Shown one piece after another: positions 1-26,934 of a stretch of 26,934 bases of DNA. How positions within the stretch are numbered: position 1 is the stretch's first letter; each line of letters begins with the position of its first letter. The stretch comes from Octopus sinensis (Eukaryota). The translations under genes were made by a program, and so were the position numbers. The notes under the pieces are model-generated. The model searched no databases. It worked only from the letters and a program-made list of their open reading frames with translations, and was not told where the DNA came from. The stretch covers positions 1 through 26,934 of the forward strand of contig NW_021836078.1 of assembly GCF_006345805.1 (NCBI RefSeq), written 5' to 3'.

Positions 1-100
1 TGTGTATATATATATATATGTGCATGTATATATATATATATATACACGTGTGTGTATATAAGAGTAGCTTAAACAAAAAAGGAGTAAAATTATACATATC

Positions 101-161
<61 letters not shown>

Positions 162-215
162 CCTGTGTGCGTGCGTGCGTGCGTGCGTGCGTGTGTGCGT
201 GTGTGTGTGTGTGTG

Positions 216-267
<52 letters not shown>
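1..267. repeat. Compound microsatellite (TA)n, (TCTA)n, (GTGC)n, (GT)n
   Basis: Directly visible; the 18..272 ORF is its translation. Confidence 0.95.
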
Positions 268-268
<1 letters not shown>

Positions 269-947
269 CTAAATCAATAAATGTGATAAAATGAGGTGAC
301 GATAAATTAATTAGTAAAACTTGTGAAATATTTATGCGTGAATAGAGAACGTGGCAACGGACAAACTCTTCACTGTAAGTGAAACTTGAATAACGAATTC
401 GTGAATATTTTATTTTTTGAATTTGTTATTTAAAACAATTATACTTGTGTTGTTGCTTATACCGATGCCGTTTGCTTACGATGACATCATAGCAAGATAT
501 GAAGCCTTAGAGGATAATTTAGGCACCTGCCAATATTAATGATTTCTTTTAAATTTGGGTTATAGAAAATTTATATAATTACATGTTTTTTGTTATTTTA
601 GGTCGGGGTATGGAGTTTAGCTCATTAAAATCTACTCGCGGCAGGATTTGAACTCAGATAAGTGAAGATCTGAAATAGAGCAAGACATCGTGTTTAGCTC
701 ATGTAATGTTAAAAAAAAAAATTTAGGGACTCACGATACCTTTGATGGTTCGCATCAGCAAAAATAAATGCTGCAACAAAATAAAATAAAATAAAATGAA
801 GTTAATAAATAAAAATTAACAAAATTCTTAAGAAGTGCCCCACCTCGACACATTTACTTCTAAGACACATGAACATGACTGGTTTACGAAAGATCACCCC
901 TCCAGGCTGTTTTCTGCTAGTTTATGTAATATGTATATGTGAGAGTT

Positions 948-1047
948 TACACACACACACACACACACACACACCACACACAACCATACATATATACATA
1001 TTACATAAGTATACAACAACCATATATCTATGTATATATGACGTATG

Positions 1048-1080
<33 letters not shown>

Positions 1081-1187
1081 TTATATTTATAATGTATATA
1101 TTATATATATATATAATAGCCTTCGGCTAAAACATTTTTATGATTTTATTTAAGGATTTATATATATATACATATACATACCACACA

Positions 1188-1236
<49 letters not shown>

Positions 1237-1296
1237 CTATATATATATATATATATATATACATATCATATATACATACACATACACACATACATA
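948..1296. repeat. (CA)n/(TA)n microsatellite tract
   Basis: Directly visible. Confidence 0.9.
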
Positions 1297-1298
1297 TA

Positions 1299-3632
1299 CC
1301 GTATATTTCCGCGTATAAGACGACCTTTAAATCCTAAAATTTACCCTAAGAATTTGGGGTCGTCTTAAGCCACCATTCTAAAAATCAAATTTTGTATTTT
1401 AGGTGATTTTATAAGTAAGCTAACCTCGACCTCAGTGCAATAACCATGGACAAACATGAAGAGATTAACAAAATAAAAAAAAAATTATAATATAGGTAAT
1501 AAAAACATTTTTACTTTATATATTATTGGAATATCTTCATAATAAATAGCCTATTCGAGAGATAATTCATCATCATTGAAGTCAACTTTTATCTCTGCAA
1601 GCTCGACTGAGAAAGTGTAAACATCGAGTTATGGTTGCGCTCACAATAAACTTTATCTTTTGTTAACCTTTCAAAAATTTGAACAGTTATGTATAACTGT
1701 AGTAATAACATTTAGAATAACATATTTATATATTTAATAAACTATCTATTATCATTTGGTGGTAAATAACACAATTTGGATTACACACAACCTTTATTTT
1801 TCAATAAAATTATTTTACAGTAGTTGCAGTTAAAACATAAGACATTATAGAATTTTTTAATTTCCTATAAAGATAAATAATATTAATAAAACATCAAATC
1901 TGCCACATGTATTTATCTAAAACCCATCAAATTCCTCACAATCATTACTATCTGTTTCTAAAAGTTTCTCATACATATCACAAGATTCATTACATATGTC
2001 ATCATCGTAAGGATTCCAGTCTGGTTCTGGTGAATCGATTTTGACTTTGTCGTCGATATTGTACAGAATATCATCTTCGGTACCACTCATGACATTAGAG
2101 ATACTGCATTAAAAAAATTATCTTATCGCATTTTCCACTTTAACTTTGCCCTATACCTTTATAACAAAATCACAAAGAATACCAAGTTCCACCATTTGTA
2201 AAAGATTTTTCTCTATTCACCATCCAGTCATTTCATTGCTCTCTCTCGCGTTATCTTTAAATGGCTTGTTTAAACTGACATTAAGTGGCTGCAGTATAGA
2301 AGTCAAACCATCAGAAATAACAGCAATATCAGCATTGGTTTTGGATAACCGGGTTTTAGCATTTGCCGTTAAGTGGCTACAAAACATATCTCAAATCAAT
2401 AAACTGTGTTTGTATGCCACCTGGCTGCATGTTCCAAATACTCTCAATCCATAATTTCACACCACTCTCATCCATCCACCCTTTTTCGTGAAAATGAACA
2501 AAAACGCTAGGAGGAAAATCTATTTTGGACTTTGTTTTACGTTTAAAAATAACTATGGGTTTCAATTTCGTACCGTCAGCCATGCAGTATAATACCACCT
2601 TAAACCTTGTTTCCTCATATCCAGTGCTTTTAACGTGCACTATTTTTACTCCTTTCAAATCTCCTGTTTTGTTACTCAAAATGTCAATGTTTAATGGCGT
2701 TTCATCCATATTTCCAATATGAGACAATGGAAACTGATACCTTTTTCTCAGTTGGATGATGAACTGGTGAAAACTGGTTACTCTGTGATCGAGATCTTTC
2801 GAGAGTTTTTGGGTGATTTTTATTTTCTCCCTAATTACCAGATTTTTTCTGTTCATAAGAAGATTGCATCAACCTACTGTTGCTTTAAAAATTTACTTTC
2901 TTTTCTTTTTGCATGATTTAGCCCATTTTAGGGCATACGATCTTATTTTATTTCGTGTGACAATGTAGCCATCTTGTCTCTGCCGGAGTACTCATTCTGC
3001 TTCATCATTTTCCAACTTCGGCCAACGAGTGCTTCCTCTTCTCATTTCACATTTTTGTTTGTGCATTTGTCTTAATTTTCCTTATTCTTTCTCCACTCTC
3101 GTACCATCTTCTCGGTAACAACGAATGTTCTAACTGCAGCGCGATTGTTCAAGCTCTTGGCTACTGCTATAACTTTCAATTTTCTTCTTTTTGCTGCTGG
3201 TTGCATATTGGTATGGGTATAAAATGATTATAAATTTCACTTGACTAGACAGTTTGTGATTTTATATAAAGTATAGGTAAATGGTTATTAATGTACCAGG
3301 CTGACTGTAACTGTTTAGAAGATTTCAGTTATATGAACCACGATTATCGTATTGTTGTTAGCGGTTGTTATGACAACGATAAAGTTTTGATAAAGAAGGA
3401 GAACCAGGTTCCCTTTCAGGTGACGTGTGTATGAAAAATCATGATGTAGAAACGGATTTATTTTGTTTATTTTAATTTCTAAGGATATAGTAAGTAAAAA
3501 CAAAACAAACAAACATTTGTAATATCATCATCATATGACCAATATTTCTAAAAATATCTGTTGTTGCAAAAGCTAGCCTGTACACAATAGTTTTGTAATT
3601 TTGCAGTCGTCCTATACCGCGAAATATACTAG
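1299..3632 (-). mobile_element. Full-length decayed pogo/TcMar-Tc2 (Passer/POGK-like) DNA transposon
   Basis: TA|CCGTATATTTCCGCGTATAAGACGAC at 1299 and GTCGTCCTATACCGCGAAATATACTAG|TA ending 3632 are imperfect ~26-bp TIRs with TA TSD. A CCGTA start is typical of Tc2/Kanga-type elements. Internal transposase on the minus strand. Confidence 0.9.
1917..3206 (-). pseudogene. Disrupted pogo-family transposase (Brinker-like DBD + CENP-B HTH + DDE_1)
   Basis: Manual translation: MQPAAKRRKLKVIAVAKSLNNRAAVRTFVVTEKMVREWRK...WPKLE...; ORF 2377-2856 has IGNMDETP, KSTGYE, MADGTKLKPIVIFKRK, KGWMD; then I*DMF-(35 aa)-QPLNVSLNKPFK (third Asp replaced by Asn); CSISNVMSGTEDDILY; ends EEFDGF*. Several stops and frameshifts. 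Confidence 0.9.
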
Positions 3633-3646
3633 TATAATTATATCTA

Positions 3647-3776
3647 TATTATATATATATATATATAGATAATATATATATAGGTGTGTGTTGTGGTGTG
3701 TGGTGGGGTGGGGTGTGTGTGTGTGTGGTGTGTGTGTGTGTGTGTGTGTGGTGTGTGTGTGTGCGTGTGTGTGTGT
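3647..3776. repeat. (TA)n/(GT)n microsatellite
   Basis: Directly visible. Confidence 0.9.
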
Positions 3777-4024
3777 AAATAAGTTTTATAATTTCGCTTT
3801 TCCAATTGAAAACGAATAATGTTGACCTCATAAGAGTTTATAAAACTTCAAGAGAACGTCAAGTAATTCTCATTTGGAACAGTGAAACTCGAAGCAGATA
3901 AAGCTATAAATTATAGCGTGTAAATAATGGGCTAAAAAAAAACTTTGGATAGAAAAAGTGGGGTTCGAATCCACATTTTCTGTAAACATGAGCGTAAAAA
4001 TGAATGAAAAAATTAATCAATATA

Positions 4025-4219
4025 CCGTAATTTCCGGCAAAGAAGTCGACGTAGTATATAGGGTAAACATGTAGTACAAACATTGACGCATCATCACTCT
4101 CCTTTCAAATCCTGCTGTATTTCAAGCGGTGTTTTCGGACTTCAAAATCGTTTTGGTGTATAAGTCGACCTACCTTTTTGGGGCTGTAAATTTCGATCTG
4201 AAAAATTCGACTTGTATGG
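4025..4219. mobile_element. Short non-autonomous Tc2/pogo-like MITE
   Basis: TA|CCGTAATTTCCGGC...AAGTCGAC at left; TATAAGTCGACC...AAAAATTCGACTTGTATGG|TA at right (right TIR internally shortened). Same terminal style as the 1299 element. Confidence 0.6.
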
Positions 4220-4828
4220 TATGCTGTTGAGATAATTTATTCGATTGAGGCTACTGATTCATTCCGTCACTACTCCGGTTTCTTAGTTTTTGTGTCACAC
4301 ATTTACTCTGGAGGCAAAGAGATTCTCAAATATACTTTTACCTTGTTAAATTCTTCACCAACCGAAGCTCTGAATAGTTTAGGTTCCTTTTGGTAATCAT
4401 TTCATTACATTTTACATACAATATTGCCAACCCGCTTGGTAAAAGTCATGAATGAACGTCACACAATTTTATTTTATCTTTCTTTGGGTGTTGTGTCGTG
4501 GTTAAGTTAAGCAAGAAACCATTATTTAGCTTCTCTTTCGTTGAATGTCTTGAAAATGTTGGCCTAATTTTTTATTCTCTCTGAAACTGTGCATTCAAAA
4601 AAAAAAAAAAAAAGAAAAGTTAATATTATCAAAAATATTATTTTCATAATTACTATTATCTCAATTTTGAACGAAACAGAAATAATATAACAAGAAGAAA
4701 AAAAAAATGATAACAATATAAAATTGTTGGCCATTTCTTTGAAATACTAAGTTCTGTATTTCCACAAGCAAAAATGTAAGTTTGTGAGAACTCAAGAGGT
4801 TTCCATTGAAATAGAAATTTTGCTATCG

Positions 4829-4829
<1 letters not shown>

Positions 4830-4893
<64 letters not shown>
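4830..4893. repeat. (ATT)n microsatellite
   Basis: Directly visible. Confidence 0.95.
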
Positions 4894-5124
4894 TTCATCA
4901 TCATATTTATATGTTGTTTGTTTAATTTCTTAAGGTTGGAGGCAATTAAAGTTTACATTGAATGAAAGAAAAAAAAAGAAACGTTCCATCTACATTTAGT
5001 CAAAGCATTTTTTTTTTCCTATAAATAAATTTAAAGGTTTATGGCGCTGTTTATTTTGAACTTCTATAGCCGAATTTTTAGTATTTGTCTACGAGCTGTG
5101 CTTTTTCTTCTTTCAGTATTTGTT

Positions 5125-5413
5125 TCACACACACGTACATACACACGCACACACACATGCAAAAGCATTCATTTATGCACGCATACATATATACACACAT
5201 TAAAGCACACGTTTATATGAATTATATAAAAAGAAAAATAGCTTACATATACAGATACATACGTGTGCATATTTATACTTAAAAATTTAAACATTCGCAC
5301 TTGTGTATATGTATGAATGTAATGTATGCATGTATGTATGTATGTGTTGATATATATACATATATGTGTGTGTGTGGTGCATTTATAGCTCTCTCTCTCT
5401 CTCTCTCTCTCTC

Positions 5414-5453
<40 letters not shown>

Positions 5454-5699
5454 TATGTATGCATTTATATATGCATATATATGCATATATATATATATAT
5501 ATATATAATATATATTATATATATATATATATATACCACATATTCACATATGTATGCATTTATATATATATGCATATATATATATACATATATATGCTTA
5601 TATATATGCACATATGTATGCATTTATATATATATATATGCCTTTATATATATGCTTATATATGTGTGTGTGTTTGTGCGTGTGTGAGTGTGTGTGTGT

Positions 5700-5734
<35 letters not shown>

Positions 5735-5830
5735 GTATAAGCACCGAGACATTTATGCGCACGCGTGCGTGTATATATTTTAAGATATTCACAAGAGCAT
5801 ATGCAATAGTACGTGATAGCACGGTACTAC

Positions 5831-5862
<32 letters not shown>
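5125..5862. repeat. Low-complexity (CA)/(TA)/(CT)/(GT) region including repeated CACATATGTATGCATTTATATAT units
   Basis: Unit seen at ~5450, ~5545 and ~5609. Confidence 0.85.
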
Positions 5863-5864
<2 letters not shown>

Positions 5865-6090
5865 AGTGGAAGATAGAATGAGTAACAGAGATAGAGATTG
5901 TTAGAAAGCATATAAAGACACACTTTTGTTCTTCACAAAAGGTGAAGGAATTGTGGTGAAAACTCAGTGAAAATGCAAGATAGATGAGTGGCTTAATGAT
6001 GGCGACACAACTATAGACCGTTGTGGGTTTTGGCAGAGTCATAGTTTTCCTTTTAGGAACGAGAGAAAAACAACAAAATAAAAAAGAAAA

Positions 6091-6135
<45 letters not shown>

Positions 6136-6295
6136 AATAGTAGTAATAGAAGAAGAAAAAGAAGAAGAAAAAGAAGATGAAGAAGAAGAGGAAGAAGAAG
6201 AGGAAGGAGAAGAGGAAGGAGAAGAGGAAGGAGAAGAGGAAGAAGAAGAAGAAGAAGAGGAAGAGGAAGTGGAAGAGGAAGAGGAAGAGGAAGAG

Positions 6296-6334
<39 letters not shown>

Positions 6335-6372
6335 TAATAATAATAATAATGATGATGATAATAATAATAATA

Positions 6373-6412
<40 letters not shown>

Positions 6413-6645
6413 TAAGAAGAAGAAGAAGAAGAAGAAGAAAAGAAGAAGAAGAAGAAGCAGAAGAAAAGAAGAAGAAGAAAGGAAGAAGAAGAGAAGAAGA
6501 AGAAGAAAAGAAGAAGAGAAGAAGAAGAAGAGAAGAAGAAGAAGAAGAAAAAGAAGAAGAAGAAGATAAAAAGAAGAAAAAAAGAAGAAGAAAAGAAGAA
6601 GAAGAAGAAGAAGAAGAAGAAGAAGAAGAAGAAGAAGAAGAAGAT
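6091..6645. repeat. Compound trinucleotide array (AGT)n-(GAA/GAG)n-(AAT)n-(GAA)n
   Basis: Directly visible. Confidence 0.95.
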
Positions 6646-6847
6646 AAATAAATGAATAAACAAAATATCAAAATGTTGCGAATCGGAAAAATACGTCGTT
6701 AAACAGGCGAATTGAATGATATAAAGGAATAGTTGGGCAAAGAGAAATGGTTGAGAAGACAAGAACCAAGACTATCAACAACTGCAAGAAAATTCATCTA
6801 AATAATCAACAACAATGACAGCAGTTGCAGCAATAATGGCAGCAGCA

Positions 6848-7116
6848 CAACAACAACAACAACAACAACAACAGTCATGATGATGATGATGATGATGATG
6901 ATGGTGGTGGTGATGATGATGCTGAATATGATGATGGTGATGATGATGATGAATATGATGATGATGATGAATATGATGATGATGATGAATATGATGATGA
7001 TGATGAAGATGATGATGATGATGCTGCTGCTGCTGATGATGATGATGCTGATGATGCTGATGCTGATGCTGCTGCTGCTGCTGATGATGATGATGATGCT
7101 GATGCTGAATATGATG

Positions 7117-7150
<34 letters not shown>

Positions 7151-7171
7151 GATGATGATGATGATGATGAA

Positions 7172-7214
<43 letters not shown>

Positions 7215-7225
7215 TTGATGATGAA

Positions 7226-7270
<45 letters not shown>
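6848..7270. repeat. Compound trinucleotide array (CAA)n-(GAT)n-(GCT)n-(GAT)n
   Basis: Directly visible. Confidence 0.95.
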
Positions 7271-7387
7271 AAGGACAAAATTATGGTGATGCTGATAATG
7301 ACAAGTGTTATGGCGGTGGTGCAAGTAATCCTCTAATGTCTTCATTTGTTATGGATAGCAAAAGAAAAAAAATAATAAATAAATGAA

Positions 7388-7426
<39 letters not shown>

Positions 7427-7922
7427 GTATACTAAAACGTTTTGAAATATAAAAAAAAAGTACAAACTAAAATTGAAGTTTTTGAGCCAGTGTGCATAAG
7501 GCCAGAAAGTTTGGTGAAGGGCAAAGTCCTTTAAAAGTGTAAAGACAAACAAACAAACAAACAAAAATCCAAAGGAACGAGAATACCACCGGAAAACGAC
7601 TGGTAGGTTGATAAAAGAAAACAAAAAAAAAAAAGTAAAGAAAATATGCCAATGGAAGAGAACAAAATTATTTTTGTTCGCTTTGTTCTATTCACATAGT
7701 TTGGGATTATTTTTATTTTCTTCTGTAAATGTTTGCATTGAGCCATGTAGAATAAGTTAGAAGTTAGAAGGAAAGCAAACAACGCTGAAGAAACATGAAA
7801 TTTATAACGTTTTTGAAACGAAAATAAACTAACTGGATTACATGCTTTGCTGGTTTCATTATATGTATTGTTTAAAATTCCAGTTGCATATACGCTGTAC
7901 GACGTTCGTCATAAGTATGTTG

Positions 7923-8302
7923 TTTCCAGTGAATCCCTGTCGCATATACGTGAATTTTAATTTGTTTTCTTTCTCTCTCGGTTTCAACTTGAAATGGTTC
8001 CAAGAATTTCTTCGAAGAGTTCATAGAGAAACCTTCGTTAGAGTACCACTAAGTTTTCTTGTTGAAAACCAACTTTTATCAATAGACAGGTTCAAAGTTT
8101 GAGTAGCATGGGTTTCCAGTGAATCCCTGTTGCATAAGCGTGAATTCTAATTTGTTTTCTTTCTCTCTCGGTTTCAACATGAAATGGTTCAAAGAATTTC
8201 ATCGAAGAGTTAATAGAGAACCCTTCGTTAGAGTACCACTAAGTTTTCTTGTTGAAAACCAGCTTTTATCTATAGACAGGTTCAAAGTTTGAATAGCACG
8301 GG
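7923..8302. repeat. 190-bp tandem duplication (7923-8112 / 8113-8302)
   Basis: Both units start TTTCCAGTGAATCCCTGT and end AAAGTTTGA.TAGCA.GGG, with scattered substitutions. Confidence 0.95.
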
Positions 8303-8462
8303 CTAGAATTTTAATGATACAAGCAACGTGGATCGGAAATTTAGATAACTTGAAACATAAAAATGTTTTGTAGACTATAAATCATTAAGGTGAATCAAGT
8401 AATGGAAGAAAAGGCCTCCTTAATTGGGAAGGAACTATCTTACGAATAATTCGACATAGATA

Positions 8463-9267
8463 AGGCTTGATTGTGTGGTTAAGAAACTCGCTTTACAACA
8501 ACGTGGTTTCAGGTTCAGTGCCACAGCGCGGCAGTTTAGGGAAATGTTTTCTACTATAGCCATGAGCCGATCAATGCCTAGTGAGTGAATTTGGTTGACG
8601 GAAACTGTGTAGAAGGCGACGAGCTGGCAGAAACGTTAGCACACCGGGCGAAATGCGTAGCCGTATTTCGTCTGCCGTTACGTTCTGAGTTTAAATTCCG
8701 CCGAGGTCGACTTTGCCTTTCATCCTTTCGAGGTCGATAAATTAAGTACCAGTTACGCACTGGAGTCAATATAATCGACTTAATCCGTTTGTCTGTCCTT
8801 GTTTGTCCTCTCTGTGTTTAGCCCCTTGTGGGTAGTAAAGAAATAGGTATTTCGTCTGCTGCTACATTCTGAGTTCAAATTCCGCCGAGGTCGACTTTGC
8901 CTTTCATCCTTTCGGGGTCGATTAAAGAAGTACCAGTTACGCACTGGGGTCGATATAATCCACTTAATCCGTTTGTCTGTCCTTGTTTGTTCCCTCTGTG
9001 TATAGCCCCTTGTGGGCAGTTAAGAAATAGGAAACTGTGTAGAAGCCCGTCGTGTTTTCATTTTCGTTCTCCATTTTTCTATCCTAGTGTGTTCTGTCTT
9101 TTAGAAGAGTGTATAGTCGAAACGGAAAAGACGTTTCCTTCTTCCTCACCCCATTCCTTGAGTGTACACTTTTTTCCGTTTTTTTTGCTTAGTTTTGTAT
9201 TTACTCGACTAAAATTCCTCAAGGTGGTGCCCATCATAGCCGCAGTCTAATGACTAAAACAAGTAAT
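8463..9267 (+). mobile_element. Diverged SINE B (CORE-like, tRNA-type head) interrupted by SINE A; tail remnant at 9203-9267
   Basis: Matches the well-preserved copy at 14431-14877 (TGTGTGGTTAAG...GGTTCAGT...CTACTATAGCC...GGAAACTG...GCCCGTCG; tail CTCGACTAAA...GCAGTCTAATGACTAAAACAAGT). Confidence 0.75.
8615..9029 (+). mobile_element. SINE A (tail-1), partially dimeric, with 15-bp TSD
   Basis: Head GGCGACGAGCTGGCAGAAACGTTAGC, body GCCTTTCATCCTTTCG.GGTCGAT.AA...GTACCAG, tail ...CCCTTGTGGG...AAGAAATA. Second body+tail at 8847-9029. TSD GGAAACTGTGTAGAA at 8600-8614 and 9030-9044. Confidence 0.9.
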
Positions 9268-9543
9268 AGGGTCAATATCAGCAGGTTGTTGTTATTAGTT
9301 GTTAAGGTCAGGCCAGTTCTGGCTGAGAAGGACCTACCATCAAAGTTGTTATTACGACATAATGCCACAAGAATTAGACTATTAAATGCGTCCTTCCTTT
9401 TGCTTTTTGGACGGTTAGGTTCCTAAGCTGTTGACATGACGAAAATTTATCTACAAATTTCTGTCTGGTCGAGCGACTGCTTCGAGGGTCTCTTGATAGT
9501 TCGATATTTCTTTGTTGCGTTGATGTATGTATTGGACGCAAAC

Positions 9544-9687
9544 GCAGTATGGCTAAATGGTTACGAAATTCGTTTCCAAACTACGAGGTTCTAGGCTGGA
9601 TCCTATTGCGTGACATCTTGGGCAAACGTCATTTTCTATAGCCTCGGGTCTATCCATAAATTGACAGTGAGATTCAGTCGAAAACTG
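9544..9687 (+). mobile_element. Degraded SINE B head/core
   Basis: ...GCGTGACATCTTGGGCAAACGTCATTTTCTATAGCCTCGGGTC aligns to the core at 14500-14540. Confidence 0.6.
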
Positions 9688-10013
9688 CTATTCAAAATCT
9701 AGAGTCTTGTCACACACAACATTACGTTAATTTTGCCTGCGAATTACATTGAGATGAGACGAGTTTGTGGAACGCTCCTCTGTTACATGTTAATTCAAAA
9801 GCATGCAATTCAGTTAATCGTACAAACTGAATACTCATCGTCAGACGACGGAGATCCACCATTACATGTCGTCTGCTCCTTTGATTCTTTGAAGTTGGCT
9901 TTTCAAGCCAGTTTGAGAGAGTTGTTCAGAAATCCATTTATAATTATAATTAAATGATTTTCTTTATTTTACTCTTGATACTTTCAGTCACAAGTCTTTA
10001 TTTGTATATTTAA

Positions 10014-10371
10014 CCCCTTGAATACGGAAAGTAGATATATCGGCTCAAAATTTTATTACCGTTAACTGCAGAAAGCAGTTTTACCTAGCAGCTTTGGAGA
10101 AAAACTTATGCTACGAGAAATGGAGACAGTACCAGTGATAAATTTTACAAAAAGGCAATTTTTCAGATTTTCTTAATTTTTCTCACATATTTTATCAAAT
10201 ATCTCTTTACAGAACAAGAATAAAATACTTTTAGTGGTGGATATGAAAACTGTGATTACAGGAGATGCTGAACAAGTATTGCAGAAGCAGAAAATATCAA
10301 TTCTAACTTTTTTGGTGGATAAAAAGCATCATTACGGGAACGCCATTAAATTTAATTACGCAATCAATAGG
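10014..10371. mobile_element. Possible piggyBac-type MITE
   Basis: TTAA at 10010-13 and 10372-75 flank CCCCTTGAATACG / CGCAATCAATAGG (9/13 inverted match, CC...GG termini). Confidence 0.5.
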
Positions 10372-10491
10372 TTAATACACACACACGCGCGCACAATGTT
10401 ATAGTTTATCTGAAAGAAATTTATTATATGGTTCACAGGAATTTATGTATTAGTTGACCGACTTAATTTGTAGCTGCCAAAAGACCAAACA

Positions 10492-10745
10492 TTCTTTCTT
10501 CTAAAGGCACAATCCTTTCTTCTAAAGGCACAATCCTTTCTTCTAAAGGCACAAGGCCTGAAATTTTGGGCGACGGGGTTAGTCGATTAGATCGACCCAG
10601 TATGTGACTGGTACTTGATTTATCGACCCTGAAAGGATGAAAGGCAAAGTCGACCTCGGCGGAATTTGAACTCAGAACGTAGTGACAGGCGAAATATCGC
10701 TAAGGATTTCGTCCAGCGTGCTAACGATTCTGCTAGCTCGCCGCC
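10492..10745 (-). mobile_element. SINE A with tail-2 ending in three 21-bp tandem repeats
   Basis: Reverse complement of the A head/body. Tail unit (+ strand) TCCTTTCTTCTAAAGGCACAA x3 at 10492-10554. Confidence 0.9.
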
Positions 10746-11079
10746 TTAGATCAGATATTAATATCTAATCTGAACATCTAAATATCAGAGATGAACTGTT
10801 AGTTATACGAAAATTTTTCAGACCAGTAAACTCATATTTAGAGTTGTGTTAGTGAACCTAGTGGAAAAGAATGTTGTTACTTTAATTTCGGAAGTAAAGA
10901 ATCTTAATCCGAATACAATCTGATATAATGTAAATAATCAGGAATACAACACTAGATGGTGATTGGCTATCAAGTGTATTCTTTTGGCGGCTATCAAGTG
11001 CAATCTTTTATTCTTTTATTCTTTCACTTGCTTCAGTCATTTTGACTGTGGCAATGCTGGAGCAACACCTAAGGTGGTT
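10701..11079 (+). repeat. Left arm of an inverted duplication (partner 14067-14400)
   Basis: The reverse complement of 14067-14400 aligns over SINE A head + ~220-bp spacer + SINE B tail; this arm has an extra ~45 bp. Confidence 0.9.
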
Positions 11080-11278
11080 TTAGTCGACTCCAGGACTTAT
11101 TCTTTGTAAGCCTAGTACTTATTTCATCGGTTCTTATATCGAACCGCTAGATTACAGGTTACAGGGATGTAAACACATCAACATCGGTTGTCAAGCGATG
11201 GTGGAGGGGGGACACAAACAGACACGAACACACAAATACATGCATACATACATACATGGGTTGGGAAGCAAGCTTCTT

Positions 11279-13295
11279 TATTTCATTAAATTTGCCACAA
11301 GGGCAGCACACATAGAGAAGCTTGAGGGCTAGACAAAGACATTAATGGGATGAATGATGATGATATATGGATGATAAGGATGAGAGAAGACGAAAAGCGC
11401 CCGCCGACTTTCGCTTCTCTAAAACATTGTTCTGTTTTTCTTCTTTTTTTTTTAAACACCATGAGGCAATAAACCTCTTACACAGTTCAAAATTAAAAAT
11501 AAAACACAAACACGAGGCAATAATCCTCTCACTTTTTACATTTTTAGTCTCTTTTTGAGGTAATACACCTCTTCAATTTTTCCGCCCGGCCAGGCTCCTC
11601 GCTTCATCGAAGCACCTGGTCCGTTCCGAACTTAAAGGTTTCAACATAAATCTGAAGGAGTCCTTCGGAAAGGAGTTCGTTATCTTCCACAGATCGTTCT
11701 CCCATATGACCTCCGCAGCCACCTGCGAAGGCCACTCAGGATCCTCCGTGTAGGACAGAAGCCCCTCCCACCGGCACTTCCTTTCAATTTTTTTAATTTC
11801 ATTTTGCAAGGTTCCTCCCTTGTGGAAGAGGACCAAAAATTCCTCCTCCAGCAGCACACCCGCCAAAGGTGAATCGGGACACGCCGGCAGCGTGTCACAA
11901 CCCGCCGGCAATGTCCCGTTTTTCTATTTTCTTTTCTTTTTCCCATGGGCTGCGGGAGGGCGGTGTTCCCTTGCTGTGTCCAGCAGGTCCTCCTTTTCTC
12001 CCGCAGCTCTCGGGTTCTTCGGTGGGCAACCATTGTTGCCCACCTTTCGCTTTCGTTTTTTCGAGGAGGTGGAAACCTCCTCGACATCCTCCTCCTTCTC
12101 TCCCTCCATTGAGGGAGCAGGGAGTGGTTCCTCTGTTAACTGCTCCAGGATCCTATTTTGGTCCTTGGGGCAGTTTTTCTTGATGTGGCCGGTCTCCATT
12201 CACAGGTGACACTTGTGGGGGGGGGCGTCCCTCGAGCATCACCGGATACCTAGACCCGGCCATCCTAAAAAAATCTGGGAAAACCAGACTTTCGGCTGAT
12301 TGGGTCCATAGGGTCAACACAGCTTTTGATCCCTCCCAATCAGCCGCAGGCAAAATTTTTACGTTGAGCAGCTTGGTACTGCTACCACTCAGACCCCGGC
12401 GGATAGAGTCCTCTATCCACTCGGGCTCAATTCCGGGTGGCAAGCCGCAAACCCAAGCCCTCGTAAACTTCTTTCCACAATAACTGGGAAGAAACATTAT
12501 TTCCTTCCCCTCGGGGAAGCTTCTTTGGGGGAGTCAAATAGCAACCAGACCGTTTCAAATTTGACTCCCGTGAAATAAATTTAATAGCTGGCATGTATTC
12601 TGCCAGCTCTTTCAAAATTGTGGCTTTCGGGAAGATGGTTATGATATCGAGCGACTTTGAATAAGTCCTCAACACCACCGTCTTCCTTTCGAGCTCTTTT
12701 AGCCATGATTTGGGAGGTGTTAATTCCCACACTAATATTTCGTTTGCCATTTTTTTTAAAATAAAAAGTTAAAATACAGTTCGTCAATACGTTTTCAAAT
12801 AAAGAAAGGTACACACACACAAAAAAAAAAAGAAAGAAGACACAACAGAAGAGAAGAAAAAATAAAAATAACAGTTCGAATAAAGTTTTTTTTTATTTTA
12901 AATAAATGATAGCTGTGAAAAGAGAGTTCAAATCCAGGCAAAGAAATAAATTTTCGGCCGAAAGGTACTCCTGGCCAATCCTTTTAATCCACGTGGGCAC
13001 AAAAATTTTAAAATACAATTTCTCACAATTATGTGAGACAACACACGTCTCCACCGTAAGGCAGAAAAAAAGCTTCGAATCCAGTAAGGACTCCCTGCCT
13101 GTTCAAAAAAATAAAACCAACAGGCAACAAATCCTACCGGACTCAAAAAGCAAAATGTCTTACCTTACAGTAGAGCGTCTTTCAGTTCAACTTTCGCCAG
13201 CGTGACGACTTCAACAGGTGAGTGAAGAACACTGTTTTTGTTCTTTTTTCTTTTTAGGACGGAGCTCAAGGCTAGACATCTTCTCAGTTCAACCC
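11279..13295 (-). mobile_element. Non-autonomous non-LTR retroelement encoding only ORF1 (L1/Tx1-like, HAL1-type architecture)
   Basis: Perfect 15-bp TSD GGAAGCAAGCTTCTT at 11264-11278 and 13296-13310. ~545-bp 5' region, ORF1, ~295-bp 3' region ending ...CCCTTGTGGCAAATTTAATGAAATA. No RT, endonuclease, LTRs or TIRs. Confidence 0.8.
11573..12750 (-). pseudogene. Disrupted ~390-aa gag-like/ORF1 nucleic-acid-binding protein with CCHC zinc knuckle
   Basis: ORF fragments 12427-12750, 12153-12497, 11924-12199 and 11573-11911 join across frameshifts/stops. ...TRAWVCGLPPGIEPEWI...LEGRPP-KCHL*METGHIKKNCPK is CX2CX4HX4C with the second Cys mutated to TGA, followed by acidic and KKRKRK stretches. Confidence 0.8.
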
Positions 13296-13482
13296 GGAAG
13301 CAAGCTTCTTACCACACAGCCACGCCTGCACTTGCGTATGTATATATATTTTTTCTATCGTGGGTAGAAAGCCAGGTGAGGATGTAAGCAATTGCACCAA
13401 ACTCAATACTTTATTGGTACTTTATTTTATCAATTCCGCAAGGAACAAAAAGGAAGTTGTAAATGTAAACATCTTTTTTACT

Positions 13483-13693
13483 TTTCGCGCAAGATCAACA
13501 ATTTTGAGAGGAAAGGCGGCAAGTCGATTACATCGGCCTTAGTAATTGACTGGTACTTTTTTTTTTTTTATCTATTCCAAAAAGACGATAATCTAAGTTG
13601 ATCTCGACTTGATTTGAACTGAGAGATTAAAAAGTCCGAAGAAAAGCAGCTAGGCATTTTGTCCGACGCTCTAACAATTCTGCCAACTTGCCG
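13483..13693 (-). mobile_element. Old diverged SINE A (tail-3 type)
   Basis: AGTCGATTACATCG...CTGGTACTT...GATTTGAACT...CTAACAATTCTGCCAACTTGCC. Confidence 0.7.
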
Positions 13694-13700
13694 ATGTAAA

Positions 13701-13915
13701 TATTGATTTTCAATTTTGGCACAAGGCCAGCAATTTCGAGGGAGGAGTAAGTCGATTACATCGATCCCAGTGTTCAACTGGTACTTATTCTATCGGTCTC
13801 AAAAGGATGAAAAGCAAAATCGACCTCGGCTGAATTTGAACCCAGAATGTAAAGACGGACAAAATGCTGTTAAGTATTTTGCCCGGCGTGCTAACGATTC
13901 TGTCGGCTCACCACC
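13701..13915 (-). mobile_element. SINE A with tail-3, probable ~12-bp TSD
   Basis: Full head/body; tail (minus strand) ...GAAATTGCTGGCCTTGTGCCAAAATTGAAAATCAATA. Flanks TGCCGATGTAAA (13689-13700) and TGTCGATGTAAA (13918-13929). Confidence 0.85.
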
Positions 13916-14066
13916 TATGTCGATGTAAACGAGATTAGTACTCGAAATATTATTGTCTTAATATCTTGCCTGCTTGCGGGAGATAGCAATAAATAGAACA
14001 TGTTTATTCATTGATTCAGAAGCAAGGAAAATGTCATTTATCACTTTGATTGATTAATGTATTTAC

Positions 14067-14400
14067 AACCAATTTAGGTGGTGCTCCAGCATGGCCACAG
14101 TCAAAATGACTGAAACAAGTAAAAGAATAAAAAGCCAATCACCATCGTGTGTTGTATTTCTGACTGTCTACTTTATAGCAGATTGTATTCGAATTAAGAT
14201 TCTTTATTTCCGAACTTAGAGTAACAATATTCTTTTCCACTAGGTTCACCAACACAACTCTAAATATGAGCCTACTAGTCTGAAAATTTTTCGTATAACT
14301 AACAGTTCATCTCTGATATTTAGGTGTTCAGATTATATATTAATATCTGGTCTGAGGCGGCGAGCTGGCAGAATCGTTAGCACGCTGGACGAAATCCTTA
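14067..14400 (-). repeat. Right arm of the inverted duplication (partner 10701-11079)
   Basis: See left arm. Confidence 0.9.
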
Positions 14401-14430
14401 ATGTATACATTTTCAATATATCGACATATA

Positions 14431-14623
14431 GGTGCAGGAGTGGCTGTGTGGAAAGTAGCTTACTTACCAACCACATGGTTCCGGGATCAGTCCTACTGCG
14501 TTGCACCTTGGGCAAGTGTCTTCTACTATAGCCTCGGGCTGACCAAAGCCTTGTGAGTGGATTTGGTAGATGGAAACTGAAAGAAGACCGCCGAATATAT
14601 ATATATATATATATAATAATATA

Positions 14624-14666
<43 letters not shown>

Positions 14667-14877
14667 ATGTATATGTGTGTGTATATATTTGTGTCTGTTT
14701 TGTCCCCCCCAACACACCGATGTTGGTGTGTTTACGTCCCGGCTCGGCTAAAAAGAACCGATAGAATAAATACTAGGCTTATAAAGAATAAGTCTTAGGG
14801 TCGATTTGCTCGACTAAAAGGCAGTGCTCCAGCATGGCCGCAGTCAAATAACTGAAACAAGTAAAAGAGTAAAAGAG
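14431..14877 (+). mobile_element. Full-length SINE B (tRNA-type head, CORE-like CACCTTGGGCAAGT block, internal TA/TG microsatellite, (TAAAAGAG)n tail)
   Basis: A-box-like TGGCTGTGTGG, B-box-like GGATCAGTCC, core motif resembling MIR/CORE TGACCTTGGGCAAGT; many homologous copies in this window. Confidence 0.85.
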
Positions 14878-15028
14878 TATATATGTCCAATTCTACCTAA
14901 ATGTGAAAAGTACACTATTAAAGCTGTTTTGGACAACACAACATTATTCAGAGAGTGCTGGAAGAGAGTTAAGAGAAGCTCAAATATATTCACGTTTGAT
15001 ATGAATATTGATTCATAATTTAAGTGTT

Positions 15029-15206
15029 CAGACGTGGCTGTGTGGTAAACAGTTTGCTTTCCAGTCACATGGTTCCGGGTTCAGTCACTCTGCATGGTAC
15101 GTTGGGTGAGAGTCTTCTATTATGGCTTCAGGTCACCAAAGCCTCGTGAGCGGATTTAGCTGAGAAAAACTGAATGAACCCCGATGTGTGTGTGTGTGTG
15201 TGTGTG

Positions 15207-15252
<46 letters not shown>
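15029..15252 (+). mobile_element. SINE B head/core ending in (TG)n
   Basis: GTGGCTGTGTGGTAA...CACATGGTTCCGGGTTCAGTC...ACCAAAGCCTCGTGAGCGGATTT. Confidence 0.8.
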
Positions 15253-15255
<3 letters not shown>

Positions 15256-15432
15256 CGTGTTTGTAATATTTTCGACTAATGGGTATGTGTCAATTAGTGT
15301 GCTGGTGTGTTGAGTAAGGCATTGGCGCGGTTTGGGCTACCTGTTGTCATCCGCAGTTGTAGTATTTTTCCGTTGGATCTACTTTAGGAATGCTGCAGTG
15401 TTAGCTGAGACAACAAATATTATCTCAATCGA

Positions 15433-15717
15433 TTATAATCGATTAAGGAAACAGAAAATGTATTTGGTATTAGTCTTTGTTTTCTACGACAATCGTTTCG
15501 ACTCATTCTGCGACTGTCCCTTATGGGTGGGATCTTTAGCGGGACACTTTATGTATGAATGCACCTGAGGTGACTCAGCCTCCATAGTTGATGCAACACA
15601 ATATGATGCACAAATGCACAGAAACTCACCCATAAGGGACAATTGCAGGATGGGTCGAAACTATTGTCGTACAAAATAAAGACTAACAGCAAATCCATCT
15701 CTGTTTCCTTAATCGGT

Positions 15718-15722
<5 letters not shown>
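15433..15722. mobile_element. Penelope-pLTR-like module with ~100-bp inverted arms (15433-15531 / 15625-15722)
   Basis: Arms are clear reverse complements with substitutions. Contains a hammerhead-like motif and abuts (TA)n. Confidence 0.6.
15560..15673 (+). ncRNA. Degenerate type I hammerhead-like motif with extended stem II
   Basis: UGCAC CUGAGGU GACUCAGCCU [~65 nt] AGGAUGGGUC GAAAC UAUU GUC^GUACA; A9 position not conserved. Confidence 0.55.
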
Positions 15723-15787
<65 letters not shown>

Positions 15788-16076
15788 GTGTGTGTGTGTG
15801 TGGTGTGTGGTGTGTGTTATGTGTGTGTTTGTATATATATATATATTATTAAGAATAGTAGGGAATATAAAATCCAAACTTACAGGGAAAAATTCAATTT
15901 AGCAATACTAAATGAATTTATCACAATATATAATATATGTATAATAAGAGAAAAAATACCTATATTAAGTAATCAATATAAATATAATATATAATATATT
16001 AAAATTTTTTCTAGATGATTTAATATAGATAATATATTTCGCTATCAATTGAATTACTTAATAGAGGTTATTTCTC

Positions 16077-16154
<78 letters not shown>

Positions 16155-16241
16155 TATTTGAGACAAAACCACTATTTTGCAAAAAAAACAAGGGGAAAGA
16201 CTTAATCAATACATAAAATTAATAAATAGTCAAAAAAACCG

Positions 16242-16283
16242 CCACTACAATCGTTCTTGTCTTGATCGACAATCTTCAGGTGG
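16242..16283 (-). ncRNA. Type I minimal hammerhead-like motif
   Basis: Minus strand: CCAC CUGAAGA UUGUC GAUCAA GACAA GAA-C GAUU GUA^GUGG. Stems I and II are perfect; one A of GAAA is missing. Confidence 0.7.
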
Positions 16284-16365
16284 ACTTCCAATAATTCAGT
16301 TATATATATTATATATATATAATATATATGTATATATATATGTATATATATATATTATATAATAT

Positions 16366-16411
<46 letters not shown>

Positions 16412-16427
16412 GTATTATATATATATA

Positions 16428-16503
<76 letters not shown>

Positions 16504-16621
16504 CCCTCCTTTTTCCCTTTTTCTGAGCGCCTAATAATAATACTTTAATTGTTCCACCTCCTAGTGTGTTGTTTTTTCTGTTTTCTCGTTTGGATTAACC
16601 TTATATATATATTATATATAT

Positions 16622-17038
16622 AAAGGAAATGAAGAAAATGCTGACAAAATAATTTAGTAATTTAAGTAATTTAATTAGGTGAAAGTTCTTTTTACCGGTT
16701 GCGCATTTGTTATGCTTATCAAAAGAAATTTTTTTAAGAGAGATAGAGTTTCTTTCTGATAGATTTTCCCTCTTATCTGTGTGTGTGTGTGTGTGTGTGT
16801 GTTTGTATATATATATATATATATTATTAATAATAGTAGGGAATATAAAATTCCAAACTTACAGGGAAAAATTCCTCTTATCAGATAAGAGGAAAAAATC
16901 TATCAGAAAGAAACTCTATCTCTCTTAAAAAAATTTCTTTTGATAAGCATAACAAATGCGCAACCGGTAAAAAGAACTTCACCTAATTAAATACTTAAAT
17001 ACTTAAATTATTTTGTCAGCATTTTCTTCATTTCCTTT
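16622..17038. repeat. ~157-bp inverted repeat (16622-16779 / 16882-17038); second copy ~18187-18591
   Basis: Near-perfect reverse complements; each arm carries a degenerate hammerhead-like motif. Confidence 0.95.
16935..16976 (+). ncRNA. Degenerate hammerhead-like motif (also 16686-16727 -, 18248-18287 -, 18488-18528 +)
   Basis: UUCUU UUGAUAA GCAU AACAA AUGC GCAAC CG GUA^AAAAGAA: topology retained, palindromic ACCGGU stem III, three core substitutions. Confidence 0.45.
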
Positions 17039-17076
17039 TTATATATCACTACTCGTGTTCCACATCTCCTTTTTTA

Positions 17077-17111
<35 letters not shown>

Positions 17112-17113
<2 letters not shown>

Positions 17114-17332
17114 ACTTCCGTCTTTTAGTATGTGACCTCGTGAATACCACCGGCAATTTTTTTTCCTCTGTCCTCCCGTCTCGGGATCTTTCCTTCTCCT
17201 ATGTTTCAGACGAAGAGCTCCGCTCGAAACGTCAAACCCTCCTTCTTCTCTTCTTTCCTGAGCGTCCAATAATACTTTATTTGTTCCACATCCTTGCGTT
17301 GTTGTCTTTTTGTTTTCTTGTTTGGATTAACT
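17112..17332 (+). mobile_element. Penelope-pLTR-like module (copy at 18678-18900; diverged 3' halves at 16503-16600 and 18056-18160)
   Basis: ~220-bp unit between (TA)n tracts with a central minimal hammerhead-like motif. Confidence 0.65.
17203..17237 (+). ncRNA. Minimal type I hammerhead-like motif
   Basis: GUUU CAGACGA A GAGC UCC GCUC GAAAC GUC^AAAC; stem III is reduced to the palindrome ACGU, and U4 is replaced by A. Confidence 0.65.
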
Positions 17333-17763
17333 TTATATATATATATTGTATTGATAATTGTGGTCACTTTAATTTGGTTGTCCTCTAAGAGACGACGATA
17401 CTACTATTTAACTTTAGAAGACATCTCCTCCAGCTGGTTTATTCAGTGCGCTTCTCGGACTCGATATTTATTGCAAGCGGGAAATAACTACTGTCACCCT
17501 AGCTTCGAAACCACCAGGCTGCGTGGTTTCGATTTGTATTGGATCTCTTTGGTGTTGGGCACTCGTTTGCCAGGCATGGCAGCAGTTTAACTTCGCTTGC
17601 AATATATAGAAAGAACCGTGTTATACATCCACTGATTTTGTAATTACGAAACTAGTCCATTAACACACACACACACAGATACGCGCGCACACACACACAC
17701 ATGCGTGCGCGTGCGCCACACACACACACACACACCACACACACATATATTTTCCGATGGCCA

Positions 17764-17823
17764 GATAACTGAAAAGATGGCGGCGTGGATTTCCCCTCGG
17801 CATCCGAAACTCGGAGTTTTATC
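17764..17823 (+). ncRNA. Degenerate type I hammerhead-like motif with long stem II
   Basis: GAUAA CUGAAAA GAUGGCGGCGUGGA..CCCUCGGCAUCC GAAA CUC G GAG UU^UUAUC; stem I GAUAA/UUAUC is perfect. Confidence 0.55.
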
Positions 17824-17865
17824 ATGGCTACCGAATAATTGTCACATATTACATTTAAGAATATT

Positions 17866-17908
<43 letters not shown>

Positions 17909-18021
17909 ATAATATATATATACATATATACATACATACATACATACAACATATAATATATATATATATATATTATATATATATATATATAGATATATAT
18001 ATAATTATATTATATATATAT

Positions 18022-18056
<35 letters not shown>

Positions 18057-18630
18057 CCCCCCTCCTTTTTCCCTTTTTCCTGAGCGCCTAATAATACTAC
18101 TTAATTGTTCCACCTCCTAGTTTGTTTTTTTTCTGTTTTCCGTCCTCGTTTGGATTAACCTTATATATATATATATATATAATAACGGAAATGAAGAAAA
18201 TGCTGACAAAATAATTTAAGTATTTTAAGTATTTAATTAGGTGAAAGTTCTTTTACCGTTGCGCATTTGTTATGCTTATCAAAAGAAATTTTTTTTAAGA
18301 GAGTAGAGTTTCTTCTGATAGAAGATTTTCCCTCTTATCTGTGTGTGTGGTGTGTGTGTTTGTATATATATATATACTTATTAATAATAGTAGGGAATAT
18401 AAAATTCCAAACTTACAGGAAAAATCCTCTTATCAGATAAGAAGGAAAAAATCTATCAGAAAGAAACTCTATCTCTCTTAAAAAAATTTCTTTTGATAAG
18501 CATAACAAATGCGCACCGGTAAAAAGAACTTCACCTAATTAAATTACTTAAATTACTTAAATTATTTTGTCAGCATTTTCTTCTCATTTCCTTTTTATAT
18601 ATCACTACTCGTGTTCCACATCTCCTTTTT

Positions 18631-18677
<47 letters not shown>

Positions 18678-18768
18678 CCACTTCCGTCTTTTAAGTATGT
18701 GACCCTCGTGATACCACCGGCAATTTTTTTTCCTCTGTCCTCCCGTCTCGGGATCTTCCTTCTCCTAT

Positions 18769-18803
18769 GTTTCAGACGAAGAGCTCCGCTCGAAACGTCA
18801 AAC
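18769..18803 (+). ncRNA. Duplicate of the 17203-17237 hammerhead-like motif
   Basis: Identical sequence. Confidence 0.65.
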
Positions 18804-19319
18804 CCTCCTTCTTCTCTTCTTTCCTGAGCGTCCAATAATACTTTATTTGTTCCACATCCTTGCGTTTTTGTCTTTTTGTTTTTTCTTGTTTGGATTAACT
18901 TTATATATATATATTGTATTGATAATTGTGGTCACTTTAATTTGGTTGTCCTCTAAGAGACGACGATACTACTATTTAACTTTAGAAGACATCTCCTCCA
19001 GCTGGGTTATTCAGTGCGCTTCTCGGACTCGATATTTATTGCAACGGGAATAACCTACTGTCACCCTAGCTTCGAAACCACCAGGCTGCGTGGTTTCGAT
19101 TGTATTGGATCTCTTTGGTGTTGGGCCCTCGTTTGCCAGGCATGGCAGCAGTTTAACTTCGCTTGCAATATATAGAAAGAACCGTGTTATACATCCACTG
19201 GTTTTGTAATTACGAAACTAGTCCATTAACACACACACACACAGATACGCGCGCACACACACACACCTGCTTGCGCGTGCGCACACACACACACACACAT
19301 ATATATTTTCCGATGGCCA

Positions 19320-19379
19320 GATAACTGAAAAATGGCGGCGTGGATTTCCACCTCGGCATCCGAAACTCGGAGTTTTATC
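19320..19379 (+). ncRNA. Duplicate of the 17764-17823 hammerhead-like motif
   Basis: Near-identical, with stem II GUGGA/UCCAC better paired. Confidence 0.55.
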
Positions 19380-19419
19380 ATGGCTACCGAATAATTGTCA
19401 CATATTACATTTAAGAATA

Positions 19420-19451
<32 letters not shown>

Positions 19452-19460
19452 TATATATAT

Positions 19461-19491
<31 letters not shown>

Positions 19492-19503
19492 ATATAATAT
19501 ATA

Positions 19504-19540
<37 letters not shown>

Positions 19541-19579
19541 ATAATATATATATATATTATATATATATACATATATAAA

Positions 19580-19680
19580 TGTATGTGTGTGTGCGTGTGT
19601 GTATGTGTGTTTGTGTGTATGCCTCTGTTTTTGTGTTTATTCCCTACCACCGTTTGACAACCGTAATTTAGCGATGTCTG
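19580..19680 (+). mobile_element. SINE B tail fragment
   Basis: (TG)n...CCCTACCACCGTTTGACAACCGTAATTTAGCG matches the B tail. Confidence 0.5.
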
Positions 19681-19916
19681 CTCCGCTCTAATAAATATCT
19701 TCATATGTAGTTTGTAGGCACCTACTTTCTTCTTCTAACTGCGTGGTTGGAAATAAGAGCTTTACCAGCCCGACGCTGTTGTTATTTCTTGGGCAAGTAA
19801 AAATGGTCTTTCGCCAAAAGATTGAAACTACCGATATGCATAATATGAAACTGATCAGGGGATTGTGGCTGCTCCTTCTAGATCATCCTGATATTTACGA
19901 TTTTTAGCCGGCAGAA

Positions 19917-20143
19917 ATATATATATATATATGTATGGATGTATGTATGTATGTATGCATGTAGGTATGTATGCATGTATGTATGCATTGTGCGCATATA
20001 TGCATTGTATGTGCATGTCTTGGTTGTTTGTGAATGTAAATATGTGTTTGAATTTGGAGAGTATATATATATATTATATATATATATATATATCTATATT
20101 ATATAATAGATATATTATATATATATATATGTAATATATATGC

Positions 20144-20174
<31 letters not shown>

Positions 20175-20353
20175 GATATATATATATATAATTATATTAT
20201 ATATATATATACATTATATATATGTTATATGTATATATATATATACACATTATTATCACATACAGCCGAAGATTTGGTCTATGTGTTTGTGTGTGTCATT
20301 GTTTATATACATTCTAAGATATACATACATACATACATACAACATACATACCT

Positions 20354-20389
<36 letters not shown>

Positions 20390-20569
20390 TATAATATACA
20401 TATACACAGATACATTATTACTATCAGTTTCTTTTTATCCAGATACTCATACACATGCATGCATATATACAAATGCGCGTGTGTGTTTGTATGGGTATGT
20501 CTGTATAGATTCTTCTGTATGTGTCCTCGTGATTAAATGCGCTCGTGCATGTGGGTATGTATTTATTTA

Positions 20570-20602
<33 letters not shown>
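19917..20602. repeat. Low-complexity (TA)n/(TATG)n/(GT)n region
   Basis: Directly visible. Confidence 0.85.
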
Positions 20603-21137
20603 TGTATCCAATAGCCTCTTAGATCCAGAGAAATGGACGCAAATTCTCATAAGAGCATTCAGCATTTCCTATATGAAAATGGTTAGTCATTGAATTGTGA
20701 AGCAAGATCTGCCTGCCGGATGGATGTGAAGTTTCCATTGAGATTTACAATGGGTGGAAATGGAATGGTGAAGAAGGTCTGGACAACAGCAAATAGAGAG
20801 AAAGAAAGGAAAGAGAGAAAGAAAGGAAAGAGAGAAAGAAAGGAAAGAGAGAAAGGTAAGATAGAAATAATCGAAGCAGAATATAAAGAAAAGCCAAGGA
20901 GAATTATATGGAGAAAGAGTTGAACTAAACGAGAGTATATTCTTCATATGAAAGAAAGACGGAAAAGAAATGAGAGAAAAGAAAGTGAATTAGAGAAAAG
21001 GGAGGAAAGAAAATAGGAGCGATATAGAACACAGAAGTGAAAGTCGGGGCCGTCTTAAGTACAAGTGAAGCACCTGGACGAAGCAGTGTAGCGGAGAGCC
21101 TAACTCACCCGCCGTCAACATATTAAGATTATAATTT

Positions 21138-21621
21138 TGGGTGTGTGGTTAAAAAGCTTTGCTTTGCAACCATGTGGTTTAGGGTTCAGTCTTACTGTTC
21201 AGCACCATGGGCAAGTGGGCAATAGTCTTCTACTTTATCCCCGGGCCGATCAATGCCTTATGAATGACCTTCGTAGACTGTGTGGATGTCTGCCGTATTT
21301 GCATTTATATATGTGTGTGTGTGTTTGTGTGTGTGTGTCTGTGTGTGTATGCATGTATGTATGTATGTATGTATGTATGTATGTATGTATGTATGTATGT
21401 GTGTGTGCATGTGTGTGTCAGTGTGTGTGTTTGTGTGTGTGTGAATGTCTGTTTGTTGATGTCCCTGTAACCTAGCGGTTCGACGAAAGGAAACGATAGA
21501 ATAAGTAGCTGACTTGAAAATAAATACTGGTGCCGATTTGTTCAACTAACCTTCTCAAGTCTGTATTCCAGCATGGCTGCAGTCCAATGACCGAAACTAG
21601 TAAAAGATACAAAATAAAATA
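21138..21621 (+). mobile_element. Diverged near full-length SINE B
   Basis: Head, CACCATGGGCAAGT core, microsatellite, tail ...CCAGCATGGCTGCAGTCCAATGACCGAAACTAGTAAAAGATA. Confidence 0.85.
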
Positions 21622-22596
21622 TAGGATATTTGTGGTATTTCATTGCAGAAAATGTTCTGTAACCGGATGAAAGTCGACGTTATTGAAGGTATCGTTTACA
21701 GTACACGTTAAAAAAAACCCCAGATTCAACCACTTCTGTCCAATACTGTCGCGAAGACGGTTCGTTGTGTTTCAACAGAGAAAATTACAGTTGATGACCA
21801 TCAAACGCATTTTATATCCCGAAAGCGATTTCAGCATTGGTAAATAGATTTCAGCTTCTTTGAAAAGAATTTATGGTTTGGCAATATATATGCCGGGTGG
21901 GTGATGGTGGGAGTCTTATAGTATTCATCAAAAACAGTGTAGTGTTTGAATTGCTTACATTCATTGAGTAATTCATTGTAATAAATATCTTCCTGATAAG
22001 CATTATCTATTTTTCACACTTTTGACTAAGTTCATTACAGTCTATTTTTGACGGACTAAAGATGGAAAACAGACATTAACAAACAACTACTCATTGTTTC
22101 TTAAAGATGAGTTCATCAGAAAAAGAATGAATAGGGCAACTAAATTTCATTGAAAGCATTTACCCTCAATTCATCATAGTTGGTTGTACACACTCCGTTA
22201 ACCTTCAATACATTATACGAGCAAAAGCCCCCCCCCCCAATGGACGGTGCGGAGCTGTCAAACATTTAAACCAAATTTTCTCAAAACAACTTGTCCGACT
22301 GTCCCATAGGCCTCCTCTTTGAGAAACACTGATTTAACCTAAATTTGAGACACCAGCAAAAGAAGAAATAAAGATAGACTTTTTTCTATTCCAAAGAAAA
22401 ACGATTTTATTCACACAAATATGCAACCGAAGAGTTTAAAGTACCAGTAATAATTAGGCTGTTGACTGGGAGAACACAAACATGGTTTAAACAGTAAGCT
22501 TGGAAGGAAAGGAACGTGCCTTTAAGCAGTACAAAGACAACAAAAAATGGAAGGTGCAGTTATGTACAGATTGACGGAAGAAAAGCAGGACAAAAA

Positions 22597-22728
22597 CGGC
22601 TTTATCGATCGCATTGTCACCTGGAATCGATTTTTGCAATTTTTTCAAGATTTATACATGCCCTGATACCGTCGGTATCTACATATCAAATTTGAGCGCA
22701 ATCGGATGGAGGATGCCCGAGATCCTAG

Positions 22729-22787
<59 letters not shown>

Positions 22788-22813
22788 CGGATTTTATATA
22801 ATAGATTTATAGA
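22597..22813 (-). mobile_element. 5' fragment of a non-autonomous Helitron
   Basis: Minus strand A|TCTATAAATCTATTATATAAAATCCGTTC(TG)n...CATCCTCCATCCGATTGCGCTCAAATTTGATATG, the same layout as the 5' end of the 23948 Helitron. No 3' hairpin/CTAG found; left boundary approximate. Confidence 0.6.
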
Positions 22814-23384
22814 TGCGCTCTCCAGCCAATGGAGAGAATGATTATCGCTGGTTTCCCACACCCCATCCCATTAAACGTCTGTTGCACATCACTTTTATAA
22901 CCTGCCATAACTGCATCATTGTCACGGCATTGGAATCGACAGCTTCTTCACATTATTTCGCCTTTTATAAGTTGACCCCAAAATTATTTCCATCATATTT
23001 TCAACCTTCTCTCTTCCTAACTGGATGAATAAAAAAAAAGACTATTTTATAAAAATTCTTTTCTCCTTAAAACTAATATCGGTATAATAACTTGTTCCTG
23101 TCATTTGCTCTTATATGTTTCGTTTTGAGTTGAATGAAATATGTAGCCAAAGTATTTGGCTTATTTTGCCAATTACTTTAATAATTTCTGTCAAATTTTG
23201 CCAATAATTTTAAATAACCTCCAAAATTGCTTCCTTTTTCTTTCTTATAGGACTGTTTTATAGGATATCGAAATTTTTATGCTGTGAAGAAATTTTTTGT
23301 GTTTATGGTGTCAATAAATAAAGGACCCTTTAATATTTTGAAAACGTTTCAAACTCTATGTAGCTATTACTGATTGCAGAGAAG

Positions 23385-23638
23385 ATGGCAAGCTAGCAGA
23401 ACCTCAAAGTTTGAGGTTCTGCTAGCTTGTGTTTGAGGCTCAAATACACCAGGCAAAATGCTTAGCGTTATTTCGTCTGTCTTTACGATCTGAGATCAAA
23501 TTCCCCCGAGATCGATTTTTGCCTTTCATCCTTTTGGGGTCTATAAAATAAGTACCCGTTGAGCCATGAAGTCGATGTAATCGACTCCCCTCTCTCCTCC
23601 GAAGCTGCTGGATCCGTTCCAATATTTGAAAACGTTAT
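23385..23638 (+). mobile_element. SINE A (tail-3 type) with a fold-back insertion in its head
   Basis: Body GCCTTTCATCCTTTTGGGGTCTATAAAATAAGTACC; perfect palindrome at 23389-23429. Confidence 0.8.
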
Positions 23639-23691
23639 TTACCAGAGAATCTTTGGTAAAATTATATCTTTTTGATATTTTGTCAAACTCT

Positions 23692-23840
23692 AAGGTAGCT
23701 AGTTGGCAGAATCGTCAAATTGCTGGACAAAATGTTTAGCGGCATTTCATCCGCCTTTATGTTCTGAGTTCAAATTTCGCTGAGGTCGACTTTGCCTTTC
23801 ATCCTTTCGGAGTTGGTAAACTAAGTACCAGTCGAGCACT
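23692..23840 (+). mobile_element. 3'-truncated SINE A followed by (CA)n
   Basis: TTGGCAGAATCG...GTTCTGAGTTCAAATT...GCCTTTCATCCTTTCGG...AAGTACCAG. Confidence 0.85.
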
Positions 23841-23866
23841 ACACTGCTACACACGCGCATGCACCA

Positions 23867-23938
<72 letters not shown>

Positions 23939-24267
23939 ACACACACATCTATTACATATATGGAAAATTGGTGTGTGTTTCTTTGTGGTACTTAAATCCT
24001 CCTACATCGTTTTATTGATTTTGATGAAACTTGACACGTGAGCAGAACTCATGTCTGGAAACCTCGTGACATACTTAGATGGTTGAAAAAATCGATAATA
24101 CGGCCCCTGGAAGGGACATTTATATCTACTTCCTATAAACATTTTTTTAAACACCCAAGGGAAATAACCCATACCACCTGCACAATATGTTCTTAAACAC
24201 TCAAGGGAAGTAACCCATTTCATTGTTTATGTTCGATTACTTTGAATATTGATTTTTTTGTGTGTCC

Positions 24268-24376
24268 AATTTCGATAGTTATAAAATAGTTATAAATTTC
24301 GGGAGTTATAAATTTCGATAGTTATAAATTTCGATAGTTATAAATTTCAATAGTTATAAATTTTCGATAGTTATAA
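24268..24376. repeat. 16-bp minisatellite (AATTTCGATAGTTATA) ~7 copies inside the Helitron
   Basis: Directly visible. Confidence 0.9.
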
Positions 24377-24755
24377 AAACAAAAACTCCGTAGGCCAAAC
24401 ACAGTTACTGACAGCGACCACCAGTGAGTGTGACCGTTATTATTGCATTTTCTTCTTACACTTCATTCATATATTTCTATACATATATACTACATTCATA
24501 TATTACCTATAATAAATTAGCCTTCATAAAGTTCCCCTTCAAAATTCCACGAGGAGTCAGAGTGCGACTGGGTGCTTTTACTTCACAAGCTGCTCTAATG
24601 CGACAACGGCGATTTCAAGTAAGTTTCTGATTCATTATGCTTCATATTTACAAAATAAAACAATTATTCTTCGTCTATTCTAATTTAATATCTAAACAGT
24701 TATATACATGTTGCTGTAATTAATTTACACATTGCATTAATAGACATTTTTTCAA

Positions 24756-25096
24756 CATCTATGCAATGGCACGAGACTTATTATCAAAAAATTGATGCAG
24801 ACAGTGTTAGAGGCAACAATACTGGCTGGGAAAACAAGTGGTGAAGATGTTTTCATTCCAAAGATTCCTCTGATTCCTTCCGACACATAAATTGATTTCA
24901 AAAGGCTACAATGAGCATCAACAAAGCACAGGGTCAGACATTGGAAGTGGTAGGCCTTAATCTTGCAGAACCTGCTTTTTCTCATGGACAGCTCTTTGTC
25001 GGATGCTCTAGAGTTGGAAATCCGGAAAATTTATTCATCTATGCACCCAACGGCAAAACCAAAAATATTGTGTATCATGAAGCCCTGCAAAACTGA
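24756..25096 (+). pseudogene. C-terminal remnant of Helitron RepHel Pif1-like helicase
   Basis: HLCNGTRLIIKKL...GEDVFIPKIPLIPSDT*IDFKRLQ, then a short deletion/frameshift, then MSINKAQGQTLEVVGLNLAEPAFSHGQLFVGCSRV...KTKNIVY (Pif1 motifs V/VI). Confidence 0.92.
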
Positions 25097-25102
25097 AATT
25101 TT

Positions 25103-25378
25103 GGAGCAAAGATGCCTCTCCCCCCGACAACCTCTCTCGCCAACCTTCGACAACCTCTCTCGCCAACCTCCGAAACCTCTCTTGCCAACCTCCGACAATC
25201 TCTCTAGACAACCTCCGACAACTTATCTTGCCAACCTCCGACAACCTTGGAACAAAGATGCCTCTCTCCCCAACAACCTTTCTTGCCAACCTCCGACAAC
25301 CTCTCTCACCAACCTCCGACAACATTTTTCACCAGCCTCCGAACACCTCTCTCGCCAACCTCCAACAATCTCTCCCTC
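25103..25378. repeat. ~22-bp minisatellite (CTCTCGCCAACCTCCGACAAC-like) in the Helitron 3' region
   Basis: About 10 degenerate units, with a higher-order repeat GGA.CAAAGATGCCTCTC at 25103 and 25249. Confidence 0.9.
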
Positions 25379-25540
25379 CTCCAGCTGACAGTTTTTGTAT
25401 TTTTTCGTGACGGAAAATACACTTTTTATGGCAGTTATAACGAAATTGCTTTCTTATATCAGAGTAATAAGGGGCTTCAAAGGAACATTTTTGCCCCTGG
25501 GAATTACCGGGTACACCAGCTAGTATATATATATATATAT

Positions 25541-26222
25541 GCGTTGAATAGTTGAGAACCTTGCTTTCCAGCAATATGGTCTTGGATTCAGTTCCATTGC
25601 GTGGCATCTTGGGCAAGAGTCTTCTGCTGTAGCTCCGGGTCGATTTGGCGGACGGAAACTGAAGCCTGTCGGCGAGCTGGCAGAAACGTTAGCACGAAGA
25701 GCGGAATGCTTAGCGGTATTTCGTCTGCCGTTACGTTCTGAGTTCAAATTCCGCCGAGGTCGATTTTGCCTTTCATCCTTTCGGGGTTGATAAATTAAGT
25801 ACCAGTTACGCACTGGGGTCGATATAATTGACTGACTCCCTTTGTCTGTCCTTGTTTGTCCCCTCTATGTTTAGCCCCTGGTGGGCAATAAAGAAATAGG
25901 AAACTGAAGTCTGTCGTATACATACATACATACATACATACATACTACATACATACATAAACAAGTGCGCGGTGGGTAGGGGTGTGCGCGCACACGCTTC
26001 CAGGTGTGTGTTTTTGTGTTTATCTCTCCCTCACTGCCTGACAACCGGAGGTGGTTTGTTTGCTTTCCTGCAATTCAGCAGTTCTGCAAAAGAGACTGAT
26101 GGAGTAAGTGTCAGACTTAAAGAAAATTACTTAAAGAAAAAGTACGATTTGTTCGACTAGACTTTTCAAGACGATGTCCCAGCATGGTCGCAGTCCAATG
26201 TCTGAAGCAAGTAAAAGATAAA
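25541..26222 (+). mobile_element. Diverged SINE B interrupted by SINE A
   Basis: Core GCATCTTGGGCAAGAGTCTTCT; tail ...CCAGCATGGTCGCAGTCCAATGTCTGAAGCAAGTAAAAGATA. Confidence 0.85.
25671..25898 (+). mobile_element. Well-preserved SINE A (tail-1) with 17-bp TSD
   Basis: TSD GGAAACTGAAGCCTGTC (25654-25670) / GGAAACTGAAGTCTGTC (25899-25915). Confidence 0.92.
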
Positions 26223-26454
26223 ATATATAACACGCAGGTATGCATTCATTCCTATAGTCAATGGCTATATTTTATAAACTTTGATATAACACTGTAGATC
26301 ACAATTTAGAGAAGTTTATCGTTTAATACTGAACACACTTCTACATGTAAAGCAGTCTTTTCTAATCTAAAGTGTATTCTTGTTGTGGTTTAAGACATTA
26401 TTTGTATTAAAAAGCACCACTTATTTTATTGCGTAGATACGTATATAAAAAAAT

Positions 26455-26459
26455 GTATA

Positions 26460-26492
<33 letters not shown>

Positions 26493-26493
26493 C

Positions 26494-26542
<49 letters not shown>

Positions 26543-26831
26543 CGCGTTAACAGAAAAATGTATACACATGCTAAAAAGTATGTGTTTGTATGTATGTATG
26601 TTTGGTATGTATGTATATGTGTATGTATGTATGTATGTATGTATGTATGTCTGTTGTAGTATGTATGTATTCTTAGGTTTTCATACTCTATTTTCCTCTC
26701 CATTCAATTTTTCTGTGGTGTATGACATTGTGAAAAGAAATGAATAAAGGAAGACAGCAAAGGAGAATAGATATGAAAATGGAGGGAGAAGAATAGAGAT
26801 AAATAGACAGATAGACAGACAGACAGATAGG

Positions 26832-26880
<49 letters not shown>

Positions 26881-26902
26881 GATAGATAGATAGATAGACA
26901 GA
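26455..26902. repeat. (TA)n, (TATG)n and (GATA/GACA)n microsatellites
   Basis: Directly visible. Confidence 0.9.
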
Positions 26903-26934
26903 CAATGTGAGTGTGTATGTGAGAAGAGAATATG

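What the first reader, a model, noticed from the sequence alone, without database searches (positions are those of the whole stretch)
8600..9044. SINE A inserted into SINE B at the same nucleotide twice (here and at 25654-25915)
Seen: both tail-1 SINE A copies sit in SINE B in the same orientation, with the TSD starting at GAC|GGAAACTG. Each TSD (15 vs 17 bp) reproduces its own host's private sequence, and the A copies look less diverged than their hosts, so these appear to be independent events rather than copies of one composite. Known: in TPRT the first-strand nick fixes this junction, and Tx1-clade LINEs are often target-specific. Inference: a site-preferring endonuclease directs this SINE into another SINE.
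Basis: partly seen in the sequence, partly recalled or inferred. Interest (0 to 1): 0.72.

Follow-up and report, generated by a model that had tools for sequence, protein, structure and literature searches.

The report
SINE landing repeatedly inside another SINE
Two copies of one short jumping repeat sit at exactly the same base inside older copies of a second repeat, and the genome holds at least 183 such joints made one by one; the spot is a minor landing site that likely reflects a short-sequence preference of the copying machinery, a modest variant of known behaviour.

Summary
SINE A (227-bp unit) sits in SINE B at GAC|GGAAACTG at 8616-9029 (a dimer) and at 25672-25898 (a monomer), each with its own 16-18 bp duplication. 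The exact joint occurs 183 times in the 2.72-Gb genome, against 4 for the control. Of 40 sampled joints, 35 are A in B at this base. TSDs of 11-21 bp were found in 33 of 38 A-in-B copies. Hosts are older than inserts in 32 of 33 pairs, and A-in-B copies share no diagnostic mutation. They are independent insertions, not a composite.

About 0.1-0.3% of A ends lie at this site. B has a second, busier hot spot, GGTA|AGAAGCTTG, with 432 joints. The joint with A's own head, GGC|AGAAACGTT, has 3,362. TSD-verified sites show a short preference: C or A before the nick, RGAA, TATA or GGTAT after it. Enrichment for B over motif-matched sites is modest, about 3-9 fold. No partner LINE or endonuclease was found. 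Landing class tracks A lineage, so guidance by read-through RNA remains a rival. The scan had already noted this SINE's self-targeting on other DNA of this genome.

The parts
8463..8615 (+). Host SINE B copy 1, 5' part up to the insertion (old subfamily, ...GTTGAC|GGAAACTGT...)
   Evidence: nhmmer with a B profile: 8463-8607, model 7-150; sequence; 79% identity to the B profile at non-CpG sites
8600..8615 (+). 5' copy of the target-site duplication GGAAACTGTGTAGAAG
   Evidence: 16 of 16 identical to the 3' copy
8616..9029 (+). SINE A dimer: GCG leader, head+body 8620-8845 (unit ends GGGTAG..AAATAG), second body 8846-9029 (ends GGGCAGTTAAGAAATA)
   Evidence: blastn and nhmmer; 95% identity to the A profile
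9030..9045 (+). 3' copy of the TSD
9046..9052 (+). Remainder of the B tail (CCCGTCG)
   Evidence: compared with the B profile tail GGAAACTGAAAGAAGCCCGTCG
25553..25671 (+). Host SINE B copy 2 (model 23-163, with an internal deletion), ending in the 5' TSD copy
   Evidence: nhmmer; 78% identity to the B profile
25654..25671 (+). 5' TSD copy GGAAACTGAAGCCTGTCG
25672..25898 (+). SINE A monomer, full length (model 1-227, ends GGGCAATAAAGAAATA)
   Evidence: 93-94% identical to the best 40 genomic copies
25899..25916 (+). 3' TSD copy GGAAACTGAAGTCTGTCG (1 mismatch)
25917..25958 (+). (TACA)n microsatellite tail that follows B copy 2
14431..14608 (+). Younger, uninterrupted SINE B (model 2-179) with an unused site GATGGAAACTG; further unoccupied B copies lie at 9547-9687, 15027-15200 and 21138-21278

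Best explanation
Both SINE A copies are separate target-primed insertions into older SINE B copies at the same nick (GAC|GGAAACTG), and this spot is likely a secondary, look-alike target of a short-motif preference (C or A before the nick, RGAA after it) of the still unidentified machinery that copies SINE A. Shown: the insertions are independent and recurrent at one nucleotide; the hosts are older; TSDs are 11-21 bp; 5'-truncated copies exist. B has two hot spots, both of the form [A/C]|RGAA. The commonest RGAA-type joint is with A's own head (GGC|AGAAACGTT). Inferred: a LINE endonuclease makes the first-strand nick after C/A; reverse transcription starts at ...AAAGAAATA; the second nick 11-21 bp downstream gives the TSD. 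On this reading B is hit often simply because, at roughly 400,000 copies (extrapolated), it is the main genomic carrier of GGAAACTG.
For: The sequence shows both insertions with their TSDs. The joint occurs 183 times against 4 for the control. Of 40 joints sampled by a fixed rule from the first 100 listed, 39 carry A and 35 are in B at this base; 4 are at GGAAACTG outside B and 1 is a chance match in an old LINE-like repeat. A TSD was found in 33 of 38 A-in-B copies, 11-21 bp with median 15, and 19 have host-specific variants in both copies. The host is more diverged than the insert in 32 of 33 pairs (medians 85.7% vs 94.7%). There is no age correlation (rho -0.19, p 0.28). A-in-B copies are as old as other A copies. 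No column separates A-in-B copies from other A copies beyond ascertainment. In an unbiased sample, 49 of 84 full-length A copies had TSDs. Their sites show position -1 = C in 24 and A in 16 of 49, +1 never C, +2 = R in 44, +4 = A in 39. Ten of these are RGAA-type sites in ordinary DNA. Other joints: A end+AGAAACGTT 3,362 and A end+AGWAGCTTG (B head) 432. In the 800-kb background, 44 of 73 GGAAACTG and 54 of 399 GGAAAC lie at the B site. The observed 35 of 39 gives an odds ratio of 5.8 (p 0.001), or 3.1 (p 0.04) if CpG-decayed B sites are counted. At hexamer level about 47% of events are in B against 13.5% of sites.
Against: No partner LINE, shared LINE tail or endonuclease was found. The young LINE family I reached ends in (ATT)n and lacks A's tail, so the enzyme step is inference. 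A position-weight model built from all 49 sites predicts a 0.044% share for the B site and 0.097% for A's head. The observed shares are about 0.1-0.3% and up to 8.7-15%, so a single short motif under-predicts both. Landing class follows lineage. RGAA-landing copies differ from TATA-landing copies at A position ~125 (A in 1 of 77 vs 14 of 24, p 5e-10). T-type ends land on GGT.. in 9 of 22 cases against 3 of 95 for C-type ends. The A end|AGAAACGTT joints lack visible TSDs, so they could be head-to-tail template jumps rather than insertions. The background comes from 80 stretches centred on A copies in the first 14 Mb of one contig. The split of GGAAAC events into TG and non-TG was matched by hand from two lists.
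Confidence: 0.55

Rival explanations
1. RNA-guided priming. SINE A has no Pol III terminator, so its RNA would read into the flank of its parent copy. That flank-derived 3' extension would anneal to nicked DNA that resembles it, so a lineage would inherit the landing class of its parent (RGAA.., TATA.., GGTAT..), and B's GGAAAC would be caught by the RGAA lineage. The endonuclease would add only the weak C/A preference before the nick.
For: The A profile consensus has no TTTT, and the first TTTT lies a median 87 nt past the A end (n = 118; +26 and +113 in the two window copies). Landing class tracks lineage (A position ~125, p 5e-10). Ends of the internal-unit type (GGGTAR) land on GGTAT.., which is what follows that unit in dimer RNA: 9 of 22 against 3 of 95, with 4-9 nt matches to GGTATTTCG in TSD-verified sites. 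In locus L057 the 9 bases GGAAACTGA lie between the A end and the TSD, as if copied from a parent in a B site. Precedent: for R2Ol, lengthening the 3' flanking target sequence on the RNA from 4 to 100 nt raised retrotransposition from 12% to 96% (PMC6530143, passages).
Against: The full ...AAAGAAATA is kept before the target, and RGAA sites in ordinary DNA match AGAAAC over only 2-5 nt, with no extension beyond AGAA (A at +5 in 2 of 8). B's first base G mismatches an AGAAAC tag at the primer's 3' end. A search for carried tags at offsets 3-35 among 34 further copies gave no clear case. The preference at -1 lies outside any annealed stretch. No RNA data were examined.
Confidence: 0.3
2. A dedicated, target-specific endonuclease (Tx1-like) recognises SINE B itself and steers SINE A into it.
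For: The position and orientation in B are fixed (35 of 39). The excess over motif-matched sites is 3-9 fold. The Tx1 clade is known for such targeting (PMC4494074, passages). Earlier notes of this scan report Tx1-like LINEs in SINE heads of this genome; I did not test them.
Against: About 0.1-0.3% of A ends are at this site, against 90% of SINEU-3 copies in its Mariner target (313 of 347, PMC4494074). TSD-verified A insertions occur at GGAAAC outside B. A second B hot spot and many ordinary sites share only [A/C]|RGAA. No LINE was found at the site.
Confidence: 0.1
3. Chimeric cDNA: during retrotransposition of B, the reverse transcriptase jumps from B RNA to A RNA and back. A and its host would then be the same age, and the 'TSD' would be a re-copied stretch.
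For: It would also give a fixed start and a variable end to the duplicated stretch. 5' fillers with partial A heads (L007, L058, L069) show that template switching occurs in this system.
Against: Hosts are older than inserts in 32 of 33 pairs, and the ages are uncorrelated. A has ordinary TSDs in non-repeat DNA.
Confidence: 0.03
4. A single composite A-in-B master element was copied.
For: None beyond the recurrent joint.
Against: Host B sequences and TSDs differ from locus to locus and belong to different B subfamilies. Whole B heads lie upstream of A. A-in-B copies share no diagnostic mutation. Monomers, dimers and trimers all occur.
Confidence: 0.02

Closest known systems
SINEU families and Tx1-Mar LINEs of crocodilians (Kojima 2015, PMC4494074; passages read)
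   Same: SINEs preferentially inserted at fixed regions and orientation inside another transposon family. There are independent insertions with TSDs, tandem stacks at one site, graded preference between families (90% for SINEU-3, 23% for SINEU-1) and two hot regions in the target.
   Different: There the target is a Mariner DNA transposon, and a LINE partner with the same preference was found. Here the target is another SINE, the share is about 0.1-0.3%, no LINE partner was found, and ordinary DNA with a 4-6 nt motif is also used.
Short-motif nick preference of LINE endonucleases, as in L1/Alu at TT|AAAA (recalled; no paper read here)
   Same: A degenerate few-base preference at the first-strand nick, variable TSD length and 5' truncation. 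High-copy repeats that carry the motif become recurrent targets.
   Different: The motif here is [C/A]|RGAA, TATA or GGTAT, the tail is not poly(A), and landing class differs between SINE lineages.
R2-type priming aided by co-transcribed downstream target sequence (R2Ol in zebrafish, PMC6530143; passages read)
   Same: A read-through 3' extension that matches the target would help priming. This fits lineage-linked landing classes and the lack of a terminator in SINE A.
   Different: R2 is an autonomous element with a restriction-like endonuclease and a single rDNA target. For SINE A neither RNA ends nor annealing were tested.
Self-targeting SINE with Tx1-like LINEs noted earlier in this scan (e1-9583264, e1-9556421, e1-9502757; AI notes)
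   Same: Very likely the same SINE family. I independently counted 3,362 joints at GGC|AGAAACGTT and saw body repeats starting at position 44.
   Different: Those notes concern sites in the SINE's own head. The B-tail site (183 joints) and B-head site (432 joints) described here were not in the notes I was shown.

Membership tests
LINE-mobilised SINE inserted by target-primed reverse transcription | Variable-length target-site duplications flanking each copy | tested here: met
   33 of 38 A-in-B copies (11-21 bp); 49 of 84 full-length copies in the unbiased sample
LINE-mobilised SINE inserted by target-primed reverse transcription | 5'-truncated copies with intact 3' ends | tested here: met
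   L041 (from position 141), L056 (190), L066 (71), L113 (172, with TSD), L240 (about the last 25 nt, with TSD)
LINE-mobilised SINE inserted by target-primed reverse transcription | 3' tail shared with a partner LINE in the same genome | tested here: inconclusive
No LINE with A's tail among 30 top RVT_1 loci or 20 large-contig LINE loci. Tail-only hits in 800 kb had no ORF.
tRNA-derived SINE | Head recognisable as tRNA | tested here: not met
   Rfam gave no tRNA match at E<=1 on window 8400-9100 or on loci with young A and B copies. ARAGORN found none. Box-B-like motifs are seen by eye only.
Target-specific Tx1-type LINE/SINE system (as SINEU-3 with Tx1-Mar) | Most copies lie in one target repeat | tested here: not met
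   268 of 132,833 unit ends are followed by GGAAAC, about half of them in B. At most 3,029 of 34,806 C-type ends join A's head.
Target-specific Tx1-type LINE/SINE system (as SINEU-3 with Tx1-Mar) | Fixed position and orientation within the target | tested here: met
   35 of 39 A joints with GGAAACTG lie at B profile position 143, same strand. The strand is fixed by the search pattern itself.
Target-specific Tx1-type LINE/SINE system (as SINEU-3 with Tx1-Mar) | A Tx1-clade LINE occupies the same site | tested here: inconclusive
   Not found. PF02994 gave no hit, and none in its control genomes either. The clade of the (ATT)n LINE was not determined.
Composite (fused) SINE | Copies share the same A-B junction context and host mutations, with TSDs outside the composite | tested here: not met
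   Hosts and TSDs differ from locus to locus; no diagnostic mutation

The most novel reading that the evidence does not exclude
SINE A's landing sites are programmed by where its parent sat. Because the element lacks a Pol III terminator, each RNA carries a piece of its parent's flank, and that piece picks out matching nicked DNA. Landing classes (own head and RGAA sites including SINE B, TATA sites, GGTAT sites) are then inherited along SINE lineages without any change in the enzyme. This would be a heritable, RNA-guided target choice in a non-autonomous retroposon.
Probability: 0.3. Interest if true: 0.7.

Novelty: new member of a known kind. Interest (0 to 1): 0.36.

Why it matters
Recurrent SINE-in-SINE joints at one base can be mistaken for composite families or shared-ancestry markers. 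Here at least 183 independent events produce the same joint, so such insertions are homoplasy-prone in this genome. The case also gives measured rates: two hot spots in SINE B and one joint with A's own head, useful for working out what the copying machinery of this very abundant SINE recognises. The link between SINE lineage and landing class, if it holds genome-wide, would make RNA-guided target choice testable in a SINE.

Tried and rejected
Partner LINE hunt, all negative.
- Window ORFs gave only a DDE_1 fragment.
- Tail-only A hits in 800 kb had no long ORF.
- The 30 top RVT_1 loci showed no A tail.
- Of 20 LINE loci on large contigs, 17 belong to one young family that ends in (ATT)n and lacks A's tail; the other three also lack it.
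- PF02994 gave no hit, and its control genomes gave none either.

L047, the one sampled joint without A, looked like a LINE end at GGAAACTG. Its relatives continue through ...AAAGAAATGGGAAACTGTCATATAACC..., so it is a chance internal match.

Rfam and ARAGORN gave no tRNA call for A or B.

A search for flank tags carried between the A end and the TSD, at offsets 3-35 in 34 copies, gave no clear case. L095 shows an A followed by a 35-nt remnant of a tail-2 relative.

Earlier-notes look-ups by sequence and by place near the window returned nothing, and no note held GGAAACTG.

Paper searches found no report on target sites of octopus SINEs. This covers only the held library, and one search matched 'sinensis', not SINE.

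One search timed out and was redone. One search failed on a script error and was redone.

Full report
**What is in the window.** SINE A is a 227-bp unit, GCGAGCTGGCAGAAACG...GGGCAATAAAGAAATA. At 8616-9029 it sits inside a diverged SINE B, flanked by GGAAACTGTGTAGAAG at 8600-8615 and 9030-9045. At 25672-25898 a second A sits in another B, flanked by GGAAACTGAAG[C/T]CTGTCG at 25654-25671 and 25899-25916. The first A is a dimer: head plus body at 8620-8845, then a second body at 8846-9029. Both duplications begin at the G after GAC of B's ...GGTAGAC|GGAAACTGAAAGAAGCCCGTCG tail. The window is a whole small contig of a 2.72-Gb genome. Earlier notes of this scan call the organism an octopus, and SINE B also looks octopod to me from memory; I did not test this.

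**Recurrence and independence.**
- The joint AAAGAAATAGGAAACTG occurs 183 times, against 4 for the reversed control.
- I fetched 40 of the first 100 listed places, taking list index mod 5 equal to 0 or 2. Of these, 39 carry A.
- 35 are in B at the same base, including one locus (L071) with two successive A copies at that base.
- 4 are at GGAAACTG outside B (L051, L057, L066, L072). 1 is a chance match inside an old LINE-like repeat.
- I then added the two window copies and L002, a further case met by chance among the 39 best A copies.
- Of these 38 A-in-B copies, 33 have a recognisable TSD of 11-21 bp, median 15. In 19 of them both TSD copies share departures from the B profile. Some of those departures mark an older B subfamily (GTTGAY|GGAAACTGT..) and are not private.
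- Hosts are more diverged than inserts in 32 of 33 pairs. Median non-CpG identity is 85.7% for hosts and 94.7% for inserts. The two ages are uncorrelated.
- Hosts are older than 84 random B copies (92.1%, p 3e-5). A-in-B copies are as old as 78 unbiased A copies.
- No alignment column separates A-in-B copies from 99 other A copies, apart from two columns fixed by how the samples were drawn.

A composite master and a B-to-A-to-B chimeric cDNA are therefore rejected. These are independent nested insertions.

**How strong the targeting is.**
- Unit ends GGGYARTAAAGAAATA number 132,833, and 268 of them (0.20%) are followed by GGAAAC.
- The C-type ends (GGGCAR) number 34,806. By my hand count they make up 77 of the first 100 GGAAAC events listed.
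- Matching the lists by hand for contigs 1-3, 20 of 46 GGAAAC events continue with TG.
- Of the sampled TG events, 35 of 39 are in B.
- Of the first 20 non-TG events, 3 are at the B-tail site, 1 at a B-head site, 6 at a G-variant of A's own head, and about 10 in other DNA.
- So roughly 47% of GGAAAC events lie at the B site. That is about 0.1% of all unit ends and 0.28% of C-type ends.
- In 800 kb of background (80 ten-kb stretches covering 94 of the first 100 C-type ends), B fills 2.3% with 123 hits. GGAAAC occurs 399 times, 54 of them at the B site. GGAAACTG occurs 73 times, 44 of them at the B site.
- At the 8-mer level this gives an odds ratio of 5.8 (p 0.001). It falls to 3.1 (p 0.04) when the 27 CpG-decayed B sites are counted as once available.
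- Per GGAAAC hexamer, the B site is used about 6-9 times more often than elsewhere.
- Against a uniform spread over all positions, the excess is about 15-44 fold.

**The wider target spectrum.**
- In the unbiased sample, 118 terminal A ends could be placed, and 49 of 84 full-length copies had TSDs.
- The pre-insertion sites show C (24) or A (16) at position -1, no C at +1, a purine at +2 (44), T at +3 (34), A at +4 (39) and T at +5 (31).
- The classes are C|TATAT, C|AATAT, C|GGTAT and a minority C|AGAA.
- B's site GAC|GGAAAC fits the last class.
- So does a second B site, GGTA|AGAAGCTTG. It was seen with TSDs in L134 and L037 and has 432 exact joints, more than the finding's site.
- The joint of an A end with A's own head, GGC|AGAAACGTT, has 3,362. 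It accounted for 14 of 95 C-type terminal ends in the sample.
- Those head joints show no TSD, so I cannot say whether they are insertions resolved by homology or head-to-tail template jumps.
- A weight matrix from the 49 sites predicts shares of 0.044% for the B site and 0.097% for A's head. Both are below what is observed, by 2-6 fold and by about 100 fold. One short motif is therefore not the whole story.

**Lineage effect.**
- Copies landing on RGAA-type sites (in B, at A's head, or at AG.. in ordinary DNA) differ from copies landing on TATA at A position ~125. A is found there in 1 of 77 against 14 of 24 (p 5e-10). They also differ at position ~137.
- Ends of the T type (GGGTAR) are the internal units of dimers, as in window copy 1. 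53,637 of 98,027 are followed by GGTAT.
- When terminal, T-type ends land on GGT.. in 9 of 22 cases, against 3 of 95 for C-type ends (p 9e-6).
- T-type ends join A's head in 333 of 98,027 cases. For C-type ends the figure is at most 3,029 of 34,806.
- The A profile has no TTTT. The next TTTT lies a median 87 nt downstream. A Pol III transcript would therefore carry flank sequence.
- L057 carries GGAAACTGA between its A end and its TSD.

These points fit priming helped by read-through RNA, as shown experimentally for R2Ol (PMC6530143, passages). But RGAA sites in ordinary DNA match AGAAAC over only 2-5 nt, and no RNA was examined.

**The enzyme.** I found no partner LINE. The best RVT_1 loci, and 20 LINE loci on large contigs, lack A's tail. 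Seventeen of those 20 form a family 95-99% identical to the reference copy that ends in (ATT)n. 'Tx1' is therefore untested here. Earlier notes of this scan report Tx1-like LINEs with a similar tail and self-targeting of this SINE's head on other DNA of this genome. I used them as leads only.

**Comparison with what is known.** The closest published case is SINEU with Tx1-Mar in crocodilians (PMC4494074, passages). There, 313 of 347 SINEU-3 copies and 23% of SINEU-1 copies lie in one Mariner family, at two regions, with tandem stacks. The present case works alike in kind but is far weaker for B. It has a SINE as target and no demonstrated LINE partner. Searches of the held library found no paper on target sites of octopus SINEs.

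**Verdict.** The 'directed into SINE B' reading is overstated. The B-tail site is a minor, look-alike target. B is hit repeatedly because it is the main carrier of the motif, with a modest extra preference. The most interesting residue is the lineage-linked landing class.

Noticed in passing
window 8620-9029; loci L005, L009, L023, L112 and others: SINE A occurs as head + n bodies: positions 1-227, then 44-227 repeated, up to 10 units in L112. Internal units end GGGTAG/GGGTAA..AAATAG|GTATTT and the last unit usually ends GGGCAA. Dimers are flanked by a single TSD (L005: GGTATAC..), so they move as units.
   Followed up: partly
genome-wide; L083, L206 (five units), L141, L156, L158: A second kind of array has units 11-227 joined ...AAAGAAATA|AGAAACGTT, with 3,362 exact joints. 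No TSD is visible at these joints, and only the first unit keeps positions 1-10.
   Followed up: partly
genome-wide; L134, L037, L253: A second hot spot for SINE A lies in SINE B's head, GGTA|AGAAGCTTG, with 432 exact joints. About 93 of the first 100 listed are the AGAAG variant and about 7 the AGTAG variant (hand count).
   Followed up: partly
L071 (about 200-1010): Two successive SINE A insertions occupy the same B site, each followed by its own GGAAACT.. copy: a stack.
   Followed up: no
L057 (around 1009): Nine bases, GGAAACTGA, lie between the A 3' end and the TSD (CGTACGTA/CGTACATA) at a non-B site, as if carried over from a parent copy in a B site.
   Followed up: partly
L190-L194, L196-L207 (large contigs): A young LINE family: copies are 95-99% identical over about 1.9 kb to the reference copy, open frames of 500-611 aa run through the RT, and the 3' end is (ATT)n. 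It is unrelated to SINE A's tail.
   Followed up: partly
L095 shows a tail-1 A joined to a remnant of such an element inside one TSD.
   Followed up: no
window 14356-14608: A SINE A head fragment (positions 1-43, ending just before the GGTATTT body start) is followed 28 bp later by a young, complete SINE B with an unused GATGGAAACTG site and a long (TA)n tail.
   Followed up: no
L007, L058, L069 (5' junctions): Extra partial copies of the A head (for example AGGCAGCGAACTGGCAGA) lie between the TSD and the true 5' end. These 5' fillers suggest template switching at the end of reverse transcription.
   Followed up: no
window 2377-2868 (minus strand): An open frame with a DDE_1 transposase match (E 1.4e-5): a DNA-transposon remnant.
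   Followed up: no
one search list, contigs numbered about 1794-13428: The best RVT_1 matches, many with identical scores, lie on small contigs rather than on the chromosomes-sized ones.
   Followed up: no
38 A-in-B loci against 84 random B copies: B copies hosting A are older than random B copies (85.7% vs 92.1% identity to the profile), and many belong to a subfamily with GTTGAY|GGAAACTGT. Either A was active before the youngest B burst, or that subfamily is the better target.
   Followed up: partly

Follow-up and report, generated by a model that had tools for sequence, protein, structure and literature searches.

The window analysed here, a 26,934-nt stretch of the Octopus sinensis genome, very probably carries a dead copy of an ORF1-only non-LTR retroelement family that inserts at one fixed base of a SINE and whose members would be copied in trans by an endonuclease-reverse transcriptase (RT) LINE with the same site and a shared tail. 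The 3′-UTR box of these elements is the reverse complement of the first 8-9 bases of the target, and its central base follows the target variant. We refer to the ORF1-only elements as passengers and to the endonuclease-RT LINE as the partner or, in its presumed role, the helper.

A decayed ORF1-only element splits the head of a SINE

The element measures 2017 bp and lies on the minus strand, co-oriented with its host SINE (Table 1). When the flanks were joined, the SINE was restored, with its head split just 3′ of an A-box-like motif. The 15-bp direct repeat that bounds the element is exact, does not extend on either side and is absent elsewhere in the window, so that the coordinates, the length and the perfect repeat given in an earlier note, made from the letters of the window, were right, as was its statement that element and SINE share one orientation. 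That note had called the repeat a target site duplication. The exact 15-mer stands, but it need not be a pure duplication of the target, because in full-length copies of sister subfamilies the 5′ repeat often differs from the local target. It had also placed the insertion between the A- and B-box regions, labels that we presume to be appropriate for these motifs of the SINE head. This position applies to the family and fails for the window copy, because alignment to an intact SINE revealed that the host copy lacks ~110 nt directly after the target, B-box region included. No tRNA was called on the SINE head, either by ARAGORN in the window or by Rfam in an intact SINE copy.

With P0001, a naturally open copy, as a guide, the ORF1 remnant could be followed as four frame pieces of 82-95% identity, with frame breaks near positions 12569, 12516 and 12219 and one stop inside the zinc knuckle, in agreement with the single disrupted zinc-knuckle frame previously read from this DNA. 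A remnant of ORF2 (endonuclease/RT) was not found in the window, where the best tblastn match of the partner ORF2 had an E value of 7.1, and there is no poly(A) at the end of the element; the earlier note had reported both absences. The ends of the element share no repeat beyond the 15-mer, and LTR-type terminal repeats are thus absent.

Other repeats surround the element. A second abundant repeat occurs at 8613-9031, 10596-10747, 13744-13916, 23689-23840 and 25666-25900, and three checked copies of it end in a tail resembling that of L1-group LINEs that are not at the SINE site. The regions 10701-10968 and 14133-14400 hold a 268-nt repeat in inverted orientation to each other (91% complementarity); this pair brackets the element and is probably a single repeat present twice. 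Two empty heads of the host SINE, without any insertion, are located at 14442 and 15036 on the plus strand.

Table 1. Features of the window element and of its host SINE
Feature	Position	Strand	Basis or remark
ORF1-only non-LTR retroelement, full length, decayed	11279..13295	-	near-full-length relatives with the same ends
5′-UTR	12751..13295	-	flanked by the 5′ repeat and the start codon of ORF1
ORF1 remnant: RRM-RRM-CCHC, disordered linker, C-terminal alpha/beta domain; 3 frame breaks and a stop	11573..12750	-	open natural copy P0001 as guide
3′-UTR without poly(A); last ~65 nt share homology with the tail of the partner LINE	11279..11572	-	
Antisense box AAGCTTCT, reverse complement of target bases 2-9	11316..11323	-	
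Tail hairpin TGCC-N5-GGCA, common to the partner; stem variants compensatory	11293..11305	-	
Target repeat at the 3′ end ('A', the older SINE-head variant)	11264..11278	-	
5′ copy of the 15-bp target repeat	13296..13310	-	in sister subfamilies, derived in part from the donor
Host SINE head, 5′ part, including the A-box-like motif	13311..13332	-	empty site aligned to an intact SINE copy
Remainder of the host SINE, B-box region deleted	11010..11263	-	alignment to an intact SINE copy

Passenger copies form a family that keeps ORF1

A genome DNA search, in which 40 of 2680 candidates were scored, returned at least 21 other near-full-length copies with 87-93% identity to the window element. Copy P0001 has an open ORF of 397 aa, and a search with the ORF1 protein gave at least 107 matches, with identity down to ~52% and many open frames. 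All 20 further ORF1 loci that were retrieved together with ~6.5 kb of downstream sequence lacked an RT frame and were in or adjoining the same SINE site; passenger units among them measured ~2.1-2.5 kb where both ends were present. The HAL1-type, ORF1-only family suspected in the earlier note is therefore supported, since other ~2-kb copies with the same ends, as well as sister subfamilies, lack ORF2, and the opposite case it had envisaged, in which all other copies would carry ORF2, does not apply.

The single-sequence fold of ORF1 reached a pLDDT of 39, and the model obtained from a 41-sequence alignment a pLDDT of 77. This model predicts two RRM-like domains, a knuckle, a disordered linker and a C-terminal domain, and it matched tandem-RRM proteins (Foldseek E = 3e-5) and La (Z 9.6, rmsd 2.8 over 83 residues). 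Pfam and PDB sequence searches with ORF1 alone gave weak knuckle matches only; Pfam zf-CCHC was detected in 26 of the 41 alignment members and not in P0001 itself, and L1 ORF1p was absent from the PDB sequence and fold matches listed for the passenger ORF1. Across eight open ORFs, dN/dS was 0.13-0.28 for the N-terminal 205 codons (28 pairs) and 0.32-0.77 for the C-terminal part (two pairs saturated). By this measure, ORF1 of the passenger subfamilies is under purifying selection. Residues 305-394 of P0001 are confidently predicted to form a small alpha/beta domain, which evolves faster than the RRM part.

We considered whether the window unit could have arisen from an ordinary LINE by an internal deletion, one-off or recent, or as a retrocopy of an LTR gag or of a host gene. 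Its zinc knuckles do match retroviral nucleocapsids and host proteins, and one atlas cluster is ZCCHC3-like; however, these nucleocapsid and host matches in the PDB span little beyond the knuckle, and there are no terminal repeats. The predicted fold, with two RRMs and a CCHC knuckle, and the kinship to the ORF1 of an endonuclease-RT element (27% identity) argue against the LTR-type gag or host protein that the earlier note had kept as an alternative. As for a deletion, it has to contend with the other near-full-length copies and with a DNA similarity to the intact partner that is restricted to 18-23 nt stretches, and the selection acting on ORF1 across subfamilies is at odds with a deletion and a retrocopy alike. 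We therefore hold either origin to be extremely improbable.

Insertion occurs at one base of the SINE

The last base of the element was reached in 27 of 30 loci, and all 27 (two of them duplicates of each other) join the same SINE base in the same orientation. HAL1 proper has a poly(A) tail, whereas these 27 ends join the target directly, with no poly(A). Truncated copies, such as L263, L272, L069 and L071, have their own 10-16 bp duplications, with both flanks sharing the local variant, and range in length from 23 to 1477 nt. Because each carries its own duplication with local variants, these copies were inserted independently, a test that Kojima used for SINEU-3 (PMC4494074). A pattern search for ultra-short insertions, with ≤60 nt between two targets, found 19 matches, 18 of them element-like. 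Different subfamilies were also found in mixed tandem stacks with a target between each element, the longest of which covers at least 25 kb on contig C7.

A common site could in principle reflect descent, if a single SINE-plus-insert composite had been amplified as a unit. All copies indeed have SINE sequence on both sides, and the 5′ target-like sequence is partly inherited from donors. The duplications of the truncated copies nevertheless largely refute such a composite; the occupation of the same base by autonomous elements and by elements whose ORF1 proteins are 24-60% identical, the existence of mixed stacks and the differences among the host SINE copies point the same way, leaving this explanation with next to no probability. 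On the evidence of these junctions, nesting in the SINE head is strict site targeting, common to the autonomous partner, and not chance.

Within the stretch C7:10434000-10459999 (genome G000, L141-L143), a stack contains more than 12 different ORF1-only elements, many with the same variant of target base 9. This stack also includes at least two further ORF1-only lineages, L143:6513-7421 and L142:5013-5972, with open ORFs that are only 21-23% identical to P0001; the lineage at L143:6513-7421 is without the antisense box.

SINE heads differ at target base 4, where the older variant has A and the younger one T. Empty heads among the collected loci comprised 10 A and 55 T copies, with divergences of 12% and 6% respectively, and a count of exact empty sites gave 4505 A versus 55,098 T (A = 7.6% of 59,603). 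The tail of the window element is followed by the A-variant target 29 times and by T once, and this sole T-target copy with a window-type tail is a member of another subfamily. The tail of the young helper, for its part, precedes a T target 72 times and an A target once. Copies at A sites are older than those at T sites (median nearest-neighbour identity of 93.7 vs 97.0%).

An autonomous LINE occupies the same site and has the same tail

The earlier note had proposed a search for an autonomous partner sharing the tail. A 5.4-kb endonuclease-RT element proved to be present at the same site, seen first in a tandem stack as an ORF1 and an RT fragment with the same tail and the same target. Every one of the 30 fetched loci of this family ends at the SINE site, whereas none of the top 30 zf-RVT loci, which belong to other L1-group families, does. 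Full copies are 5.4 kb long, and one has an end-to-end open ORF2 of 1130 aa, whose frame departs from that of sister copies over a short segment around residues 335-360. ORF2 comprises endonuclease (EN), RT and zf-RVT domains, and its best PDB match was human L1 ORF2p (E = 3e-65). An L1-group ORF2 with AP endonuclease, RT and a C-terminal zinc motif, together with the preference for a multicopy target sequence at 30/30 loci, corresponds to the feature set of Tx1 elements. The L1/Tx1-group placement suggested earlier is thus supported, by features rather than by phylogeny; among the 120 partner RT matches listed there was no named Tx1 reference, and the closest named homolog among them was from Argonauta hians (63%).

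The ORF1 of the partner is related to that of P0001 (27% identity over 195 aa, E = 6e-17). At the DNA level, the partner and the window element share stretches of 18-23 nt plus a looser homology over the last ~65 nt, and the stems of the tail hairpin display compensatory changes across subfamilies. Because ORF1 is only 27% identical and the DNA similarity is limited, the passenger is, as far as sequence divergence can tell, an old lineage separate from its partner.

The same site and the same tail make it likely that the passenger is mobilised in trans by the ORF2 protein of the partner, and an analogy with TRE5-A.2 (PMC3159450) and with the ORF1-only class (PMC5786205) likewise points to trans-mobilisation as likely. 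The direct helper of the window copy is known from broken copies only, because the young partner prefers the T variant and its ORF1 is only 27% identical. Older, broken autonomous copies do occur at A sites, with ORF2 71-85% identical, and these are plausible helpers of the window copy. In sequencing contigs, the depth of the partner tail region is thousands of times that of its body, which is consistent with a very common SINE sharing the tail of the partner.

Two observations concern related L1-group elements. At L169:2228-2391, in a single case, a complete U1 snRNA gene follows immediately after the end of one such element. Another related family has the same 3′ flank in four loci (L170, L173-L175), some of them ~5.3 kb apart; this flank, without an Rfam match in L170, suggests tandem arrays or a different fixed target.

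The antisense box changes together with the target

The box of the window element is located ~44 nt before the end and is complementary to target bases 2-9. At that position, T-site passengers have AGCTAC or AGCTAAC. Autonomous elements have their box ~79 nt before the end, where T-site copies read AAGCTACTT and A-site copies AGCTTCTT. The two positions, ~-44 and ~-79, do not align and represent non-homologous places.

A genome-wide pattern search gave 1183 matches, compared to 299 for a reversed control. From the first 100 of the 1183 rows, six non-element rows and two in which the motif was the 5′ duplication were set aside; by hand count, the 92 element-like rows comprised 69 with T box and T target, 22 with A box and A target, and one discordant. 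The collected loci provided 202 candidate junctions, of which 172 pass a stricter filter, at least one false junction (L141) remaining among them. Junctions of ORF1-only elements were concordant in 41 + 53 cases and discordant in two, with three mutated at the target base and 11 without an intact box (one of these 11 being a false junction). Autonomous junctions were concordant in 5 + 26 cases, never discordant, and without an intact box once, and unclassified short copies included 11 + 1 concordant and two discordant junctions, the rest having no usable box. A second ORF1-only lineage at the same site has no box in 8/8 junctions, and a T-type box was found at four A-site junctions (L021, L271, L272 and L276).

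On a tree of ORF1 DNA that excludes the tail (91 of 106 rows, the 15 without the ORF1 stretch being left out), three target switches are needed, forced by the starred branches. Of the three independent pairs on this tree, two or three have a box that follows the target and none goes the opposite way, a covariation that cannot reach significance because the copies are related and the tree offers only these three pairs. The helper lineage adds one further, fourth, switch. Tails have been exchanged between subfamilies (L014, L021), and because tails can swap in this manner, some of the target switches may share one origin.

When the window tail was folded together with the read-through sequence, the prediction was a box-target helix around the hairpin, at -16.7 kcal/mol compared to -7.2 kcal/mol without read-through, with a z-score of only -1.98. 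The predicted pairing exceeded 0.5 in 31 of 32 autonomous junctions, in 40 of 50 A-site passenger junctions and in 30 of 56 T-site passenger junctions. That the box changes in step with the target suggests a pairing between RNA and landing sequence, and these folds are in line with the likely pairing of the box with read-through RNA.

Transcripts would start and end inside target sequence

Relatives that are not at the SINE site have an AATAAA a few bases before their last base. SINE-targeting tails are without AATAAA, which re-forms only across the junction with the SINE, so the 3′ end of the transcript would lie inside the SINE; lacking an internal poly(A) signal, the transcript is likely to read through into the downstream SINE. 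At the other end, full-length T-site copies have odd 5′ target-like variants that recur at unrelated loci and are absent from the 3′ duplication of the same copies; one variant was shared by 7 loci, a second by 6 and a partial copy, and others by 2-3. This recurrence makes it likely that part of the 5′ repeat is carried by RNA, and that transcripts start inside the upstream target. For A-type full-length copies, the numbers of unshared differences between 5′ and 3′ repeats (3 vs 10 in 27 copies) are too few to call. At the 5′ ends of the T-site elements L116, L118, L139 and L142, the T-type repeat of the element itself is followed by an apparent relic of an A-type target, the older variant, possibly a fossil of an earlier landing site.

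Proposed mechanism and possible role of the box

We propose that the ORF2 protein of the partner has a double role, recognition of the tail hairpin and nicking of the bottom target strand; the helper endonuclease is what most likely sets the insertion site. The transcript would read through into the downstream SINE, and pairing between the box and this SINE-derived stretch would create a helix that encloses the hairpin. The read-through RNA would then anneal to the nicked strand and prime reverse transcription, as proposed for R1Bm and SART1Bm. While the A variant of the SINE was being replaced by T, each lineage would have followed, with the helix restored by a compensatory change.

The box might alternatively act as a guide: it would bind the top strand of the new target DNA, once displaced, with the read-through annealed to the nicked bottom strand, and the RNA would thereby help to choose the SINE variant. 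Young T-type elements are present at A sites in 2 of 143 cases, compared to 7.6% A among empty targets (binomial p = 0.001 with copies taken as independent, which is optimistic because they are not). However, an endonuclease preference predicts the same avoidance of A sites, and A-site copies are older, so that succession covers most of the pattern. Of the 19 ultra-short insertions, five terminate at the edge of the box, 35-37 nt before the end (hand count), but ~7 of the 19 stop inside the hairpin, junction microhomology may account for the others, and insertion lengths do not tell an RNA-RNA from an RNA-DNA helix. Structures of R2 show contacts of template RNA with second-strand DNA, although these are at the level of single bases, with no 8-9 nt antisense segment in the portions of that report available to us (PMC12180492). 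Finally, the box-less lineage and the four discordant copies still reach the site. Taken together, a guiding role of the box appears unlikely to us. An RNA end that holds both target strands as a helix and swaps partners with the nicked duplex, so that a one-base change in RNA would retarget the element, the box having arisen at places that differ between autonomous and ORF1-only lineages, is in our judgement an equally doubtful proposition. We thus favour the pairing of the box with read-through RNA, with the endonuclease of the helper setting the site.

Discussion

ORF1-only LINEs are already known, as non-autonomous elements such as HAL1 (half-L1), HeT-A and Ag-Sponge (PMC5786205, PMC5753468), and so are Tx1-clade elements that target other transposons, including Tx1 in Tx1D and Tx1-Mar, with SINEU, in Mariner-N4_AMi (PMC4494074). 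Like the former, which derive from the L1, Jockey and CR1 clades, the octopus passenger encodes ORF1p only, keeps a LINE 3′ end and was amplified as a family. As far as the available parts of those reports describe them, it differs from them in its RRM-RRM-CCHC ORF1, in the absence of poly(A), in its fixed SINE site and in its target-complementary box. With Tx1 and Tx1-Mar it has in common a transposon target used by autonomous and non-autonomous partners, tandem copies that sandwich the duplication, sequences added at 5′ ends and truncated copies that prove independent insertion. In the octopus, by contrast, the target is one base of a SINE head, the passenger is protein-coding and there is a 3′-UTR box, of which the accessible text makes no mention for Tx1 or Tx1-Mar (PMC4494074).

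Dictyostelium TRE5-A.2 is likewise ORF1-only; it is moved in trans by the ORF2 of its partner, inserts near pol III genes and needs a 3′ RNA structure. According to the part of its description at hand, it is a plain deletion derivative that reaches positions ~50 bp upstream of tRNA genes through protein contact with TFIIIB (PMC3159450), whereas the octopus site is a sequence and the passenger ORF1 has diverged far from that of its partner. SART1Bm, R1Bm and R2 resemble the system proposed for the octopus in that target-like RNA anneals to the nicked strand and, in R2, RNA touches second-strand DNA (PMC7265360, PMC12180492). The RNA motifs described in the portions available for these elements have the same sense as the target and base-pair to the primer strand. 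The octopus box, by contrast, is an antisense segment of 8-9 nt whose sequence covaries with that of the target.

What is new is a target-mirroring 3′-UTR box that swaps with the target variant. Neither an octopod SINE-targeting family nor an antisense target box appeared in article titles and abstract openings, a body of text that includes few subscription journals, and a Repbase or Dfam entry may exist.

The system is a layered parasite, in which an autonomous LINE and several protein-coding passenger lineages live in the promoter region of one abundant SINE, and both partner and passengers have tracked this SINE as its dominant variant changed. It constitutes a natural test of what ORF1-only elements gain by keeping ORF1, and of whether template RNA takes part in target choice by endonuclease-RT LINEs, a question that a single covarying base pair makes directly testable. 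If it were true that RNA steers insertion, this would matter for the use of retrotransposon proteins in site-specific gene insertion.

What the first reader, a model, noticed from the sequence alone, without database searches (positions are those of the whole stretch)
11279..11345. 3' end of the ORF1 element resembles SINE A tail-1: a shared mobilisation system
Element 3' end CTTTGTCTAGCCCTCAAGCTTCTCTATGTGTGCTGCCCTTGTGGCAAATTTAATGAAATA vs SINE tail CTTTGTCTGTCCTTGTTTGTCCCCTCTATGTTTAGCCCCT(T/G)GTGGGCAATAAAGAAATA: collinear blocks CTTTGTCT, CTCTATGT, CCCTTGTGG and terminal GAAATA. Both make 15-17-bp TSDs, lack poly(A), and all three insertions here are sense-oriented inside SINE B. Inference: a LINE, a half-LINE and a SINE share a tail-recognition signal and preferentially colonise another SINE.
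Basis: partly seen in the sequence, partly recalled or inferred. Interest (0 to 1): 0.75.

Follow-up and report, generated by a model that had tools for sequence, protein, structure and literature searches.

The report
Shared tail of SINE-targeting retrotransposons
The stretch is the 3' end of a 2-kb retrotransposon that encodes only a gag-like ORF1 protein; its tail belongs to a tail family shared with reverse-transcriptase-encoding L1-like LINEs and an abundant SINE of the same genome, so it is likely copied by such a LINE's enzyme, and like every copy examined it sits at one fixed 15-base site of another SINE.

Summary
On the minus strand, 11279-11345 is the 3' tail of a 2,017-bp ORF1-only element ("W", 13295..11279) with a 15-bp target duplication and no poly(A). 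Its tail resembles the SINE A tail (45-46 of 67 bases; 0 of 3000 dinucleotide shuffles reach the score).

The predicted LINE exists. L1-like LINEs of the same genome carry ORF1 with a CCHC knuckle and an ORF2 with APE endonuclease, RT and zf-RVT. They end in the same tail module: a GTCCCC..TCTNTGT block, a covarying 4-bp hairpin, and AAT..GAAATA. LINEs of two other RT families sampled do not.

One young family, "LINE-H" (5.44 kb, 15-bp duplications), inserts at the same position of SINE B as W. It shares 49 of 67 tail bases with SINE A.

The SINE B "preference" is strict site specificity. W (28 of 28 ends) and a second ORF1-only family X (28 of 28) sit at that site; 29 of 29 LINE-H flanks begin with the site and 26 run on into SINE B. 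It is weak for SINE A, which prefers AGAA-type sites, mostly in SINE A itself.

Homologous tails, a half-LINE and a LINE are supported. One machinery shared by W and SINE A is not shown. This is a new member of known kinds: target-specific Tx1-like LINEs, SINE/LINE tail sharing and HAL1-like elements.

The parts
11279..13295 (-). Element W: a 2,017-bp ORF1-only non-autonomous non-LTR retrotransposon with no poly(A).
   Evidence: The boundaries are set by the 15-bp duplication. It belongs to a multi-copy family: 1452 first-look candidates, with the top 30 loci 83-100% identical and nearly all about 2.0 kb. No ORF2 or RT is present.
11279..11345 (-). The 3' tail, which is the finding's span. It consists of a CTNTGTCT block, a CTCTNTGT block, a hairpin, and AAATTTAATGAAATA.
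   Evidence: It matches the tail HMM and the covariance model built from the families.
11293..11305 (-). Predicted 4-bp hairpin, TGCC-CTTGT-GGCA.
   Evidence: On alignment A3 (23 tails), 89.1% of cells pair against 72.5% in shuffles (0 of 500 reach it). Thirteen cells change on both sides against 3.8 expected. Slid controls pair in 11-50% of cells. RNAalifold on A2 predicted no structure.
11264..11278 (-). 3' copy of the target-site duplication, AAGAAGCTTGCTTCC, within SINE B.
   Evidence: The same 15-mer follows 28 of 28 intact 3' ends of family copies.
13296..13310 (-). 5' copy of the target-site duplication. It is preceded by the SINE B head GCAGGCGTGGCTGTGTGGT.
   Evidence: Six of 6 further copies show the same 5' junction.
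11573..12750 (-). ORF1, from the ATG at 12750 to the stop at 11575-11573. In this copy it is broken by frameshifts and by an in-frame TGA.
   Evidence: Three-frame translation. An intact 397-aa version is present in copy L008. It is homologous to the ORF1 of autonomous LINEs.
12170..12211 (-). CCHC zinc knuckle, C-x2-C-x4-H-x4-C. The second Cys codon reads TGA at 12200-12202 in this copy.
   Evidence: Other copies are intact, for example KCHLCLETGHIKKNC. The Pfam match on W is only weak (E 0.74). zf-CCHC is significant in LINE ORF1s.
8616..9029 (+). SINE A: a full unit at 8616-8845 plus a partial second unit at 8846-9029, flanked by the 16-bp duplication GGAAACTGTGTAGAAG, inside SINE B.
   Evidence: The same GGTATTTCG self-insertion is seen in other loci.
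25672..25898 (+). SINE A copy flanked by an 18-bp duplication (one mismatch), at the same GGAAACTG position of another SINE B.

Best explanation
Window 11279-11345 (minus strand) is the 3' tail of a 2,017-bp ORF1-only, non-autonomous relative of a group of L1/Tx1-like LINEs, and it is likely reverse-transcribed in trans by the ORF2 protein of a LINE of that lineage, which would recognise the tail and nick one 15-bp site in SINE B.

Shown:
- The element encodes only an ORF1 with a CCHC knuckle.
- Autonomous LINEs of the same genome carry a homologous ORF1 plus an ORF2 with APE endonuclease, RT and zf-RVT.
- These LINEs, at least ten ORF1-only families and SINE A all end in one homologous tail module. 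It has a GTCCCC..TCTNTGT block, a 4-bp hairpin with compensatory changes, and then AAT..(G)AAATA, without poly(A).
- Family copies were sampled without regard to their flanks. W (28 of 28 intact ends) and X (28 of 28) sit at the same position of SINE B; all 29 LINE-H flanks begin with the site and 26 run on into SINE B there. W copies and full-length LINE-H copies show 15-bp duplications.
- One element at that site (L171) still keeps the first ~158 codons of an ORF2 endonuclease. It is therefore a deletion derivative.

Inferred:
- Target-primed reverse transcription starts at the tail, as in 'stringent' LINE/SINE pairs.
- The hairpin is the recognition signal.
- The drivers of W were older LINEs of the LINE-H lineage whose site was AAGAAGCTTGCTTCC. 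Present LINE-H uses AAGTAGCTTGCT(A/T)AC.
- SINE A took its tail from the same LINE group but is served by a less site-specific member.
For: Element anatomy and family.

Site specificity:
- W: 28 of 28 intact 3' ends and 6 of 6 5' junctions.
- X: 28 of 28.
- Further families at the same junction: 24, 45 and 18 pattern hits, with 0 in the reversed-pattern controls.

Independent insertions:
- W: tail 94.7%, duplication 90.9%, SINE B flank 67.7% and far flank 48.2% mean pairwise identity.
- LINE-H: 99.3, 88.9, 82.5 and 48.9%.

LINEs carrying the tail:
- The PF03372 search in the own genome gave 8622 candidates.
- At least 31 of 40 fetched LINE loci have a same-strand covariance-model match about 250-350 nt after the ORF2 stop. 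The only hits in 29 loci of other RT families were three matches in two loci, and these are SINE A copies.

Domains: Exo_endo_phos, RVT_1 and zf-RVT. The best solved relative is human LINE-1 ORF2p, E 3.5e-68 over residues 3-868. R2 matches at 2.7e-25 over the RT only.

ORF1 homology: E 1e-26 to 1e-52. LINE-H ORF1 is 56% identical to the L171 family, 36% to X and 28% to W.

LINE-H:
- L349 spans 958-6396, with identical duplications at 943-957 and 6397-6411.
- The 5' flank is the SINE B head.
- Duplications lie 5417-5440 bp apart in 4 copies.
- 29 of 29 flanks start AAGTAG and 26 of 29 run on into SINE B.

Other points:
- ORF2 remnant in L171.
- Hairpin covariation.
- Tail similarity statistics.
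- Literature (passages read): Tx1-clade LINEs are target-specific for (TC)n, (TTC)n, U2 snRNA and DNA transposons, and SINEs share tails with partner LINEs (PMC4494074). HAL1 is an ORF1p-only L1 derivative that arose several times (PMC5753468). L1-Tx1 is listed among recently active LINEs of Octopus vulgaris (PMC13282606).
Against: - No experiment or RNA data shows trans-mobilisation.
- All 29 sampled LINE-H copies sit in AAGTAG..(A/T)AC sites, while W copies sit in AAGAAG..TCC sites. The LINE-H tail shares only 42 of 67 bases with W. The LINE found is therefore probably not W's own driver, and an autonomous LINE at the AAGAAG variant was not found.
- The hairpin has only 4 bp, and RNAalifold predicted no consensus structure on A2. 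Related sequences can beat shuffles without any structure.
- Pfam found no RRM, and only a weak knuckle match, in W ORF1.
- The RT was not placed in a phylogeny, so 'Tx1' rests on domain content, the PDB match, target specificity and a published repeat table.
- X ORF1 is nearer to the ORF1s of microsatellite-specific LINEs (41%) than to W (20-22%). The ORF1-only families therefore did not simply radiate from one ancestor.
Confidence: 0.78

Rival explanations
1. The tails share descent but not machinery. They are homologous only because every element descends from one LINE group. W was served by a SINE-B-specific LINE. SINE A is served by a different, weakly specific member, such as LINE D, D2 or C, which end in GG(A/G)TAATAA(AGAAATA/TAAAAC).
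For: - SINE A junctions (100 rows, hand count): about 49 AGAA-type, about 22 within SINE A, about 15 TATA-type and 2 at the W site.
- LINE D flanks are varied and are not SINE B.
- The LINE D2 tail ends in GGGTAATAAAGAAATA, identical to one SINE A subfamily.
- SINE A tail identity is 62-70% to LINE B/B2, C, D/D2/D3 and E (56% to A, 53% to F), against 50-52% to W.
- The first bases of the SINE A duplications go with the tail subfamily: GGTA, AGAA or TATA.
Against: - SINE A shares a nearly perfect 26-nt block with the SINE-B-specific LINE-H (49 of 67 bases overall).
- 18 of 40 sampled non-canonical junctions at the W site are SINE A tails. The site is therefore used by SINE A, though at a share explained by an AGAA preference.
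- The true partner of SINE A was not identified.
Confidence: 0.5
2. Targeting is guided by RNA. The endonuclease is only loosely specific (AGAA-like). The fixed site of the ORF1-only elements would come from read-through transcripts that carry the downstream SINE B 15-mer and anneal to the nicked target, as proposed for R1 and R2.
For: - In W, X, Y and Z the hexamer AATAAA is completed only by the first A's of the target (GAAATA|AAG, GAATAA|AAG). In the LINEs and SINE A it lies 3-7 nt before the element end (read). Polyadenylation would therefore fall in the flank.
- PMC4494074 (passage) notes that co-transcription with the target can strengthen target-specific integration.
- SINE A subfamily-specific duplication starts.
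Against: - No transcript ends were seen: no RNA holder was listed, and the contigs gave no verdict.
- The 5' and 3' duplications of LINE-H are identical and match a SINE B subfamily present uninterrupted elsewhere. The site sequence therefore comes from the target.
- Endonuclease-determined specificity is the established view for Tx1-type LINEs (PMC4494074).
Confidence: 0.2
3. The constant SINE B flanks are part of a composite unit (SINE B head, insert, SINE B body) that spread by segmental duplication, gene conversion, or retrotransposition of the whole composite. On this view there is no site-specific insertion.
For: Every copy has the same flanks, and the 15-mer is well conserved: 90.9% in W and 88.9% in LINE-H.
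Against: - Flank identity is far below element identity: 67.7 against 94.7% for W, and 82.5 against 99.3% for LINE-H.
- Flank identity falls to the level of unrelated DNA (48-49%) 600 nt away.
- At least ten unrelated-length families and a 5.4-kb LINE share the junction.
- Tandem head-to-tail arrays are separated by one 15-mer.
Confidence: 0.03
4. The resemblance between the W tail and the SINE A tail arises by chance between two T/C-rich sequences.
For: Identity over the last 46 nt is only 50-52%, and two of the matching letters are private to the window copy.
Against: - 0 of 3000 dinucleotide shuffles reach the score.
- Both tails are hit by one HMM and one covariance model, which also finds LINE 3' ends at the expected place.
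- Intermediate tails connect them.
Confidence: 0.02

Closest known systems
Target-specific Tx1-clade LINEs of the L1 group: Tx1 in Tx1D, Keno in U2 snRNA genes, Kibi in (TC)n, Koshi in (TTC)n, Tx1-9_AMi in Harbinger transposons (PMC4494074, passages read)
   Same: - ORF1 plus an ORF2 with APE endonuclease and RT.
- Family-specific insertion sites. The LINE families here end at (TTA)n, (TCTA)n, (CT)n and (ATCT)n repeats, or at one site in a repeat element (SINE B).
- Tandem head-to-tail arrays.
   Different: - The target here is a fixed 15-bp site inside an abundant SINE.
- The tails lack poly(A) and carry a conserved hairpin module.
- Clade membership was not tested by RT phylogeny.
- This is a mollusc-like host genome.
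SINE/LINE partnership through a common 3' tail ('stringent' type; Kajikawa and Okada 2002 as cited in PMC4494074; Ohshima and Okada 2005 seen only in reference lists)
   Same: A SINE (SINE A) and non-autonomous elements carry the 3' tail of autonomous LINEs. There is no poly(A), and a small stem-loop lies before a short A/T-rich end.
   Different: - Mobilisation was not tested.
- The exact partner of SINE A is unresolved.
- The tail is shared across a whole group of LINE families with different targets.
HAL1 (half-L1) of mammals: an ORF1p-only derivative of L1 that arose several times (PMC5753468, passage read)
   Same: - Encodes ORF1 only and keeps the LINE ends.
- Multi-copy.
- Probably arose more than once. 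The ORF1s of W and X are each nearer to different autonomous LINEs, and L171 keeps an ORF2 remnant.
   Different: - Strictly site-specific, with no poly(A).
- At least ten diverged families at one target.
- ORF1 carries a CCHC knuckle.
R1/R2-type rDNA-specific LINEs (recalled; mentioned in PMC4494074)
   Same: A fixed target site, a defined duplication length, and a possible role for co-transcribed flank sequence.
   Different: R2 uses a restriction-like endonuclease. Here ORF2 matches L1 ORF2p far better than R2. The target is a SINE, not rDNA.

Membership tests
L1 group / Tx1-like LINE (for the LINEs that carry the tail) | ORF2 with an N-terminal APE-type endonuclease followed by RT | tested here: met
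   Exo_endo_phos plus RVT_1 (plus zf-RVT) in the ORF2 of L206, L214, L205, L213, L344 and L349. The best PDB relative is human LINE-1 ORF2p, E 3.5e-68.
L1 group / Tx1-like LINE | RT falls inside the Tx1 clade in a phylogeny with reference elements | not tested
   No reference LINE sequences were at hand. The only support is that L1-Tx1 is the one L1-type entry in a published Octopus vulgaris repeat table (PMC13282606).
L1 group / Tx1-like LINE | Sequence-specific insertion | tested here: met
   LINE-H: 29 of 29 flanks start AAGTAG and 26 of 29 lie in SINE B. Other families end at (TTA)n, (TCTA)n, (CT)n and (ATCT)n. LINE D shows no clear target.
L1 group / Tx1-like LINE (the window's element itself) | Encodes its own RT | tested here: not met
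   There is no ORF2 in the 2,017-bp element or in about 30 family copies. It is a non-autonomous relative, not a LINE.
HAL1-like ORF1-only derivative | ORF1 homologous to the ORF1 of autonomous LINEs; ORF2 lost; LINE ends kept | tested here: met
   ORF1 blastp E 1e-26 to L205 ORF1. The tail matches the covariance model. An ORF2 remnant is present in the related element L171. The direct parent of W was not found.
Type I ORF1p (RRM plus CCHC; recalled classification) | RRM fold followed by a CCHC knuckle | tested here: inconclusive
   The CCHC is present. Pfam found no RRM, and no structure was predicted.
Stringent SINE/LINE tail partnership | Homologous 3' tail in the SINE and in an RT-encoding LINE of the same genome | tested here: met
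   SINE A against LINE-H: 49 of 67 bases, with 0 of 2000 shuffles reaching the score. Identity to LINE B/B2, C, D/D2/D3 and E tails is 62-70%.
Stringent SINE/LINE tail partnership | The LINE enzyme mobilises the SINE through that tail | not testable with these tools
   This needs a retrotransposition assay.
tRNA-derived SINE (SINE A, SINE B) | Head recognisable as a tRNA | tested here: not met
   ARAGORN found 0 genes and Rfam gave 0 matches at gathering score in the window. The A- and B-box likeness was judged by eye only. The octopus tRNA-derived SINE paper (Ohshima and Okada 1994) was seen only in a reference list.

The most novel reading that the evidence does not exclude
A lineage of L1/Tx1-like LINEs has specialised on one 15-bp site of an abundant SINE and tracks that SINE's subfamilies (AAGAAG..TCC, then AAGTAG..AAC). 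It has spawned a radiation of at least ten ORF1-only parasites confined to the same site. Their site fidelity is partly RNA-templated: the AAUAAA signal is completed by the target, so transcripts carry the target 15-mer, which anneals to the next SINE B copy.
Probability: 0.2. Interest if true: 0.65.

Novelty: new member of a known kind. Interest (0 to 1): 0.5.

Why it matters
The result ties three large repeat classes of a cephalopod-type genome into one system. These are an abundant SINE, a set of ORF1-only elements, and a group of young, nearly identical L1-like LINEs.

It also shows that much of the 'SINE in SINE' nesting is due to sequence-specific integration rather than chance.

Practical uses:
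- A defined tail module with a covarying hairpin, which can be tested as the RT recognition signal.
- A natural series of target variants for studying how an APE endonuclease reads 15 bp.
- A marker system of fixed-site insertions for octopus population and lineage studies.
- Better repeat libraries: many 'unclassified' entries may be these ORF1-only families.

Tried and rejected
- Pfam on W ORF1 gave only a weak knuckle match (E 0.74).
- The search for homologous proteins, longer lengths: none at E <= 0.001.
- Earlier findings of the scan: nothing in 3 look-ups.
- PF00078 search. The top 30 loci are five clusters. The main one ends in (TTCCTA)n and another sampled family in (ATT)n. Neither carries the tail. 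The nhmmer hits there were SINE A copies.
- RTE-2_OV of the literature has a microsatellite 3' UTR (PMC9115989, passages). It was not pursued.
- The L201/L103 lead, a LINE whose 3' region once abuts the site, was rejected. It has an (AAT)n tail with no hairpin module, and its own flank is not the site.
- The exact 5' junction pattern of the window copy found only the window itself.
- The pattern at the W ORF1 stop gave 15 hits, all followed by the W 3' UTR, with no longer variant.
- Of 40 sampled junctions with other end bases at the site, 18 were SINE A tails. Most of the rest were mutated or truncated SINE B, and a few were unidentified. None was a LINE.
- RNAalifold on A2 predicted no structure.
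- ARAGORN and Rfam found nothing in the window.
- Sequencing runs: no RNA holder was listed. Contigs of four runs laid on the element gave short pieces only and no verdict on transcript ends.
- Literature searches (listings plus the passages named) found no description of this tail family, of a SINE-targeting LINE, or of ORF1-only elements in octopus. Supplements were not read.
Full report
**What is at the coordinates**

Read on the minus strand, 11279-11345 is the last 67 nt of an element that runs from 13295 to 11279, a length of 2,017 bp. It is flanked by a perfect 15-bp duplication, AAGAAGCTTGCTTCC, at 13296-13310 and 11264-11278, and it has no poly(A).

It has a ~545-nt leader and one ORF1 (ATG at 12750, stop at 11575-11573). 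In this copy the ORF is broken by frameshifts and by a TGA inside a C-x2-C-x4-H-x4-C knuckle. A ~290-nt 3' UTR follows.

It is one copy of a multi-copy family, which I call W. There are 1452 first-look candidates. The 30 best loci are 83-100% identical and nearly all about 2.0 kb. One copy, L008, keeps an open 397-codon ORF. No copy has an ORF2.

**The observation**

The three SINE A tails in the window are at 8787-8845, 8971-9029 and 25840-25898. A global alignment of the 67-nt span with each gives 45-46 identities, and none of 3000 dinucleotide-preserving shuffles reaches the score (local scores).

The duplications are 15, 16 and 18 bp.

**The flanks: site specificity, not mere preference**

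I sampled family copies by their 3' UTR, without regard to flanks.
- Of 30 W loci, 28 have an intact 3' end. All 28 are followed by the same 15-mer and then the rest of SINE B, at the same SINE B position.
- Six of 6 copies fetched with longer 5' flanks have the SINE B head and the 15-mer at the 5' junction.

The copies are independent insertions. Mean pairwise identity is 94.7% in the last 120 nt of the element and 90.9% in the 15-mer. It is only 67.7% in the next 120 nt of SINE B, and 48.2% (unrelated) 600 nt away. This rules out a duplicated or co-amplified composite.

**More families at the same junction**

Pattern searches for 'other tail end plus the 15-mer' gave 24, 45 and 18 hits, with 0 in the reversed-pattern controls.
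- They revealed further families, here called X, X2, Y, Y2, Y3, Z, Z2, U and V. Their tails are related but distinct, and each has an ORF1-like frame within 1.5 kb and no ORF2.
- Some sit head-to-tail, separated by one 15-mer.
- A 5'-junction pattern gave still more 5' end classes, again ORF1-only.
- X, sampled without regard to flanks, is at the site in 28 of 28 intact ends.
- W and X ORF1s align over an RRM-sized region plus the knuckle at about 20% identity.

**SINE A behaves differently**

Among the 30 copies most similar to the window's, only one other lies at the GGAAACTG position of SINE B used twice in the window. Duplications run 7-23 bp. Their first bases go with the tail subfamily..GGGTAATAAAGAAATA with GGTA..GGGCAAT.. 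with AGAA or GGAA, and ..GGGCAGT.. with TATA.

A sample of 100 junctions in genome order, from 11,986 pattern matches (counted by hand), gives:
- about 49 flanks starting AGAA;
- about 22 of all flanks inside SINE A itself, at AGAAACGTTAGC;
- about 15 TATA-type;
- 3-4 at the SINE B GGAAACTGAAAG site;
- 2 at the W site.

SINE A does use the W site in absolute numbers. Of 40 fetched junctions from 377 with other end bases, 18 are SINE A tails. That share is about what an AGAA preference and the abundance of SINE B would give; this is my rough estimate, not a computation.

**Finding the LINE**

The best RVT_1 hits (59,986 candidates) belong to other LINE families, whose ends are (TTCCTA)n or (ATT)n. 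The only tail-HMM hits in them were neighbouring SINE A copies.

A search with the L1-type endonuclease family PF03372 (8622 candidates) was productive.
- I fetched 40 loci.
- At least 31 have a same-strand tail match about 250-350 nt after the ORF2 stop. The only hits in 29 loci of the other RT families were three matches in two loci, and these are SINE A copies (positions mapped by hand).
- These LINEs have an ORF1 of about 340-630 codons with a CCHC knuckle.
- Their ORF2 has about 1030-1150 codons, with Exo_endo_phos, RVT_1 and zf-RVT.
- Their best solved relative is human LINE-1 ORF2p (E 3.5e-68 over residues 3-868). R2 proteins match only over the RT (2.7e-25).
- Their ORF1s are homologous to W ORF1 (up to 1e-26, 29% identity, best with 'LINE D') and to X ORF1 (up to 1e-52, 41-42%, best with 'LINE E' and 'LINE C').

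Each family ends at its own kind of sequence:

| LINE family | What follows the tail |
|---|---|
| A | (TTA)n |
| B | (TCTA)n |
| E | (CT)n |
| F | (ATCT)n |
| C | AGAT... |
| D | no clear target |

This is the behaviour described for the Tx1 clade (PMC4494074, passages). L1-Tx1 is the L1-type entry among recently active LINEs of Octopus vulgaris (PMC13282606, Table 1 passage). I did not run an RT phylogeny.

**The LINE at the SINE B site**

I ran a tblastn of 20 ORF2s against 182 junction loci. It gave two leads.

*L171* is a 2,822-bp element at the site, with a tail followed by the 15-mer. It has ORF1 plus the first ~158 codons of an endonuclease. It is therefore a deletion derivative caught half-way.

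*L180* has ORF2 sequence directly after the 15-mer. A DNA search with that fragment found an abundant family, 'LINE-H', with 2704 candidates.
- Of twelve fetched copies, ten matched the LINE-H 3' UTR at their 3' ends. One more (L341) carries a related W/X-like tail followed by the site, and one gave no tail match at the expected place.
- In L349 the element spans 958-6396, a length of 5,439 bp. It has identical duplications, AAGTAGCTTGCTAAC, at 943-957 and 6397-6411. The SINE B head GGCGCAGGAGTGGCTGTGTGGT lies just before the 5' copy.
- Four copies have duplications 5417-5440 bp apart.
- ORF1 has 402 codons with zf-CCHC. ORF2 has Exo_endo_phos, RVT_1 and zf-RVT, with one or more frameshifts in the four copies listed.
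- Sampled by its 3' UTR (648 candidates, top 40 at 98-100% identity, so a very young family), 29 of 29 flanks begin AAGTAG.
- Of these, 26 continue as SINE B at the same position. One is a tandem array and two are odd.
- Pairwise identity is 99.3% for the element tail, 82.5% for the SINE B flank and 48.9% for the far flank.
- The LINE-H tail shares 49 of 67 bases with SINE A, including a nearly perfect 26-nt block, and 42 of 67 with W. In each case 0 of 2000 shuffles reach the score.

**The tail module**

Across 23 tails (ORF1-only families, SINE A and LINEs A-F; alignment A3) the common plan has three parts:
- a (T)GTCCCC..TCTNTGT block;
- a 4-bp stem with a 4-6-nt loop;
- AAT and a short A/T-rich stretch ending in (G)AAATA or a variant.

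On the plain MAFFT alignment, 89.1% of stem cells pair, against 72.5% in shuffles (0 of 500 reach it). Thirteen cells change on both sides, against 3.8 expected. The outer pair occurs as G-C, G-U, U-A, A-U and C-G. Sliding one arm drops pairing to 11-50%.

The caveats are that the stem is short, the sequences are related, and RNAalifold on A2 found nothing.

**Mechanism (inferred)**

By analogy with stringent LINE/SINE pairs and with target-specific Tx1, R1 and R2 elements:
1. The ORF2 protein of a LINE of this lineage would nick the bottom strand at the left edge of the 15-mer.
2. It would bind the tail of an RNA that carries the module.
3. It would start reverse transcription at ..GAAATA.
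4. A top-strand nick 15 bp away gives the duplication.

W supplies its own ORF1p but needs ORF2p in trans.

W sites read AAGAAG..TCC and LINE-H sites read AAGTAG..(A/T)AC, so today's LINE-H is probably not W's driver. An older relative is more likely, and I did not find one.

SINE A carries the same module but has a broad AGAA-type target spectrum. Either it is served by another member of the group (LINE D2 ends in the very same 16 bases as one SINE A subfamily), or target choice has an RNA-templated component.

One direct reading bears on the latter possibility. In the ORF1-only families the hexamer AATAAA is completed only by the first A's of the target. In the LINEs and SINE A it lies a few bases before the end. 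Transcripts would therefore be expected to run into the flank. I could not test this: no RNA holder was listed, and the contigs gave no verdict.

**Comparison and novelty**

Every ingredient is known:
- target-specific Tx1-type LINEs, including ones that target other transposons (PMC4494074);
- SINEs that borrow LINE tails;
- ORF1-only 'half-L1' elements that arose repeatedly (PMC5753468).

What appears not to be in print is the rest of the picture. This includes a LINE lineage aimed at one site of a SINE, and the many ORF1-only families confined to that site. It also includes the common hairpin-bearing tail that links them to microsatellite-specific LINEs and to the abundant SINE A. This statement rests on four full-text searches and the passages read; supplements were not read.

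I rate it a new member of known kinds, of moderate interest.

Noticed in passing
L039-L068; own-genome junction list: The first bases of SINE A target duplications go with the tail subfamily: GGGTAAT with GGTA, GGGCAAT with AGAA or GGAA, and GGGCAGT with TATA or TATG. This suggests different LINE partners or RNA-templated target choice.
   Followed up: partly
window 8846-9029; L046, L047, L050, L054, L055, L061: SINE A often inserts into SINE A itself. One site is GGTATTTCG, which gives tandem partial dimers as in the window. The other is AGAAACGTTAGC near the 5' end, which accounts for about 22 of 100 junctions.
   Followed up: partly
window 12212-12225 (minus strand); L005, L007, L009, L010, L015, L016, L028: Many W copies are frameshifted at the same poly-C run just before the CCHC knuckle. 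This may be a mutation or assembly hot spot, or a programmed shift.
   Followed up: no
W, X, Y and Z 3' junctions; LINE tails: The hexamer AATAAA is completed by the first A's of the target in the ORF1-only families. In the autonomous LINEs and SINE A it lies 3-7 nt before the element end.
   Followed up: no
L342-L382 against L001-L030: The young LINE-H sits only in a SINE B variant of the site (AAGTAGCTTGCT(A/T)AC). The older W copies sit in AAGAAGCTTGCTTCC. The LINE lineage may be tracking SINE B subfamilies.
   Followed up: partly
L202-L220, L267-L276: Related LINE families end at (TTA)n, (TCTA)n, (CT)n or (ATCT)n microsatellites. Several form head-to-tail arrays (L206, L208, L210, L214).
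   Followed up: partly
L171:19-2840: An element at the SINE B site has ORF1, a remnant of the first ~158 ORF2 codons, and an inverted ORF1-like piece at 2166-2408 on the other strand. It is a rearranged deletion derivative.
   Followed up: partly
window 2377-2868 (minus strand): A 163-codon open frame that, by eye, looks like the DDE domain of a pogo/Tigger-type transposase. It was not searched.
   Followed up: no
window 5100-7350: More than 2 kb of microsatellite and purine-rich low-complexity sequence, with a GC skew of 0.65 at 6001-7000.
   Followed up: no
window 24954-25388 (plus strand): An open frame with a repeated ..NLSRQPP..T.. unit, which points to a tandem repeat in the DNA just upstream of the SINE B and SINE A pair.
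   Followed up: no
L123-L152; L181-L198: Two other very young RT families are present. One ends in (TTCCTA)n; 24 of the 30 best RVT_1 loci belong to it. The other ends in (ATT)n.
   Followed up: partly

Follow-up and report, generated by a model that had tools for sequence, protein, structure and literature searches.

The window analyzed here is the whole of contig NW_021836078.1 of Octopus sinensis (26,934 nt), whose host genome comprises 2.72 Gb. Between positions 15433 and 17860, it contains fragments of seven dispersed repeat families, named A, G, B2, C, D, F, and E, with (TA)n and (CA)n tracts between them, together with the stub Dp (Table 1). Comparison of the window with itself revealed three long inverted repeats, at 15433–15722, 15926–16100, and 16614–17046. 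Twelve full copies of a hammerhead-type motif, five of which lie within a 1.55-kb duplicate, and one half copy are present; the earlier note on this DNA had counted about ten, overlooking family F on the minus strand. The five positions that it cited (15560, 16242, 16935, 17203, and 17764) correspond to hammerhead-type motifs in separate repeat families. Its description of the modules as unrelated does not hold for all of them, the exceptions being Dp and the tails of B2 and G, which look alike by eye. As it had also reported, no RT or GIY-YIG ORF exists anywhere in the window. The G copy ends before its hammerhead-like motif, which is visible by eye in longer copies elsewhere (such as locus L288).

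Table 1. Repeat-family fragments and hammerhead-type motifs in the window.
Feature	Position	Strand	Core start	Description
Family A	15433..15716	+		Two head-to-head arms with a common 3′ end; left arm (~15433–15532) inverted
Family A hammerhead	15560–15673	+	15565(+)	Loop II of ~65 nt; U at position 9
Family G	15833..16085	−		Extreme 3′ end; one arm with a ~90-nt tail, plus an inverted arm
Family B2, 3′ end	16148..16302	−	16279(−)	Hammerhead at 16242–16283
Dp	16503..16605	+		3′-terminal stub of a D-related family, ~83% to D, without ribozyme
Family C	16614..17076	both		Inverted tail-less arm 16614–16779 (−), spacer, arm 16875–17046 (+), 30-nt tail 17047–17076
Family C motifs		both	16722(−), 16940(+)	U3-A8, A13C, 2-bp stem I
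Spacer between C arms	16779..16874	+		Copy of local DNA 15803–15895 (91.7%): microsatellite junction plus G tail
Family D, 3′ end	17112..17335	+	17207(+)	Minimal hammerhead at 17203–17238; U4C in the family, A4 in the window
Family F	17345..17662	−		Part of a 344-bp head-to-tail unit; decayed hammerhead at ~17511–17558
Family E, 3′ end, tail-less form	17748..17862	+	17769(+)	Hammerhead at 17764–17823; family core canonical, G8A in the window
Second copy of 16306–17860 (Dp, C, D, F, E)	17861..19420	+		Direct repeat found by window self-comparison

For each module, 351 to 2,174 first-look candidates were obtained from the genome, 40 were scored, and the best 30 loci were kept. Because the loci kept are those most similar to the window copy, conservation among them is biased upward; the copy counts leave out the window's own loci and eight loci that are second arms or duplicates. 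The canonical core was taken as C3 U4 G5 A6 N7 G8 A9, G12 A13 A14 A15.1, and U16.1 H17, and the motif descriptor called for no fewer than 3 bp in stem I and 4 bp in stem II, for a stem III segment able to pair with itself, and for at most one core deviation, with U3-A8 allowed. Applied to the eight non-duplicated modules, this descriptor finds two motifs (D and E), as against a shuffle mean of 0.025, and 0 of 200 shuffles reach two; in the window, A, B2, C, and F fail it. When it is relaxed to two deviations, 5 of 200 shuffles of these modules reach two hits. Elsewhere in the genome, the pass rates of D (22/28; shuffles 0/140), E (23/28; 0/140), B2 (20/23; 0/115), and A (6/26; 0/130) lie far above those of the shuffles. 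The C copies pass in 24 of 28 cases solely if a 2-bp stem I is allowed (1/140), while single F copies are at chance level (2/28 versus 3/140 in shuffles), and the F majority sequence alone satisfies the descriptor. In six families, the majority sequence retains a minimal type I hammerhead, with stem I, stem II, and a palindromic stem III arranged around a core with zero or one deviation. The stem III segments of these six motifs self-pair with energies of −1.7 to −16.9 kcal/mol. The predicted monomer folds support stem I in E and F and partly in D, and those of B2, A, and C prefer other pairings, with a stem I probability of at most 0.12. Exact matches to the 29-nt D motif number 5,969 across the genome, whereas its reversed control has none. 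In 380,100 bases of locus flanks, 23 descriptor matches with highly varied stems were detected, versus 2 in shuffles. Rfam scans, which the earlier note had proposed as a check, yielded no hammerhead family among 114 and 14 matches with E-values of up to 10. The contigs of run X9, guessed to be derived from RNA, show high depth over the D motif and were set aside as evidence.

An alternative is that the motifs match by accident in DNA of low complexity or result from misassembly. This would be consistent with the failure of four of the six window motifs under the strict descriptor, with the lack of an Rfam match, and with the resemblance of the duplicate half to read error. Against this stand the family pass rates, the abundance of the D motif relative to its control, and the recovery of the F stretch 17426–17660 of the first half in one contig each from three runs of three studies, with 0, 0, and 1 differences. 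As regards the motifs, these observations refute the explanation, to which we attach almost no credence; only the duplication may have arisen as an artefact. In an alignment of the two halves, 1,200 columns contain 8 substitutions and 35 indel events, compared with a mean of 6.9 substitutions and 1.0 indel between D and other genomic copies; the C differences include 4.1 indels. Both halves share a private A at position 4 of D. No contig spanning the duplication was found, nor did any read layout extend over the junction of the halves. Judging by these differences, 17861–19420 may stem from misassembly or from a tandem duplication that took place very recently. The differences are typical of long-read error, and five of the twelve motif copies are to be counted as duplicates.

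None of the window copies possesses a fully canonical core, in agreement with the earlier note, and these copies are likely inert. The deviations that it had reported are in part properties of the families and in part private to the window. The majority sequences of E and B2 are canonical, while C at position 4 (U4C) occurs in 28/28 other D copies and in 16/28 F copies, U3-A8 together with A13C in 28/28 C copies, and U9 (A9U) in 24/26 A copies. Private changes are found at position 4 of D, at G8 of E, which is present in 26/28 other copies, and at A15.1 of B2, which is present in 20/23 other copies and whose absence deprives the window copy of one A of GAAA. At these bases, the difference between family and window runs opposite to the selection bias of the loci. 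A study by Lunse et al. (2017) reportedly deals with hammerhead variants of Penelope-like elements (PLEs) and may already cover those observed here. A literature search for A13C, A9U, and U4C, with most subscription journals outside its scope, returned PMC3088659 alone, the available part of which contains only U4C of the three. In that part, U4C and U3-A8 are both described as known natural hammerhead variants.

The arms of the modules are arranged in a recurrent manner. In family C, an inverted partner lies on the 5′ side in 23 of 28 other copies, and the remaining five have no partner within 700 nt. In all 23 cases, the partner lacks the last 30 nt of the tailed arm, the main arm having been selected with the tail included in the query. 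The spacer between the arms ranges from 0 to ~400 nt, and many copies display a nearly fixed junction without a spacer. The resemblance of the C spacer in the window to a neighboring stretch suggests that it was likely taken from nearby DNA during the insertion of C. As this spacer copies the microsatellite/G-tail junction at 15803–15895, which none of the 29 other G loci shows, G was likely present before C. The B2 copies elsewhere in the genome are mostly inverted pairs. A tail of ~65–70 nt is found in 10/28 E copies; tails are also present in B2, on one arm of G, and, by eye, in A, and none of 28 D copies carries one. The earlier note's proposal of microsatellite targeting is supported by the frequency of (TA)n at the 3′ end, which amounts to 28/28 in D, 26/28 in C, 21/29 in G, 15/28 in E, and 11/23 in B2, against a background of 75/885, with tailed copies scored as misses; the adjacency is weak for F (9/28) and A (6/26).

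A different origin is conceivable for the inverted modules, namely A, G, B2, and C: MITEs or foldback-type DNA transposons could have entered TA sites, and the hammerhead-like motifs would then be incidental. Such an origin would fit the presence of TA on either side of their long inverted arms, the spacer-less junction of many C copies, and the fact that no ORF was seen for A or B2. However, the two arms differ in length, only one of them being tailed in 23 of 23 pairs, the spacer is variable in length, and single-arm C copies exist. Furthermore, one C locus (L340) consists of (TA)n, the tail, the inverted arm, a 5′-truncated ORF, a UTR, a tail-less C, and (TA)n, in this order, and its ORF contains YLDD, CX4CxxC, and a GIY-YIG domain (Pfam E = 1.9e-6). 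Equal terminal inverted repeats, fixed ends, and the absence of an RT partner, by which MITEs are recognized, are not found in C. A DNA-transposon origin is accordingly contradicted in the case of C and very improbable overall.

The longer copies of D, E, and C reach RT-thumb and GIY-YIG ORFs upstream, as expected from the earlier note's reading of the modules as PLE pLTRs and from its suggestion that they be linked to PLE ORFs. The D copies extend 5′ through a CA-rich 3′ UTR of 2.1–3.0 kb. With a marker from this UTR, an ORF encoding RT-thumb, CX4CxxC, and GIY-YIG was found upstream in 14/30 loci. Among 14 long-fetched D-related loci, 13 of which were picked for an ORF already seen and one of which is a tandem locus without an ORF, 9 show the ORF followed by D on the same strand at a distance of 2.1–3.0 kb. 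The link between C and an ORF comes from L340 as the single complete locus. An intact 782-aa ORF of another family (RVT_1 E = 1.1e-7) shares 31% identity with the D-linked ORF and 55% with the C-linked ORF, and both of the latter contain CX2-5CxxC between RT and EN. The element encoding the 782-aa protein ends, by eye, in a U3-A8 hammerhead, with a tail in one copy and none in another. C and D are the 3′ ends of Neptune-type PLEs, a clade label drawn from motifs rather than from an RT tree. Family C is young and ORF-linked. For E, the end of an ORF lies 0.5–1.2 kb upstream on the same strand in 19/30 loci. Homologs of this ORF carry YRDD and YVGLT motifs, which we take to be of the Nematis type, so that E is presumably the 3′ end of a second, Nematis-like PLE clade. 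Pfam gave no match for the E-linked ORF fragment or two homologs, and no strict CX2-5CxxC was found in the E-linked ORF. No ORF was found within 1.5 kb of A, B2, or F (30 loci each), and one degenerate locus of G is suggestive of an ORF link. The PLE ORFs near D in L184 and near E in L187 and L033 are those of other families rather than the partners of these modules; a genome search with them yielded many intact PLE ORFs, whose ends are unlike the window modules.

The earlier note had also invoked retrozymes, and this part of its reading applies to F and not to the other families. The view that most modules are independent non-LTR retrozymes amplifying as small circular RNAs, rather than the ends of long elements, draws its support from F. 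The F unit of 344 bp is arranged head to tail with a mostly fixed 3′ end, 17 of 30 loci extend beyond one unit, and its size fits the 150–450 bp given for retrozymes in the accessible part of PMC7229834. In contrast, copies of D, E, and C are truncated to varying extents and continue on their 5′ side into long UTRs and ORFs, and no tandem units of module length were found for them. Even F is old (~80% identity) and decayed, with arrays of at most about two units. The retrozyme explanation is therefore unlikely for most of the modules and probably true of F alone. The available sections of PMC7229834 and bioRxiv 10.64898/2026.07.22.740005 describe non-LTR retrozymes that share with F a unit of about this length, the head-to-tail arrangement, a type I hammerhead, and the lack of an ORF; they differ from it in that the F arrays are short, old, and decayed and that F is known from its sequence alone.

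Considering these findings together, it is very likely that the modules are 5′-truncated pLTRs of several PLE families and that they were piled up, likely by successive insertions into (TA)n. The origin from PLEs is demonstrated in the case of D, E, and C, it is likely in that of A, B2, and G, and F is probably a derivative of the retrozyme type. Family A is an old family. At 184 other loci, at most three of these families occur together; this count covers only the window's own families and is thus no proof that the locus is exceptional. In the proposed mechanism, an autonomous element located elsewhere would provide the RT and GIY-YIG protein, and such ORFs are observed. The protein would nick both strands of AT-rich DNA, and the element RNA would be copied from two start sites 30–90 nt apart, as suggested by the in vitro work in the portion of PMC11167929 at hand. 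The two start sites would generate one tailed arm and one inverted tail-less arm, the pattern observed here, and early stalling would leave just the last 100–300 nt, including the hammerhead. The hammerhead would be a passenger of the pLTR, two copies of which are predicted to pair through the palindromic stem III and to cleave slowly in this dimeric form, probably only with the help of protein; the slow dimer cleavage is extrapolated from the accessible parts of PMC4209133 and PMC6765202.

The PLE hammerheads in the available part of PMC4209133 share with those described here the layout of CUGANGA followed by GAAA-palindrome-UH and a short stem I. They also share the extra base between positions 9 and 10.1 and the G10.1-C11.1 pair with D, as well as the U3-A8 variant with C. 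Dual motifs 100–700 bp apart on opposite strands and mostly solo truncated copies are likewise reported there. In contrast, U4C (D and F), A13C (C), A9U (A), and U10.1-A11.1 (B2) do not occur in that part of the article, and the word "Octopus" is absent from the supplement files searched. The Neptune-clade EN+ PLEs, as portrayed in the consulted portion of Craig et al. (2021; PMC8557442), resemble the present families in the C-terminal GIY-YIG after RT, the CX2-5CxxC linker, 5′ truncation, an inverted 5′ copy, an optional tail, (TA)n targets, and a hammerhead near the 3′ end. They differ from them with respect to the CA-rich 3′ UTR of D and in the tails, which are 30–40 nt long there and ~65–90 nt long in E, B2, and G. 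For the Poseidon element PAc of Anolis (Frangieh et al. 2024; PMC11167929), the part of the report available to us explains the tail by two RT start sites and describes an AT-rich target, cutting and extension of both strands, and a hammerhead in the pLTR, all of which parallel the features and the mechanism proposed here; PAc nevertheless belongs to another clade, and the octopus families are so far sequence records. According to the same part, the PAc ribozyme depends on protein, and insertion in vitro proceeds without the ribozyme, which fits the existence of successful families with weakened cores. No publication devoted to PLE hammerheads of octopus or cephalopods was found in a literature search with most subscription journals outside its reach, and the word "ribozyme" does not appear in the accessible part of a 2026 octopus repeat annotation.

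Hammerhead-bearing PLEs are already known; the families described here are new members, and the locus is ordinary. Nevertheless, this genome is very rich in minimal hammerheads, of which those in the window escape Rfam, and short inverted PLE ends can easily be mistaken for MITEs or SINEs. The family-fixed core variants in recently spread elements provide constructs for asking whether PLE hammerheads must cleave. There is a small chance that the family C hammerhead functions despite U3-A8, A13C, and a 2-bp stem I, its cleavage being rescued by dimerization or by the protein of the element. If so, U4C, A9U, and the C cores would constitute a natural allelic series of the bases that a protein-assisted ribozyme can drop. 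If the C ribozyme is dead and the family has spread all the same, cleavage would be dispensable for PLE mobility in vivo.

Self-comparison of the window revealed numerous SINE-like repeats of two or more kinds, whose copies are 70–90% alike and are in part arranged as a 184-bp tandem. The GC-rich frames on the minus strand, for which a Pfam search returned no match, presumably resemble a remnant of a retroelement ORF1/gag, possibly with a zinc knuckle.

Further features of the window
Feature	Position	Strand	Basis
DDE_1 (pogo/Tigger-type) transposase fragment	2377-2868	-	Pfam, E=1.4e-5
SINE-like repeat copies	8472-9037, 10548-11252, 13463-15178, 21138-21622, 23446-23840, 25560-26230		
Frameshifted, GC-rich reading frames	11573-12768	-	no Pfam match
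Minisatellites, 16-bp and 23/45-bp	24268-24378 and 25101-25374		

Elsewhere in the genome, at locus L187 (reverse complement, 3800-4890), a short hairpin links the family E 3' UTR to an RT fragment from one Penelope-like element (PLE) family; this junction likely represents a template-switch chimera. At locus L344 (G000:C14:23656500-23664500), the 2.5-kb 3' UTR of family D is present in tandem copies, possibly a non-autonomous D derivative; an ORF search of this stretch, which includes an N gap, yielded no match. A D-like hammerhead family carrying U in place of A6 was repeatedly detected at many loci (L269, L331, L333, L335, and the flanks of fetched loci), and this substitution is a further core variant at the family level.

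Two other PLEs (L263 and L264, on contigs C15 and C29 of G000) have long ORFs (1,044–1,120 aa) whose N-terminus is Asn-rich, and an inverted 5' copy accompanies them. The Neptune-type elements at L250–L252 terminate at the 3' end in a U3-A8 hammerhead with an optional tail. Since several of their 782-aa ORFs are open, at ~90% identity to the query fragment, these sequences suggest that the elements have been active recently.
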